Of a DNA stretch of 64,000 bases, positions 1 to 64,000 are shown piece after piece. The notes under the pieces were generated by a model, which worked only from the letters and a program-made list of their open reading frames with translations, was not told the origin of the DNA and searched no databases. Both the position numbers and the translations under genes were made by a program. The stretch comes from Aulosira sp. ZfuVER01 (lineage in GTDB: Bacteria; Cyanobacteriota; Cyanobacteriia; Cyanobacteriales; Nostocaceae), in assembly GCA_034530615.2 (NCBI GenBank), contig JAVRCV020000003.1, positions 10,633-74,632 of the forward strand. Reading direction: 5' to 3'. Each line of letters opens with the position of its first letter. Within the stretch, counting starts at the first letter, position 1.

Positions 1-1
1 A

Positions 2-781
2 ATTGCTTTTGTACGCCAAGCTGACCTTTCAGGACATATTTGGATTGCACCTGCGATCGCTTACCTCGCCATTTTCCTAGGGGCATTATTGGCTTGGTTG
101 GCAATTCAAGGGCAAGCCTATTTAACAAATACCAGGCCCCAAAAACCAACTCAGGGTAGTTTGCTTTTAGCCGCAATGGTGGGTAATACTGGTTATCTTG
201 GCTTTCCCATCATCCTAGCTATGGTAGGACAAAAGTACTTTGCTTGGGCTTTATTCTATGATTTATTAGGTTCACTCTTTGGGGCTTACGGCTTAGGAGT
301 GGCATTAGCAGCCAATTTCGGACGTAATGTGAGCGATTATTGGCAGATAACTCAGGTAATCTTAATTAATCCTGCCCTGTGGAGTTTCGGTTTTGGCTTA
401 CTGTTTAGACAGGTAAAAATCCCTTATATAGTTGAATTTTGTTTGGATAAATTGGCTTGGATTGCCGTTGCTTTATCCCTAGTGTTAATTGGGATGAGAC
501 TGTCGCAGTTAAAGTCATGGAAAAGCTTACCACAAGTAGGGATGAGCTTGGCAATTAAAATGCTGGTAGTTCCCTTAGTTATTGGCAGTACATTACCACT
601 GTTTGGTGTAACTGGTTCAGCCGCCCAGGTAATTGTCCTAGAAATGGCAATGCCGCCAGCGTTTGCCACTCTAGTAATTGCCGAAACCTTCAATCTCGAT
701 CGCGACTTAGCTGTAACCGCCTTGGCAGCAGGGGTAATAGTATTACTTGTTACATTACCAATTTGGCTATGGTTGTTTTAA
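2..781 (+). CDS. AEC (auxin efflux carrier/membrane transport) family permease, 5'-partial
   Basis: Frame is open from base 2; GNTGYLGFPI and AMPPAF motifs; many transmembrane segments. Confidence 0.85.
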   Translation: MAFVRQADLSGHIWIAPAIAYLAIFLGALLAWLAIQGQAYLTNTRPQKPTQGSLLLAAMVGNTGYLGFPIILAMVGQKYFAWALFYDLLGSLFGAYGLGVALAANFGRNVSDYWQITQVILINPALWSFGFGLLFRQVKIPYIVEFCLDKLAWIAVALSLVLIGMRLSQLKSWKSLPQVGMSLAIKMLVVPLVIGSTLPLFGVTGSAAQVIVLEMAMPPAFATLVIAETFNLDRDLAVTALAAGVIVLLVTLPIWLWLF

Positions 782-880
782 GGGCATTGGGCATGGGGCA
801 TTGGGCATTGGGGGAAAATTCCTGGCTTTTGACAAATGACATTGGAGAATTTCCCAATCCAAAATCCAAAATCCAAAATT
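782..880. repeat. STRR-type heptamer tandem repeats (GGGCATT/GGGCATG; AATCCAA)
   Basis: Directly visible 7-mer repeats between convergent genes, typical of Nostocales. Confidence 0.8.
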
Positions 881-883
881 GAC

Positions 884-1420
884 TCATAGGACGGGTGATG
901 CTTCACCGTGTTGGCTAAACTTTGCTGCTAGTTCAGCGGGGTTAGTGTATTCATAGGGTTCAAAGGGTTGGTGAATCCAGGGGTTATCTGAGAGGTAGTC
1001 AACATAGTAATCAGGTTCTATAACTGAGCAAGCTTTATACCAAAGTACAGCAGTACGAATTTCGGCGATCGCAAACTCAGGCTTTTGCTGTAGCCAAGGG
1101 ATAGTCTCTTTGAGTGTGACTCCAGAATCTACAAGGTCATCGACTAATAGAACCTGGGAACCTAAAGTTTCAGTGGTCATGGTTAAATGGCGAGAAAAGG
1201 TTAACGAACCCCTTTCTTGCTTGCCTGGTCCACTGTAAGATGATGTTGCTAAAATTGCCAGCGGTTGCTGGTATATACGGGATAAAATATCTCCTACTCG
1301 CAGTCCGCCTCTGGCAAGACAGACAATCTGGTTAAATTCCCAACCCGATTGATAAATCTGAGCAGCCAGTTGTTCAATTTTTTGGTGATAATCTGACCAA
1401 GAAACGTAAAGGTCTGGCAT
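884..1420 (-). CDS. Type I phosphoribosyltransferase (purine PRT-like)
   Basis: PRPP-binding motif VLLVDDLVDSGVT; LARGG motif. Confidence 0.9.
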   Translation of the reverse strand: MPDLYVSWSDYHQKIEQLAAQIYQSGWEFNQIVCLARGGLRVGDILSRIYQQPLAILATSSYSGPGKQERGSLTFSRHLTMTTETLGSQVLLVDDLVDSGVTLKETIPWLQQKPEFAIAEIRTAVLWYKACSVIEPDYYVDYLSDNPWIHQPFEPYEYTNPAELAAKFSQHGEASPVL

Positions 1421-1491
1421 AACGGAAGTAATTTTTAGCTAATACTGAAGGCAAATGCAAACTCTCTATTTTAGTATGAGCGCAAGATATT

Positions 1492-2913
1492 ATGAATGAT
1501 TCTGCCGCTGATGGTTCTGTTCAAAGTGAAAAACTGCCATTTAAAACCAAACTAGCCTATGGTGCAGGGGATTTAGGCCCGGCGATTACGGCAAATATTT
1601 CGATATTTTTCCTGCTGGTTTTCTTTACGAATGTCGCTGGTATCCCGGCGGGTTTGGCTGGCAGTATTTTGATGGTTGGTAAAATTTGGGATGCAGTCAA
1701 CGATCCGTTTGTCGGTTTTTTGACTGACAAAACGAAATCTCGTCGCTGGGGCCGTCGTCTGCCTTGGCTATTATATGGCGCGATTCCCTTTGGAGTTTTC
1801 TTTTTCTTGCAGTGGATTGTACCGCCCTTGAGCGTTTGGGGTTTGTTTTGGTATTACGTAGTCATTGGGATGATATCTCAGGTGTTTTACACCGTTGTCA
1901 ATTTGCCTTATACGGCAATGACACCAGAACTCACGCAAGATTATGACGAACGTACCAGCCTCAACAGCTTTCGCTTTACCTTTTCCATCGGTGGCAGTAT
2001 TCTATCGTTGATTTTTTCCAAAATCGTCTTTTCCTTCATTAGCGATCGCACACAACAATATTTAGTCTTAGCAGCAATCTGTACTGTAATTTCGGTAGCG
2101 TCGTTGTATTGGTGCGTTTATGGTACGCGCGATCGCATTTTGGCATTTGAGGCTAAACGCATCCAAATAGAAGAACCCCCATCTCTTCCCTTCATTGAAC
2201 AAATAAAAATTGCCTTTAGTAACCGACCTTTTCTGTTCGTTATTGGTATATATCTTTGTTCTTGGCTAGGCGTACAGATTACCGCCAGCATTATTCCTTA
2301 TTTTGTTGTTTACTGTATGCGCCTGCAAGAAGCAGATGTCCCTACAGTCATGATTGCAGTCCAAGGCACAGCTTTGTTGATGCTTTTTTTCTGGAGTAAT
2401 TTAAGTAAAAAAGTTGGTAAGAAAGTTGTTTATTTTCTGGGAATGAGTTTATGGATAATCGCCGCCGCCGGACTCTATTACTTACAACCTGGTCAAATAG
2501 GTTTAATGTATGTCATGGCAGTCATGGCAGGTTTTGGAGTGTCTACAGCTTATCTAGTTCCTTGGTCGATGATTCCAGATGTCATTGAATTAGATGAACT
2601 TCAAACAGGACAACGCCGCGAAGGAGTTTTTTATGGCTTTATGGTGTTGCTGCAAAAATTTGGTTTAGCTTTTGGTTTATTTTTAGTAGGAAACGCTTTG
2701 CAAGCATACGGTTTTAAAGAAGCTGTAGCCGGACAAACTGGACTACCCACGCAACCTGAATCAGCATTATTAGCTATCCGCCTAGCCGTTGGCCCCTTAC
2801 CTACAATTTGTTTGATTGCTGGTTTATTTTTAACGTATTTTTATCCAATTACTCGGGAGATGCACGCCGAAATGATGCTGAAACTCAAACAGCGGCGAGA
2901 GCAGATTGAGTAA
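1492..2913 (+). CDS. MFS glycoside-pentoside-hexuronide (GPH)/Na+:melibiose-type symporter
   Basis: DAVNDP, SRRWGRR and RREGVFYG motifs; about 12 TM segments. Confidence 0.9.
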   Translation: MNDSAADGSVQSEKLPFKTKLAYGAGDLGPAITANISIFFLLVFFTNVAGIPAGLAGSILMVGKIWDAVNDPFVGFLTDKTKSRRWGRRLPWLLYGAIPFGVFFFLQWIVPPLSVWGLFWYYVVIGMISQVFYTVVNLPYTAMTPELTQDYDERTSLNSFRFTFSIGGSILSLIFSKIVFSFISDRTQQYLVLAAICTVISVASLYWCVYGTRDRILAFEAKRIQIEEPPSLPFIEQIKIAFSNRPFLFVIGIYLCSWLGVQITASIIPYFVVYCMRLQEADVPTVMIAVQGTALLMLFFWSNLSKKVGKKVVYFLGMSLWIIAAAGLYYLQPGQIGLMYVMAVMAGFGVSTAYLVPWSMIPDVIELDELQTGQRREGVFYGFMVLLQKFGLAFGLFLVGNALQAYGFKEAVAGQTGLPTQPESALLAIRLAVGPLPTICLIAGLFLTYFYPITREMHAEMMLKLKQRREQIE

Positions 2914-3001
2914 TTTTTCAAATAAAAGAATGTGCTTTATGGGCGGAGTTTCCCCGCCCTTTACCTTATACAAATTGCTATTAATTACACAGGACAAAGT
3001 A

Positions 3002-3736
3002 ATGCTAGAAAGCCTGACAAAACCTTCATCAATTTCCCCAGCAACAGATACAGAAATTTTGGCTTACCTGCGTCGCGTTCACAAAATAGCTGACATTGCT
3101 GCTTTAGCAGAACGAGATACTCTAGTTTTAAGGGCTTGCGAGGAGTTTAAGATTAAAGTTACCAATGAAGAATTACAAGCAGCCGGAGATGCATTTCGTC
3201 TAGAACACAAGCTGTTGGGAGCATCAGAAACCCTCAACTGGCTATCTCAGCAGCGCATCTCTGTAGAAGATTGGTCTTTGGGAATCAAAATTGAACTGCT
3301 CACCAAAAAGCTGAAAGAATATCTGTTTGGCATGGAAGTCGATGCTGATTATATGAAAAACCGCGATCGCTATCGACAAGTGATACTATCTCAGATTTTA
3401 GTACCTGACTTATCTGATGCCTTAAAAATTGTCCACTTAATTCAAAAAGAAAATGCTTCTTTTGCTGCCCTAGCCGTAGAGTATTCTCAAGATCAACTCT
3501 CTCTAGAAAATGGCGGTTTTGTTGGCTTGTGTTTGCTAGTAGAATTGATACCAGAAATTGTCCAAGCTATTACCGATGCTGTAGCAGGACAAGTCATAGG
3601 GCCAATTCCCACCAAACTTGGTCATCACATTCTCAGAGTTGAAAAGTGGTTACATCCTGAATTGAGTAATTCAGCCAGGGAAAATATTTTAGAATCTCTG
3701 TTTCAAGTTTGGCTGCATAATTCAACCGCGCATTAA
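3002..3736 (+). CDS. PpiC/parvulin-type peptidylprolyl isomerase-like protein
   Basis: Likely start ATG 3002; FAALAVEYS...ENGGFVG...GPIPTKLGHHILRVE rotamase pattern. Confidence 0.8.
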   Translation: MLESLTKPSSISPATDTEILAYLRRVHKIADIAALAERDTLVLRACEEFKIKVTNEELQAAGDAFRLEHKLLGASETLNWLSQQRISVEDWSLGIKIELLTKKLKEYLFGMEVDADYMKNRDRYRQVILSQILVPDLSDALKIVHLIQKENASFAALAVEYSQDQLSLENGGFVGLCLLVELIPEIVQAITDAVAGQVIGPIPTKLGHHILRVEKWLHPELSNSARENILESLFQVWLHNSTAH

Positions 3737-3805
3737 CAAATTGTTGCCGTTTATCGGCGGTTCATTTCATTAATTTGAAATCTCTCAATTGTGCCAGCGA
3801 TTGAT

Positions 3806-3889
3806 ATATTTGTCCCCTTGCGGGATAAGTTTTGCTGCTGGATTCGAGAAAACATTCGCTGAGTTGTTTCAGTCTCCTTGCGGGGTAAT
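3806..3889. CRISPR. Two degenerate remnant CRISPR repeats (trailer end)
   Basis: TCCCCTTGCGGGATAA at about 3813 and GTTTCAGTCTCCTTGCGGGGTAAT at 3866-3889 resemble the array repeat. Confidence 0.65.
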
Positions 3890-3945
3890 ACCAATTCACG
3901 AAAATCATGATAGAGATAGATTTTTTGTAGGGGTTTAGCATTGCT

Positions 3946-4133
3946 CATACGTGTCAAATTAACGTGAAAGGCTTTGTCAATCAGGATATTTGATCCCCCA
4001 ACCCCCTTAAAAAGGGGGCTAAGATTCTAATATAATTCCCCCTTTTTTAAGGGGGATCAAAAGTTTATGGTGCTAAGAGACAGAACCTCAAAGACTTACG
4101 CTGTATGCATCTACGCTTAAATTGACACAGGTG
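3946..4133. mobile_element. MITE, family A copy 1 (TIR about CAyynGTGTCAAhTTAA, 9-bp TSD AGCATTGCT)
   Basis: Imperfect TIRs; 9-bp direct repeats at 3937-3945 and 4134-4142; homologous to copies at 26992 and 59688. Confidence 0.85.
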
Positions 4134-4191
4134 AGCATTGCTAAACCCTCTATTACTTCCACTGTTCCTATTTAAAGTTACGGATATTGAT

Positions 4192-5336
4192 GTTTCAATC
4201 CCCTTGCGGGGTAATTGTTGTTTGAAACTGATCACTGGTTTCAATAGCTCCTCATCGCCTGCTAAGTTTCAATCCCCTTGCGGGGTAATTTTTGTTTGAA
4301 ACCGAATCGCTCCCTGCGGTTCCATTAACATCAGCTGGTTTCAATCCCCTTGCGGGGTAGTTGTTGTTTGAAACATTAACGCTGCTGACCTGCGAAATCA
4401 AGCATCACCAGAGTTTCAATCCCCTTGCGGGGTAATTGTTGTTTGAAACGTGACGCCATTACTAGCTAAAAACGTATTAGCCGCGTTTCAATCCCCTTGC
4501 GGGGTAATTGTTGTTTGAAACTCCAGTAAATGCTACGTCGAGAGTATTATATAGCAGTTTCAATCCCCTTGCGGGGTAATTGTTGTTTGAAACTTTGGGT
4601 CGATTTTTAGTAGGGTTTTAGTAGCGGTTTAGGTTTCAATCCCCTTGCGGGGTAATTGTTGTTTGAAACTTGATTGCGCCAGCTAAACTAGTTGCTATAA
4701 TTGCTAGTTTCAATCCCCTTGCGGGGTAATTGTTGTTTGAAACCGGTGGAAGTAGAATTAAAGCGCATTATTGGCGAGTTTCAATCCCCTTGCGGGGTAA
4801 TTGTTGTTTGAAACTTAATTGATTGGAATCAAGGAGCAAAGCATTACTATTCTTGTTTCAATCCCCTTGCGGGGTAATTGTTGTTTGAAACTTATTCTTT
4901 GCCTGTAAGCTCTTTGTTTTTCGGCATGTTTCAATCCCCTTGCGGGGTAATTGTTGTTTGAAACACATGATGAATATGCGCATCTAAAGATTTAAAGCGA
5001 TGTTTCAATCCCCTTGCGGGGTAATTGTTGTTTGAAACTTTGGGCAGCGATCGCTATTTTTTGGATGAGATATTGATGTTTCAATCCCCTTGCGGGGTAA
5101 TTGTTGTTTGAAACCATTTTTCTGTGAATTCGCTAAATGTCATAATTGGTTGTTTCAATCCCCTTGCGGGGTAATTGTTGTTTGAAACCTGAATAATCGG
5201 TTTCACAAACTCCAGTAATAATCGCATGTTTCAATCCCCTTGCGGGGTAATTGTTGTTTGAAACTCTACAGCTTGTGTTATCCCATCAAGGATCTCAAAG
5301 TTTCAATCCCCTTGCGGGGTAATTGTTGTTTGAAAC
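4192..5336 (-). CRISPR. CRISPR array, 16 repeats/15 spacers; repeat GTTTCAATCCCCTTGCGGGGTAATTGTTGTTTGAAAC (37 nt, + strand); no cas genes in window
   Basis: 37-nt repeats separated by unique 34-40 nt spacers. Variant repeats lie at the left and an AT-rich leader at the right. The minus-strand repeat has a CCCC-GCAA-GGGG hairpin and ends ATTGAAAC (class 1-type handle). Confidence 0.98.
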
Positions 5337-5560
5337 AGCTGGGTTCTGAAACTTAACAATAGCAAGCTTCCTGGGAAGAGTTTTGACGGGTCGAAAATTA
5401 TGGTCATTTTTAGCCGACCTTATTGCAATTATTTTGCATCTTCCCAAATCTCTTAAACGCTATAATTATTGCTTTGTCAAGGTTCTGGCGATTTTGGCAG
5501 ATCCCCTAGGGTTTTTGCCCCCGCTTTGATTTGCCAAACATCAAGCTAATAACTAATCAT
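5337..5560 (-). promoter_or_regulatory. Putative CRISPR leader
   Basis: Non-coding region abutting the non-degenerate end of the array. Confidence 0.6.
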
Positions 5561-5594
5561 AAGATCTTCATCAATTATTGTCGAGATGTATTTC

Positions 5595-5720
5595 AATCTG
5601 CGCAAAATACGGAAACAGGAACCCTGATGCTAATTCAAGGAACCCTGATGTTAATTCCGGGTACGCGAAACACGGAAACGGGAACCCTGAAATTAATTCA
5701 AGGAACCCTGATGTTGCTTC
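5595..5720. repeat. Six 21-nt units (B-A-A-B-A-A), homologous to the 58815-59045 array in inverted orientation
   Basis: A about AAGGAACCCTGATGTTAATTC; B about CGGGTACGCGAAACACGGAAA. Confidence 0.9.
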
Positions 5721-5938
5721 AGGCTTCCTTGAAGTTGCTATCACTTGCTTATTTGCAAAATATTTTTTGCGTAAATGCGATCGCACAGCAGATGAAAAAC
5801 GATTGCAAAGGCAATAGTAATTGGGCATTGTCCCCGCTTACCAGACTCACTGCCTTTATTGGGATTGACGCTTAATTCTAAATCTGCTAAGATAAAATCG
5901 ATAAGGAAGAACTATACTAAATATGTTTATAGCGAAAC

Positions 5939-5971
5939 AAAAAACCGCTTGCTGAATGGCAAGCGGTTTTT
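5939..5971. terminator. Bidirectional rho-independent terminator
   Basis: AAAAACCGCTTGC-loop-GCAAGCGGTTTTT. Confidence 0.8.
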
Positions 5972-5996
5972 ATGCTGTTATCGCAGCTTGATTTAA

Positions 5997-6977
5997 TTAA
6001 ACAAGCTTCAAATCAGGATACTCAGCTAACAAATCATCAGAAGTGAGAGTATCACCTTCAGCTTGAGGAGTCCAAAGCACCTCTATCGCCAAAGTTTGCT
6101 CGCTAGGAATACCACCAATTTGACGCAAAGCTTGACGCAAATCATCAGCACTGTTAATTGCGGGAATTGCATACTTGCCTAGAGTCGCTACCAACAAGGT
6201 AACGATAATATATTCTCCAGGACCAGAAGTAATGAGATCGGTGGGATTTTCTGGATTTACACCACCAGGTAGAGCTTCTTTAGCCAGTGCTGCTCTGAGT
6301 TGGTTGTTGACATTAGATAGGGTTTCTTCGCTAAATTTGCTGCGTTCTGCTAGGGAGAGACGATTGAATTGAGCCTCAGCAGAATTCAACTTAGCTTGCT
6401 GTGTACCGCCACCAACATATACCCAGTACTCTGGATGGCGGAGCAATGCCAGGCTAGTTTCTTGGAGAATTTCTGCTCTTCCCTGTGGGGAATTGGTATC
6501 AGCAGTTTCGGCAATGCGATCGAGTTCAGTTTGTAAACCACGCGCCTGAGCTAATAAACCCACTTGCAAACGAGTTACAGATACAGGAGGATTGCTGCTG
6601 TAGCCTACTTCGTTTGTTGTATCGCCACTGCTAGCGCGGCGGAAAGATTGAACTAAGAAATTAGCGATCGCAATAAAAATTAAGATGGTAAACAACCCGC
6701 CAAATCCTCCACCGATACCCCAGAAAGGAATCAGGAAAGGAAATCCAAAACCACCACCAGGGTAAGGAGCATAGTATCCTCCCCCACCAGGAGGTGCGTA
6801 GGTGCGAGGTGTGTAAGTGCGGCTAGAAGGCACTCTAAAAGAACCACCGCCGATTCTACCACCACTACGGGCGGCTAATGCTCCATCGGCGTGACCAAGT
6901 GCCAAAGCTAACACCAGGCTCAGGACAAAGAAAGTTTTTAACAGCGGTTTGATCGCTTGTTGTAGTTTTTTACGCAT
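5997..6977 (-). CDS. DUF1517 family membrane protein (FLAP1-like)
   Basis: Likely start MRKKLQ at 6977; AARSGGRIGGGSF, LALLRHPEYW, ERSKFSEETL, EVLWTPQ motifs. Confidence 0.88.
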   Translation of the reverse strand: MRKKLQQAIKPLLKTFFVLSLVLALALGHADGALAARSGGRIGGGSFRVPSSRTYTPRTYAPPGGGGYYAPYPGGGFGFPFLIPFWGIGGGFGGLFTILIFIAIANFLVQSFRRASSGDTTNEVGYSSNPPVSVTRLQVGLLAQARGLQTELDRIAETADTNSPQGRAEILQETSLALLRHPEYWVYVGGGTQQAKLNSAEAQFNRLSLAERSKFSEETLSNVNNQLRAALAKEALPGGVNPENPTDLITSGPGEYIIVTLLVATLGKYAIPAINSADDLRQALRQIGGIPSEQTLAIEVLWTPQAEGDTLTSDDLLAEYPDLKLV

Positions 6978-8286
6978 AATACAGTCGCTTGAAAAACGGT
7001 ATTGGTGATGATTTCTCCCAATGCTCGTAGGAGAGTTGTGCTTGGTCAGTAACGCCAGCCCGTAGCAAGCAAGCGAGTTTTTGATTGGCAGTAGCTCTCT
7101 GTAACATTCTGCTTTTTCGGCTACATATTCAATGTACCGTGTCTTATCTTGCCTAGGCAGCAAGCTTAGGGGGGATTTCTTGAGTAGATAACCGTACCTT
7201 AAATCTTTTCTCTAATGTAGGAATTTTGGGATCAATTAATCATTACCCTAGCGATCGCGGCTCACCGAAACAGTGCTGAGTAACGAGTGAGATCCTCACT
7301 TATGACTCAGCACTCAGCACTCAGTTATCCTGAAATCTACCTAAAGAGAGACTTATCATTCAAACTATAGTCAGAACAAGGTTTGATTGTTTTTGCACAG
7401 ATACAGCAAGCACAACTTATCTAGTTAACTAACGGGAGGTACTACAGGCTTCATACCCACAAACTTGTCTGAGACTGACAACCAGAGACTTTTTGGCATT
7501 TTGGCATAATTGTGAGTGATTTTCAGGATAGCCTATTGCTAGAAACTAAATTTAGCAATTACCACAATAGTCTATGAGCAATTGATTTAGCTGGCAGTAC
7601 CAAACTTTAATGCTTGTTAATCAGGTAGACGAATTTTATGTGGTGAGGAATTAAAATCAAAAAATAACAACAGCAACATTAAAAATAAAATCTTCCCAAC
7701 TACTGTTCTCAAATACTGCTGAAATTTGTATACTCCTATCGCTTAAACAAGGATTTAGAATGATGTTTCTACAGCCTATGTATTATCAAGTGATAACTAT
7801 TTTTACAAATCTGCTTGCTATGCTTGAAGTAAGTACTGATAGTAAACAATAATGTAGATTCCGCGTTTTTACAGGCTAGCAATTGGCGAAGATGATAAAA
7901 CAGTAGAAAATTAGATACAGATATAGCAAATTCCTTATGGTAATTATAGAAAAGGATGTTTGCGCAAAATCTAGTGTATGTGGCTTAGGCGGCAAGCTAC
8001 TCACGCTACGTGTTACCACTCAGGGGAGTCACCGTGTCAGCGATTTCCCTGACTAGCTAAATTACTTACTTGCTCTCGTAGAATTCAGGAGAGTAAGATG
8101 TGACTGGCGTTAATAAATCACGCATCCTGTTGTGTCCTTTAGTTCCCTCTCGAGTTGTCTTGAGAAAATTCTGAATTCACCAAAATTACAGCACAAGGAC
8201 AGCAGTAAATTAGTGCTAATTTCTTCGTCTTAGTTGAGAGTATGAAAACTTAAAAATTATTAGCAATATAGTTAGAAAACTTAATT

Positions 8287-9480
8287 ATGGAACATATTTC
8301 ACAACTGGCGGCAAATGTTCGCGAAAAAACTGCCTTCCCCGATATTCTAGTTATCTCTCGCAGCTTTCTACCAAAAGAAGCTGTAATTAGTGAGTATATA
8401 TATAATCGTTGTCTGCAAGATCCAGAACGAGTAATTGTTCTCGCTGCTGCTTGCTCAGGCGATAAAGTATTCGATCGAGATCAAAAATTCCCTATATATC
8501 GCTGGCCAATTATTAGAGATTGGAGTTTTCTCAATCCTTGCTTCAATCTCATCTATTCATTTGTACTGGCAATTAAATTATATTTTCGCTATCACTATCG
8601 CTATATTGAGTGGGGACATGGCTACGAGTTTCCATCACTTTTACTCCTCAGCTATTTCCTCCCTATTCGCTTTTTTATCTATCTTCACGGTAATGATATT
8701 CTTTGTGGTTTACGCAATCCTTTATGGCGATCGCTATTTAAATTGACGCTTAAACGAGCTGAAGGGATTGTTTGTAACAGTTCTTTTACACAAGATTACC
8801 TCAGAGCTAGCTTGCGATTGGATACCCCTACCCATGTCATTAACCCAATGGTTAGGCCAGAGAAATTTAGCCAAGTACCAAGTCAAGGTAATCTGGGTAA
8901 TTTACGTGCAAGCGTGCGCCAAATGTACAACATTCCAGAGACAGCAGTAGTTATTCTCTCGGTGGGACAGCTGGTTAAGCATAAAAGCTTTAACCGTGTA
9001 ATTGACAATTTGCCCCTACTACTAACTGTTGGGGTAGATGTCCACTATATAATTTGTGGACAAGGCCCTTGTGAAGCGGAACTGAAATCTCTAGCACATC
9101 GCTTGCGAGTAGATCAAAGGGTACACTTTGCTGGATATATACCCGATCGCGAATTAGCTGGCTATTATGCAGCCTGTGATATATTTGCCATCCTCAATCT
9201 CGTGAATACAAAAGCTAGTAATATAGAGGGTTTTGGGATAGTTTACCTAGAAGCGAGTTACTTTGGTAAACCCGTGATTGCTTCTCGTTTAGGCGGTGTC
9301 ATCGATGCAATTCACCACGAAGAGAACGGCATACTAGTTAACCCTAATTCTGGTTATGAAGTCTTCCAGGCTTTCAATCGCTTGTGTAAAGATCAACCGC
9401 TACGCGAACAACTCGGTCGTAAAGGTAAAGAATTAGCCCAGCGGAAGACCTTTCACCGTTCGTTGTACAAGTCAGAATGA
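8287..9480 (+). CDS. Glycosyltransferase family 4 (GT-B)
   Basis: EGFGIVYLEASYFGKPVIAS motif. Confidence 0.92.
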   Translation: MEHISQLAANVREKTAFPDILVISRSFLPKEAVISEYIYNRCLQDPERVIVLAAACSGDKVFDRDQKFPIYRWPIIRDWSFLNPCFNLIYSFVLAIKLYFRYHYRYIEWGHGYEFPSLLLLSYFLPIRFFIYLHGNDILCGLRNPLWRSLFKLTLKRAEGIVCNSSFTQDYLRASLRLDTPTHVINPMVRPEKFSQVPSQGNLGNLRASVRQMYNIPETAVVILSVGQLVKHKSFNRVIDNLPLLLTVGVDVHYIICGQGPCEAELKSLAHRLRVDQRVHFAGYIPDRELAGYYAACDIFAILNLVNTKASNIEGFGIVYLEASYFGKPVIASRLGGVIDAIHHEENGILVNPNSGYEVFQAFNRLCKDQPLREQLGRKGKELAQRKTFHRSLYKSE

Positions 9481-9605
9481 GGGAGTAGGGGGATAAGGAA
9501 GATAAGGGAGACAAAGGGACGCGGGGACGGGGAGAAATAATAAATGGCAAAGGACAAATGACATTAGAAAATTTCCCAATCTAAAATCCAAAATCCAAAA
9601 TTGAT

Positions 9606-9818
9606 TCACCCACCACCAACAATGGTGACAACTTCCAAGCGATCGCCTTGTTGCACTTTTGTTTCATTCCAAAATTGGCGGTGTAAAATCTCGCCATTAT
9701 ACTCTACTGCTACTAAGCGGGGATTGAAACCAAGTTGTTGGAGTAATTCTGGTAAAGGAGTTTGGGATGAACAGCTATGGCTCTCTCCATTTACCTGAAG
9801 TGTAATTTGATTAGACAT
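9606..9818 (-). CDS. thiS: Sulfur carrier protein ThiS
   Basis: VNGE...AVEYNGEI...C-terminal VGGG; directly downstream of thiE. Confidence 0.95.
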   Translation of the reverse strand: MSNQITLQVNGESHSCSSQTPLPELLQQLGFNPRLVAVEYNGEILHRQFWNETKVQQGDRLEVVTIVGGG

Positions 9819-9926
9819 AAATTGTCACAAATGCATTTCAAACAATTGGGAATTTTATAAAAATTCTGAGCAGCAAAAGCTACTACTCAGAATTTTAGTG
9901 ATTTTGAATTTTAAATTTTGAGTTAT

Positions 9927-10982
9927 TCAAGATTCTGGTTTAATGCGATTTAATTGCGAGAGCAAATATTGTGCCACCAAGGTGGGTTGTTCTGCTTGCA
10001 TGAGCGATCGCACTACCGCTACACGTTTTGCACCTGCATCAATCACGTCATTGATATTATTTGCATCTATGCCGCCAATTGCAAACCAGGGAATAGAGCA
10101 ATTTTTGGCAGCATAGCTGACATATTCTAAGCCTGCGGCTGGCTTACCTGCCTTTGTTGGTGTTTCATAAACTGGCCCGACACCAATATAATCAGCACCT
10201 TCCGCTATTGCTGCTTGCATTTCTTCTAAATTTGTGGTGGAACGTCCGATGAGGCGATGGGAACCGAGTAATTGTCTGGCGATGTCAATGGGCATATCTT
10301 GCTGTCCTAGATGCACGCCATCTGCATCTACCGCCAAAGCCAGATCTACACGGTCATTAATAATGAAAAGAGCGCCGTAGAGATGGCATAGCTGTCGCAG
10401 TTTTTTAGCTTGTTCTAGACGAATAGCATCATCAGCAGTTTTGTCACGGTATTGTAACAAAGTCAATCCACCTTTGAGTGTAGCTTCCACAGTTGTCAAT
10501 AGATTTTCTGACGGTGAGGTAACTAGATACAGACGCGATCGCCACAGCAGTTGATGGCGCTGATAACCCAATAAATTGCTTTCTAAGGTGTAAACTTGAT
10601 ACCGCATCTGCTTAAATGCTTTACCCATCTCAGAGTGATAAAGTTTACCGTATTCTTCTAGCACCCGCATTGCTTCTTGCACGCGACAAAAGTTAGCTTG
10701 CAACACGGCTTTGATGCTAGTGCGTTGCTCCTCTTGGGGATGTGTTAACTCCGTACCAGTATCCCCTGGTGTATCTCGTGCTGCTCTTATTTCCGCTGTA
10801 TGCCAGTTAGCTACCTCTTGTCGCAGATGCTTGCATTCCCCAGTCAACTGAGAATTATTTAACCCAAAGCGACACCATTCTTCGATAATTCGCAAACCCT
10901 CACGAGCGCGATCTAAATTAGCATCTAAAATTCGGTAGACAACTTGCTGCATCTGCTGTGTTTGGCTGTATGGATCGACCAT
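9927..10982 (-). CDS. thiE: Thiamine-phosphate synthase, cyanobacterial type with N-terminal ThiD2 domain (start may be further upstream, to 11045)
   Basis: RILDANLDRAREGLR, QYRDK, INDRVD, GVHLGQQD, GPVYETPTK motifs. Confidence 0.95.
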   Translation of the reverse strand: MVDPYSQTQQMQQVVYRILDANLDRAREGLRIIEEWCRFGLNNSQLTGECKHLRQEVANWHTAEIRAARDTPGDTGTELTHPQEEQRTSIKAVLQANFCRVQEAMRVLEEYGKLYHSEMGKAFKQMRYQVYTLESNLLGYQRHQLLWRSRLYLVTSPSENLLTTVEATLKGGLTLLQYRDKTADDAIRLEQAKKLRQLCHLYGALFIINDRVDLALAVDADGVHLGQQDMPIDIARQLLGSHRLIGRSTTNLEEMQAAIAEGADYIGVGPVYETPTKAGKPAAGLEYVSYAAKNCSIPWFAIGGIDANNINDVIDAGAKRVAVVRSLMQAEQPTLVAQYLLSQLNRIKPES

Positions 10983-11078
10983 TACAACAACCCCATTCCT
11001 GCTTTCATCAAAAGACGGAAAATCAACTACTCTAGTAATTGTCATTTATAAAATTGCTATTTTTACTAGAAATTTACT

Positions 11079-12350
11079 ATGCACTCAAAACATAAGAGTA
11101 GCAAGGATTCTATCAAATTAGCAGATATACGTGTCGGTTCAGATAAAGGTAGTTTAAGGCTACAGTTCAGCACTCGCATTAGCCAGAAGTTCTACAGCAA
11201 GCGACAAGCTTATAAAGGACTGGGGAGGAGAGACACCCCAGAAAATCTGCAATGGGCAAATCAAATCGCAGCACAGATACAAGCTGATATCGATCGCACA
11301 GATGGTAGCTCATTCGATCCAACACTCGCTAAATATCTAGAAATTAAGCAACTCACAACAATTAACCAGTTCAGCAATCCTCCACAACCACCTAAATTAG
11401 GACAATTATGGCATGAGTTTGTTGATTGGAAATTGCAAACAAAGCAGATCCAAAAAAGTACCTATAAAAAAAATTTTATTGTTTACCACAATCTAATTAA
11501 AGAATTTTTAGACTTAGAATTAAATCTTGATACTGCCAATAGCTTAATTCAGCACTTATTACTAAAGCAAAGTAACTTACAACAAATAAAAAAGCTATTT
11601 TGTTTGCTGAGTAATATGTGTCAACGGGCTATTAGTAATCAGCAATTAACGGCAGATTATTTTATAGAAATCAAAAAAACTTACAATATACCCAAAAAGT
11701 CGCAAAAAATCTCAGAATTAGAAGATTATAGAGCTTATAACATCCAAGAAAGAGATTTGATCGTTGAATCATTCCGTAATTCTGAGCAAGCCTCTATCAG
11801 ACATGGTGCTGATTTAATTGAGTTTCTGTTTCTCACTGGTTGCAGACATGGTGAAGTATTCGCTTTGAAGTGGAAAAATATCCAACTAGAGGAGGGTTGG
11901 ATATTTTTTAAAGAATCATTTGATAGTAGTGCTGGTATTACTAAAAAATCAAATAATAATACTGAAAGACTATTTAAAATTCAAGGGATGAATAGGTTAG
12001 TTAATTTATTAACAAGATTATATGCAAACGGCAAAAAGGAAAATGAATTAGTTTTTAGAACTATCGCTGGCAAGCAATATTCAAGTAATACCCTTACAGA
12101 TATCTGGACTGGCAATACTGTTGAGGTCAGAGGTAAAGTCTACCACTATCCTGGGGTAGTAAAGAAATTAGCCCAAGAGAGAAAACTAGAATATTTAAAA
12201 CCCTATTCTACACGTCACACTTTTATCAGCATTCAAGCTAATCATGGAGTTGACTTAAAACTACTTGCTAATAGCTGTGGTAATAGCGTAGAGCATATTA
12301 TTAAACATTACTTGCATTTTGATAAGAATGCCAGGTTGAAAGATATCTAA
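11079..12350 (+). CDS. Tyrosine recombinase/integrase with N-terminal arm-type DNA-binding region
   Basis: TGCRHGE (catalytic R), PYSTRHT, CGNS...IIKHY (catalytic Y); N-terminal GSLRLQF motif of cyanobacterial integrases. Confidence 0.85.
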   Translation: MHSKHKSSKDSIKLADIRVGSDKGSLRLQFSTRISQKFYSKRQAYKGLGRRDTPENLQWANQIAAQIQADIDRTDGSSFDPTLAKYLEIKQLTTINQFSNPPQPPKLGQLWHEFVDWKLQTKQIQKSTYKKNFIVYHNLIKEFLDLELNLDTANSLIQHLLLKQSNLQQIKKLFCLLSNMCQRAISNQQLTADYFIEIKKTYNIPKKSQKISELEDYRAYNIQERDLIVESFRNSEQASIRHGADLIEFLFLTGCRHGEVFALKWKNIQLEEGWIFFKESFDSSAGITKKSNNNTERLFKIQGMNRLVNLLTRLYANGKKENELVFRTIAGKQYSSNTLTDIWTGNTVEVRGKVYHYPGVVKKLAQERKLEYLKPYSTRHTFISIQANHGVDLKLLANSCGNSVEHIIKHYLHFDKNARLKDI

Positions 12351-12512
12351 GAGGATGTTTGAAAAGTCCCTAATGATGTATCAAATACTTTTAGATCCCC
12401 CTAAATCCCCCTTTTTAAGGGGGATTTTGATTCAGTTTTCCCCCTTTTTAAGGGGGGTAGGGGGGATAAATTAGTATCTAAAATCACAGCTAACCACTTT
12501 TAAAACAACCCC
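12351..12512. mobile_element. MITE, family B (TIR GAGGATGTTTGAAAAGT, TAA target duplication)
   Basis: Imperfect 17-bp TIRs; TAA at 12348-12350 and 12513-12515; internal CCCC/GGGG palindromic module. Confidence 0.75.
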
Positions 12513-12547
12513 TAAGAGGATTTATTTATTATGTATGAGAAAACCAC

Positions 12548-12590
12548 AATAAGATTCCCAACTTTTTTAAAAATTTGGGAATCTTATTTT
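12548..12590. terminator. Hairpin between convergent integrase and sbp genes
   Basis: AATAAGATTCCCAA...TTGGGAATCTTATT inverted repeat. Confidence 0.65.
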
Positions 12591-12630
12591 TCAATCAAAA
12601 ATTAATTGGGTAGTAATCTGAATCATTAAA

Positions 12631-13794
12631 TTAACGTCGCCCACTTTGGATTTTATCGAAGATTGCGCCATCATCGAAGAATTTCTTCTGGATAGAATCC
12701 CAACCTCCTAAATCTCCAACAGTATACAGCCGCGAAATCTTAGGAAACTTTTTCTGTACTTCTTTAGTTACAGTGGAGTTAACTGGCCGGAACCCAACTT
12801 TGGCAAATTCACGCTGCGCTTCTGGAGTGAACAGAAACTTGACGAAAGCTTCAGCAACTGCTCTGTTACCGTGCTTATCAACATTTTTATCCACAACTGC
12901 TACTGGCGCATCTATAGAAATGTTAGTTGAGGGAACTTCGTAAGAAGTATCTGTCTTACCTTGTTGTGCTGCTAAAATCACTTCGTTTTCGTAGTTGAGT
13001 AAGACATCTCCCTGACCTTTTTTATAAAAAGCGTCGCTGGATTCCCGTGCATCTTTAGGTAAGACAACGACATTTTTAAACACCTGGGTAACAAAGTTCC
13101 GAGCTTGGGTTTCATTACCACCATTCTTAGCGATCGCTCCCCACAAGGCAAGAAAATTCCATCTAGCACCACCTGAAGTTTTGGGGTTAGCCGTTACAAT
13201 CTTGACTCCTGGTTTGGCTAAATCAGACCAAGTCTTAATCTTTTTCGGATTACCCGCACGGGTTTCTAGAGCTACTACCGAATGAGTCACAATCGAATTA
13301 TTGGGGTTTTCCCGTTCCCAACCAGGTTGAATTAAGCCTGCTTGCTCAATTTTTTTGGTATCCAAAGCCAATGCTAAAGCTACAACATCTGCTGGTAAAC
13401 CATCAATCACAGCCCGAGTTTGTGATCCTGAACCACCATAGCTTTCCCGCACAATCACATCCTGACCTTTTTCCCGCTTCCATTTGGCTACAAACTGGGG
13501 AATGATTTTGTCATAAGCAGCCTTGGTGACAGCATAGGAAACGAGAGTGATTTCAACTTTCTTACCGTTTTGGCTTATTAATTGTGTTTTCTGATTAATA
13601 GAAGAAGTTTGAGAAGCTGTACTTGCTGCATGAACAGGAATAAGAGTACTAAACCCCAACCCTGCTGCTAGCACTAGGACAGAGGTTTTAACTGAGGGGA
13701 GCTTTATAGATGGAAATAGTTGTTGGACTGTATCTAAAACTTGCAACTTGACTACTTGATTGAATTTCGACTTTTGATATGGCTGATGAGTCAT
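12631..13794 (-). CDS. sbp: Sulfate ABC transporter substrate-binding protein (paralogue)
   Basis: SYGGSGSQTRAVIDGL, NPKTSGGARWNFLA, GDVLLNYENE motifs. Confidence 0.92.
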   Translation of the reverse strand: MTHQPYQKSKFNQVVKLQVLDTVQQLFPSIKLPSVKTSVLVLAAGLGFSTLIPVHAASTASQTSSINQKTQLISQNGKKVEITLVSYAVTKAAYDKIIPQFVAKWKREKGQDVIVRESYGGSGSQTRAVIDGLPADVVALALALDTKKIEQAGLIQPGWERENPNNSIVTHSVVALETRAGNPKKIKTWSDLAKPGVKIVTANPKTSGGARWNFLALWGAIAKNGGNETQARNFVTQVFKNVVVLPKDARESSDAFYKKGQGDVLLNYENEVILAAQQGKTDTSYEVPSTNISIDAPVAVVDKNVDKHGNRAVAEAFVKFLFTPEAQREFAKVGFRPVNSTVTKEVQKKFPKISRLYTVGDLGGWDSIQKKFFDDGAIFDKIQSGRR

Positions 13795-14214
13795 GGGATC
13801 GTTAATAGCTGGTATATCTGATTAAACATCTAAAAATCTATCGAGATATAGTAGATGCTTTTAAAAAAGAGAGTATCAGAATGAAACAACATATATCAAG
13901 GGGTTTTATCTTAAAAAATACAGTTTCTTTACCAAGAAAGGTGTGTATTTTTTTATTTGCTCAAAATTTATAAAATATGAATCAAGAGCGACAGATAACC
14001 AATATGAATCATCAGCTATTAGCCTGATACATTCCTGTTGAAATCCATGAACTGAATTATGATGATGTGATAAAAATTTGAAAATTATTTTAGTCAGAGT
14101 AGTTGGAATTGCGCATCATACTGTTAAAATCACCATATTCTCTATCGAGAATATGTCGTTTACCTCTTGCTTTTTTCTAGCAATACCTGCAATTATCTTA
14201 TATACCATGTGATA

Positions 14215-14240
14215 TACGGTATTTCCATAGAATAACCGTA
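14215..14240. promoter_or_regulatory. Palindromic putative operator upstream of sbpA
   Basis: TACGGT-ATTTCCATAGAATA-ACCGTA, 23 bp before the start codon. Confidence 0.5.
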
Positions 14241-14263
14241 GATATTGTACAGGAGAGTCTGGA

Positions 14264-15406
14264 ATGAGTCTGTGGCTGCGCCCCCTGAAGCGATCGCAAC
14301 TAAACCTTGAACGGATCGCTAAACGTTTGAGGCTAAATTCGCTTAAAGGCTTTGTATCGCTATTTTTGGCAGGGACATTATTGAGTGTATCCCTTGCAGC
14401 CTGTTCTGGTGGAAATGGTAATAATTCTGCCAGTGAAACCCCTGCTGCTAGTCCTGTTGCTGCCAACAAACAAAATGTTGAATTAACTCTTGTTTCCTTT
14501 GCTGTCACCAAAGCAGCCCATGAAGCGATTATTCCTAAATTTGTAGAAAAATGGAAGCAAGAACATAACCAAACTGTCACCTTTAAACAAAGCTATGGCG
14601 GTTCTGGTTCTCAAACTCGTGCTGTGATAGATGGTTTGGAAGCTGACGTTGTTCACTTGGCGCTGGCTGGAGATACTCAAAAGATTGAGAAAGCCGGACT
14701 AATTCAACCAGGATGGGAAAAGGAAGTTCCCAATGATGGCATTGTCTCTAAATCTGTAGCAGCATTAGTAACTCGTCCAGGCAATCCCAAAGGTATTAAG
14801 ACTTGGGCTGATTTAGCAAAAGATGGTGTAAAACTAATTACCGCTGACCCCAAAACTTCAGGGGTTGCACGTTGGAATTTCCTTGCCTTGTGGAATTCCG
14901 TGATTAAAACTGGTGGAGACGACACTAAAGCTCTTGACTTTGTAACTAAAGTCTATAAGAACGTGCCCATCTTAACTAAAGATGCCAGGGAAGCCACAGA
15001 TGCTTTCTTTAAACAAGGTCAAGGCGATGCCTTAATCAATTACGAAAACGAAATTATTCTGGCAGAGCAAAAGGGTGAGAAAGTAACTGCTGTTGTCCCT
15101 GATGTAAATATCTCCATCGATAATCCGATTGCAGTTGTAGATAAAAACGTTGACAAACACGGTACTCGTGAAGTCGCCGAAGGTTTTGTGAAATATCTGT
15201 ACACTCCAGAAGCACAGCAAGAATTTGCAAAATTAGGATTTCGATCTGTAGATGAGACAGTAGCCAATAATAAAGAAATTGCAGATAAATTCCCGAAGGT
15301 GAAAACTCTGGGCACGGTTAAAGATTTCGGTGGTTGGGATGCCATTAATAAGAAATTTTTTGCAGATGGTGCAATTTTCGATAAGATTCAAGCCCAAAAG
15401 AAATAG
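14264..15406 (+). CDS. sbpA: Sulfate ABC transporter substrate-binding lipoprotein
   Basis: Lipobox LAAC; same Sbp motifs; precedes cysT-cysW. Confidence 0.93.
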   Translation: MSLWLRPLKRSQLNLERIAKRLRLNSLKGFVSLFLAGTLLSVSLAACSGGNGNNSASETPAASPVAANKQNVELTLVSFAVTKAAHEAIIPKFVEKWKQEHNQTVTFKQSYGGSGSQTRAVIDGLEADVVHLALAGDTQKIEKAGLIQPGWEKEVPNDGIVSKSVAALVTRPGNPKGIKTWADLAKDGVKLITADPKTSGVARWNFLALWNSVIKTGGDDTKALDFVTKVYKNVPILTKDAREATDAFFKQGQGDALINYENEIILAEQKGEKVTAVVPDVNISIDNPIAVVDKNVDKHGTREVAEGFVKYLYTPEAQQEFAKLGFRSVDETVANNKEIADKFPKVKTLGTVKDFGGWDAINKKFFADGAIFDKIQAQKK

Positions 15407-15596
15407 TAATTAGTTATTAGTTATTAGTCATTTGTAATCACACAAGACAAATGACTAATGACCAATGAAAACTACTATGCATTGCATAATTTTTAGATAT
15501 CTTCAGTTATTTACACTTAGGATGATTAGACATCACAGGATACCTACCAAACTTGAGTTTTACAATTTTGAAATTTAGCTTTTGCAATTTTTGACT

Positions 15597-16466
15597 ATGA
15601 CTCTATCTCCCCCTGTAGAAATTGACCGTAAAACTCCGTTCTGGAAGACTTTCCTGGAGAAATTCCGTCAAATTCCCTGGACTTGGCGCATCACTTTGGT
15701 ATACCTAACAGTAATGTTGTTTGTCCCGATAGCGGCGATGTTTTTGAAAGCAAGTACAGAACCGCCAGCGCGATTTTGGGCGATCGCTACTAGTGATATC
15801 GCTCTAGCAACATATAATGTTACATTTGTTACTTCGTTGGCAGCGGCTCTGCTCAATGGCGTATTTGGGACTTTGATTGCTTGGGTGATGGTGCGCTATG
15901 ACTTTCCTTTAAAACGCATCATTGATGCCACCATAGATTTACCATTTGCCTTACCAACCTCGGTAGCAGGCCTAACACTAGCAACAGTATATAGTGATAA
16001 TGGCTGGATTGGTTCCCTATTAGCACCGTTAGGCATTAAGGTATCTTTCACTCGCTTGGGCGTATGGGTGGCAATGATATTTATCTCGCTACCCTTTGTT
16101 GTGCGGACAGTGCAACCTGTACTTCAGGAAATGGAACATGAAATTGAAGAAGCCGCTTGGTCTTTAGGTGCTTCTCAATGGCAAACTTTTTGGAAAGTAA
16201 TTTTACCGCCTTTATTTCCCACAATTTTGACTGGTATTGCCTTGGGTTTCTCGCGTGCAGTGGGAGAATATGGCTCTACTGTAATTATTTCTTCTAATAC
16301 ACCCTACCAAGATTTGATTGCACCCGTACTAATTTTCCAGAGACTAGAGCAGTATGACTATTCTGGTGCAACTGTGATCGGCGTAGTTTTACTGGGAATT
16401 TCCTTGGTGCTACTTCTAGCAATTAATTTCTTACAAGCGTGGTCAAGAAGATATGACAGTAAATGA
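15597..16466 (+). CDS. cysT: Sulfate ABC transporter permease CysT
   Basis: [30 protein letters not shown] motifs. Confidence 0.95.
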
Positions 16467-17328
16467 GCCAAGTTTTCACTCATCTACAAATAATAAAAAT
16501 GTAGTCAAGCCGAGAAAATCTCAGAGTTGGGTTCCAACACTTTTGATTGGAATTGCGATCGCTTATTTAGCTTTAGTTCAATATATCCCAGCACTCAACG
16601 TTTTTATCCAAGCCTTCAGCAAAGGGGTTGGCCCATTCCTTTCTAACTTGAGCCGTCCAGCCTTTACCCATGCAGCTTGGCTAACACTGTTACTAGCAGT
16701 CATAGCTGTCCCGATTAATGCAGTTTTTGGATTGTGTGCAGCTTGGGCGATCGCTCGTCATAATTTCCGTGGGAAGGCTGTAGTCTTAAGTATTATTGAC
16801 CTACCCTTTTCGATCTCACCCGTAGTTGCGGGATTAATGATTGTTCTTCTCTATGGGCGAAATGGGTGGTTTGGCCCTTGGCTGCAAGCACATGATATTC
16901 AAATTATCTTTGCCTTCCCAGGTATGGTACTGGCTACGGCGTTCGTGAGTATGCCCTTTGTCGCCAGAGAAGTAATTCCTGTTTTAGAGGAGTTTGGCAA
17001 GGATCAAGAAGAAGCAGCTAGAACACTCGGCGCAAACGATTGGCAAACATTTTGGCGCGTTACCCTACCTAGTATTCGCTGGGGCTTACTCTACGGCTTA
17101 ATTCTCACCAATGCGAGAGCAATGGGCGAATTTGGCGCAGTTTCCGTAGTATCTGGCAATATTGCTGATAAAACTCAGAGCTTACCACTATTTGTGGAAG
17201 ATGCTTACAAACAGTATGAAACTGAAGCTGCATTCTCCGCCGCTGTACTATTAGCGCTGCTAGCAGTAGTCACATTGGTGTTGAAGGAGATTTTAGAACG
17301 AAAGACCCGCATTAAAGATGTGGAATAA
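16453..17328 (+). CDS. cysW: Sulfate ABC transporter permease CysW
   Basis: [28 protein letters not shown] motifs; overlaps the cysT stop. Confidence 0.95.
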
Positions 17329-17570
17329 AATGCAGTTGTTGATGGTTGGTTTGACTTGAAATTACAAAGAACAGATGCACAAATTCAAAGTGCATTGAAC
17401 CATCTGAATGATTTGCTCTGCAAGTATGGGATGACACAAACACAGCTAATTGGTAAGGTTGCTTGCTTGATGGCTGCTTTCTATTACCCCATCCTCCTCA
17501 ATGATGAGGGGGATAATTTTTTGGTTTATTTTTCTTAGAAGACCAGTTATATCATGTCTTCTTGAGGAGT

Positions 17571-18581
17571 TCATATTGAACTAGCAGTCTCCCTAACAGC
17601 TTCTCGCAGCCTTTCCACATCGCGCATCGGTGGTGCACCAAACATTCGCTTATATTCCCGGTTGAAGTGCGAAGCATCGTCATAACCCACACGGTAGGCA
17701 GCACTGGTAGCGTCAAGGTTTTCCCCCAGCAGCAGCCGACGAGCCTCCTGGAGCCGCAGTTGCTTCTGGAACTGCAAAGGACTCATTGCAGTGACAGACT
17801 TGAAGTGATGATGGAAGCCTGAGACACTCATTCCTAGCTCTCGGGCAATACTTTCAATCCGCAGCGGCTGATTAAAGTCTTTACGAAGTCGCTCAACGGC
17901 AAGAGCGATGTGGTGGGTGTAGCCACTTAGAACTGCAATATGACGGAGCCGACTACCTTGCGCTCCCATCAGGAGTCGGTAAATGATTTCCCGTGCGAGC
18001 AGTGGCATCAGAACCCGAGCTTCGCTGGGAGAGTCCAGAAGCCGAACAAGCCTGACTACAGCATCTAGCAGCGGCGCATCCAATGGACTCACATCGATCG
18101 CTTTAACATTGGCACCCCTTTGGAGTGAGGGATAGCCCGCCTCAACCATGACTGAACCGACCAGGGTAGGGTCGAGATCGAGGCGAAGACTAAGAAACGG
18201 TTGCTCCTTGGACGCTTGGAGAATTTGGCTGATAATTGGCAGTTCGACTGTAGCCAGCAGATAATGCATTGGATCGTACTGATAGCGATCGCTGCCCAGA
18301 AGAACTTCTTTGCTGCCCTGAGCAATTACACAAAAGGCAGGTACAGAGACATCATGAACGCATTCCCCAGGTGAGGAGGTGCGTTTAAAGTGCAAACCTT
18401 TGAGCGGCTCAATTGCCCCATCATGACGAATAGCCTGTGCAATCCGCTCTTTCAGTTCCTCTCTGTTGGCTTGCGTTCTGTCTGTCTCGCGCTTTGCCTG
18501 CGAGTCGTTCATTAAATCCATATCAGACTTTTCAATTGTTTTGACAGCGTTCATTTCTAAGTTTGCAGGATCGTACAACAA
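17571..18581 (-). CDS. AraC-family transcriptional regulator (YqhC-like; true start may be slightly downstream)
   Basis: AraC N-terminal domain plus HTH SPLQFQKQLRLQEAR...VGYDDASHFNREY. Confidence 0.92.
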   Translation of the reverse strand: MLYDPANLEMNAVKTIEKSDMDLMNDSQAKRETDRTQANREELKERIAQAIRHDGAIEPLKGLHFKRTSSPGECVHDVSVPAFCVIAQGSKEVLLGSDRYQYDPMHYLLATVELPIISQILQASKEQPFLSLRLDLDPTLVGSVMVEAGYPSLQRGANVKAIDVSPLDAPLLDAVVRLVRLLDSPSEARVLMPLLAREIIYRLLMGAQGSRLRHIAVLSGYTHHIALAVERLRKDFNQPLRIESIARELGMSVSGFHHHFKSVTAMSPLQFQKQLRLQEARRLLLGENLDATSAAYRVGYDDASHFNREYKRMFGAPPMRDVERLREAVRETASSI

Positions 18582-18860
18582 TCTTAGACGATTGTTCTAT
18601 TGCTTGCCTTTCAGGATTCATAGAATGAAGCTAAAGCAATGAAAAATGATTCCGGCTGCTTGTAAGCATTCTAGATTTTTATTCAAGAGAAAACTCAGCT
18701 TTGATGGGGCAAGAAATTCGTCTACTGACAACCAAAATGGCGTCAAGGCTACCTTGCTTCTTAAAAAATTCCCATCCCTACTGATAGAGGAAGCGATAAG
18801 TACTCAATCTCTACGATTGGGCTAGCCACCGAAATAGCCTCAAGTGAAGGAATTAAGCAA

Positions 18861-19271
18861 ATGGACATCAAAAGAAGTGGCTCACAGCCTTCTGCCAAAG
18901 GGCCGACCGAGTATTTTATCGGCACTGTCCGCATTGACCCCCTGTTCGAGGCACACGATCCAGCACGCACATCTGGTGCTAGTGTCACATTCGAGCTTGG
19001 TGCTAGGACAGCATGGCACACCCACCCGTTGGGACAGACCCTGATCGTGACGGTTGGCTGCGGCCTTGCACAACGCTGGGGCGGAGCGATCGAGCAAATT
19101 CGACCCGGAGACGTAATCTGGTTCGCGCCGGGTGAGAAGCATTGGCACGGTGCGACCCCAACCACAGCGATGACGCACATCGCCATTCAGGAATGGCTTG
19201 ACGGCAAGCCTGTGGGCTGGCTGGAACAGGTCAGTGATGAGCAATACCAGACATCAAACGTAAACCAATAG
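18861..19271 (+). CDS. Cupin domain protein
   Basis: [14 protein letters not shown] and PGEKHWHGA cupin motifs. Confidence 0.92.
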
Positions 19272-19282
19272 AGCATCTATTT

Positions 19283-20332
19283 ATGTACAACACGAAAGCT
19301 TATGCCGCAGCCAGTGCAACATCACCCCTGGCCTCTACCCAAATCAAGCGGCGCGATCTAAATGAACACGACGTTCAGATCGAAATCCTCTTCTGTGGTA
19401 TCTGTCACTCCGATCTCCATTCAGTGCGGAACGAGTGGGGCGGCGCGGTCTATCCGATGGTTCCCGGTCATGAGATCGTGGGACGTGTCACGGAGGTTGG
19501 CTCGGCAGTTACGAAGTACAAACCCGGCGATCTGGCGGCGATCGGCTGTATGGTCGATTCGGATTTGACCTGCCCCCATTGCAAGGCTGGACTTGAGCAG
19601 TTTTGCCAAAATGTAATCCTCACCTACAACTCCCCAGACAAGCACCTGGGAGGAGTCACTTATGGGGGCTACTCCAATAGCATTGTTGCCGATGAACGTT
19701 TCGTTCTGCGCGTCCCAGACAATCTCGACCTGGCTGGAGTTGCACCACTCCTTTGCGCTGGGATTACAACTTATTCACCCTTGCGCCACTGGGGAGTTAC
19801 TGAGGGCAAAAAGGTTGGTGTGGTTGGTCTTGGTGGGCTGGGGCACATGGGCGTGAAGTTCGCCCATGCGTTTGGTGCTCACGTCGTTGCCTTCACCACC
19901 TCGCCTGACAAGACGGAAGACGCGCTTCGCCTCGGTGCTGATGAAGTGGTCGTCTCCCGCAATGCCGACGAAATGCAGAAGCACGCGGGCAGCTTCGATT
20001 TCATCCTTGACACCGTCTCCGCCAAGCACGACATCAATGCCTACCTCAACCTGCTCCGCCTCGATGGCAACATCACCCTGGTCGGCGCACCCGAAAAGCC
20101 CCTGGATGTTGCAGCATTTAGCCTGATTATGGCTCGCCGCAGTCTCTCCGGCTCTAGCATCGGTGGCATCCCCGAAACCCAGGAGATGCTTGACTTTTGC
20201 GGCGAACACAACATCACTGCCGATGTCGAAGTTATTCCCATCCAGAAGGTCAATGAAGCTTACGATCGCCTGCTCAAATCCGATGTAAAGTACCGCTTCG
20301 TGATTGATATGGCGTCCCTGAAATCAGAATAA
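19283..20332 (+). CDS. NAD(P)-dependent zinc alcohol dehydrogenase (cinnamyl-ADH/YahK-like)
   Basis: CGICHSD, GHEIVG, GLGGLGH, YRFVID motifs. Confidence 0.95.
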   Translation: MYNTKAYAAASATSPLASTQIKRRDLNEHDVQIEILFCGICHSDLHSVRNEWGGAVYPMVPGHEIVGRVTEVGSAVTKYKPGDLAAIGCMVDSDLTCPHCKAGLEQFCQNVILTYNSPDKHLGGVTYGGYSNSIVADERFVLRVPDNLDLAGVAPLLCAGITTYSPLRHWGVTEGKKVGVVGLGGLGHMGVKFAHAFGAHVVAFTTSPDKTEDALRLGADEVVVSRNADEMQKHAGSFDFILDTVSAKHDINAYLNLLRLDGNITLVGAPEKPLDVAAFSLIMARRSLSGSSIGGIPETQEMLDFCGEHNITADVEVIPIQKVNEAYDRLLKSDVKYRFVIDMASLKSE

Positions 20333-20405
20333 CCGAGCTTTCACCTCGGCTGATTGGCAAATCCGCTCTTGCAGAACTCAGAAGTGACTCAACAAAAAGA
20401 AGAAG

Positions 20406-21152
20406 ATGATGATTAAAGACAAAGTTGTGATTATTACCGGCGCCTCATCAGGGATTGGTGAAGCCAGTGCGAAATTGCTTGCAAGCAAAGGCGCTAAAGT
20501 CGTATTGGGCGCGCGACGCGATCGCCAATTGAAACAACTGGTTGATGAAATTCAAAAAGCTGGCGGACAAGCAGCCTATCAAGTGATGGATGTGGTTAAC
20601 CCATCTGATAACGCCCAGATCGTCAAGCTTGCCAAGGAAACATTTGGAGGTGTCGATGTTATTTTCTTGAACGCTGGCATCATGCCCACTTCTCCACTTT
20701 CTGCACTGAAAACTGATGAATGGAATCAAACGGTTGATATCAATATCAAGGGTGTACTAAATGGTATCGCTGCTGTGTTGCCAACGTTTGTTAGCCAAAA
20801 GTCTGGGCACGCGATCGCTACGTCATCGGTTGCTGGATTAAAAGCTTATCCAGGTGGTGCGATCTATGGTGGGACGAAATGGTTTGTACGCGATTTCATG
20901 GAAGTTCTACGCATGGAGTCTGCTCAAGAGGGGACTAACATTCGGACTGCGACAATTTATCCTGCTGCAATTAACACTGAGTTGTTGAATCAGATTACCC
21001 ACCAAGATGCGGCTGAAAAAATGACAAAGTTGTATCAGCAATATGGCATCTCACCCGATCGAGTAGCCAATGTTGTGGCGTTTGCGATTGACCAGCCAGA
21101 AGACACAAACGTGAACGAATTTACGATTGGCCCAACCACGCAGCCTTGGTGA
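20406..21152 (+). CDS. SDR family oxidoreductase
   Basis: TGASSGIG, NAG and YGGTK motifs. Confidence 0.93.
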   Translation: MMIKDKVVIITGASSGIGEASAKLLASKGAKVVLGARRDRQLKQLVDEIQKAGGQAAYQVMDVVNPSDNAQIVKLAKETFGGVDVIFLNAGIMPTSPLSALKTDEWNQTVDINIKGVLNGIAAVLPTFVSQKSGHAIATSSVAGLKAYPGGAIYGGTKWFVRDFMEVLRMESAQEGTNIRTATIYPAAINTELLNQITHQDAAEKMTKLYQQYGISPDRVANVVAFAIDQPEDTNVNEFTIGPTTQPW

Positions 21153-21241
21153 TGGCGGTTAGGCTAAGTGCGATCGCATCTCAATGGGATAATCATGCAA
21201 AAGCACAAACTTGACAACAGCAACGACTACCCGCAAAGGAG

Positions 21242-22937
<1,696 letters not shown>

Positions 22938-22948
22938 GGCAATATTAG

Positions 22949-23968
<1,020 letters not shown>

Positions 23969-24037
23969 ATAGCGAAAAATATGTTCTCTCAGATACTGAA
24001 GAAGCTCGCGCGGGCACACTGCATGAGGCTGTAAAAG

Positions 24038-26662
24038 TCAAGATGATTGCATCGGATTAACTGGGTTAATTAAACCCTGTGCCGTACCAAATAGATTGAT
24101 CGGATTGCGACCATCGGTAATTAAAACACTTTGTAAACCCAAAGCTTGCAATAATCTTGCCTGCATTTCTGGCCCGGCTTGTGCCATTGCTATCAAGGTT
24201 TCTGCGCCAATCGCTGCTACTTTCTCGCGGAACTCTGCACTGGTAATTTCCGCCATTCGCTGTGCTTTTTCTATCTCTAAACCAACAAGTGCTTGTTGGT
24301 GGGCGAGTTCTGCCATTTGTCGGGCGCGTAATTGCGCTAATTCTGCTTCGGCGCGAATTCTGGCGGCTTCTGCTTCTTGTTGTGCCAAATTTACTGCTAA
24401 TTCGCCTTGAATTCTGGCGGCTTCTGCTTTCGCTCTAGCTTCAGCTGTAGCATGACCTGTAGCTTCAATTGCGGCGTTTTCTGCTTCTAATTCCAGCAGG
24501 TTTTTCCGCTCACTTGCGGCTGCACTTTTATCGACAATTGCTTGCCTTTCTAATCTAGCTTTTGCTTCTTGTTCGATCCGTTCCGCATCATGACGAGCTG
24601 CGGCTTCTTGGGCATCGGTGGTAATTTGAATGGCAATTTGCACCGACTTTTGTAGGCTGTCTAAGGTACGTTCGTCAACAGGCTCAACGGATTGAATATC
24701 AACATTAAATATCACCAAATTATTGGTTCTAAACCGGAATTCTTCGCCAACGTGTCCCGCTTCATCAATACCAAAGACGGCGGTGCGAATAATTCGGGCA
24801 GAATTGCGGTGAAATTCATCAAATTTGACACCTGCTACTGCACCACGCACACGAGATGCGATCGCTTTACAAGCTGTATCGACAAAATCCGGTACTTGAA
24901 ACAGTTTGGCAGCAGCTTGTTCGTCGTGACGCTCAACGTCAAAATACCAGTTATAGGACAATCGCAGTTGGAGGCGTGCATGATCGGAAGTTTCCACGGC
25001 AAATAAATCCGTCATAAAATCTGGCCCTAGTAATAACGCCAGTGACTTAATGCGATGCATTTGTTTGGGTACACCACCTGACAAACTCAACACGGTAAAG
25101 GCTTCATCAGGCCCCAACATTACCAAATCCGGGCCAAAAACAGTGCGCGCAGTTCTTTCTTTATAATCGTGGATCTGAACTGCGGCATTTTGGGGAACGT
25201 GAAACACAACCGCCCTGGTGCGATCGCGTTTTTTGGCTGGAGCTGAATCTGTTTGCACCTGGTGATGCTGTCCGCGATCGGAAATGGGGTCAAGTTTGTG
25301 TGCTAGCAGTTCTTCTACGACGGTTGGTACTTCTTTTTGCCAAAGTTCTTCATAGGGGGTGAGCATATAGGCTTGAGGGCCACTCACTAGCTTAAGTTCG
25401 CCTGTTTGAATATCTCGGACGTAAATTCCTTCATTCTTATCCAAGGGGATAGCTTGGCGTTTCTCAACTACTTCCACTTCCACACGCGGAATGTAATCTC
25501 TGGGGCCAGTAATCATCCACATATCACCAGGTTGGCGTTGAATCCGATTTGCGCCTTCACCTTCTTCCAAAGCTTCTTTAGCGCGGAGTAACAATGCTTC
25601 TTGCTCGCCTAAAACATAAACTTTTTCGATCCCCTTTTCTAAAGATTCTCCAGGATGCAGGAAAAATGAAATTCTACCTTGACGTACCTCACGCATTCCT
25701 AATTGTGGTTTACCTGCATCATCAATTGGGTTAACAACAATACACCATTCTCTGTCACCCAAAATCGTAATTTTAACTTCTCCTACCACCACTTCATAAA
25801 CATCAGGAATGTGGATTTCTGTGTCTTCAAAAGTTACTAACCATTCATCTCCAGCTTTGCGCTGACGACCAAAAACATCGTTAAATGTGCGTTGCGCCCG
25901 CAGATGTAAGGCTGTCTTTTCTGTTAACACGTAGGCATTAATCATGCCCACCACTTCTTCATCAACCCCAGGTAAATAAGCTCCTTCTTCTCTTACCAAC
26001 CACTCTTCACCAGATCTACGCTGATTACCCAGGCGATCGGTGCAATTTTGCCGCGCTAATAAGCGTAAAGCTTGGTTAGGCTTAATGATTTGCGCCGTAA
26101 CTCTTTCGATGACTTCTACTTCTACACGGGGAATATAAGTTCCAGGGCCTTCAAATAGCCACTCATCTCCCGCCAAACGATTGATATTTCTAGTTTGAAT
26201 TTGTCCGTCAACTGTAACGCTAATCGTATCAGTGAAATCTCGAAGCGATCGCAGACGTAAAGCTTGATTAGTCTCAACCACTTGCAGGCGCTTAATTTCT
26301 CCCTCTAACTCTTCGCCAGGATACAGGGGAAATGGTTCTTGGGCAAAACGGATTTCTTCGTCACCGTACCGTAGTTTTACCTGACCGAAGTCATCAGTGA
26401 TGGGTTGATTTTCCGCGTTACGTTGCACTGGATTTGCAACTATACAATAATGGCGTGGTGGAACCACTATCATAGGCTCAGGTTTTAATATCAACCGTTC
26501 GTGGTCGCGCAGAGTAATGGTTTGAGGCCCAACTTCCAATCGGGTAACACCAGTATTGTTGTCTAAAACATGAATAAATTGCTGGGGTTTTAGGCGAATA
26601 ACACCACTAGAAGTTCCCGGAGCATCGCTTTTAGTTTCAATTTTACGTTCGGTTGTATTCAT
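24038..26662 (-). CDS. Major vault protein (MVP) homologue, full length
   Basis: MVP repeats (HVLDNNTGVTRLEVGP, VPPRHYCIVANPV, PFPLYPGE, GDEWLFEGPGTYIPR), shoulder (LGPDFMTD...ETSDHARLQL, ACKAIASRVRGAVA), long Ala/Glu cap helix, cap ring (AGPEMQARLLQALGL...ITDGRNPINLF). Confidence 0.95.
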   Translation of the reverse strand: MNTTERKIETKSDAPGTSSGVIRLKPQQFIHVLDNNTGVTRLEVGPQTITLRDHERLILKPEPMIVVPPRHYCIVANPVQRNAENQPITDDFGQVKLRYGDEEIRFAQEPFPLYPGEELEGEIKRLQVVETNQALRLRSLRDFTDTISVTVDGQIQTRNINRLAGDEWLFEGPGTYIPRVEVEVIERVTAQIIKPNQALRLLARQNCTDRLGNQRRSGEEWLVREEGAYLPGVDEEVVGMINAYVLTEKTALHLRAQRTFNDVFGRQRKAGDEWLVTFEDTEIHIPDVYEVVVGEVKITILGDREWCIVVNPIDDAGKPQLGMREVRQGRISFFLHPGESLEKGIEKVYVLGEQEALLLRAKEALEEGEGANRIQRQPGDMWMITGPRDYIPRVEVEVVEKRQAIPLDKNEGIYVRDIQTGELKLVSGPQAYMLTPYEELWQKEVPTVVEELLAHKLDPISDRGQHHQVQTDSAPAKKRDRTRAVVFHVPQNAAVQIHDYKERTARTVFGPDLVMLGPDEAFTVLSLSGGVPKQMHRIKSLALLLGPDFMTDLFAVETSDHARLQLRLSYNWYFDVERHDEQAAAKLFQVPDFVDTACKAIASRVRGAVAGVKFDEFHRNSARIIRTAVFGIDEAGHVGEEFRFRTNNLVIFNVDIQSVEPVDERTLDSLQKSVQIAIQITTDAQEAAARHDAERIEQEAKARLERQAIVDKSAAASERKNLLELEAENAAIEATGHATAEARAKAEAARIQGELAVNLAQQEAEAARIRAEAELAQLRARQMAELAHQQALVGLEIEKAQRMAEITSAEFREKVAAIGAETLIAMAQAGPEMQARLLQALGLQSVLITDGRNPINLFGTAQGLINPVNPMQSS

Positions 26663-26991
26663 AAATTAATTAATGTTTTTAAAGGTTAAAATTTTTGTAT
26701 ATAGAAATATAACTTCAAATAATTATTTTGACTCTGCGCTCCTGCAACCTTACTCTAATGGGAAATTTTTGCTCAATCCTAACTTATTTGTATAATAATG
26801 TCTCGATATTTTGAATTTAATTAAAGTAGATTTATGTAAATATTTGTGATTGCGATCGCGCAATCGGGGAAGATCGAGGAAGAAACAGCATAACAATCCC
26901 TGCATCAATCTAGTAGATGATTGTGCTACAGAGTAACGCAAAATTATCGGTTTTTATCCGTAAGTAAATTGTTTGATAGCCTGCCATACCT

Positions 26992-27189
26992 AATTGGTGT
27001 CAACTTAACGTGAAAGGCTTTGTTACTAAAGATATTTGATCCCCCTAAATCCCCCTTAAAAAGGGGGACTTTGATTCTTTTCCCCCCTTTTTTAAGGGGG
27101 GGTTAGGGGGGATAGAAAGTTTATGGTGCTAAGAGAGATAACCTCAAAGACTTACGCTGTATACATCTAGGCTTAAGTTGACACCAATG
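26992..27189. mobile_element. MITE, family A copy 2 (9-bp TSD GCCATACCT)
   Basis: TIR ATTGGTGTCAACTTAA / TTAAGTTGACACCAAT; direct repeats at 26983-26991 and 27190-27198. Confidence 0.9.
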
Positions 27190-27294
27190 GCCATACCTGT
27201 GCCACTAATAAGTGTTGATGACAAGCGTTTAAAACATGGCTAAATATCCTCAGCGTTTTGAGAATTTTCCGCAGTTATGAGAATGGGATATTCA

Positions 27295-30200
27295 TCAATC
27301 ATCCTCCTCAGACTTAGCTGGATGTTGCCCAGAAACGATAATAAAACCAACAGAATCTAGGCGAATAGTAGGATTACGAATCCCATCAATAATTACCTGA
27401 TTTAATGCCGTTTCGTTATTAAGTTCTTGCTCCAGTACCGGAGCGGAAAATCGCTCTTGGTTAGTAAGTCGGTTGAAACGCAGGCGTAATTGGTCTAGTC
27501 TCTTACCTAATTTTTGTTCAGCACGGGTGGCGCTGTTTTCACATAATCCAATAAATTCGGGACGCTGACTGAGTAATTCCAAAGATGTGCGATGCGCCTG
27601 ATAGCAAAATTCTGACCAATTGCTAGACTCAATAAAGTTATCAAGAATAGATAAACGACTTTTGGCTAAGTTGTAATCTCGGAATTTACCCCCTTTGCCT
27701 TTATAAGGACGGTGCAGAATGTTTAAAAGTGTTTCATCTTCAACAGCACACATTGGTTCATTTCGTGCATCAATAAATACACTTTCTACAATTGGCGGGA
27801 ATAAACCATCGACCAGTCTTTGCAAAATTTTAGATTTGGGATTGTTTCCTTGGTAATTTGTTAAATTGGTTTCAATAATGTAATTAAATCGGAAACCATA
27901 CCATTCTTCACCTTCTCCTGCGTTCCAAGTTTCTTCAACTCGCCACATCGCAAAAGCTTTACCCCGGTCATCCCAATGGATATAAGATGATAATGCTTCT
28001 ACAAATTTTTCACCAATACGGTAGAGTTTTGCATCAGGTTGTTGATTGGCTACCTCACGGTTAAAAGTCCCAAATTCTTCTAAAACATCTGCAAAATAAC
28101 TACTCAAATCATCTGCTGGAATTAATGTATTTTCGGTAGGTTTATAACGCTTAAGTGTCGAGAAATTAGGATTAGTGATGGTTTTAAAGTTCAATGCCTG
28201 ACAAATCCAATTTTCAGTTATTTTTTGAATTTCTTGATGACGGGCATCATAATCATCTAAAACTTGAAAATATTGGGTAGCACTTTCATCCAAGGCATCT
28301 ATTTCATCTAAGGCGTTTTGTTCGCTAATTTTTACTTGTTCCTGTTCAATTTCTTGGGGAATTATTTCGATACTTTCCAAAATTCCCTTTGCACCAGATT
28401 TAAACAGGATTTCTGCTAATACTGGTAATTTTTCCTCAACATAAAACTGGAGACTAGCAATGGATTGCTTAAAGATATTAAACCCTTCTTTTAATAAGCG
28501 ATACCAGGCATCATGGAGACTATCCGGTAAGTCTACGCCAGCAAATACTGTTAACTCAACGTTCAATGAACGACCAATCCGGTCTATTCTACCAATTCTG
28601 TGTTCTATACGATTTGGCGACCAAGGCAGGTCAAAATAGATCATGTTGTTGATAAATTGTAAGTTACGTCCTTCTTCGCCGGAAGAATCGCAAACTAAAA
28701 TAAAGCATTTGGGGTCTTGTTTAAATTGATTTAAGTTCTTCTCTACTTGAGAGGGAGTTTGTCCAACTTGATGGCTGACAACAGTCCCTTCACCAAAACG
28801 ATCGCTCAAGTAGCGGACAATTTCGGCGCAAGTTTGCACAAAGCTGGTAAATACAACAATTTTTGGCCAACTGTCTCCCGGGATCGGTCTTTTAATCCGT
28901 TGTTGAACCTCTGCAAGCAATTTCGGGAGGTTGAATTTCAAGGATTGTAATTTTAAAGGTTCGCAGAGTTGGTAAAGTATGACTGTCTTGAGTAATTCCA
29001 GGCGATCGCCATCCTCTGAAGGCTGTTCGATAATTCGCAGCAAGCTTTGCAAAATCTCTGCTTCTCCAGCAAATTTAGGAGTTTCAGTGAGGATGCGAAG
29101 GCTATCAGCGCCAAATTCCCGAATTAATTCCGCAGGCGAGACACTCTTTAAACGTGCTTGAATTACTTGTGTAAAAATACCCAACCAAGTACCAGAAGCA
29201 CGGAAGAACAAGAGAAAAATGTGGTGATATTGTTTCTCATCAGGAGCCGCATTACGCCACGCCTCAATTAATTCGTGAATGTCAGGCGATCGCTCGTCTA
29301 AATCGTACTCGGCTCTAGGTGTAATATTCCGGTCAAAAATTACATCTTCTACAGAAGCACGACGATTGCGAAGCATCCTTCTGTGAAGTCTGTAGGTATC
29401 GCTAATATGGGTACGAATTGCCCTGACAATTTCAACGGTATCGTCAGCCTTTGCTTGTAAACTGTTTTCTAGATTGTCTGCCAATTTCAGTAAATACTCA
29501 TCTTCAGCAAACAGATTACGGAGATGCTGGAGATTAGTTTTCAGGACGGAGAGGTTTGCGCCTTCTTGAAATGACAGCAGAATTCGACCAATATCTTGGC
29601 GTTTGACTACCCGATCGCGAAAACCTGCTAAGTCATCAAGTTGATAAGTTTTTGGGTCAAGCAGATGCAGCATTGCGAGAAAATCTTGCTCGTGGTTGAG
29701 AACCGGGGTAGCCGAAAGTAGAAGCAGGCGATCGCTTTTATGGGCAAGATGTTTGCAACTCTCAAAACGCTGGCGCATTGCTGCATCGCTAGAGGTCGCC
29801 ATTGCTGCAATGTGGTGTGCTTCATCTAAAATTAGCAAGCCAATCTTCGCTTTTGGGTTGATTTTATGAAGATTCTCAACCGCAAGCACTGCTAGCCGTT
29901 TGGGAAAGTGGGAGATGTAAAACTTATTTTCTAATTCCTGCTGCCATTGTTGAAGTAAATATTGCGGAACTAGCACTACCACATATCCAGAAGGTTCATC
30001 CAATAAATATTGACGAACAATCGTACCAGCTTCGATGGTTTTTCCTAGTCCAACTTCATCCGCCAGTAGATAGCGTTGAATCGGGTCTTCGAGTACACGA
30101 CGGACAACTTCAACTTGATGTGGATAAAGCTTAATATTAGCGGAAATTAATCCCGTCATTCCCCGACTGACAGCCCGTTGTTCAATTAAGCATTTAACAA

Positions 30201-30600
30201 AAGCAAAGCGCCTATCGTGGAAGTAGGGGGTTTCTTGCCCCTTCATTGCCAGCGTCTCAATGGGGTCTGGTTGAGGTAAACTACAACGCACGTATATTTG
30301 TTGTTCGCTGACTGCGATCGTCTTTTTATCAGGTAAATCAACGAGATACTGATAAAGTTCCTCATCCCACTCGTAAATTCTGCCAATCAGCCATGCTTCT
30401 TGACTTTCCAGGCAAATATAGCATCGAGTTTGACAATCCAGTTTGAAGCGATATAGCGAACTTAAAGGTAAACTTTTTTCTATACGTTTTCCAACTGAGC
30501 AAAAATACTCAACTATTGCCTGAGTATCAGATATCTTAATTACCTTCCCTACGCCCAAGCTGTTATTTCGGGAACGTACCAACGAACCAATTTTTATCAT
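27295..30600 (-). CDS. SNF2/RapA-like helicase, probably DpdE family
   Basis: LLADEVGLGKT, DEAHH, LLSATP, GEEGRNLQF, PWSPNRIEHRIGRIDRIG motifs; the N-terminus resembles DpdE as I recall it. Confidence 0.85.
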   Translation of the reverse strand: MIKIGSLVRSRNNSLGVGKVIKISDTQAIVEYFCSVGKRIEKSLPLSSLYRFKLDCQTRCYICLESQEAWLIGRIYEWDEELYQYLVDLPDKKTIAVSEQQIYVRCSLPQPDPIETLAMKGQETPYFHDRRFAFVKCLIEQRAVSRGMTGLISANIKLYPHQVEVVRRVLEDPIQRYLLADEVGLGKTIEAGTIVRQYLLDEPSGYVVVLVPQYLLQQWQQELENKFYISHFPKRLAVLAVENLHKINPKAKIGLLILDEAHHIAAMATSSDAAMRQRFESCKHLAHKSDRLLLLSATPVLNHEQDFLAMLHLLDPKTYQLDDLAGFRDRVVKRQDIGRILLSFQEGANLSVLKTNLQHLRNLFAEDEYLLKLADNLENSLQAKADDTVEIVRAIRTHISDTYRLHRRMLRNRRASVEDVIFDRNITPRAEYDLDERSPDIHELIEAWRNAAPDEKQYHHIFLLFFRASGTWLGIFTQVIQARLKSVSPAELIREFGADSLRILTETPKFAGEAEILQSLLRIIEQPSEDGDRLELLKTVILYQLCEPLKLQSLKFNLPKLLAEVQQRIKRPIPGDSWPKIVVFTSFVQTCAEIVRYLSDRFGEGTVVSHQVGQTPSQVEKNLNQFKQDPKCFILVCDSSGEEGRNLQFINNMIYFDLPWSPNRIEHRIGRIDRIGRSLNVELTVFAGVDLPDSLHDAWYRLLKEGFNIFKQSIASLQFYVEEKLPVLAEILFKSGAKGILESIEIIPQEIEQEQVKISEQNALDEIDALDESATQYFQVLDDYDARHQEIQKITENWICQALNFKTITNPNFSTLKRYKPTENTLIPADDLSSYFADVLEEFGTFNREVANQQPDAKLYRIGEKFVEALSSYIHWDDRGKAFAMWRVEETWNAGEGEEWYGFRFNYIIETNLTNYQGNNPKSKILQRLVDGLFPPIVESVFIDARNEPMCAVEDETLLNILHRPYKGKGGKFRDYNLAKSRLSILDNFIESSNWSEFCYQAHRTSLELLSQRPEFIGLCENSATRAEQKLGKRLDQLRLRFNRLTNQERFSAPVLEQELNNETALNQVIIDGIRNPTIRLDSVGFIIVSGQHPAKSEEDD

Positions 30601-30698
30601 GCTCTAAATCCACGAAATAGGTTAGCATTAAGCTTTTCATAGCACCCATATAGCCTACTGTATCCGCGTGCTATTCGCTTTTTACAAGATAGCTTCTT

Positions 30699-30869
30699 TC
30701 ACATAGAGAGACAGTTAACGCGAAGCGCTGCATAAGCTATGCTGAGGCTATCTAATACCTCCAGGCGTTCTACCACTTTAGTTAAAAGTGAATCATAAAC
30801 TAAGTTGTCAGCTTGTAATTTCCAATTTGCTACTTTTTGCAGCTTGGTCTGTAAGAAAGCAATTTGCAT
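30699..30869 (-). CDS. Possible 56-aa small protein upstream of the helicase
   Basis: Read manually: MQIAFLQTKLQKVANWKLQADNLVYDSLLTKVVERLEVLDSLSIAYAALRVNCLSM*. Confidence 0.35.
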   Translation of the reverse strand: MQIAFLQTKLQKVANWKLQADNLVYDSLLTKVVERLEVLDSLSIAYAALRVNCLSM

Positions 30870-31113
30870 CACTATTAATTTACCAGTAGTACACCCAAAG
30901 GAAAATAATTATATATTTATATGCTTCCCTTAGACAAGAAAACTCGCGCCTGCGATTTATTTCTCTACACACAAAAATCAGTAAAAATCCAGTATAAATA
31001 ACAACTACATTAAAACTTCCTGGGAACCATTCCTGTTGCCAAACTTACTGCCATATTTTTCATTCCACCACAACCAACCAGTAGAATCTTGACGTTGGAC
31101 TCTTGACTATTAC

Positions 31114-31629
31114 CTATTCTGCCTTCTTTAATTCACTATCACTATTAACTAATATTTTACTCATTTTAGTAACTGGAACAATTATCCCTTTTCTTAATTG
31201 ATGCGGCGCTCTTTTGATAAAAGTAAAACCCAGGTGTGAATAAAAGCCTTCAGCATAAAGGCTCGCAGTTGTAATTACTTTATCTATACCTTGCTCGCTG
31301 GCTTGATTGCAAAAATGTTTCACTAAAACTCGCCCGATTCCTTTTCTTTGGTATTTGGGATGCACATATAAAGCTATTAGTTCATCGACAATATAACTAG
31401 CAAATCCCGCAACTATATCATTTTCAACAGCAACCCAGAAATGGTCTGCTTTCATACTCTTCATGATATTTGAGCCATCAGGCTTGTCACGGTAATTTCG
31501 CCAAGCTAACAGTTCTTTGTGAGAATAGAAAGTTGCTGGTAGTGCTTTTATGGCAGCAATATGAATTGCACTAATATCCCATGCATCTGTTTCTTGTGCA
31601 GGTCGAAGAACGATTTCGTTAGCGCTCAT
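31114..31629 (-). CDS. GNAT family N-acetyltransferase
   Basis: LYVHPKYQRKGIG acetyl-CoA motif; AEGFYSHLGF. Confidence 0.9.
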   Translation of the reverse strand: MSANEIVLRPAQETDAWDISAIHIAAIKALPATFYSHKELLAWRNYRDKPDGSNIMKSMKADHFWVAVENDIVAGFASYIVDELIALYVHPKYQRKGIGRVLVKHFCNQASEQGIDKVITTASLYAEGFYSHLGFTFIKRAPHQLRKGIIVPVTKMSKILVNSDSELKKAE

Positions 31630-31810
31630 ATTTTTTTGTTTAAAGATATCAGTTTTTTATCAGAGATTTAACTTGCGATCGCAATCTGTAAAAAATCTCA
31701 ATTCTTCAGTATCTACAGCCCAGATACCTGACTTCTACAATGGCTGGCTCTTGGCTTAAGATTGCTATACTACCGTCCCCAATCTCTCGATTTCGTATCA
31801 GGAAAATAAA

Positions 31811-33100
31811 ATGTCAAATTTTGAGCTAGTACTTAGGCTGTTGCTACAACTAACCGTAATTTTGGTAACTTGTCGTCTCGTCACTATTGTTGGGAAACGA
31901 TATCTGGGACAAACCGATGTTGTTTGTGAAATGATTGCTGGTGTGATGTTAGGCCCATCTTTGCTAGGTTTAATCAACCCAGACATACAGCAATGGCTAT
32001 TTCCCAAAGCACCAATTTTATTAGCGACGGGAGCAAAAATCCCCAATCCTTCCATGTCAATTCTCTTCGCTGTCAGTCAAATTGGGTTGGTAATTTATAT
32101 GTTTTTGATCGGCTTAGAATTCAATACCGATCTGATTAAGCAGCGACTCAAAAGTGCAGGTTTGGTTTCTGGTGCAGGGATAATTGCGCCTTTTTGTTTA
32201 GGTGCAGTTGCAGCTTTTTTCTTATATGGTAAAGGCGACTTGTTCAAACCGGGAGTGACACCTTGGGCTGCGGCTTTATATCTCGGCGCTTCTATGTCGA
32301 TTACGGCATTTCCCATGTTAGCCCGGATGCTCTACGAACGCGGTATTGCCAAAACTACCTTTGGGACTTTGGCACTAGCAGCTGGTTCCATAGATGATGC
32401 AACTGCATGGTGTTTGCTAGCTATTGTCTTAGCTAGTCTGAATGCGAATACAAGTATTGCCGCCTTTGCCATTGGTGGTGGTATTGGCTACGTGCTATTC
32501 ACAATTTTTGTTGGCAAACCTGCATTAACTATCTTCACTCGCATCGCACACAAAGATGGTGGTGTGACAATTCAGACTTTAACTTTAGTGCTGATGATAT
32601 TGATGTTTGGTGCGTGGTTTACTGATGCCATAGGTATCTATGCAGTATTTGGTGCTTTTATTTTAGGTACAGCAATGCCAAGGGGGGAATTTGCCGAACA
32701 AGTACGCGATCGCACCGAATATTTAACGACGGCATTTTTACTACCAATCTTTTTTGTCTTCTCGGGACTTAACACTCAAATCGGGCTAGTAAATACGCCT
32801 ACTTTGTGGGGAATTACGCTGTTAATTGTAGCGATCGCGATTTTGGGTAAAGGTATTGCTTGTATGCTAGCAGCAAGATTTGCGGGAGAAAGTTGGCGAG
32901 AATCAGCAACTATTGGTGCGCTCATGAATGCACGCGGTTTGATGGAGTTAATTATCCTCAATATTGGTCTAGAGCAAGGCGTAATCACCCCAACTTTATT
33001 TACTATCATGGTTATTATGGCAATTGTCACAACATTGATGGCATCGCCATTAGTTGCCTTTTTATTACAAGGTACAAGTTACGAAAAATCTCCAGCTTAA
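31811..33100 (+). CDS. Cation:proton antiporter (CPA2, CHX/KHA-like)
   Basis: SITAFPMLAR, DDATAW, LMNARGLMELI motifs. Confidence 0.92.
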   Translation: MSNFELVLRLLLQLTVILVTCRLVTIVGKRYLGQTDVVCEMIAGVMLGPSLLGLINPDIQQWLFPKAPILLATGAKIPNPSMSILFAVSQIGLVIYMFLIGLEFNTDLIKQRLKSAGLVSGAGIIAPFCLGAVAAFFLYGKGDLFKPGVTPWAAALYLGASMSITAFPMLARMLYERGIAKTTFGTLALAAGSIDDATAWCLLAIVLASLNANTSIAAFAIGGGIGYVLFTIFVGKPALTIFTRIAHKDGGVTIQTLTLVLMILMFGAWFTDAIGIYAVFGAFILGTAMPRGEFAEQVRDRTEYLTTAFLLPIFFVFSGLNTQIGLVNTPTLWGITLLIVAIAILGKGIACMLAARFAGESWRESATIGALMNARGLMELIILNIGLEQGVITPTLFTIMVIMAIVTTLMASPLVAFLLQGTSYEKSPA

Positions 33101-33224
33101 GAATAATTCAGCCAAAATTTGAGCCTATTTTGAAATCAGGCAGATGGCAGGAGGCTAAAGATTTTCATGCTCTCATTGTGAGCAATTGTTCGTGATTGAC
33201 TGTCTTAAAAATACTTTGTACGGG

Positions 33225-33352
33225 CAGTTTGACGCCGCTTCAAGCCGACGGCAGTCCGCACAACGGGGGGAACCCCCGCAAGCGGCTGCCTCGGAAACCC
33301 GTCCAACGCATTGGCTTCTCAAGTCGGCAAAGCCGCCTACGCAACTGCCCTC
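33225..33352. repeat. Nested small dispersed GC-rich palindromic repeats
   Basis: GGGGGAACCCCC and GTCGGCAAAGCCGCC-type modules within an AT-rich intergenic region. Confidence 0.6.
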
Positions 33353-33631
33353 GTCTTTGTAGTAAAAAAACCACAGAGTCACAGAGCCACAGAGAGAAGA
33401 GAAATATTATTAGGTAATATTTACTGTAAATATTGATTCTTAACTCTTGATTTATCACTCTAGATGTTAAATTAACCACACTTCATTGCTAATTACTAAA
33501 CCAGTGTCGTAACAACAATTAACATCATAAGCTGGCATGATTGTACCTGTGGTGTGTATAAAAAGGTTGACAATTTCTATTGATTTAAAGAATTATCTTA
33601 GGGAAACCGGATAGTCACTTTCGAGGAAACT

Positions 33632-35806
33632 ATGCACACAGTAATACTCGTTCTCTTTGAGGTGCTGATTGTTATCGGACTGTCACGGCTAGTAGGGCTG
33701 GCATTTAAGTCAGTTAAGCAACCGCTGGTAATCGGTGAGATTGTTGCCGGGATTATGCTTGGCCCTTCTCTATTTGGTCTGATTGCGCCATCAACAGCAG
33801 CTGCTTTGTTCCCACCTGAGACAATTCCATTTTTGAATGTGTTGTCTCAAGTGGGACTGATATTTTTCATGTTTCTCATTGGTTTGGAACTCAATCCAAA
33901 ATACCTCAGCGGCCAGTTAGAAACAGCTGTTTTGACTTCTCATGTCAGCATTTTGGTGCCATTTTCTTTAGGCACACTGTTAGCAGTGTTGCTTTATCCT
34001 CTAGTTTCTAATGCTAGTGTTTCTTTTACCGCCTTTGCCCTATTTTTGGGGGCGGCGATGTCAATTACAGCCTTCCCTGTACTGGCACGAATTATTACCG
34101 AAAACAACTTGCAAGGAACGCGCTTAGGAACATTGGCTTTAACTTGCGCGGCGGTGGATGATGTGACGGCTTGGTGCGTGTTAGCAGTTGCGATCGCCGT
34201 CGCCAGAGAAGGTAGTATTGCTAGTGCATTCCCCACAATTCTCGAAAGCTTACTCTATATCGGCTTTATGCTCACAGCAGGGCGTTGGTTCTTGCAACGT
34301 CTTGCTACCCACTACCAGCGCGCAGGGCGGTTGAGTCAATTGGTAGTAGCGTTGATTTATATGGCTGTTGTGGCTTCTGCCTTGATTACCGAACTAATTG
34401 GCATTCACCTAATTTTTGGAGCCTTTTTACTAGGTGCAGCCATGCCTAAAAATGCCGATTTAGTTAGGGAACTGGCAGAAAAAACCGAAGATTTTGTATT
34501 GGTATTTCTGCTACCAGTATTCTTTGCCTTTAGTGGTTTGCGCACACAAATTGGTTTGCTCAACCATCCTGAACTGTGGTTGCTGTGTGTATTGGTTTTA
34601 GGAGTGGCGATCGCAGGTAAGTATATTGGTACTTATGTGGCAGCGCGTGTCAGTGGGATTAATCAGCGAGAAGCATCAGCCCTTGGTTGGTTAATGAATA
34701 CTCGCGGTTTGACTGAGTTAATCGTATTAAATATTGGTTTGGATTTAGGTGTGATTTCCCCCGTACTTTTTACCATGCTGGTGATTATGGCATTGGTAAC
34801 AACATTTATGACCTCTCCATTGCTGGAATGGACATATCCGAAAAAGCTGATCCGGCTAGATGTGATCGAACCAGAATCGGCAGAAACCGAGAAGGAAACT
34901 ACTGTTGGTAGCGAGTACCGAATTTTAGTACCAGTAGCTAATCCTAGCACCCAAAAAGGCTTAGTGCAGTTAGCAGTAGCGATCGCTCTCAACTATCGCC
35001 AACCTGCTGTGGTTCATCCCCTCAGTCTGATTGAATTTGAAGAAGACTATGCTTTTGAGAATACACCAGTTGAGGCTGACCGATTAATTGAGCAACGCCG
35101 CCAACAGTTAGAAGATTTGATTGAGACTCTAGAACCGCCAACAACACGTTCTTATGTCCAACCCATCATCCGCCTATCGAGCAACGTTGCGAGAGAAACA
35201 GCCGAGATTGCCAAAATTGAGCAACCTAATTTGGTTTTAGTAGGTTGGCACCGTCCAGCTTTTAGTAATAATCGTTTAGGTGGTAGAGTTGGTCAAATTT
35301 TGGCGACTACACCCGTAGATGTAGCAGTTTTTGTTGACCGAGGAGGAGAACGATTAGAAAGCTTGTTAGTTCCCTACTCTGGAAATATCCATGATGATTT
35401 AGCGCTAATACTGGCTTTGAGATTACTCATCAATCGCGATACTTGTACGTTGCAGATTTTACAAGTAGTGTCGGGCAATCAAGTTCACAATGAATTGAGT
35501 TACGAGCTGCACACAATGATGGAGCAAATGCCCAATAGCGTACGCGATCGCATTCAAATTAAGACTATTGAGTCCCCAGAACCAATCCAAGCAGTTGTAG
35601 CAGCTTCAGAGACAGTCGATCTGACGATTGCCGGTACCAGCCGCGCTTGGGGTATCCAACGCCAAACTCTTGGAAGATATACAGATCAACTAGCGATTCA
35701 ATGTCGTTCTTCATTGCTGATAACCCGCCGCTATAGTCAAGTTGCTGCGCATTTATCCTCCTTCCTTTCTGAAGCTAATACTCAAGAATCAGTCGCTAAG
35801 AGTTGA
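33632..35806 (+). CDS. Cation:proton antiporter (CPA2) with C-terminal USP-like region
   Basis: SITAFPVLAR, DDVTAW, LMNTRGLTELI motifs; C-terminal RILVPVANP. Confidence 0.92.
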   Translation: MHTVILVLFEVLIVIGLSRLVGLAFKSVKQPLVIGEIVAGIMLGPSLFGLIAPSTAAALFPPETIPFLNVLSQVGLIFFMFLIGLELNPKYLSGQLETAVLTSHVSILVPFSLGTLLAVLLYPLVSNASVSFTAFALFLGAAMSITAFPVLARIITENNLQGTRLGTLALTCAAVDDVTAWCVLAVAIAVAREGSIASAFPTILESLLYIGFMLTAGRWFLQRLATHYQRAGRLSQLVVALIYMAVVASALITELIGIHLIFGAFLLGAAMPKNADLVRELAEKTEDFVLVFLLPVFFAFSGLRTQIGLLNHPELWLLCVLVLGVAIAGKYIGTYVAARVSGINQREASALGWLMNTRGLTELIVLNIGLDLGVISPVLFTMLVIMALVTTFMTSPLLEWTYPKKLIRLDVIEPESAETEKETTVGSEYRILVPVANPSTQKGLVQLAVAIALNYRQPAVVHPLSLIEFEEDYAFENTPVEADRLIEQRRQQLEDLIETLEPPTTRSYVQPIIRLSSNVARETAEIAKIEQPNLVLVGWHRPAFSNNRLGGRVGQILATTPVDVAVFVDRGGERLESLLVPYSGNIHDDLALILALRLLINRDTCTLQILQVVSGNQVHNELSYELHTMMEQMPNSVRDRIQIKTIESPEPIQAVVAASETVDLTIAGTSRAWGIQRQTLGRYTDQLAIQCRSSLLITRRYSQVAAHLSSFLSEANTQESVAKS

Positions 35807-35810
35807 AACT

Positions 35811-36335
35811 ATGAATCATTTCAATTTAAAATCCTTAGCCTTTTATGGTATTGCGATCGGTTCAGTTCTCCTGTTATTTAAAACTGTCAGCGCCTACGGA
35901 GAAACAACTCTCAAAGCTCCTCCTGCAATTAACAATCGCTATCGCGTCGCTTTGGCAGACAATATACCAAACTGTGATAAACCAGATAATTTGATACTTA
36001 ACATTCAACAATCCGGTATTTATATAAATGCCTCGTTCTTACCAGAAAACAATAATGATGAGACACCCAATATCAATCCTAAAAATGATTTCCTCTCAGG
36101 CATATTGAAAAATCAGGAATTGAGTTTATCGGGCAAACTTGACAGAGCTAATTTGTGTAATCTTGCTTCTCCCAAAGATGCATACGTTCACTTAGCGAGA
36201 ATACAAATGCAATTAGTAGGCCAAGGAAATTTTATCGGTCAATTAACCTTGAGTGGTAGCACCAAAAATTTTAAATTTACAGCCGTACCCCAAAAAAATC
36301 AAAATAAATCTCAGCAGCTAAAAAAAAGACATTAA
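35811..36335 (+). CDS. Hypothetical exported/membrane-anchored protein
   Basis: ATG 4 bp after the antiporter stop; N-terminal hydrophobic segment. Confidence 0.7.
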   Translation: MNHFNLKSLAFYGIAIGSVLLLFKTVSAYGETTLKAPPAINNRYRVALADNIPNCDKPDNLILNIQQSGIYINASFLPENNNDETPNINPKNDFLSGILKNQELSLSGKLDRANLCNLASPKDAYVHLARIQMQLVGQGNFIGQLTLSGSTKNFKFTAVPQKNQNKSQQLKKRH

Positions 36336-36391
36336 TTAGCTAATAACGATTCCAAAAATGCCAAATAGCTCAAAATAAAACAGTAAAAATC

Positions 36392-37303
36392 ATGGATCAA
36401 GATTTAAGTACTAAGCAATTTCTTCCATATTGCCAGCAGCTATTTGGTATTAGCTTATTTGGCATATATATAGCAATTACTCTACAAGCTGGTAGCAGTA
36501 GTGCCAATCCAGTCGGGAAGCAAATACAAGCTCCCAATTATCCCAATGTCTCACCGGCTGTTCCCTTAGCTAGGCTGGATGATTGGCGGTTTTCTCCAGA
36601 GGTTTTGCAACTAGAATTTTCTCTCTCAGCAAGTACAACACCTCATTACTTCTATCTAGCCCAACCTCCGCGTATTGTTGTAGATTTGCCTAATACCAAA
36701 TTGGGGTATGTTCCCAGACAACAAAATTATTCAGGAGCTATCCAAAGAGTCCGTGTTTCCCAATTAAACGCAGGCGTAACTCGGATTGTTTTGGATTTAG
36801 CATCAGGCAATTTTTTAGATCCAAATCAAGTTAAATTGCAACCTATATCTAAGAAAAACCCTACTCGCTGGGTGTTACGTCCTTTTAGCTCTGGTTATAG
36901 AAACTCTGTACAACCAGGAAACTATCCACAACAACCTATTAACTTACCTCAATTTCCATACAACTATCCACAACAACCTATTAGCCAACCATCAACTACC
37001 AACCAACAATCACCTTTTTTTACTTTACCGCCATCATCTAACAACTTACCGGCAATACCTACTAACCAACAGCAACCTTTTGTTGTTGTACCGCCTCTGA
37101 CACCTAATAACCAATCTCAACTACCTAGTTCTTCACTTACTCCACCTATTTTCTCAAATCAACCTGGTAACTTTAACAACCCTGCTTCTATTGCCAAACC
37201 TGATTTTCCAGTCCCTACAATTCCTCAATATCACTATCCATCTAATGTTCCTGAAACCCCAGTGATTGAGTTTGGTCAACCCATTCCTAAAACTGGAAAC
37301 TAA
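36392..37303 (+). CDS. AMIN domain protein with Pro/Gln-rich tail
   Basis: LAQPPRIVVDLPNT and RVSQLNAGVTRIVLDL motifs. Confidence 0.85.
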   Translation: MDQDLSTKQFLPYCQQLFGISLFGIYIAITLQAGSSSANPVGKQIQAPNYPNVSPAVPLARLDDWRFSPEVLQLEFSLSASTTPHYFYLAQPPRIVVDLPNTKLGYVPRQQNYSGAIQRVRVSQLNAGVTRIVLDLASGNFLDPNQVKLQPISKKNPTRWVLRPFSSGYRNSVQPGNYPQQPINLPQFPYNYPQQPISQPSTTNQQSPFFTLPPSSNNLPAIPTNQQQPFVVVPPLTPNNQSQLPSSSLTPPIFSNQPGNFNNPASIAKPDFPVPTIPQYHYPSNVPETPVIEFGQPIPKTGN

Positions 37304-37523
37304 TAAGTTAAGTTAAAATACTTTTTTATTCAGACTGCTTTCTACGTGAGATCAAAATCTGTGTTCTGGGAAAATTGGGAGCCTCTCAGGATGTAAGCCC
37401 GATATTTAGTCAATGTATCTCTATTTTTCGGATAATTCGGAAAGCTATAGACTTGTTGACTTCCTACAACTGATCAATCTGAAAGTATGGGCTACAAAAC
37501 TTTACTTAGTTCAGTTGAATTTC

Positions 37524-37898
37524 CTATTTTAAATGTAATATTAATAAGCCGACAAAAACCATAATAGACATACCTACTAAAAATAGGTTGTCTGCAATTA
37601 ATTCAAACTTTCTATTATTATTGTTTCTGATAGATATATAAGATAAAAAGCAAGAAGTAATGAATATAAGGGTATCAACCCCTAATATATCATCAGCATA
37701 AGTGTTCATTTGGAAATTGATTGTCCGCAAAAACGTAATCACCGTTATACATACACCAATCATTGTTGAAGCTGTTGGTAAAATGTGGTATGACAACGGC
37801 TCTTTTGATTGTTTTGGCTGCAAATTAGCTTTTTCCACTAAATTTTGAAATATCCAACTAGCAAAGATTGGAAATCTACTATTTTTCTGATAGCGCAT
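37524..37898 (-). CDS. Hypothetical small membrane protein (3 TM)
   Basis: Hydrophobic segments; HILPTASTMIGVC. Confidence 0.65.
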   Translation of the reverse strand: MRYQKNSRFPIFASWIFQNLVEKANLQPKQSKEPLSYHILPTASTMIGVCITVITFLRTINFQMNTYADDILGVDTLIFITSCFLSYISIRNNNNRKFELIADNLFLVGMSIMVFVGLLILHLK

Positions 37899-38241
37899 TT
37901 AAATCTTAGGAAGTAAAAATCCTCAGCTTTCAACTCAAAGTATAAAAACTTCTGCTGTAATCACTTTAAAGATAAATGACATCGCTCTAAAAATCTAAAA
38001 AGCCAATTATGCCATATTTCAATAATTAAATTAAGAAAACATTTATAAATTAACTAGTATATGTGGCAATTTAATGGCTAACTTATGACGTAAATATGTC
38101 ATTTATAAAATACTTATGTTTTAGTTAGTTTTAAATAGTAAAATTAGTTGTCTTATCAGCATTTAAATTACCTAAATATCATTTATGATAGGGAAATTTA
38201 ACAATTTTTTACAGCGTTTCTCATAACAGCGAAAACGGAAA

Positions 38242-40635
38242 ATGTTGAGCATCAGATATCAGCGGATTTTGCATTACGGCATGGCTGTATTCAGTGTGTT
38301 ATTAGCACTAATACTAACTCTCATCTTGCAGCCCGTTCTCGACAAGAGCAGATTGGTAATATTTTTTGCTGCGGTAGCTGTCAGTAATTGGTATGGTGGA
38401 TTCAAACCAGGATTACTAGCGACAATCTTGGCAGTATTAGTGAGCGATTTTTTCTTTATACCTCCGATTTACTCTGTCACGCCCACCAGTTGGGAAAATA
38501 TCACCCAGCTATTTGTATTTGTATTTGTTTCAGTTTTGATTAATTCGCTGAATACAGAACTGAGGATAGCTAGAAACCGCTCTCAAGCTAGTTTAGTCAA
38601 AGCAGAAGCGGCACGCAAAGAAGTCACCAACATCTTGGAAAGTATCACTGATGCTTTTATTTCTTTTAACAATCAGTGGTGCTGCATTTATATTAATGAA
38701 CAAGCTCTGAGGCTATTACACAAAACCCGCGACGAGCTAATTGGAAAGCAGGTATGGGAAGAAGTATTTCCCCATGTATTTGGAGATTTGGCTTACCAAG
38801 AATTGCATCGTGCTGTGAATGAACAGACTACTCTGGTGTTTGAAGATTTTGCACATTCTATTGGCATTTGGCTGGAAATTCATGCTTATCCTTCCGCAAA
38901 TGGGCTGGCACTGTACTTTAGAGATATCAGCGATCGCAAGCAAGCAGAGGAAGAACGCACTCAGCATCTGATCCAAGCACAGCAACATACATATCGATTG
39001 CAAAGGCTAGCTGAGATATCTCTCACCATCAACTCAACGCTATCGCTCAAAGAAAGGCTGCAATTACTGACTGAACAGTCCCGGGAAACCATCGGAGCGC
39101 ATCAATCAGCCACTAGTATAACGATAGATGAAAACTCGGCACAGGCGATTCATGCAGTGTCTCTCTCAAACAAGTACGCACATCAGCAGAATTACCAGCA
39201 CAAACCAGATAGTGCTGTTGTTTCTCAACTGATTTGTCGTCTACAAGGCTCGATCCGAATGAGTCAGGCTGAACTAGAGTCTCATCCCATTTGGAGTGGA
39301 TTTGCTAAAGAATTTTGTCAGTCTTTACCAATGCGCGGTTGGCTAGCAGCACCACTTATTCATGCTAACGGCAAAAAGATTGGTCTGATTCAGCTTTCTG
39401 ACAAATATGAAGGTGAATTTACAGAAGACGACGAAACTATTCTGGTGCAATTAACTCAGATGGCATCATTAGCAATCAATAATGCCCATCTCTACGAAGA
39501 ATCTCAACGAGCCAATCGAGTCAAGGATGAGTTTTTAGCAATGCTCTCCCATGAATTGCGATCGCCTCTAAATGCGATTCTTGGTTGGGCACAAGTCTTG
39601 CGCTCTGGGAAGTTGAATCAAGACATTACTATGCGTGCTTTAGAAACTATTGAGCGCAATGCCAAATTACAAACTCAACTCATTGAAGATTTGCTAGATG
39701 TTTCTCGCATCCTCAGAGGTAATATCAGCCTGAATGCCTTTCCCATCAACCCAGCATTACCGATTTCAGCAGCGATCGAGACTATGCGCTTGGCTGCAGA
39801 AGCTAAATCGATTCAGATTGTGCCTGTGATTGAATCTAATATCGGCACGATCTCAGGTGATTCAAATCGCTTACAACAGATTGTGTGGAATTTGCTATCT
39901 AACGCCATTAAGTTCACATCCCCAGGAGGAAGAGTGGAAATTCGACTAACTGCTGTAGACTCGCAGGCGCAAATTCAAGTGAGCGATACAGGTAAAGGAA
40001 TTAGCTCTGAATTTCTACCTTATGTGTTCGACTATTTCCGCCAAGCTGATGCTTCGATTAGCCGAAATTATGGCGGATTGGGGCTAGGTTTAGCGATTGT
40101 GCGCCACTTGGTAGAAGTGCATGGCGGTACTGTTGCGGCAGAAAGTTTAGGAGAGGGACAAGGAGCTACTTTCACAGTCAAATTCCCCTTGCTGAAGCAA
40201 CAGCCAGTAAAAAATCAGATAAATAAATCGTTAAACAGTCTGCCAAACATCAACGGGGTAAAGGTACTGGTTGTTGATGATGATGTTGATGCACGGGATT
40301 TTCTGGTGTTTATCTTAGAGCAGCATGGAGCGATCGCTTTAGCTTCAGCTTCAGCAACAGAAGCTTTAGAGCGCTTAGAACACTTCCAACCACATATCTT
40401 GCTCAGTGATATCGGAATGCCAGGAGAAGATGGGTATAATTTTATTCGCAGAGTCAGAGTTATAGAATCTCCTGGCATCAAACAAATTCCGGCGATCGCA
40501 CTTACAGCTTACGCATCTAACGAAGACTGTAATCAAGCATTAAAAGCAGGCTTTCAAAGGCACATTCCTAAGCCAGTAGATCCAGCTGAGTTAATTACGA
40601 TTATTGCTAACCTCAATGCTAGCTATGAACGCTAA
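38242..40635 (+). CDS. Hybrid sensor histidine kinase (DUF4118-like TM, PAS, GAF, HisKA, HATPase, REC)
   Basis: LSHELRSPLN, NLLSNAIKF, DTGKGI, GGLGLGL, DIGMPGEDG, KPVD motifs. Confidence 0.95.
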   Translation: MLSIRYQRILHYGMAVFSVLLALILTLILQPVLDKSRLVIFFAAVAVSNWYGGFKPGLLATILAVLVSDFFFIPPIYSVTPTSWENITQLFVFVFVSVLINSLNTELRIARNRSQASLVKAEAARKEVTNILESITDAFISFNNQWCCIYINEQALRLLHKTRDELIGKQVWEEVFPHVFGDLAYQELHRAVNEQTTLVFEDFAHSIGIWLEIHAYPSANGLALYFRDISDRKQAEEERTQHLIQAQQHTYRLQRLAEISLTINSTLSLKERLQLLTEQSRETIGAHQSATSITIDENSAQAIHAVSLSNKYAHQQNYQHKPDSAVVSQLICRLQGSIRMSQAELESHPIWSGFAKEFCQSLPMRGWLAAPLIHANGKKIGLIQLSDKYEGEFTEDDETILVQLTQMASLAINNAHLYEESQRANRVKDEFLAMLSHELRSPLNAILGWAQVLRSGKLNQDITMRALETIERNAKLQTQLIEDLLDVSRILRGNISLNAFPINPALPISAAIETMRLAAEAKSIQIVPVIESNIGTISGDSNRLQQIVWNLLSNAIKFTSPGGRVEIRLTAVDSQAQIQVSDTGKGISSEFLPYVFDYFRQADASISRNYGGLGLGLAIVRHLVEVHGGTVAAESLGEGQGATFTVKFPLLKQQPVKNQINKSLNSLPNINGVKVLVVDDDVDARDFLVFILEQHGAIALASASATEALERLEHFQPHILLSDIGMPGEDGYNFIRRVRVIESPGIKQIPAIALTAYASNEDCNQALKAGFQRHIPKPVDPAELITIIANLNASYER

Positions 40636-41262
40636 ATTTTTAACAATTGCAAATCAGTATTTTTCTTTCCAGATAATTATGACTCGTGATGCGTAAAGCT
40701 CCCAAAACGTAATTCATTAAATTGCAATTAAGTTAGTTTAAACCTTAGCCAAATACTCAATTTAACAAGCTTGCTGCTAACAAAAATACTTTTTTATGTC
40801 TCTAGTTCAAAGGCTAAAAGTTTTGACATTTATATTCAAATGTATTTATTGTTTAATGATTCTTGGTATTTCCAAGTAAAATTATGGTGGAGTATCCCCT
40901 ACTTCAGCCATTACATTAGAGTTCACCATCTGTGCAAACACGTAAGCACTTCCCAGACTGCTATGACGGATTTCTTGCAACGAATCTCTAGAGTATGCTG
41001 CTCTAACTATCTAGTTTAAATAATTCTTCAAAATATAATTCATATCTGATAATTTTCTGATGGTTGATTCCTAACAATTTGTAAATCACCCTTTCAGATA
41101 ACCCATTCGGGTGATGTGTGCTGAACCCTGTCCATTATAAATTTTGTATAAAACTAAGACATACTTTATCAAGCAAATTTACTCCACTATTGGAAAAGTG
41201 CGATTGCCCAAACTTAGGTATCGCTTTCGAGTCTCACACTTAGTTTAAGAAGCAGGCCTTTT

Positions 41263-41577
41263 ATGAAAGAAATTGTTCAACAAGCTTTAAATACTGGCTA
41301 TTTGAGTGTCGCAGCCCAAAATCAGATCCGATTGCTGCTGCAAAGTGATTATGACTCAGAAGACTTAGATGCATACATCATTTTGCAGCGAGCTGTAGTG
41401 GCGGGTGATGTCAAGCAGGAACCACGTAGTCCAAAAGCTTCCCGTTCCAGTACAGCTAAAGATGCTGCATCAAATATCAAACTTGCCTATCAAGTTGCAG
41501 CCGAGCTGGCTTGTGTCGCAGCTATGGCTTTGACAATGCCAAAAAACAGCAAAGATTCTTCTTACTTAGGTGCATGA
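41263..41577 (+). CDS. Conserved cyanobacterial hypothetical protein
   Basis: EIVQQALNTGYLSV...EDLDAY...GDVKQE resembles a small cyanobacterial family. Confidence 0.7.
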   Translation: MKEIVQQALNTGYLSVAAQNQIRLLLQSDYDSEDLDAYIILQRAVVAGDVKQEPRSPKASRSSTAKDAASNIKLAYQVAAELACVAAMALTMPKNSKDSSYLGA

Positions 41578-42215
41578 GAGGCTGTCAAAAAATATCTCAT
41601 CGCGTTTAGGGTAAGGGTGCAAGGAAAGACAAGGGAAGGGAGAGGTAACTAATAAACTTGCCTACTGTCTAGCAACAAATGAAAAATGAAAAAATTTTTT
41701 ATCTGTCCTGTGTACGCAGTTCATGATGGTTACTTAGATGATTGGCGATATGCTACAGTACAGGATTTTCGTTCTTGAATTACTAGAAATCCTCAGCAAA
41801 GATTATTAAAAAAGCATTAAAAATAGAAATCTGGTTTGAACTCATGGCCGATTTTTTTCATATGGAGTCAAAACCTTGAATAAAGCTTCTAGAGAGGTTC
41901 TTACCAGTTATTATCCAGCTAGTAATTAAATCTAAAATAAATATAAATACTGAAAAAATTTAATACACACAGATAATTTTATAATTGAGCAGAAAATCAC
42001 AGTCAATAGTTAAGTTTTACAATACCAAGCACAGATTTCAGAAGACCGATTAACATAGGAAATGGTCTTGGTGTAAACTCTAGCAACGCTGACAAGAATG
42101 ATTCTCAATGCTTAACAAAGTCATAGCATTCTTACAAACATAGTATAAAGAATTGGCAACATTGGGTAAAGACAGTAAAAAATAACCTTAGCTAAACTTG
42201 GAGTTTTGCCAACCT

Positions 42216-44780
42216 ATGCAGCCAATTCGTACATTTAACGTCTCTCCTTCTCTTCCGCCGCGACTCGAACCGCTGCGGCGGCTGGCATATAACTTGCACT
42301 GGGATTGGAACGTTGAGAGCAAAGATTTATTTCGCCGCTTAGATCCCGACTTGTGGGAGTCTAGCCACCATAACCCAGTTTTAATGCTGGGTACTATCAG
42401 CCAAGGGCGACTGTTAGAAGTTGTAGAAGATGAAGGCTTCTTGGCGCAAATGGATAGAGCCGCGCGCCAGCTAGAAGATTATCTACAAGAGCGCTCCTGG
42501 TATCAGAAACAGCGCAGCCAAAAACCTAAAGAATGCTACGCTTATTTTTCTGCTGAATTTGGATTAGTAGATTGTCTACCTGTTTATTCTGGCGGTTTGG
42601 GTGTTCTGGCGGGCGATCACCTCAAATCTGCTAGCGATCTGGGATTACCCTTGGTTGGTGTTGGCTTACTTTACCAACAAGGTTACTTTGCCCAGTATCT
42701 CAATGCTGATGGTTGGCAGCAAGAACGCTATCCAATCAACGATTTCTACAATATGCCTTTACACCTGGAGCGTAATTCTGATGGTACAGAATTACGCATC
42801 GCCGTAGAGTACCCAGGTCGCAAGGTGTACGCTAGGGTTTGGCGGGTACAGGTGGGAACAGTACCACTGTATTTGTTGGATACTAACATTGAACCCAACA
42901 ACCCTTACGACCATGACATCACAGATCAGCTGTATGGTGGCGACATTGATATGCGTATCCACCAGGAAATCATGCTGGGTATCGGTGGTGTCCAGATGTT
43001 AAAAGCTTTGGGGTATAAAGTTACTGCTTACCACATGAATGAAGGTCACGCAGCCTTCTCAGCCCTAGAGCGCATCCGGATGTTGATTCAAGAAGAAGGG
43101 CTGAGTTACGCTGATGCTAAACAGGTGGTAGCATCCAGTAATATTTTCACTACCCACACGCCTGTCCCAGCGGGGATTGACTTGTTCCCGCCGCAGAAAA
43201 TTTTGGACTACCTGAAATATTATGCAGCTATCTTTGGCTTGCCAGAGGAACAATTTTTAGGGCTGGGGCGTGAAAATACAGGTGATTTATCTGCACCCTT
43301 CAGTATGGCGGTGTTAGCGCTGAAGATGGCAACATTTTCTAATGGCGTGGCGCAACTGCATGGTGTGGTTTCACGGCAGATGTTCCAGGGATTGTGGAAG
43401 AAAGTACCTGTAGAGGAAGTACCGATCGCAGCAATTACCAATGGTGTCCATGCCCGTAGTTGTGTGGCAAAATCCACTCAGGAATTGTATGACCGTTACC
43501 TAGGGCCAAATTGGTCATCAGCACCACCAGATAACCAATTGTGGGAGAGGATGGACTCTATCCCCGATGAGGAGTTGTGGCGCAATCACGAACGCTGTCG
43601 CTTGGATATGATTTTGTATGTGCGCGAGCATTTGGTAAAACATTTACGCGATCGCGGTGCTTCGGCTTCGGAAATTGCTCAAGCTCAAGAAGTTTTAGAT
43701 CCAAACGTTTTAACCATTGGTTTTGCACGGCGTTTTGCTACCTACAAGCGTGCTACTCTCTGGATGCGCGATCTAGAACGCATCAGAAAGATTTTACTTG
43801 GTAATAAAAACCGGAAAGTGCAATTTGTGATTGCAGGTAAAGCACACCCGAAAGATATTCCCGGTAAAGAACTCATCCGTGAAATTAATCATTTCATCCG
43901 CGAGCAACATTTAGAAAAACAAGTGGTGTTTGTTCCCAATTACGACATTCACATATCTCGTTTGATGGTGGCTGGTTGTGATATCTGGTTAAATACGCCA
44001 CGTCGTCCTAGAGAAGCCTCTGGTACTAGTGGAATGAAAGCTGCAATGAACGGCTTACCTAATTTAAGCGTCCTCGATGGCTGGTGGGATGAAGCTGATT
44101 ATGTCCGCACTGGTTGGGCGATTGGACATGGAGAAAATTACGAAGATCCCAACTATCAAGATGAGGTAGAAGCCAACGCTCTCTACGATATCTTAGAGAA
44201 GGAAGTTGCGCCGCTATTTTACGATCATCGGGATGCTGATGGTTTACCTCGTCACTGGGTTGCCAAAATGAAGGATGCGATTCGCTTGAATTGTCCGTTC
44301 TTCAACACAGCCCGGATGGTGCGAGAATATGCCCAACGAGCTTATTTCCCTGCTAGCGATCGCTATCACACTCTCACTGCTGATAACTACGCCCCAGCGA
44401 AAGAATTAGCCGAGTGGAAAGCCAAACTCAGCGACCACTGGTTTAACATCAAAATCAAAGATGTTGACGTGTCAGCAGCAGCAGATATTGAAGTCAACCA
44501 AACCGTCGCTGTCAAAGCCAAGGTAGATTTGGCAACATTGACAAACAACGATGTGCAAGTGGAACTATACCAAGGCACAATTGATGCCAATGGTGAGATA
44601 GTTAACGCTACTCCTGTTGTCATGGATTACCAAGGCGAGGATACACAAGGTTTAAGTGTTTACACGGCTAATGTCATTTACACAACCTCTGGTTTACAAG
44701 GTTTGTCTTTGCGCGTATTACCGAAACACCCATACCTCTCTAATGCTTATGAGCCAAGGTTGATTGCTTGGGCTGAGTAA
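42216..44780 (+). CDS. glgP: Alpha-glucan (glycogen) phosphorylase
   Basis: YSGGLGVLAGD, ARRFATYKR, EASGTSGMKAAMNG (PLP lysine) motifs. Confidence 0.96.
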   Translation: MQPIRTFNVSPSLPPRLEPLRRLAYNLHWDWNVESKDLFRRLDPDLWESSHHNPVLMLGTISQGRLLEVVEDEGFLAQMDRAARQLEDYLQERSWYQKQRSQKPKECYAYFSAEFGLVDCLPVYSGGLGVLAGDHLKSASDLGLPLVGVGLLYQQGYFAQYLNADGWQQERYPINDFYNMPLHLERNSDGTELRIAVEYPGRKVYARVWRVQVGTVPLYLLDTNIEPNNPYDHDITDQLYGGDIDMRIHQEIMLGIGGVQMLKALGYKVTAYHMNEGHAAFSALERIRMLIQEEGLSYADAKQVVASSNIFTTHTPVPAGIDLFPPQKILDYLKYYAAIFGLPEEQFLGLGRENTGDLSAPFSMAVLALKMATFSNGVAQLHGVVSRQMFQGLWKKVPVEEVPIAAITNGVHARSCVAKSTQELYDRYLGPNWSSAPPDNQLWERMDSIPDEELWRNHERCRLDMILYVREHLVKHLRDRGASASEIAQAQEVLDPNVLTIGFARRFATYKRATLWMRDLERIRKILLGNKNRKVQFVIAGKAHPKDIPGKELIREINHFIREQHLEKQVVFVPNYDIHISRLMVAGCDIWLNTPRRPREASGTSGMKAAMNGLPNLSVLDGWWDEADYVRTGWAIGHGENYEDPNYQDEVEANALYDILEKEVAPLFYDHRDADGLPRHWVAKMKDAIRLNCPFFNTARMVREYAQRAYFPASDRYHTLTADNYAPAKELAEWKAKLSDHWFNIKIKDVDVSAAADIEVNQTVAVKAKVDLATLTNNDVQVELYQGTIDANGEIVNATPVVMDYQGEDTQGLSVYTANVIYTTSGLQGLSLRVLPKHPYLSNAYEPRLIAWAE

Positions 44781-44796
44781 GTCAATTTTGGATTTT

Positions 44797-44842
44797 GCGG
44801 AAAGTCTGAGCGCCGGAAGCCGGCGCTCAGAACTTTCCAAGA
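44797..44842. repeat. GC-rich palindromic small repeat embedded in STRR heptamers
   Basis: GGAAAGTCTGAGCGCCGG-AAG-CCGGCGCTCAGAACTTTCC. Confidence 0.65.
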
Positions 44843-44868
44843 CGGATTTTAGATTAGTAATCCAAAAT

Positions 44869-45618
44869 CTAAAATCTAAAATCTAAAATTCTTTGGGGGA
44901 TAACAATGTAACCAGTAGTGCGATCGCCTAATACTAAGTTACGTTGTTCGCCCCAATACCACCAGTGTGCAGCCACATAAGCACAAATCAGGCTATCTAG
45001 CCTATCTTCAACGGCTTTGAGTGCTGCACCTGTGTTGGGAATTTCCGGGATAAACGAACCGCCAAGGCGCAGAGAACGCAGAGGTGGTTGGAGGGTGGGC
45101 AGGATATCAACAATATAATTGTAGAGTCTGATTAATTCTAAGCGACGCTCGCGCAAGCGTCCTTTTTTGTATTTGAGGATGCGTTCTAAATTGAATAAAT
45201 GAACTATTGCTGGATGGGGAAAAACTTCTATTTGATATCTGCCGAGTGTTTGGGGTTTTATGGTTGGTGCGTGGGCAAAACCACGAAATTCTAATTCTAA
45301 ACCAAAGTTGACGGTGCGCTCGGCAAAGGCTAAACCCAAATTAGCTGGGTAGCATCCAGCATGATATTTACCAAAGTGTTTATGGCTGAGTTTGTCTGGT
45401 AGGCGACTCCCGCTAGCGTTAGGGATGAGGGTCGGTGCATCTACAGCGATGATTGCTGGTGCATCTGGGTGTATGCAAGTATCGATCCAGGTGAGAATAT
45501 CTGCGATCGCTTCTTTACGATCTAAATCAATAATCTCTAATTCTCCATCTATTAATTCTAAGCAGCATAGTCCACTTGGTTGCGATTTCCAACCTAAATC
45601 AATGCCGAGAAATTTCAT
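44869..45618 (-). CDS. DUF429 family protein (predicted RNase H-like nuclease)
   Basis: GIDLGW, VDAP, IEVFPHP and DRLDSLICA motifs. Confidence 0.85.
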   Translation of the reverse strand: MKFLGIDLGWKSQPSGLCCLELIDGELEIIDLDRKEAIADILTWIDTCIHPDAPAIIAVDAPTLIPNASGSRLPDKLSHKHFGKYHAGCYPANLGLAFAERTVNFGLELEFRGFAHAPTIKPQTLGRYQIEVFPHPAIVHLFNLERILKYKKGRLRERRLELIRLYNYIVDILPTLQPPLRSLRLGGSFIPEIPNTGAALKAVEDRLDSLICAYVAAHWWYWGEQRNLVLGDRTTGYIVIPQRILDFRF

Positions 45619-45902
45619 TGCCCAGCAGCCAATTACTTACAATATGTTCAGCCTTATCTTACAGTTTGATCCCATCTCTTTTAAAATTAAATTCACCGTG
45701 TTTTTGGCTCACACTAAAATCTCCTCTACTCTGTTGGAGGATGAGGAGAAGTTTCACAGGTATTACAGCGATCCCAACGCCCACGAAAAAACAAGCTATT
45801 GCAGATTGCTAAGAGAATTAGATGCACCTTTAATGTCTTAACCATGCATAGATAAAAGAGAGATGATGTAAACTCATTTTTGAAGTATGAGAAACCTCAG
45901 TG

Positions 45903-46787
45903 CTATATATCCTGCTTTCTCCGAAGTTGATGTTGCTGGCCGATGACGAAAGTTAAACCCGCTACAAGCAAACCAATTGCTCCTGATGATTCTGGTACAG
46001 ACTGAGACTGAATATTTCCCTTGAGTGCAATTGCATCATTGCCACATTCCAAAAATATATTACTGAAATAATTACCACTACCTAACAAATCTTTATCCAA
46101 AGAAAAGCCAATGGTATGGTTTCCTAGCGCAGAGAAGTGAGAAAAATCTAGCCCAGCATCTGTCAAATCTTGACTACCAAGCATGGAGATATTTCCAACT
46201 TTTGTACCTGAAGCGATCGCATTTAGGATAGATGTATTGTTTGTGGTAGGGTTACTCGCGATCGCAGATTGATAATAGTAGTTGTAGACAGCTTGTTCGG
46301 TTGCTAAGTCTGTACCTTGGGTATTAGGCATACCCGAGCCTTTGTCATAGTAACGCTTCAAACTGCTCTGACCATCATGCTCATTGGTGGTACTCTTAGC
46401 TGTGACTCCTTGGTAAACTCCAGTTGCCAGGCTGTTGTCATAGTCGGCAAACCTAACACCAAAAAGTTGACCTGTTTGGCTAGCTGTTTGAAAATCTTGA
46501 CCGGAGAAATTAAAGAACAAGTCACTCCAACCAATATGAACTTTATGGGTAGTGCCTTCTAAAGGCATTGCACCCGTCAGAGCGACATAAATTTTGTCGC
46601 CGGAATCTTTGATGGCCATACCTTTAATATCAAAGATGTCACCACCAGAGCCATCTCCAACCGCGTCAATACCATAGTTCCAGCCGTTGTATAGTTGTCC
46701 AGCACTTGCCTGTTGACCAGACAAAGTTAGGATACTAATGCTGACGGCTGTAGTAGCAAGGAGGAATTTCAAATTACGTATCATCAT
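45903..46787 (-). CDS. PEP-CTERM (exosortase-sorted) surface protein, XDD3-like
   Basis: Signal peptide; GWNYGIDA.GDGSGG; ECGNDAIAL; C-terminal VPES plus TM and basic tail. Confidence 0.85.
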   Translation of the reverse strand: MMIRNLKFLLATTAVSISILTLSGQQASAGQLYNGWNYGIDAVGDGSGGDIFDIKGMAIKDSGDKIYVALTGAMPLEGTTHKVHIGWSDLFFNFSGQDFQTASQTGQLFGVRFADYDNSLATGVYQGVTAKSTTNEHDGQSSLKRYYDKGSGMPNTQGTDLATEQAVYNYYYQSAIASNPTTNNTSILNAIASGTKVGNISMLGSQDLTDAGLDFSHFSALGNHTIGFSLDKDLLGSGNYFSNIFLECGNDAIALKGNIQSQSVPESSGAIGLLVAGLTFVIGQQHQLRRKQDI

Positions 46788-47454
46788 GAAGCCTGCTCTA
46801 CTACGCAGTTATATTTTTATCTGCCAATAGCGTAATCAAGCTTTAATGAATTTCGTATTGATAAATATAAGGTTTTCTTAAAGTATAAATATTTGTCAAT
46901 TTTTTATTTTTTTAAGTATTTCCTCTAGGTTATTACCCAAAAATAGTTTGTCTCCCTTGTCTTCCTTGTCTCCCTGTTCCTCTGCTTTCTCATATATGGT
47001 GCTAAATATTCATGCTGACCTACTTACTGTGCGATCGCCTACCTTAAAATCATCAAATCATAAATCAGTCTTCACCATCTCTTTAATAAGTGCTAAGACT
47101 CTTAAGCGACAAGGTTTCTATTAACACCCTCTTTCCTAACAATTGAAATATCCTTATTTCAACTACCAGCCTAGTGTTGCAAAATTCTTATAAGCAGATA
47201 TACTGAAGATAACCGGGTCAAAAAGCTTTCGTATTCTTAAAATAAAGGGGAGAAGCTAGCCACTAAAAAAAGCAGCTAGCTTATAGAGTATCTACCGTTT
47301 CTTTGTCTTCAGCCGCTTACTGCTCCATTTCCCATACTAGGCTTGTCATTTTTTTTTGTCAAGCTGTCATTTAAATGTGACTCAAAAAAATGTCTTGCAT
47401 TTCAGACTTCATGAGAGAAAATAAAGACAAGCGTAATATTCAGGATTTTGGTAT

Positions 47455-47910
47455 ATGACTGACAGAAGGCGTTCTGATGATTACAAGCAAATCAGTGGCT
47501 ATATCCCACTGGATTTAGCTCTAGAGTTCAAGAGTATCTGTGCCCGCTTAGGCATTTCCCAAAGCGACGCTATAGAAGAGATAACTCAAGAGTGGGTAGC
47601 CAAAAACACTGGTTCTCATACTCTCAACTCTCGAAAAGCGGCTCCAAAAACAATTGCCGATTTGGTACGAGCCAACATAGCAGAGCTGAAGCGCTGTGGT
47701 GTCAAAAACTTATCAGCATTAGCAAAAGCTGAAGTTTTACCAACACCAGGAGACTTTGCCATCATCACATCGGTTTTAGACATCCCAGAGGAGGACAGAA
47801 AAAAAATTTGGGAAGAAACTTTCAAAATGTCCGTGTATCACGATGCTAAGGGTGTAAAAGTATATAGAGATTCTGGAGGTGTCAAAGAAGATGAGTGTGA
47901 GTATTCTTAG
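47455..47910 (+). CDS. Ribbon-helix-helix (CopG-like) DNA-binding protein with C-terminal extension
   Basis: DYKQISGYIPLDLALEFKSIC...SQSDAIEE...W RHH pattern. Confidence 0.75.
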   Translation: MTDRRRSDDYKQISGYIPLDLALEFKSICARLGISQSDAIEEITQEWVAKNTGSHTLNSRKAAPKTIADLVRANIAELKRCGVKNLSALAKAEVLPTPGDFAIITSVLDIPEEDRKKIWEETFKMSVYHDAKGVKVYRDSGGVKEDECEYS

Positions 47911-48571
47911 AATCCTCAACTTACCAGGGTGGAATTGTAAAATGTCTTACGAAGGGGTTTCAATTGTTGCCCCAACAAAGCGTGATGCTACTGATTTAGC
48001 TCAAAGCTATGGAGAAGCTCTCAGCGAAACTGCTTGTAAGATTAAAGGCAAAGTACGGATTCAATGGAGAGGCTGTAAGCAACCAATTGAATTCTTTGGA
48101 TGGATGGCAACCGAACAAGCGCCTACACCATCGGAAACAGCCGAACGGATATTGCAATCTGAGGGTGGATTGTTTTGCAGCCAGTTATACATACCATCAC
48201 AGTTGTTATACCGTATGGTTGCGGCTGGGGAAAATGAGCGTCCTGTGAGCATCGTCAGACAAGATACTCGCAAACAAATCATTGTGAATCAGCCAATGGC
48301 TGAGATGTTACAGACACCACCAGAAATTGCTACCCAAAGGATCATGACCCAGTTTTGGCTACCTGAGGATTTAGCTGAACTGGAACAAAGGTTGCACAAC
48401 GATAGACAGTTCACCTGGACTTATTCCGCTGGACTAAATGAGCGTGCTTGGGCAATCTTGACTACTCAATTTGAGGCTTTTGAGGTTGAGGGTATTTGGT
48501 ACAGACAAGGAACTTGTTTGTCAACTCCTCAACTAGTGCCAATACCACCAGGGGTGCTTGAACAAGCTTAA
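47891..48571 (+). CDS. Hypothetical protein with a PAS-like C-terminal half
   Basis: Overlaps the RHH gene end; RPVSIVRQ...QIIVNQPMAEML...FWLPEDL PAS-like pattern. Confidence 0.65.
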   Translation: MSVSILRILNLPGWNCKMSYEGVSIVAPTKRDATDLAQSYGEALSETACKIKGKVRIQWRGCKQPIEFFGWMATEQAPTPSETAERILQSEGGLFCSQLYIPSQLLYRMVAAGENERPVSIVRQDTRKQIIVNQPMAEMLQTPPEIATQRIMTQFWLPEDLAELEQRLHNDRQFTWTYSAGLNERAWAILTTQFEAFEVEGIWYRQGTCLSTPQLVPIPPGVLEQA

Positions 48572-49159
48572 AAGAACAATTTGGCTCCTTCACGAATTAG
48601 AAAATCATCAGGTGCTTCAATTATTTTTCTATTTCGGGGTGCACTCCTTAAATCAGTTATCAGGTTTTAGATTTTCAGATTAGGAATTAGAGCAGTCCAA
48701 CAATTTTGGATTGTGGATTTTAGATTGACCCCACAGATAAATCTGGAGGCTTGGGTATTTTAGATTGTGGATAGTCGGATTGATTCAACAGATAAATCTG
48801 GGGGCTTGAGGACTTCTACTAATTCTCTCGTGCTGTCCTTGTGTGGTAACTGGAAATTGAAACAATGTAGCGGATTTAAATATTGTTACCCTATGCGGAG
48901 ATAGCCAGACTAATTACAGAATTTTTCAACCCTAAACTATAACAGCTAATTAAAATAACAGCGATTGAAAATTGCTGGTCTAAGGTGCGTAAATTGCTTT
49001 TTGGATTTTTGATTTTGGTAAATGCACCCTTGACACTCCATTGCACTGAATAAATCTACCTTGAGTTTTACTAAAAAATAGTATCCATTCTTACAATTTT
49101 TGGGCATTGGTCATTGGGCAATAGGCAATAATCATTTTTTCCCTTGCTCCCTTTCAGGT

Positions 49160-49266
49160 ACTCTACCCTACCCTGCGGGAACCCTCTTCTAGGGAACAGG
49201 AACGCTTTCAGCGAACGAATTCTCCTTTGGAGTACGCAGTCGCCTGCAGAGGAGCCACTGCGCCCT
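49160..49266. repeat. Small dispersed GC-rich repeat cluster within STRR tract
   Basis: CCCTGCGGGAA, AACGC...GCGAACG and AGCCACTGCG modules; the last also occurs near 60410. Confidence 0.5.
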
Positions 49267-49378
49267 TGTTTCCCCACACTCCCCTCATCTTACCCATCCC
49301 CCAGGTGTGATAGAGTTTTGTACCTACACGCAAAAATGCGATCGCTAAGATAATAAAGAGCAGGGAGGCAGCTAGAGC

Positions 49379-51310
49379 ATGACTAAACCAGAAGTAGCAT
49401 CTTATGGATCTTGGCGATCGCCAATTACAACAGATTTAATGACTTCCCAAACAATTGGATTAGGGCAAGTTGTTATTGATGGCAAAGATATTTACTGGAG
49501 CGAATTACGACCATCAGAACAAGGTAGGAACGTAATTGTACGGTTAAAAGATGGTCAAATTCAGGATGTAACGCCTGCTGGCTATAACGTGCGTACCCGC
49601 GTTCATGAATACGGTGGAGCTTCTTTTATTGTAGTTAATGGCACAGTTTACTTTTCTAACTTTGCCGACCAACGCCTGTATTGTCAATCTGCGGATAGCG
49701 AACCAAAACCGATCACAACAGAAGTAGCTAAACGCTATGCAGACGCTATTTTTGACCATCAACGCCAGCGAATTATTTGCGTGTGCGAGGATCATACCGT
49801 TGCTGGAAGGGAAGCTGTTAACACATTGGTCAGCTTGGGTTTACAAGGAGATGGTACAACGCAGCAACTACTTGGGGGTAACGACTTTTATGCCTCACCT
49901 CGCCTCAGTCCTGATGGTTCGCGCTTGGCTTGGCTGACTTGGAACCATCCGAATATGCCGTGGGATGGGACGGAACTGTGGGTAGCAGAAGTCCAAGCAT
50001 ATGGACTTTTAGGAAAAGCTGAACAAATCGCGGGTGGTTTAGAGGAATCCATCTTTCAGCCGCAGTGGTCTCCAGATGGCACGCTGTACTTTATTTCTGA
50101 CCGTACAGGCTGGTGGAATCTCTATCGCTGGCAAGATGGAAGTGTGGAAACTTTAACTCAAATGAACGCAGAGTTTGGTAAGCCTCTGTGGGTGTTAGGA
50201 ATGTCCACCTATGATTTTGAGTCAAGCGATCGCATTATTTGCAGTTATACTCAGCAAGGTATTTGGCATTTAGCTAGTCTTGACACGACAACAAAGCAAC
50301 TAGAACCTCTGCCATCCCCTTATACAGACATTTCCTCACTGCACGCCGCCCCTGGTAAGGTAGTTTTTATCGGTGGTTCTCCAACTGAGTCAACAGCTCT
50401 TGTACAGTTAGACTTAGCAAGTAAAAAGCTGGAAGTGCTACGCCGCGCTAGTGAGGTGAAGATTGAGGCTGGTTATCTTTCCCTACCTCAGGCAATTGCA
50501 TACCCAACAGCCGATGGTAAGACAGCTTATGCCTTATTTTATCCACCGCAAAATCATGATTACACTGCTCCGGTAGGAGAGAAACCGCCGCTAATTGTCA
50601 AAAGCCACGGTGGCCCTACAGCCGCCGCTGGGAGTAGCTTGAACTTTCGCATTCAATACTGGACGAGCCGAGGTATAGCAGTTTTAGATGTAAATTACGG
50701 TGGTAGCACCGGTTATGGCAGAGAGTACCGCCAAAGATTAGATGGTCAGTGGGGAATTGTTGATGTCGATGATTGTGCCGATGGGGCGCGTTCTTTGGTA
50801 GAAAAAGGAGAAGTAGACGGTAATCGCCTAGCAATTTCTGGTGGTAGTGCTGGTGGATATACAACCCTGTGTGCTTTAACATTCCGCGATACTTTTAAAG
50901 CAGGCGCTAGCCACTACGGAGTTAGTGATTTAGAAGCTTTAGCGAGAGATACTCACAAATTTGAGTCACGATATTTAGATCGTTTAATTGGTGCTTATCC
51001 AGAACAGCGCCAGATTTATCAAGAGCGATCGCCTATCAATTTTACCGAACGTCTTGGTTCGCCGGTGATTTTTTTCCAAGGATTGGAAGACCAAGTAGTA
51101 CCACCTAATCAAACAGAAGCAATGGTTACAGCACTAAGAGTTAAAGGTGTGCCAGTAGCGTACCTTCCCTTTGAAGGTGAGCAGCATGGCTTCCGGAGAG
51201 CCGAGAATATCAAGCGTTCATTGGAAGGGGAACTCTACTTCTACTCGCAGATTTTCGGTTTTGGATTGGCTGAATCAGTTGAATCTGTAGCAATTGAAAA
51301 CTTTGGTTAG
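49379..51310 (+). CDS. S9 family (prolyl oligo/acylaminoacyl) peptidase
   Basis: HGGPT, GGSAGG nucleophile motif, DQVVP, EQHGF. Confidence 0.94.
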
Positions 51311-51342
51311 GTTCCCCACCCTCAAGCAGGAATCACATCATT

Positions 51343-52290
51343 ATGGCAATTCTAGCAATCGTCATTGCAGTTCTCGTCGCTGTCTTCCTCGTCCTTGTTT
51401 TAGCCAGCAAAAAGGCAGTCCAGCAGGCTGAAGCTGAGTTTCCACCGATCGGAGAATTTGTTACCGTTGAAGGAGTCCGGATACATTACCTTTGTCAAGG
51501 TTCAGGCAAAGCAGTTGTGCTGATTCACGGTAATACTGGCTTCATTCAGGACTTTACTCCAGAGGTATTCAACTCTGCGGCTCAAGCTTACCGCACTTTT
51601 GCCTTTGACCGACCAGGACATGGCTATAGCGATCGTCCAAGAAACGAAGCGATTACAGCCATCGACCAGGCTCGTTTGCTACGGGAAGCTTTGCAACAGC
51701 TAGGCATTGAAACTCCAATTATTGTTGGCTATTCTTGGGGTGGTTCTGTTGCGCTTGGCTATGCGCTGGAGTATCCAAACGAACTCTCAGGGCTGGTGCT
51801 GCTGGGTGCGCTTGCCTTCAGGCGGGAACGGTTGAATCCCTTGTTAGAAATCATTGCGGAAACGCCGATCATTGGAGATTTATTTAGAGCCATCTTACCT
51901 GTGGTGCTGGGTCGCAACCTCGTCCAGCAAAATCTGATTAAAGCCTTCGCTCCAGATACAGTACCAGCGAATTATCTCCGAATTGCACAGGCACTCTGGA
52001 CGCGCCCAAGCCAAACCCTAGCTCTGACGCAAGACAACCTCACAATCAACCCCACGCTGGCAGCCCTCAGTCCTCGCTATAGCCAGATTCGTGTGCCAGT
52101 TGTCATTGTCACAGGAAATCAAGACCAAATTGTTAACGCTCAAGCAAATTCGTTGGCGTTGCATCAGGTCGTGATGAGATCTGAACTCATCGAATTGCCA
52201 AAGACAGGTCATGCAATTCCCAAAACTCGACCGCAGATTGTCATTGATGCCATTCGCAGAGTTGAGAGCAAAAACAACAGTATCGAATGA
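51343..52290 (+). CDS. Alpha/beta hydrolase with N-terminal anchor
   Basis: HGN, DRPGHG, GYSWGG, D and TGH motifs. Confidence 0.9.
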   Translation: MAILAIVIAVLVAVFLVLVLASKKAVQQAEAEFPPIGEFVTVEGVRIHYLCQGSGKAVVLIHGNTGFIQDFTPEVFNSAAQAYRTFAFDRPGHGYSDRPRNEAITAIDQARLLREALQQLGIETPIIVGYSWGGSVALGYALEYPNELSGLVLLGALAFRRERLNPLLEIIAETPIIGDLFRAILPVVLGRNLVQQNLIKAFAPDTVPANYLRIAQALWTRPSQTLALTQDNLTINPTLAALSPRYSQIRVPVVIVTGNQDQIVNAQANSLALHQVVMRSELIELPKTGHAIPKTRPQIVIDAIRRVESKNNSIE

Positions 52291-52326
52291 AGCTATAAAT
52301 TATTTCCCTCGCTCTGCTGCTGATTT

Positions 52327-52725
52327 TTAGCGACGATGTAAGAACCAATACCATCCAGAACCTTTGCGAGTTAGCCAAGAGTCTTCTAAATCAGGATTGT
52401 AAACAGGGAAATCGGAAGATTGGGAATCATCATGGACGCGAATTCTGACATTCTCACAATTCCCTTCTATTTCAATTGTGACAGTTTGATTGTCGCTCTG
52501 GGTTGGACGCAAGAGACTATCTCTAATTATCCGTCGATTCCGATTAACTTCTTGCCTAGGAACACAACGCACTTTCACCAAGGAGTTATCATTGGGGTTA
52601 TCTAAAAGATAAGGCAAGATTGGAGAGTCACGCATTCTCGGAGTTTGGGCGCTGGCTAAAGATGTTACCGATAGCAACAAGATTGTACTCAGGGTAATAA
52701 TTCTTGCTCCAGGTGGGCTGTTCAT
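52327..52725 (-). CDS. Hypothetical secreted protein
   Basis: Signal peptide (ASA-Q); two Cys. Confidence 0.7.
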   Translation of the reverse strand: MNSPPGARIITLSTILLLSVTSLASAQTPRMRDSPILPYLLDNPNDNSLVKVRCVPRQEVNRNRRIIRDSLLRPTQSDNQTVTIEIEGNCENVRIRVHDDSQSSDFPVYNPDLEDSWLTRKGSGWYWFLHRR

Positions 52726-52809
52726 GATATCTCCCCAGAAGTAAAGAAAGTAATTGCCAGGGTGCTAACCCCGGCGTGGAATTAATTTAAAATTACGAAT
52801 TGGTATAAC

Positions 52810-53481
52810 TTATTTGTTGTCTAGTAGTTGATTTACCTGCTGTCCCCGACGACCAGTTTTTATTTCATAGCGACGAGTCAGGTTGTCTTCGTAGTTCATA
52901 TCTCTAGCAGCAGCCGAGTTAACGAAAGCATCGCAATTTTTACCTTGAACCACTGTGGAGGAACTGCTGCTATTTTCCTCATTGCGGTTATTGCGGGTAT
53001 CTTTGGAGTCGCTGTTATTTTGACTACCTTGGCTAGCACCGCTACCACTCACGCCAATACCTAAGAAGCTAACCCCACCGCCACCGCCGTCATTGTGGCT
53101 TTGAGAAGAACTGGAACGAGTGCTAGTGGAGGTTGCTAAGGCTAATTTGCTAGAACTGTTGCGGGTGTTACTACCCAAGCCAACATCACTACACAAAGCA
53201 CGGGGGTCATTTGCTAAAGTTTTCGGGTCAACCCAAGATTGATGGTCTCCCAATCCTTGAACTTCAGTATTCCCAACTGGATTGCTAGGTGCGCCAGGTG
53301 TAGGAGTTTTAGGAGTACCATTACCTACAGCTGCACCAGGGGTGAGAATACCTGGTTTGAAAATACCAGCAGGCTGTACATCAAAAGGCCCAGCAAATGC
53401 TGGTAGTGTAGAGGTCAAAAGCGCAGTAGCTGTTAGCAAAGAGCCAGTTAAGTGACGGAATTTCATGGTCATTCTCCTCAA
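52810..53481 (-). CDS. Hypothetical secreted Ser/Gly-rich protein
   Basis: Signal peptide (PAFA-G); start probably the internal MTMKFRH; two Cys flank the low-complexity segment. Confidence 0.75.
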   Translation of the reverse strand: MRRMTMKFRHLTGSLLTATALLTSTLPAFAGPFDVQPAGIFKPGILTPGAAVGNGTPKTPTPGAPSNPVGNTEVQGLGDHQSWVDPKTLANDPRALCSDVGLGSNTRNSSSKLALATSTSTRSSSSQSHNDGGGGGVSFLGIGVSGSGASQGSQNNSDSKDTRNNRNEENSSSSSTVVQGKNCDAFVNSAAARDMNYEDNLTRRYEIKTGRRGQQVNQLLDNK

Positions 53482-53710
53482 GTTGAAGTGTTTGTCTTGG
53501 GCTTTCGCCCTTACACTTACTCAATAGGTTGACCTTGATTAGTTTATGCACCCTGTGGGGAAAGTTTTTTTAAATTCTGGTTTTGTAGGGAAATGGGGAG
53601 TGTGGGGAGTAGGGGGACAAGGGGGACAAATTACAAATGACCAATACCCAATAAATTTACTGTGAAAACTGGGATAAATAAGTGAATCATTTTGATGTTG
53701 TCACTGAATT

Positions 53711-54295
53711 ATGCAGTACCCTTTAGAACTTACGTTCAAATTTTGGGCATTAGCGCCGCAAATATCGATTGTTGATAGTCAAGGTAATTTGGTTTTTTAT
53801 GTCCAGCAGAAACTATTCAAGCTTAAGGAAGCAATTACCATCTTTGCTGACTTAGAGCGTACCCGTCCCCTCTATTACATTAAAGCTGACCGAATTATTG
53901 ACTTTTCGGCGCGTTACAACTTCACAGATAGCAATGGTAGGGAGATTGGAGCAGTCAAACGGCGGGGATTGCGATCGCTTTGGCGGGCGCGCTATGACAT
54001 ATTTGATGGTGATACTAGCAATCTCAACATTCAAGAGAAAAATCCTTGGATCAAAGTTGCAGATGCTTTATTCGCAGAGATCCCAATTGTGGGAATGTTC
54101 ACTGGTTATGTGTTCAACCCAGTCTACCTGGTTAGCCGAACTGATGGCACAGTTGTCATGCGTTTAGAGAAAATTCCGGCTTTTCTCTCTCGCAGATTTA
54201 TTATTAAAGCTGTAGATCAAGTGAGCGATCGCGAAGAAGAACAGGTTCTGCTAAGTTTAATGATGATGCTGCTACTAGAACGCAATCGTGGCTAG
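53711..54295 (+). CDS. LURP-one/scramblase-like (tubby C-terminal-like) protein
   Basis: YVQQKLFKLKEAI, IKADRIIDFSARY, GAVKRRGLRSLWRA motifs. Confidence 0.7.
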   Translation: MQYPLELTFKFWALAPQISIVDSQGNLVFYVQQKLFKLKEAITIFADLERTRPLYYIKADRIIDFSARYNFTDSNGREIGAVKRRGLRSLWRARYDIFDGDTSNLNIQEKNPWIKVADALFAEIPIVGMFTGYVFNPVYLVSRTDGTVVMRLEKIPAFLSRRFIIKAVDQVSDREEEQVLLSLMMMLLLERNRG

Positions 54296-54384
54296 CAAAC
54301 AGTAGCCTAATCTAGCAATTCTCGCAGAGGAAAACTATCAATTATTCTCCCCCTACTTCCTCTGCTCCCTGCTCCTCTCCTTAT

Positions 54385-55461
54385 TTAATAGCCATCCACA
54401 GACCAATGGGGAGGGTCATTACTCAACTTATACACTCCGTAGGTGCTACCTACATTCCATAAAGTTCTATTAAGAGCAGCATTTGGTGGGTCGCCTACAG
54501 ATACCATTCGCCCATTACCATCTCTAATATTAATTTTGCCATTCCAGGTAACATTCCAATCAATTGCCAGTCTTTGAATATGGCGAGAATTTAAGGAAAC
54601 AGGATTACCACCAATTCCATAAGCATCTAACATCTCTTCGGCAGCTTGTACTGAACCTGCATTAGTGTAATGTTCCCACTCCACATCAACTCCAGCCATG
54701 CTTGGCACATATTTAGCAGCAATTTCTTGTCTATAAATTCTGGCTGCATAATGCATTAAGTAAGCACGTTCTTTAGGACGATGAGTAGCGGTAACAATTA
54801 CTTGACATCCTGCATCAATCAGTGATTTTTGAAATGCTTCTACTCTTTGACGAAATGGTGAAGCTAAATCAGAAATTAACTTGCTGGTAGGGAAGCTATC
54901 AACCCAATGGGGGCCGCTGAGGCAAAATCTTTGAATTTTTGCGTAGCCGTTTAAAATATCCAACGCCGGCGTTAAATCTTGTCCGAGTTTCTGCTTAGTA
55001 GCATTGCTTAATGCCTGTTCTAGTTCACTACGCAAGCGGACATCTCTTTTTTTGTATGCTTCGGCTAACCCTTTACTACTTGTATCACCAAAGTCTCCAT
55101 CTACTTTTAAAGCAGGATTTAATTGCCCAGTTTTATTTACAGATGCTTGTAAATCTTTAACCTCTGCTTCGCCAAAACCAAGGTAACTTAGCAATGTATT
55201 CGCGGAAATATTCAGTTTGAAAATCAAACCCCGATCTAGTGCTTTGGCATAAGTCATATTACCCACAACACCATCAGCAGTTAAGCCATTTCTTTGTTGA
55301 TAGCTACGAGTTGCTTGGTCTGTCTGTTTACCAAAGTCACCATCAGCAACACCAATAGGAAAGTCGGCATCTTTTAAAAAGCTTTGCCAAGCAAGAACAA
55401 CAGATCCTTCTGAACCAAGTTTGATAACTGGTAATTTAAGAATGCTGACATTAAAAGCCAT
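54385..55461 (-). CDS. Peptidoglycan-binding domain protein with C-terminal M15/Hedgehog-like zinc peptidase
   Basis: DGDFG and DGVVG PG-binding repeats; SRHIQRLAID (SxHxxxxAxD) and DPPHWS. Confidence 0.8.
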   Translation of the reverse strand: MAFNVSILKLPVIKLGSEGSVVLAWQSFLKDADFPIGVADGDFGKQTDQATRSYQQRNGLTADGVVGNMTYAKALDRGLIFKLNISANTLLSYLGFGEAEVKDLQASVNKTGQLNPALKVDGDFGDTSSKGLAEAYKKRDVRLRSELEQALSNATKQKLGQDLTPALDILNGYAKIQRFCLSGPHWVDSFPTSKLISDLASPFRQRVEAFQKSLIDAGCQVIVTATHRPKERAYLMHYAARIYRQEIAAKYVPSMAGVDVEWEHYTNAGSVQAAEEMLDAYGIGGNPVSLNSRHIQRLAIDWNVTWNGKINIRDGNGRMVSVGDPPNAALNRTLWNVGSTYGVYKLSNDPPHWSVDGY

Positions 55462-55704
55462 AATTTTCTCCAACTTAAAATTATAGACTTCTTGCAAAAG
55501 ATTAATAAATGTTACGTAAAGGTAATCAGGATTTTGCCTCCCTTTATATCTTTATTAGGTACTTTTGCAAGTCTGTCTATTTATTAGCAAGCTATCAGAG
55601 TTCAATAGTAAAATTGTCAATCGTTATTTTCATATTTTTGGCTGATTGACAATTTAAAAAAACTTCACTTGCCTAGTGTTTATATAGCCATGAATTGCTC
55701 ATAA

Positions 55705-56646
55705 CTAACCAATTAACTTCTGCCAAGTAGTAGGTCCGACAATTCCATCAGCGAGTAATCCATTTTGCCTTTGAAAGTTTTTCATACTTGCCTCTGTTTG
55801 TGGGCCATAAACACCATCAACTTCAACGCCTAAACGATATTGCAAGTAGCGAATAACTGGGCCACCAGCATGATTTAGACGAATGATTCTTTTTGCTAAA
55901 ATCAAATTAATTGCATCCCATGTAGCTTTGTCAGCATTTCCACTTTCCGCAATTCCAGCAATTTTTTGAAATTTGGCTACTGCAGAACTTGTAGCACTAC
56001 CTGCTATGCCATCTTCTACCAAAGGTTTACCATTTTTATCGGTTATCTTTAGTTGATTCAAAGTTTTTTGTAACCTTTGAACTGTAGTATCTACATTCTG
56101 TTCCTCATCTGGTACTGGGTTGACAGGAGTGGTTGGTAATTTACCTGTTAAGCCTTTGACAATTGCATTTGCCAGTGCTTCTGGATTAAAAAGATTCATA
56201 TCTTTTTGGGAATCGAGGAAGCAACCTTCTACAAGAATCGCAGGCATATTTGTGTTTCTCAGAACATATAAATGAGAACCACTTTTAACACCACGATTAA
56301 AAAATCCTAATTTGACAATTTCATCTAATACTGGTTTAGCGATCTTTGTACTAGTTTCGCTACCAGCAAATACTTCTGTGCCGTTTGCTTGCCCGTTAAA
56401 AGAATTAAAGTGAATAGATACATACACATCAACTCTGTTAGCATTTGCTTTGTCACATCTTTGAGCAAGCGATTGAGTTACTGTGCTAGCACTATTTGGT
56501 TTACATGGTATGACTTGATGTCCTAAAGCTTGTAGCTTAGATATCACTCTATTGCCTACATCTAAGGTTAAATTATCCTCAAATTTGAGACCTCTAGCTC
56601 CGGTGTCTGGGGGGCAATTATGCCCAATATCAACGCCAAATTTCAT
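55705..56646 (-). CDS. N-acetylmuramoyl-L-alanine amidase (Amidase_3) with PG-binding domains
   Basis: DIGH, E, SIHFN, PAILVEGCF motifs; C-terminal DGIVGPTTW. Confidence 0.93.
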   Translation of the reverse strand: MKFGVDIGHNCPPDTGARGLKFEDNLTLDVGNRVISKLQALGHQVIPCKPNSASTVTQSLAQRCDKANANRVDVYVSIHFNSFNGQANGTEVFAGSETSTKIAKPVLDEIVKLGFFNRGVKSGSHLYVLRNTNMPAILVEGCFLDSQKDMNLFNPEALANAIVKGLTGKLPTTPVNPVPDEEQNVDTTVQRLQKTLNQLKITDKNGKPLVEDGIAGSATSSAVAKFQKIAGIAESGNADKATWDAINLILAKRIIRLNHAGGPVIRYLQYRLGVEVDGVYGPQTEASMKNFQRQNGLLADGIVGPTTWQKLIG

Positions 56647-57100
56647 TGTTCTGTCCTCCACTTATTTTTATATTAGTTTAAATGTTCGATATCTTTTGAT
56701 AACCCTCTTTTATACATTTGACCAGAGAAAAATAAATTTCCCATCTCAAAAATTACTGCGACTAGAAAAAATTTATACCACAAATGTTGTTAAATTGGCT
56801 CTGACAAAAGTCATAAAATAAATAATAATCACTAAAATTGAATATAAAAATTTTTAACTACAAGTTGGGGAAAATAAATTCCCGGAATTTAACAAAACTT
56901 TTTTTCACTTAACATAGCCTCAACGAGGAGGTTGCTAGTATTTGACTTGAGGCTTGCTAACCGAGGAGCAAGAGAGAAGAATTTGTAGCTCTGATTTACC
57001 GAATGGGTACTAGTAGTTGAGATTTATGTATATCTACCGATCGAATTTGGTTCATTAAAGTATTCTGTCTTCAGTTCATTACTTAATACAGTAGGTAATC

Positions 57101-58711
57101 ATGACCAATGTATCGAGTTCTATATTAGATCCCAAAACACCAGATGATGTGGTTATCTCAGTGCAACCACGCAAACCTGTTACAGACCCAACCTTAGGCA
57201 TTGCTGTTAATGTTAGCAAAACGGGAACTCCTAAAAATCGGCTGGTAACGCTGGGAGACTCAATTACACAAGGTTTCCAAAGTGGAGCTATATTTAATAC
57301 GCAACTCTCATATCCGGCAATTATTGCCAAAGAGTTAGGTTGGGGGGAACTACGCTATCCTACTTATCGGAGTCCAACAGATGGATTGCCAATCAATGTG
57401 GAACGCTTGGCCCGTGACTTAGAGAAGAAATTTGGCCCTAATATCAACCCGTTAGAGTTTATTGGTGCGGCTCTATTTTTACGCAAATTCTTAGATGTCA
57501 ATGAAAACTATTGGGAACGCGGTGAAGGTTCGTTATTCCCAATTCAACAAGGGATAAATCATAATCTAGCCGTGTATGGATGGGATTTGCGCAATACTAT
57601 ATCGCGTAATGCAGACATCTGTATCAACATTCTCAAGAATAATCCACCAAAGGATGATTATCTGCGGTTAATTGTTGAGTATCACAACGAACGCACAGCT
57701 ATTCGGGCTTTAAACTCAGCACGGGATAGCAATGGTGTCGCACTATCGCCAGTACAAGCAGCCGCAGCCTTGGGTGAAGAAGGTACGTTAGAAACAGAAG
57801 GTATTGAAACACTAATTGTCTTGATTGGGGCCAATAACGCTTTAGGCAGTATTCTTACGTTTAACGTTGTCTGGAGTGATACTGGCTATGATGATATGGA
57901 TGTCAACGATCAGTATACTGTTTGGCGTCCGATTCACTTTAAAGCAGAACTCGATCGCTTAGTTGCAGAAGTTAAAAACATCCGCGCTCGCCATGTGATT
58001 TTTGGTACAGTACCTCACATTACGATTGTGCCTTTTGCCCGGGGGGTGAATCAAAAGGTAGCACCAGGTTCTCGCTACTTTCCTTTCTACACCTTACCTT
58101 GGATAGAAGACAAAGATTTTGACAGAAACAAACACCCAAACCTCACCGAACAGGAAGTGAGAGCAATTGATAGTGCGATTGACCAGTATAACGACTATAT
58201 AACTGATGCGGTGCGTCAAGCTCGTAGTGAAGGTAGAGATTGGTATTTATTTGACGCTGCGGGATTATTAGATAGGTTAGCATCCCGGCGTTATTTACAA
58301 GATCCCGAAGCTAAACCAGAGTGGTGGGACGAAGTTGGCGGTGCTTACCCATTACCTGCTGAACTGCAAGCGCTAACACCTGTACCTGATTCTCGCTTTT
58401 TTCTTTCCGGGCCAAACGGTCGTACCCAAGGGGGTTTATTTTCTTTAGATGGGATTCATCCAACAACTATTGGCTATGGCATTATCGCCCAGGAAATAAT
58501 TAAGATTATGCAACAAGCAGGAGTAAAGTTCTATCAACAGGATGGTACAACTGAGCGTACTGGTGATATTAACGTGAATTTTCAAAGCTTGATTGCTGTG
58601 GATTCTTTAATTTCTCGTCCACCGCGAAACTTGATTGAGATTATGGATATCATCGGCGGACTGGACAAGAACTTTAATATCTTGAGCAGTTTGCTGAAAA
58701 AGAATTATTGA
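57101..58711 (+). CDS. SGNH/GDSL-type hydrolase
   Basis: LGDSITQG, IGANN, SLDGIHP motifs. Confidence 0.85.
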   Translation: MTNVSSSILDPKTPDDVVISVQPRKPVTDPTLGIAVNVSKTGTPKNRLVTLGDSITQGFQSGAIFNTQLSYPAIIAKELGWGELRYPTYRSPTDGLPINVERLARDLEKKFGPNINPLEFIGAALFLRKFLDVNENYWERGEGSLFPIQQGINHNLAVYGWDLRNTISRNADICINILKNNPPKDDYLRLIVEYHNERTAIRALNSARDSNGVALSPVQAAAALGEEGTLETEGIETLIVLIGANNALGSILTFNVVWSDTGYDDMDVNDQYTVWRPIHFKAELDRLVAEVKNIRARHVIFGTVPHITIVPFARGVNQKVAPGSRYFPFYTLPWIEDKDFDRNKHPNLTEQEVRAIDSAIDQYNDYITDAVRQARSEGRDWYLFDAAGLLDRLASRRYLQDPEAKPEWWDEVGGAYPLPAELQALTPVPDSRFFLSGPNGRTQGGLFSLDGIHPTTIGYGIIAQEIIKIMQQAGVKFYQQDGTTERTGDINVNFQSLIAVDSLISRPPRNLIEIMDIIGGLDKNFNILSSLLKKNY

Positions 58712-58814
58712 CAAAATCTGTTTTTTCTTTGCGTTCTCCGCGTTCTCTGCGGTTCAAAAATAATTGATTTAACCACAGAGGCGCTTTTTCACCTTTCTCG
58801 ATTATGGGTAGCCA

Positions 58815-59045
58815 GAATCAACTTCAGGGTTCCTTGAATTAACTTCAGGGTTGACGTTTCTGTGTTTCGCGTAGCCAGAATCAACTTCAGGGTTCCTTGA
58901 ATTAACTTCAGGGTTGACGTTTCCGTGTTTCGCGTAGTCTGAATCAACTTCAGGGTTCCTTGAATCAACTTCAGGGTTAACGTTTCCGTGTTTCGCGTAG
59001 TCTGAATTAACTTCAGGGTTGACGTTTCCGTGTTTTGCGTAGTCT
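58815..59045. repeat. Eleven 21-nt units forming a 63-nt higher-order repeat (A-A-B)x3 plus A-B
   Basis: A1 GAATCAACTTCAGGGTTCCTT, A2 GAATTAACTTCAGGGTTGACG, B TTTCCGTGTTTCGCGTAGTCT. Confidence 0.95.
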
Positions 59046-59230
59046 CAAGCAACTTGCGCTTTGATATTAGCGCAAACAGACTTGCGTTCTAAAATTTGGC
59101 AACAGAATAAATTGCGATAAATTACTGAAATTTTGAGTTTTTTCAAAAAATCAACAATTTTACGTATGACAAATTTTTAAATCATTGTCCACTATAGATT
59201 TAGGAAAAATTTGGCAATTGGGTGCAAACT

Positions 59231-59599
59231 ATGACAAGAATGAAACGCAGTTCACGTATTCTTAGCAAAGCTGAAAAACGTCTAGCTAGTATTGAATCTA
59301 TTAATTCAAACCTAGATGTAGGAGAAGGGTTAACAGTCCAAGCTTATAATGAAAAAATTGAAAAAATGCGGCAATCTCTACAAGTATATAATCGCGCTCT
59401 TTCTACTATCGATAATTTATTAACCCAACTCATCGAAAACGAACAAGATTTAGCAGACTATTCTCAGAAAATTTTGGGTGGTATTGCTTATAAATTTGGT
59501 AACAATAGCCATGAATATCAGATGGCTGGAGGTACTCGCAAAAGCGATCGCAAACGTCCTGTGCGTCAAAGTACGGTTGCACCTACTAGCGAAGAATAG
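59231..59599 (+). CDS. Uncharacterised basic coiled-coil protein
   Basis: MTRMKRSSRILSKAEKRL...; heptad core; C-terminal YKFGNNSHEYQMAGGTRKS. Confidence 0.8.
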   Translation: MTRMKRSSRILSKAEKRLASIESINSNLDVGEGLTVQAYNEKIEKMRQSLQVYNRALSTIDNLLTQLIENEQDLADYSQKILGGIAYKFGNNSHEYQMAGGTRKSDRKRPVRQSTVAPTSEE

Positions 59600-59687
59600 G
59601 GCAGGATTTTACAACTAATTCGTAATTACGAAAGTCTCATACCAATTTAAAAACAATGGTACAGATGGGTAGGCGTACAGCAATGTT

Positions 59688-59851
59688 CACCTGTGTCAAC
59701 TTAACGTGAAAGGCTTTGTTGCTCCAAATATTTGATCCCCCAACCCCCTTAAAAAGGGGGCTAAAATTCTAATTCCCCCCTTTTTTAAGGGGGGTTAGGG
59801 GGGATCAAAAATTTATGGTGCTAAGAGACAGAACCTCAAAGACTACTAATG
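59688..59851. mobile_element. MITE, family A copy 3 (right end partly deleted; 9-bp TSD AGCAATGTT)
   Basis: Left TIR CACCTGTGTCAACTTAA; direct repeats at 59679-59687 and 59852-59860. Confidence 0.85.
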
Positions 59852-59872
59852 AGCAATGTTGCGCTATAGACT

Positions 59873-60256
59873 ATGACAAACAATTTTAAAAGTAGCGATT
59901 TTCATTTACCTTATCATCCAAAGCTTGTAGAAAGAGCAAAAGAACTTCGCAAAAATATGACCCCAGCAGAAAAAAAGCTGTGGTATGAGTATTTGAGGAA
60001 TTTTAAATTTCGGGTTTTAAGGCAACGACCAATTAATCATTTTATAGTTGATTTCTATTGCCCTACTTTACAACTAGTGATTGAAATTGATGGAGATAGC
60101 CATTTTACAGATGAAGGTCAAGACTATGACATAGAGAGAACAATAATTCTAGAAGGCTATGGTTTAAAGATTATTAGGTTTACAAATAGTCAAGTTTTAA
60201 ATCAGTTTGATAGCGTGTGTGAGCAGATACAGGGTTTCATCACCTCTAAACCCTAA
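59873..60256 (+). CDS. DUF559 family (Vsr-like PD-(D/E)XK) endonuclease domain protein
   Basis: AKELRKNMTPAEKKLW, FIVDFYC, IEIDGDSH motifs. Confidence 0.92.
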   Translation: MTNNFKSSDFHLPYHPKLVERAKELRKNMTPAEKKLWYEYLRNFKFRVLRQRPINHFIVDFYCPTLQLVIEIDGDSHFTDEGQDYDIERTIILEGYGLKIIRFTNSQVLNQFDSVCEQIQGFITSKP

Positions 60257-60303
60257 ACCACATTTTTAAGAAGAAACTTTCTTAAAGTCCCCCCTTTGTA
60301 AGG

Positions 60304-60513
60304 CTACAGTGTATATACAAGTCTTATAACCTAGCTCCACAACGTTTTGATCCCCCCTAACCCCCCTTAAAAAAGGGGGGAAAGAATCAAAGTCCTCCTT
60401 TTTAAAGGGAGCCACTGCGTGGCTAGGGTTCACCCCGTTGTAGCAAGTGGCGTGGATTTAAGAGGGATAAAACCACATTTTGCACTTAGCACAAAGATGT
60501 GTATACACCGTAC
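60304..60513. mobile_element. MITE, family C (TIR about TACAGTGTATATACA / TGTGTATACACCGTA) nested in a CCCCCTT-AAGGGG palindromic repeat
   Basis: Imperfect TIRs; internal and flanking poly-C/poly-G hairpin modules shared with families A and B; no clear TSD. Confidence 0.6.
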
Positions 60514-60592
60514 TCTTAAAAAAAGGAGAAAAGAATCAAAGTCCCCCTTTTTAAGGGGGATTTAGGGGGATCTAGATATGTGCAACTTCTCA

Positions 60593-60883
60593 TTAAATTG
60601 GTATTAAAACTGTTTGATTATCGGGATTTTGCACAAGATTTCTAGCTACACGATTGAGAAAACTTAAGTAATCATCAATTTCTTCGTAGCCATCTAGTTC
60701 TTGTTCTTCTTCAAAATTGAGTGAAGAATTTTGCTGTTTGGCTAGTAAAGCTACAATGCAATTTTGCACAATAGTAGATGCTCTAAATATAGGTATTCCC
60801 TCTTGCAACTCAATGCTGATTGCACCTTCTAAAAGTAAGGTAGCGGGTAGATTATGAAGCGTTGGTAGCAATGGAGTTGTCAT
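60593..60883 (-). CDS. Small acidic hypothetical protein
   Basis: IELQEGIPIFRAS...EEEQELDGYEEIDDYLSF. Confidence 0.7.
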   Translation of the reverse strand: MTTPLLPTLHNLPATLLLEGAISIELQEGIPIFRASTIVQNCIVALLAKQQNSSLNFEEEQELDGYEEIDDYLSFLNRVARNLVQNPDNQTVLIPI

Positions 60884-60928
60884 AGTAATTCTATGAAATC
60901 TTGTAAGCGATCGTAGCGTATATCTTTT

Positions 60929-63331
60929 TCACCGCCGAAACCAACCGCGAACCCAACGCCACAACCACCGCCACCAACCCCAAAACCCACGCCGAGAAAC
61001 TACAGGCGCTTTTAGTTGCGAAAGACGCTCAATTGCATCATTGCAAAGCCGCACATTAGCATCAAGTCCCATTGTCTGAAATAGTTCACGTGCATTGCGA
61101 TAAGCGCCCAGCGCGTCTGATTCTCGGTTGACGTTTTCTAAAGCCAAACCTAAATTAAACCAGGTGTTTGCTTCTCCTCGAATATCGCCAATCTCCCGAA
61201 ATATATCCATTGACTGCTGGAAGAACTCTATCGCCCGTTGGTACTGTCCCTGCTGGAAGTAAGCAAGACCTAAATTACCTAAGGATTTACCAAAAGTATT
61301 GCGATCGCCAATCTCTCGAGATATCTCCAAAGACTGCTGACAAAACTCAATCGCCCGTGGGTACTGTCCCTGATATAAGTAAGCAAGACCCAAATTAGCT
61401 AAGGATTTACCAAAAGTATTGCGGTCGCAAATCTCCCGAGATATCTCCAAAGACTGCTGATAGAAATCAATCGCCTGTTGGTACTGTCCCAGGGAGTTGT
61501 AAGCATTACCCAAATTCATTAAGGATAAGCCTTCAAAATTGCAATCGCCAATCTCCCGTTTGATATCCAATGACTGCTGGAAGAACTCTATCGCTCGTTG
61601 GTACTGTCCCAGGGAGTTGTAAGCACTGCCCAAATTGTTTAAGGATGCACCTTCGCCGAAGCGATCGCCAATCTCCCGAAATATATCCAAAGACTGCTGG
61701 AAGAACTCTATTGCCCGTGGGTACTGTCCCAGGGAGTTGTAAGCACTGCCTAAATTATTTAAGGATGCACCTTCGCCATTGCGATTGCCAATCTCCCAAA
61801 ATATATCCAAAGACTGCTGGTGTAACTCTATTGCCCGTGGGTACTGTCCCAGGGAGTCGTAAGCACTGCCTAATGAAGTGAGAGAAGCCAGATAATTCAA
61901 ATTTTCTCTATCTCCAATTTCTTGCCATTTACTTACTAACTGCCCGTATAATTCTACTTGGTCTGCATAATAACCCAGCAAGGTTAAAAAATCATTGCAA
62001 ACCCAAAGCGCATCAAAGGCAGAGTCATAATCTTGCGACTGATAAAGGTGATAGAAGATTTCCAAGTATTCTTTAACATCATCTTTTGTTGTCCAAGGCG
62101 GTTGTTTAGCAATTGAGCGATAATATTCTATGGCTTGTTGATGCGCCTCTGTTTGATTACCAGCCTTATACCGCACATATTCCAAAACCACGGGCTGAAA
62201 CTCAAACCGCCGTTTACCATTAAGTTTTTCTACCAACAGAGAACGCTGAACAATATTCCTCAGTTCTCCCTCAATCTCTGCTGCTGAATTTCCTGGCAAC
62301 ACTGCCACTGCTGCTGCACTATCAACTGCACCACGATAAACACTAATATTCAGCAATAAAGCCTTTTGTAAATTATTCAATCTATTAAAACTGGCATCTA
62401 ACACCAGCACCATCCCCACATTTTCCCGACGATGCACGCCTACTACTTGGGGATCTGTCAACAACTGCCGCAAATTTCCTAATCCTAAGTCTGCTAATCT
62501 TTTTAAATCTGGGTCTTGGGGATATTCTTCCTTTAATAAATCAGCTACCAATCGTAACAGCAGGGGATGTCCATCTACTAATTCAACAAACTCAGCTAAA
62601 TCTCCCCGAATCCCTAATGCTGTTAACAGTGCTACCCCTTCATCTACTAGCAAACCTTTCAAAGGTAGCCACTCAAAGCCTTTTAATTCTGGTCTTTCTC
62701 TGGTGGTAACTATTACCTTACTATTACCGCCAAATTCCACCCAAGCGTTGAAAAATTCGCCGTAGAATAGACTTCCCCATTGTCTATTAGGTTTTAATAA
62801 ACTTTCTAGGTTGTCAATAATCAGTAAAAATTCACCACTGCGTAAACACCTCACCAGCGCTTCTATTAACTGCGCTTCTTCTTCTGGAACCGGAAAGCCA
62901 AATTCACTGAGTACTTGACGGGCTAAATCGCTAAAACTTGCCCCATTACTCACATCACCCCAAAATCGCTTGCGGAAACCTGCAATTTCTTCATAAATTT
63001 TCGCAGCCAGCATCGATTTACCCGCGCCACCGATGCCTTCTATGCCAATTAAAAAGGTATTGTTATCAGTTAACCATTGCTGTATTTGGGCAATTTCTGC
63101 TTTACGTCCTTGCCAATAAGCCAAACTTTTCTGTGGGTTCCCAGCTTTGAGAACCCCTGGTGATTCTGCTTTGGGACTGCTTTCTAGATGAACCAGAAAT
63201 TGAACTTGTTCTGCTGTGAGATGAAAATTCTCTGCATCAACATGACCAATTTGAGTTAATTTACTCTCATCTTGGGCAGTTCCCTCTAACTTGATAATTT
63301 TTGGCTGATTGGGGTTTGGTTCTTCCACCAT
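60929..63331 (-). CDS. NLR-like STAND protein: short N-terminal motif, NB-ARC, TPR repeats
   Basis: Likely start MVEEPN at 63331; Walker A GIGGAGKS, Walker B LLIIDNLE, VTTR, GHPLLL; about 40-aa TPR units. Confidence 0.93.
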   Translation of the reverse strand: MVEEPNPNQPKIIKLEGTAQDESKLTQIGHVDAENFHLTAEQVQFLVHLESSPKAESPGVLKAGNPQKSLAYWQGRKAEIAQIQQWLTDNNTFLIGIEGIGGAGKSMLAAKIYEEIAGFRKRFWGDVSNGASFSDLARQVLSEFGFPVPEEEAQLIEALVRCLRSGEFLLIIDNLESLLKPNRQWGSLFYGEFFNAWVEFGGNSKVIVTTRERPELKGFEWLPLKGLLVDEGVALLTALGIRGDLAEFVELVDGHPLLLRLVADLLKEEYPQDPDLKRLADLGLGNLRQLLTDPQVVGVHRRENVGMVLVLDASFNRLNNLQKALLLNISVYRGAVDSAAAVAVLPGNSAAEIEGELRNIVQRSLLVEKLNGKRRFEFQPVVLEYVRYKAGNQTEAHQQAIEYYRSIAKQPPWTTKDDVKEYLEIFYHLYQSQDYDSAFDALWVCNDFLTLLGYYADQVELYGQLVSKWQEIGDRENLNYLASLTSLGSAYDSLGQYPRAIELHQQSLDIFWEIGNRNGEGASLNNLGSAYNSLGQYPRAIEFFQQSLDIFREIGDRFGEGASLNNLGSAYNSLGQYQRAIEFFQQSLDIKREIGDCNFEGLSLMNLGNAYNSLGQYQQAIDFYQQSLEISREICDRNTFGKSLANLGLAYLYQGQYPRAIEFCQQSLEISREIGDRNTFGKSLGNLGLAYFQQGQYQRAIEFFQQSMDIFREIGDIRGEANTWFNLGLALENVNRESDALGAYRNARELFQTMGLDANVRLCNDAIERLSQLKAPVVSRRGFWGWWRWLWRWVRGWFRR

Positions 63332-63430
63332 AGGGAATATTGCTGAGTGAAATGATGAATGAATCTCACGCAAAGGCGCAAAGGCGCAAAGTAAAGTAAA
63401 ACTCTGCGTTACCCTCGCGCCCCTCTGCGT

Positions 63431-63781
63431 TTAAAAACTCACCTCATTAGCTTCAATCTTCCCTACTTGCTTGACGCTGCTGTTGTCGTAAGCATTAGCA
63501 CTGATGGCAATATTATCACCAGGTTTGTCAGCCGATGCTTGCAAAATCTTGGCGATTTCCTCAGCCAGTGCTGTATCTGCATCCAAAATCTTCTTTAATT
63601 GCACCCGCAAGCTGGCTTGTAAATCTTCATCCTCTGGATTTTGCGCCACATCCGCCGCCGCTTCCTTTGCTGCTTCCTTCGCCTCTACCTTGCGATGTAA
63701 CTGAGCCCAAATAGCCTTTGCTTTATTCCACCCATCCTCACCAACTTTCTGCGATGCGCCTTCTATGGCTTTATCCCTCTT
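63431..63781 (-). pseudogene. 5'-truncated helical (Bell/HeLo-like) effector with C-terminal RHIM-like motif
   Basis: Frame is open to 63781 (..DKAIEGASQKVGEDGWNKAKAIWAQL...EDEDLQASLRVQLKKIL...) but is preceded by in-frame TAG-TGA-TAA with no start codon. Confidence 0.65.
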
Positions 63782-64000
63782 TTATCACTACGGGGAGAGA
63801 ATAATACTCTACCCAATCTGAACCTTAGACAAAATCATCAATTGAGCGATCGCATGATCATTTTCTCATTTAACTTAGCTTGTTGATAAATAACCCAATA
63901 ATAAGACTTAGGGATTATTCTCTGCTGAAAGTAACAAAAGAGGGTTTATACCAATTCGCCAAAATAAGACAACACATGAGAAAATAATATAAATGCTCAT

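Follow-up and report, generated by a model that had tools for sequence, protein, structure and literature searches.

A native full-length major vault protein gene in a heterocyst-lineage cyanobacterium and its probable vault-like product

The minus strand of positions 24038..26662 of the window, the 64,000-nucleotide stretch of Aulosira sp. ZfuVER01 DNA that was analysed as a whole, encodes a complete, true full-length major vault protein (MVP). The gene is native to the cyanobacterial chromosome and is functional to judge by the strong purifying selection acting on it, and its product probably forms vault-like cytoplasmic cages by self-assembly. Bacterial MVPs of this kind are already in print. 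Daly et al. (2013, PMC3762200) described cyanobacterial MVPs with a predicted vault-type fold and docking, and such proteins were discussed again in 2019 (Sokolskyi, bioRxiv 10.1101/872010) and in 2023 preprints, so that the novelty claimed in the original prediction was overstated. Added here are a Nostocales-type host and a sharper view of the distribution, the selection and the absence of fixed partners. Neither vault nor colicin is mentioned in a paper about genes shared by gliding filamentous bacteria (PMC6390638).

The open reading frame comprises 874 codons and a stop codon (24038-24040), with an ATG start and no internal stop; its strand had been missing from the original prediction. 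The encoded protein starts with a variable, unmodelled extension of 16 residues (26615..26662, minus strand, as for all features below), and the alignment with rat MVP begins at residue 17. Residues 17-545 (25028..26614) form the MVP repeat region, which is supported by Pfam and the structural model and corresponds to repeats R1-R9 of the barrel wall according to the rat alignment. The repeats are directly followed by an SPFH-like shoulder domain, delimited by Pfam MVP_shoulder (residues 546-663; 24674..25027), and by a cap helix predicted as one continuous helix and aligned with that of rat MVP (residues 664-819; 24206..24673), which is rich in Ala (26%) and Glu (15%). The remaining residues 820-874 (24041..24205) comprise the cap-ring segment, aligned to rat MVP as far as residue 866, which pairs with rat residue 850, and a short variable C-terminal tail.

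Profile searches recover every Pfam MVP domain in this protein. In total, eight repeat matches are found: Vault in four stretches (residues 127-179, 191-232, 244-287 and 349-393; 227 bits), Vault_2 twice, Vault_4 (404-463) and Vault_3 (485-545), all of these models far above their cut-offs. Residues ~298-348, which lie between Vault matches, are covered by an unbroken alignment with rat MVP and are predicted to be beta-structured with a pLDDT of ~90. The MVP_shoulder match at 546-663 spans profile positions 1-118 of 118 with 174.7 bits against a cut-off of 25. Furthermore, a phmmer search against PDB sequences yielded nine distinct matches, all of them MVP, the best being 7pkz_A (E 2.1e-301, residues 17-866 on chain residues 3-850). 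The match to MVP is far beyond chance, and the identity to eight eukaryotic MVPs (24-65%) is spread across every domain. The original prediction, which listed repeats, shoulder, cap helix and cap ring in this order within an 874-residue frame and proposed a search with Vault and MVP_shoulder profiles, is borne out by Pfam, phmmer and the model, and a generic SPFH or coiled-coil match is excluded. The segments that it quoted, VPPRHYCIVANPV, PFPLYPGE, ETSDHARLQL, ACKAIASRVRGAVA...FHRNSARIIRTAVFG and AGPEMQARLLQALGLQSVLITDGRNPINLF, are all in the translation and are identical or near-identical in rat MVP.

Relatives of the protein carry the name 'colicin uptake protein' in the NCBI database, which would make it a TolA-like protein of the cell envelope. 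TolA domain II is likewise a long Ala/Glu-rich helix, and BLAST matches to TolA were noted by Daly et al. (2013, PMC3762200) and by Sokolskyi (2019, bioRxiv 10.1101/872010). However, neither TolA nor any other envelope family is matched in Pfam at E <= 0.001, NCBIfam gives no match, an N-terminal membrane anchor and a Tol-Pal context are missing, and every domain aligns to MVP. An envelope role of this type is barely conceivable, and the name is a mis-annotation of MVP relatives that reflects the composition-driven similarity of one helix.

A structural model was obtained with AlphaFold2 from a 64-row alignment and has a mean pLDDT of 83.7, compared to 44.4 for an earlier model from a shallow 20-row alignment. 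The model contains all-beta repeats (pLDDT ~90), an alpha/beta shoulder and a helix at residues 664-818 followed by short helices, while residues 1-18 have a pLDDT below 50. The best Foldseek matches are the rabbit, human and rat vault chains, with E-values of 6e-85 to 3e-62 and 52-56% identity over 794-849 columns. The global TM-scores to solved vault chains are only 0.37-0.47, which we ascribe to bending of the long chain with its many domains; the conformation within the cage is thus not recovered by the model. The next matches after MVP are the flotillin, prohibitin, HflK/C, QmcA, stomatin and erlin cages (E 1e-6 to 4e-4). A complex prediction with three copies of residues 545-874, performed with the 20-row alignment and without controls, scored 0.00 in two runs, a score that speaks neither for nor against assembly.

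The protein shares the domain order and the predicted fold of rat, human and rabbit MVP (PDB 4V60, 7PKZ, 9BW5, 9Z4W), is of similar length (874 compared to 861-893 residues) and aligns with the mammalian proteins from end to end at 52-56% identity. Compared to rat MVP, its N-terminus is extended by the 16 residues mentioned above, the third repeat contains an insert of 11 residues, and 10 residues are missing behind the shoulder. It further differs from the eukaryotic protein in its bacterial host, in whose genome no counterpart of TEP1, PARP4 or vault RNA was found.

The unusually close resemblance to animal MVP could also be explained by contamination or a chimeric contig, with the gene coming from a protist or animal in the sample. 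In addition, MVP was found in none of the 45 other sampled genomes of the family (0/45) and not in a genome of the same genus. Against such an origin, the HIP1 motif (GCGATCGC) occurs 63 times in the window where 0.49 are expected, and three of these sites (24858, 25220 and 26245) lie inside the MVP gene, whose HIP1 density (1.14 per kb) is like that of the window itself. The gene has no introns, a GC3 of 0.347 and a codon usage resembling that of other window genes. Calothrix sp. NIES-2100, which has a nearly complete genome, holds the gene between the same flanking genes, with a nucleotide identity of 87.6% for MVP compared to 80-90% for the flanks. All matches with an organism name among the best 120, which have 74-94% identity, are bacterial and nearly all are cyanobacterial. 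With regard to the sequencing data, a single 14.5-kb contig of one run (X1) covers positions 21000-27022 with zero differences and equal depth on either side of the gene, and in three runs, contigs reach across both the gene and the junction downstream of it with even depth, although the assembly may itself have been made from these runs. The genome is 99.99% complete with an estimated contamination of 0.3%. These data speak against a chimeric contig, and the argument from HIP1 sites and cyanobacterial context against a eukaryotic contaminant has stood up to the analysis of HIP1 density, codon usage and synteny. As far as sequence allows, contamination is refuted, and we give it next to no credence. 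HIP1 density and codon usage like those of the neighbours, the Calothrix flanks and the low dN/dS values described below establish that the gene is native.

Among ten pairs tested, dN/dS was 0.060-0.138 in all ten, with 0.06 at a dS of 0.55 for the Calothrix orthologue, and all 46 full-length bacterial copies that were translated are open frames. Column conservation was counted among 20 cyanobacterial proteins, in which 34-66% of the columns are invariant in every structural domain. The shoulder has 72 invariant columns out of 118, R1 has 28 of 54 with a mean identity of 86%, which places it among the most strongly conserved segments in the bacterial clade, and the cap ring (820-866) has 26 of 47; by contrast, neither the N-terminal extension (0/16) nor the tail (867-874; 0/8) has any. 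The patchy spread of the gene, its location in a variable region with two insertions and the lack of partner genes might suggest that the gene is left over from a former transfer, no longer has a function and is decaying. This is contradicted by the selection data, as the frame is intact here and in the other translated copies and dN/dS does not exceed 0.14 in any pair, and such decay is highly improbable.

The MVP gene is a stand-alone unit. Neighbour clustering of 808 ORFs of at least 80 residues from 56 loci revealed no non-MVP cluster common to more than 19 of the 56 loci, and no neighbour of MVP is conserved across 55 loci. The four largest non-MVP clusters were considered as partners and rejected because they represent large paralogous families or sharing among close kin only: hybrid histidine kinases and response regulators (19 loci), pentapeptide-repeat proteins (9 loci), class-V aminotransferases (6 loci) and WD40 Ser/Thr kinases (6 loci). 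The upstream neighbour of MVP differs between the window and Calothrix NIES-2100, and the 145 bases upstream of the start codon (26663..26807) are conserved between the two, being part of a single blastn segment that places positions 9854-12609 of the Calothrix locus (L007) on window positions 26807-24054. These 145 bases are likely to contain the gene's own promoter and leader. A consensus-based promoter scan of positions 23600-27400 gave two sites, where 6.6 are expected, and none upstream of MVP, while terminator-like sites in the same interval numbered six against 4.2 expected. No Rfam family reaches its gathering score within the whole window, and none of the 12 runs returned for window positions 23000-28000 is an RNA run. 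A mobile vehicle for the gene was considered and rejected: no plasmid match was found, no MVP relative was among 40 pattern matches in viral contigs, PADLOC has no family for the protein, and the two matching phage records show 25% identity over 35% of the protein.

As to the minor vault components, which the original prediction had assumed to be absent, the outcome is mixed. Neither a PARP domain nor an Rfam vault RNA was found in the host genome; these two absences are weak, since 14 control genomes were also silent in both searches. A TROVE protein is present, although it is of the Rsr/Ro60 type (534 residues, TROVE and vWA_Ro60 domains; 328 bits against NCBIfam Rsr, below the 900-bit cut-off). 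It was rejected as a stand-in for TEP1 because it is not a NACHT-WD40 protein and its distribution is unrelated to that of MVP, with TROVE in 9 of 40 other MVP-holding genomes compared to 22 of 45 MVP-lacking genomes of the family. The set of TEP1, PARP4 and vault RNA that defines a vault ribonucleoprotein was not found in the genome.

From the domain-for-domain match to the animal protein, we infer an animal-like mechanism. The assembled eukaryotic vault is a closed barrel of two halves built from 78 MVP chains. By analogy, MVP chains still being translated on polyribosomes would pair via the repeat domains at their N-termini and would then line up side by side, the repeat domains making up the thin wall of a barrel. 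Each end of the barrel would be closed by the SPFH-like shoulders together with the long cap helices, and two half-shells would join at the N-terminal waist, so that the product would be a hollow, homo-oligomeric cytoplasmic cage. Assembly in a bacterium is plausible because human MVP has been found to self-assemble into vault-like nanoparticles when made in E. coli (PMC9778704) and vault assembly has been described at polyribosomes via N-terminal dimers (bioRxiv 10.64898/2025.12.12.693869). Given that the gene has its own upstream region and no operon partner and that no counterparts of TEP1, PARP4 or vault RNA were found, the MVP shell alone would be the working unit. Its role may be that of a cage for general use, in which large filamentous bacteria would sequester or protect bulky contents of the cytoplasm, for example ribosomes or damaged proteins. 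Literature searches yielded no experimental report of a bacterial vault particle or of its proteomic detection.

Some observations speak against a closed vault: the residues corresponding to the N-terminal waist contacts of rat MVP are only partly the same in the phmmer alignment, the 16-residue extension precedes them, and the global TM-scores are low. Alternatively, the protein could form a half-cage or ring on the cytoplasmic or thylakoid membrane in the manner of SPFH proteins and organise or check a patch of that membrane. The SPFH cages (HflK/C, QmcA, flotillin, prohibitin, stomatin, erlin) likewise combine an SPFH-like domain with a long helix, pack laterally and form large homo-oligomeric cages; they provide the second tier of Foldseek matches, and a subpopulation of Dictyostelium vaults binds membranes via the shoulder region (bioRxiv 10.64898/2025.12.12.693869). 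The partial conservation of the waist would also fit such an arrangement. However, these proteins share 10-18% identity with the window protein and are membrane-anchored half-cages without MVP repeats, whereas the window protein has nine repeats and no anchor. Pfam Band_7 (PF01145) is not matched at E <= 0.001, and neither a membrane segment nor an amphipathic anchor was found in the protein, the highest 19-residue hydropathy being 1.28. Furthermore, R1 is the N-terminal repeat that connects the two halves in animals, and its strong conservation would be difficult to account for if it made no contact. A membrane-bound half-cage is therefore unlikely, and the closed cytoplasmic cage is the preferred reading.

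Within the phylum, MVP was found in 14 of 401 sampled genomes, and the eukaryote-like form is rare in heterocyst-lineage (Nostocales-type) genomes. The nearest relatives among the best 120 matches are those of Nostoc sp. T09 (94%) and Calothrix sp. NIES-2100 (93%), and these matches also include Allocoleopsis franciscana (as named in the source), Oxynema, Moorena and Symploca. The published cyanobacterial MVPs of Lyngbya/Moorea (F4Y3B4), Oscillatoria acuminata (K9TKX8) and Microcoleus PCC 7113 (K9WB38) belong to the same clade, the window host being set apart from theirs by its heterocyst lineage and a family otherwise devoid of MVP in the sample. The bacterial MVPs of the eukaryote-like form make up one well-supported clade of filamentous Cyanobacteriota, Thiotrichaceae (Pseudomonadota) and Chloroflexota.

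Myxococcota, Bacteroidota, Planctomycetota and Melainabacteria/Sericytochromatia have divergent MVP-like proteins of ~805-870 residues, and there are reports of such proteins from phages, CPR bacteria and Borgs as well. The divergent bacterial proteins share the shoulder, at least one MVP repeat model, the single-gene status and a similar length with the window protein, but show 23% identity to it, and Pfam recognises only Vault_3 and MVP_shoulder, sometimes with Band_7. In both trees that were computed, they are separated from the window protein by a branch of ~3 changes per site. The phylogeny against eukaryotic MVPs, which had also been proposed as a check, yields two trees that disagree (AU p 0.29) as to whether the eukaryote-like bacterial clade passed MVP on to eukaryotes or received it from them. 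Daly et al. (2013, PMC3762200) placed cyanobacterial MVPs next to Amoebozoa. Of 30 representatives of 50% clusters, the 7 that have an organism name are all eukaryotic, and a search with the closest representative yielded transcript-sized records and one mussel. The widest diversity of the family is bacterial.

The window MVP bears on the origin of the vault. One far-reaching and rather improbable scenario is that the filamentous bacteria of all three phyla build genuine vaults from MVP alone, that the bare shell is the ancestral working unit, and that their slowly evolving clade did not receive MVP at a later time but represents the closest living kin of the lineage from which the first eukaryotes obtained the vault. 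If this were true, a cultivable cyanobacterium would offer a simple system for finding the purpose of vaults. Few particles of eukaryotic cells are as large or as conserved as the vault, whose function has been called elusive (bioRxiv 10.64898/2025.12.12.693869). A bacterial MVP that shares over 50% identity with human MVP, strongly selected and devoid of the eukaryotic partners would be the simplest setting for studying the function of the shell, and close relatives of the window MVP are found in culture-collection strains.

The MVP gene (24038–26662, minus strand) is complete, native and under selection, and it stands without a fixed partner. It is an open frame with an ATG start encoding 874 residues, and all the features first reported for it are present, only the strand having been left unstated. 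The Pfam profile matches follow the domain order of animal MVP and score far over the cut-offs: Vault (four stretches), Vault_2 (two stretches), Vault_4, Vault_3 and MVP_shoulder. NCBIfam holds no model for the MVP protein. Among sequences of solved structures there were nine distinct matches, every one an MVP, of which the best was the rat chain 7pkz_A (E 2.1e-301; residues 17–866 against chain positions 3–850). In this alignment with rat MVP, the third repeat of the protein has one insert (11 residues) and one deletion (10 residues) follows the shoulder. The peptides quoted in the original prediction occur in the translation opposite identical or nearly identical rat segments.

Eukaryotic contamination had been argued against on the basis of HIP1 sites and of the clearly cyanobacterial sequence around the gene. 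Three HIP1 sites do lie inside the gene at the predicted places (1.14 per kb), and the window holds 63 against 0.49 expected. The gene has a GC content of 0.455 and a GC3 of 0.347, and its codon-usage distance to the other window genes is 0.091, with those genes' own range being about 0.06–0.31. The assembly (83 contigs, 8.03 Mb in total; completeness 99.99%, contamination 0.3%) contains a single MVP copy. A chimeric contig was also considered: the region is covered without a single difference by contigs from three sequencing runs, all of one study, one contig of 14.5 kb spans 21000–27022, and the run contigs break solely at a repeat at about 26997–27190, with equal depth on either side. These runs may be the source of the assembly itself, and the independent support is therefore the synteny with Calothrix sp. 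NIES-2100, a nearly complete genome with an MVP orthologue of 93% identity. One shared flank holds two Na+/H+ exchangers and a GNAT acetyltransferase, the other three genes. Nucleotide identity is 87.6% over MVP and 145 upstream bases and 80–90% in the flanks, while two insertions adjoin MVP in the window relative to the Calothrix locus. The gene is thus native and not a contaminant, and the sequence comparison fits its presence in the common ancestor of Aulosira and Calothrix NIES-2100, followed by inheritance.

Purifying selection is reflected in dN/dS values of 0.060–0.138 across 10 pairs of bacterial orthologues, although dS exceeds 1.2, near saturation, in four of these; Aulosira and Calothrix give a ratio of 0.060 (dN 0.033, dS 0.545). 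Among 20 cyanobacterial proteins, 34–66% of the columns are invariant in each structural domain, including 28 of 54 in the first repeat and 26 of 47 in the cap ring, and variation is free only at residues 1–16 and 867–874. Identity to seven named eukaryotic MVPs and one unnamed representative ranges from 24 to 65% and extends across all domains.

AlphaFold2 reached a mean pLDDT of only 44.4 on an alignment of 20 close relatives. With a second alignment of 64 rows, to which eukaryote-type representatives and divergent bacterial forms were added, the mean pLDDT was 83.7. The resulting model places beta-rich repeats at residues ~20–545, followed by an alpha/beta shoulder, a single helix (664–818) and short terminal helices. 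In Foldseek the top ranks are taken by rabbit, human and rat vault chains (E 6e-85 to 3e-62; 52–56% identity across 794–849 columns), with global TM-scores of only 0.37–0.47, which we attribute to a different bend of the very long chain. The cap helix is rich in Ala (26%) and Glu (15%), a composition that explains why relatives are labelled 'colicin uptake protein' in the sources.

Given this domain-for-domain match and the established behaviour of animal MVP, the Aulosira protein probably forms a cage. Its chains would dimerise via their N-termini on polyribosomes, and the dimers would add laterally to give two half-shells, which would then shut to form the hollow cage, as described for the vault (bioRxiv 10.64898/2025.12.12.693869). 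Human MVP is reported to yield vault-like particles in E. coli (PMC9778704), so the bacterial cytoplasm does not stand in the way. The strongest alternative is a half-cage attached to a membrane in the manner of SPFH proteins. The SPFH cages flotillin, prohibitin, HflK/C, QmcA, stomatin and erlin do occupy the next Foldseek ranks (E 1e-6 to 4e-4), and no membrane segment was found in the MVP protein, its highest 19-residue hydropathy being 1.28; we regard such an arrangement as rather unlikely. As to the role of a closed cage, we can only guess that it might sequester bulky material in large filamentous cells, the sole guides being the host range and reports of Dictyostelium vaults that enclose ribosomes or are bound to membranes (bioRxiv 10.64898/2025.12.12.693869).

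Partners were sought by calling and clustering 808 ORFs of at least 80 aa from 55 loci and the window. The widest non-MVP cluster, hybrid histidine kinases and response regulators, reaches 19 loci, followed by pentapeptide-repeat proteins (9 loci), class-V aminotransferases (6) and WD40 Ser/Thr kinases (6). Because these are large families in such genomes or common to kin only, we consider none of them a partner, and no cluster keeps a constant place beside MVP. The genes adjacent to MVP in the window are missing from the Calothrix locus. MVP is convergent with its downstream neighbour and separated from the upstream gene by 632 bases, and the 145 conserved upstream bases suggest a promoter of its own. 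As to the original prediction of a vault without TEP1, PARP4 and vault RNA, neither a PARP domain nor an Rfam vault RNA was found in the genome, in searches where control genomes were silent too. One TROVE protein is present. This 534-aa protein lies on another contig (C15 141070–141672; locus L006 484–2088, minus strand) and is of the RNA-binding Rsr/Ro60-like type (TROVE and Ro60 vWA). TROVE occurs in 9 of 40 other MVP-holding genomes. In a sample of 401 genomes spread evenly over the phylum it is present in 53: it is common in the window's family (22 of 45 genomes, all without MVP) and patchy elsewhere. By these two distributions TROVE is not tied to MVP.

MVP_shoulder was found in 14 of the same 401 genomes and in none of the 45 others of the window's family. 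It is also absent from the one genome of the same genus, where each flank is on a contig of its own and the sequence past the flanks is unlike the window. One family (f35) of non-photosynthetic relatives of cyanobacteria accounts for eleven of the 14; these eleven carry a divergent form (812–828 aa in four translated copies), with Melainabacteria and Sericytochromatia as its nearest named relatives. In some of these genomes there is an additional, shorter protein with the shoulder domain, its open frame measuring 476–481 aa. The divergent type is very widespread (6806 matches among 8000 candidates), with Planctomycetota, Polyangiaceae, Nannocystaceae, Bacteroidia and others as named hosts. A word-indexed search with the window's protein gave 2553 matches among 8000 scored candidates; the best 120 of these show 74–94% identity and, where named, come nearly all from filamentous cyanobacteria, Nostoc sp. 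T09 (94%) being the closest among the matches listed.

When each prokaryotic species was scanned through one genome, the eukaryote-like form turned up at no fewer than 55 loci. Among these are 40 in Cyanobacteriota, mostly Oscillatoriales and Coleofasciculales with one Nostocales by title, five in filamentous Chloroflexota, four in Thiotrichaceae (Thiomargarita, Parabeggiatoa), which are giant or filamentous sulfur bacteria, and five without an assigned group, all with HIP1 sites. One further locus (L052) comes from a bin labelled Actinomycetota; with 0.62 HIP1 sites per kb and an MVP 82% identical to the window's, it is probably a cyanobacterial contig in the wrong bin. The Thiotrichaceae and Chloroflexota proteins are 67–72% identical to the window's and fall in the same clade as the cyanobacterial copies. 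Our literature search found no paper on eukaryote-like MVP in either group: none paired major vault protein with Beggiatoa, and the one with 'Chloroflex' concerns Borgs. No plasmids, phages or viral contigs were found to carry this form.

Two trees were built against eukaryotic MVPs, and the bacterial eukaryote-like proteins form one clade in both, making their monophyly solid. The first (quick IQ-TREE, LG+C20+F+G4 by PMSF, SH-aLRT only) holds 73 rows: 27 of 46 full-length bacterial copies, the whole set of 43 representatives of 780–1000 aa from an exhaustive search, and three divergent f35 proteins as outgroup. Here the bacterial clade (support 99) contains cyanobacteria (99), Thiotrichaceae (100) and an unresolved Chloroflexota, and falls outside a clade of 41 rows (88, not starred), which includes all seven representatives with an organism name, each eukaryotic, its remaining rows being unnamed. 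The second tree has 47 rows, with 17 representatives dropped (eight flagged long branches and nine from crowded clades), 14 bacterial rows kept and the outgroup widened to seven divergent bacterial proteins. In this tree the bacterial clade (100) sits among eukaryote rows, adjoining Anaeramoeba (89), via nodes of 82–92 support. An AU test on these data, for a group named once the first result was known, gave p 0.293 for a single clade of eukaryote rows (log-likelihood 1.51 lower), so that this grouping is not rejected. The trees and the test do not decide whether the bacterial clade was donor or recipient relative to eukaryotes. Published views split the same way: three cyanobacterial MVPs were grouped with Amoebozoa and a transfer from a eukaryote proposed (Daly 2013, PMC3762200), the reverse direction was the subject of speculation (Sokolskyi 2019, bioRxiv 10.1101/872010), and in a 2023 preprint on phage MVPs the cyanobacterial proteins took a basal position to the eukaryote cluster. 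End branches in the first tree measure 0.03–0.4 changes per site for bacteria versus 0.65–2.4 for eukaryote rows; the bacterial clade is either young or slow-evolving. The window and Calothrix proteins nest among oscillatorian lineages, adjoining Potamolinea (97 and 88 in the first and second tree).

Sporadic bacterial homologues, mentioned in the original prediction, are on record for cyanobacteria from 2013 and since then for divergent bacterial, phage and Borg proteins; that cyanobacterial MVPs model and dock as vaults has likewise been in print since 2013 (Daly 2013, PMC3762200). The window's MVP adds a case in a lineage where the gene is rare. Our literature search turned up no experiments on a bacterial vault of any kind; the question is real and testable, but it is not a new one.

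The upstream neighbour of MVP encodes a full-length DpdE helicase (27295–30600, minus strand; 1145 bits with the NCBIfam equivalog, whose cut-off is 500, and 779 bits with PADLOC DpdE), which belongs to the Dpd system of 7-deazaguanine DNA modification and restriction. No other recognisable dpd genes adjoin it; it stands alone between MVP and the GNAT acetyltransferase and is missing from the Calothrix locus. A G+C-rich insertion of seven genes (17571–23968) encodes an AraC regulator, a cupin, a zinc alcohol dehydrogenase, a short-chain dehydrogenase, a TMEM175-like K+ channel and two aldo-keto reductases; GC3 lies at 0.43–0.67 in these genes versus 0.24–0.46 in other window genes. Because the syntenic Calothrix locus lacks it, the insertion is probably a laterally acquired cassette for carbonyl and alcohol detoxification. 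The short intergenic repeat at ~26997–27190 is rich in G/C runs forming hairpins; its depth in the three runs is ~10x that of the surroundings and all short-read contigs break there, which makes it a dispersed multi-copy element of the Aulosira genome.
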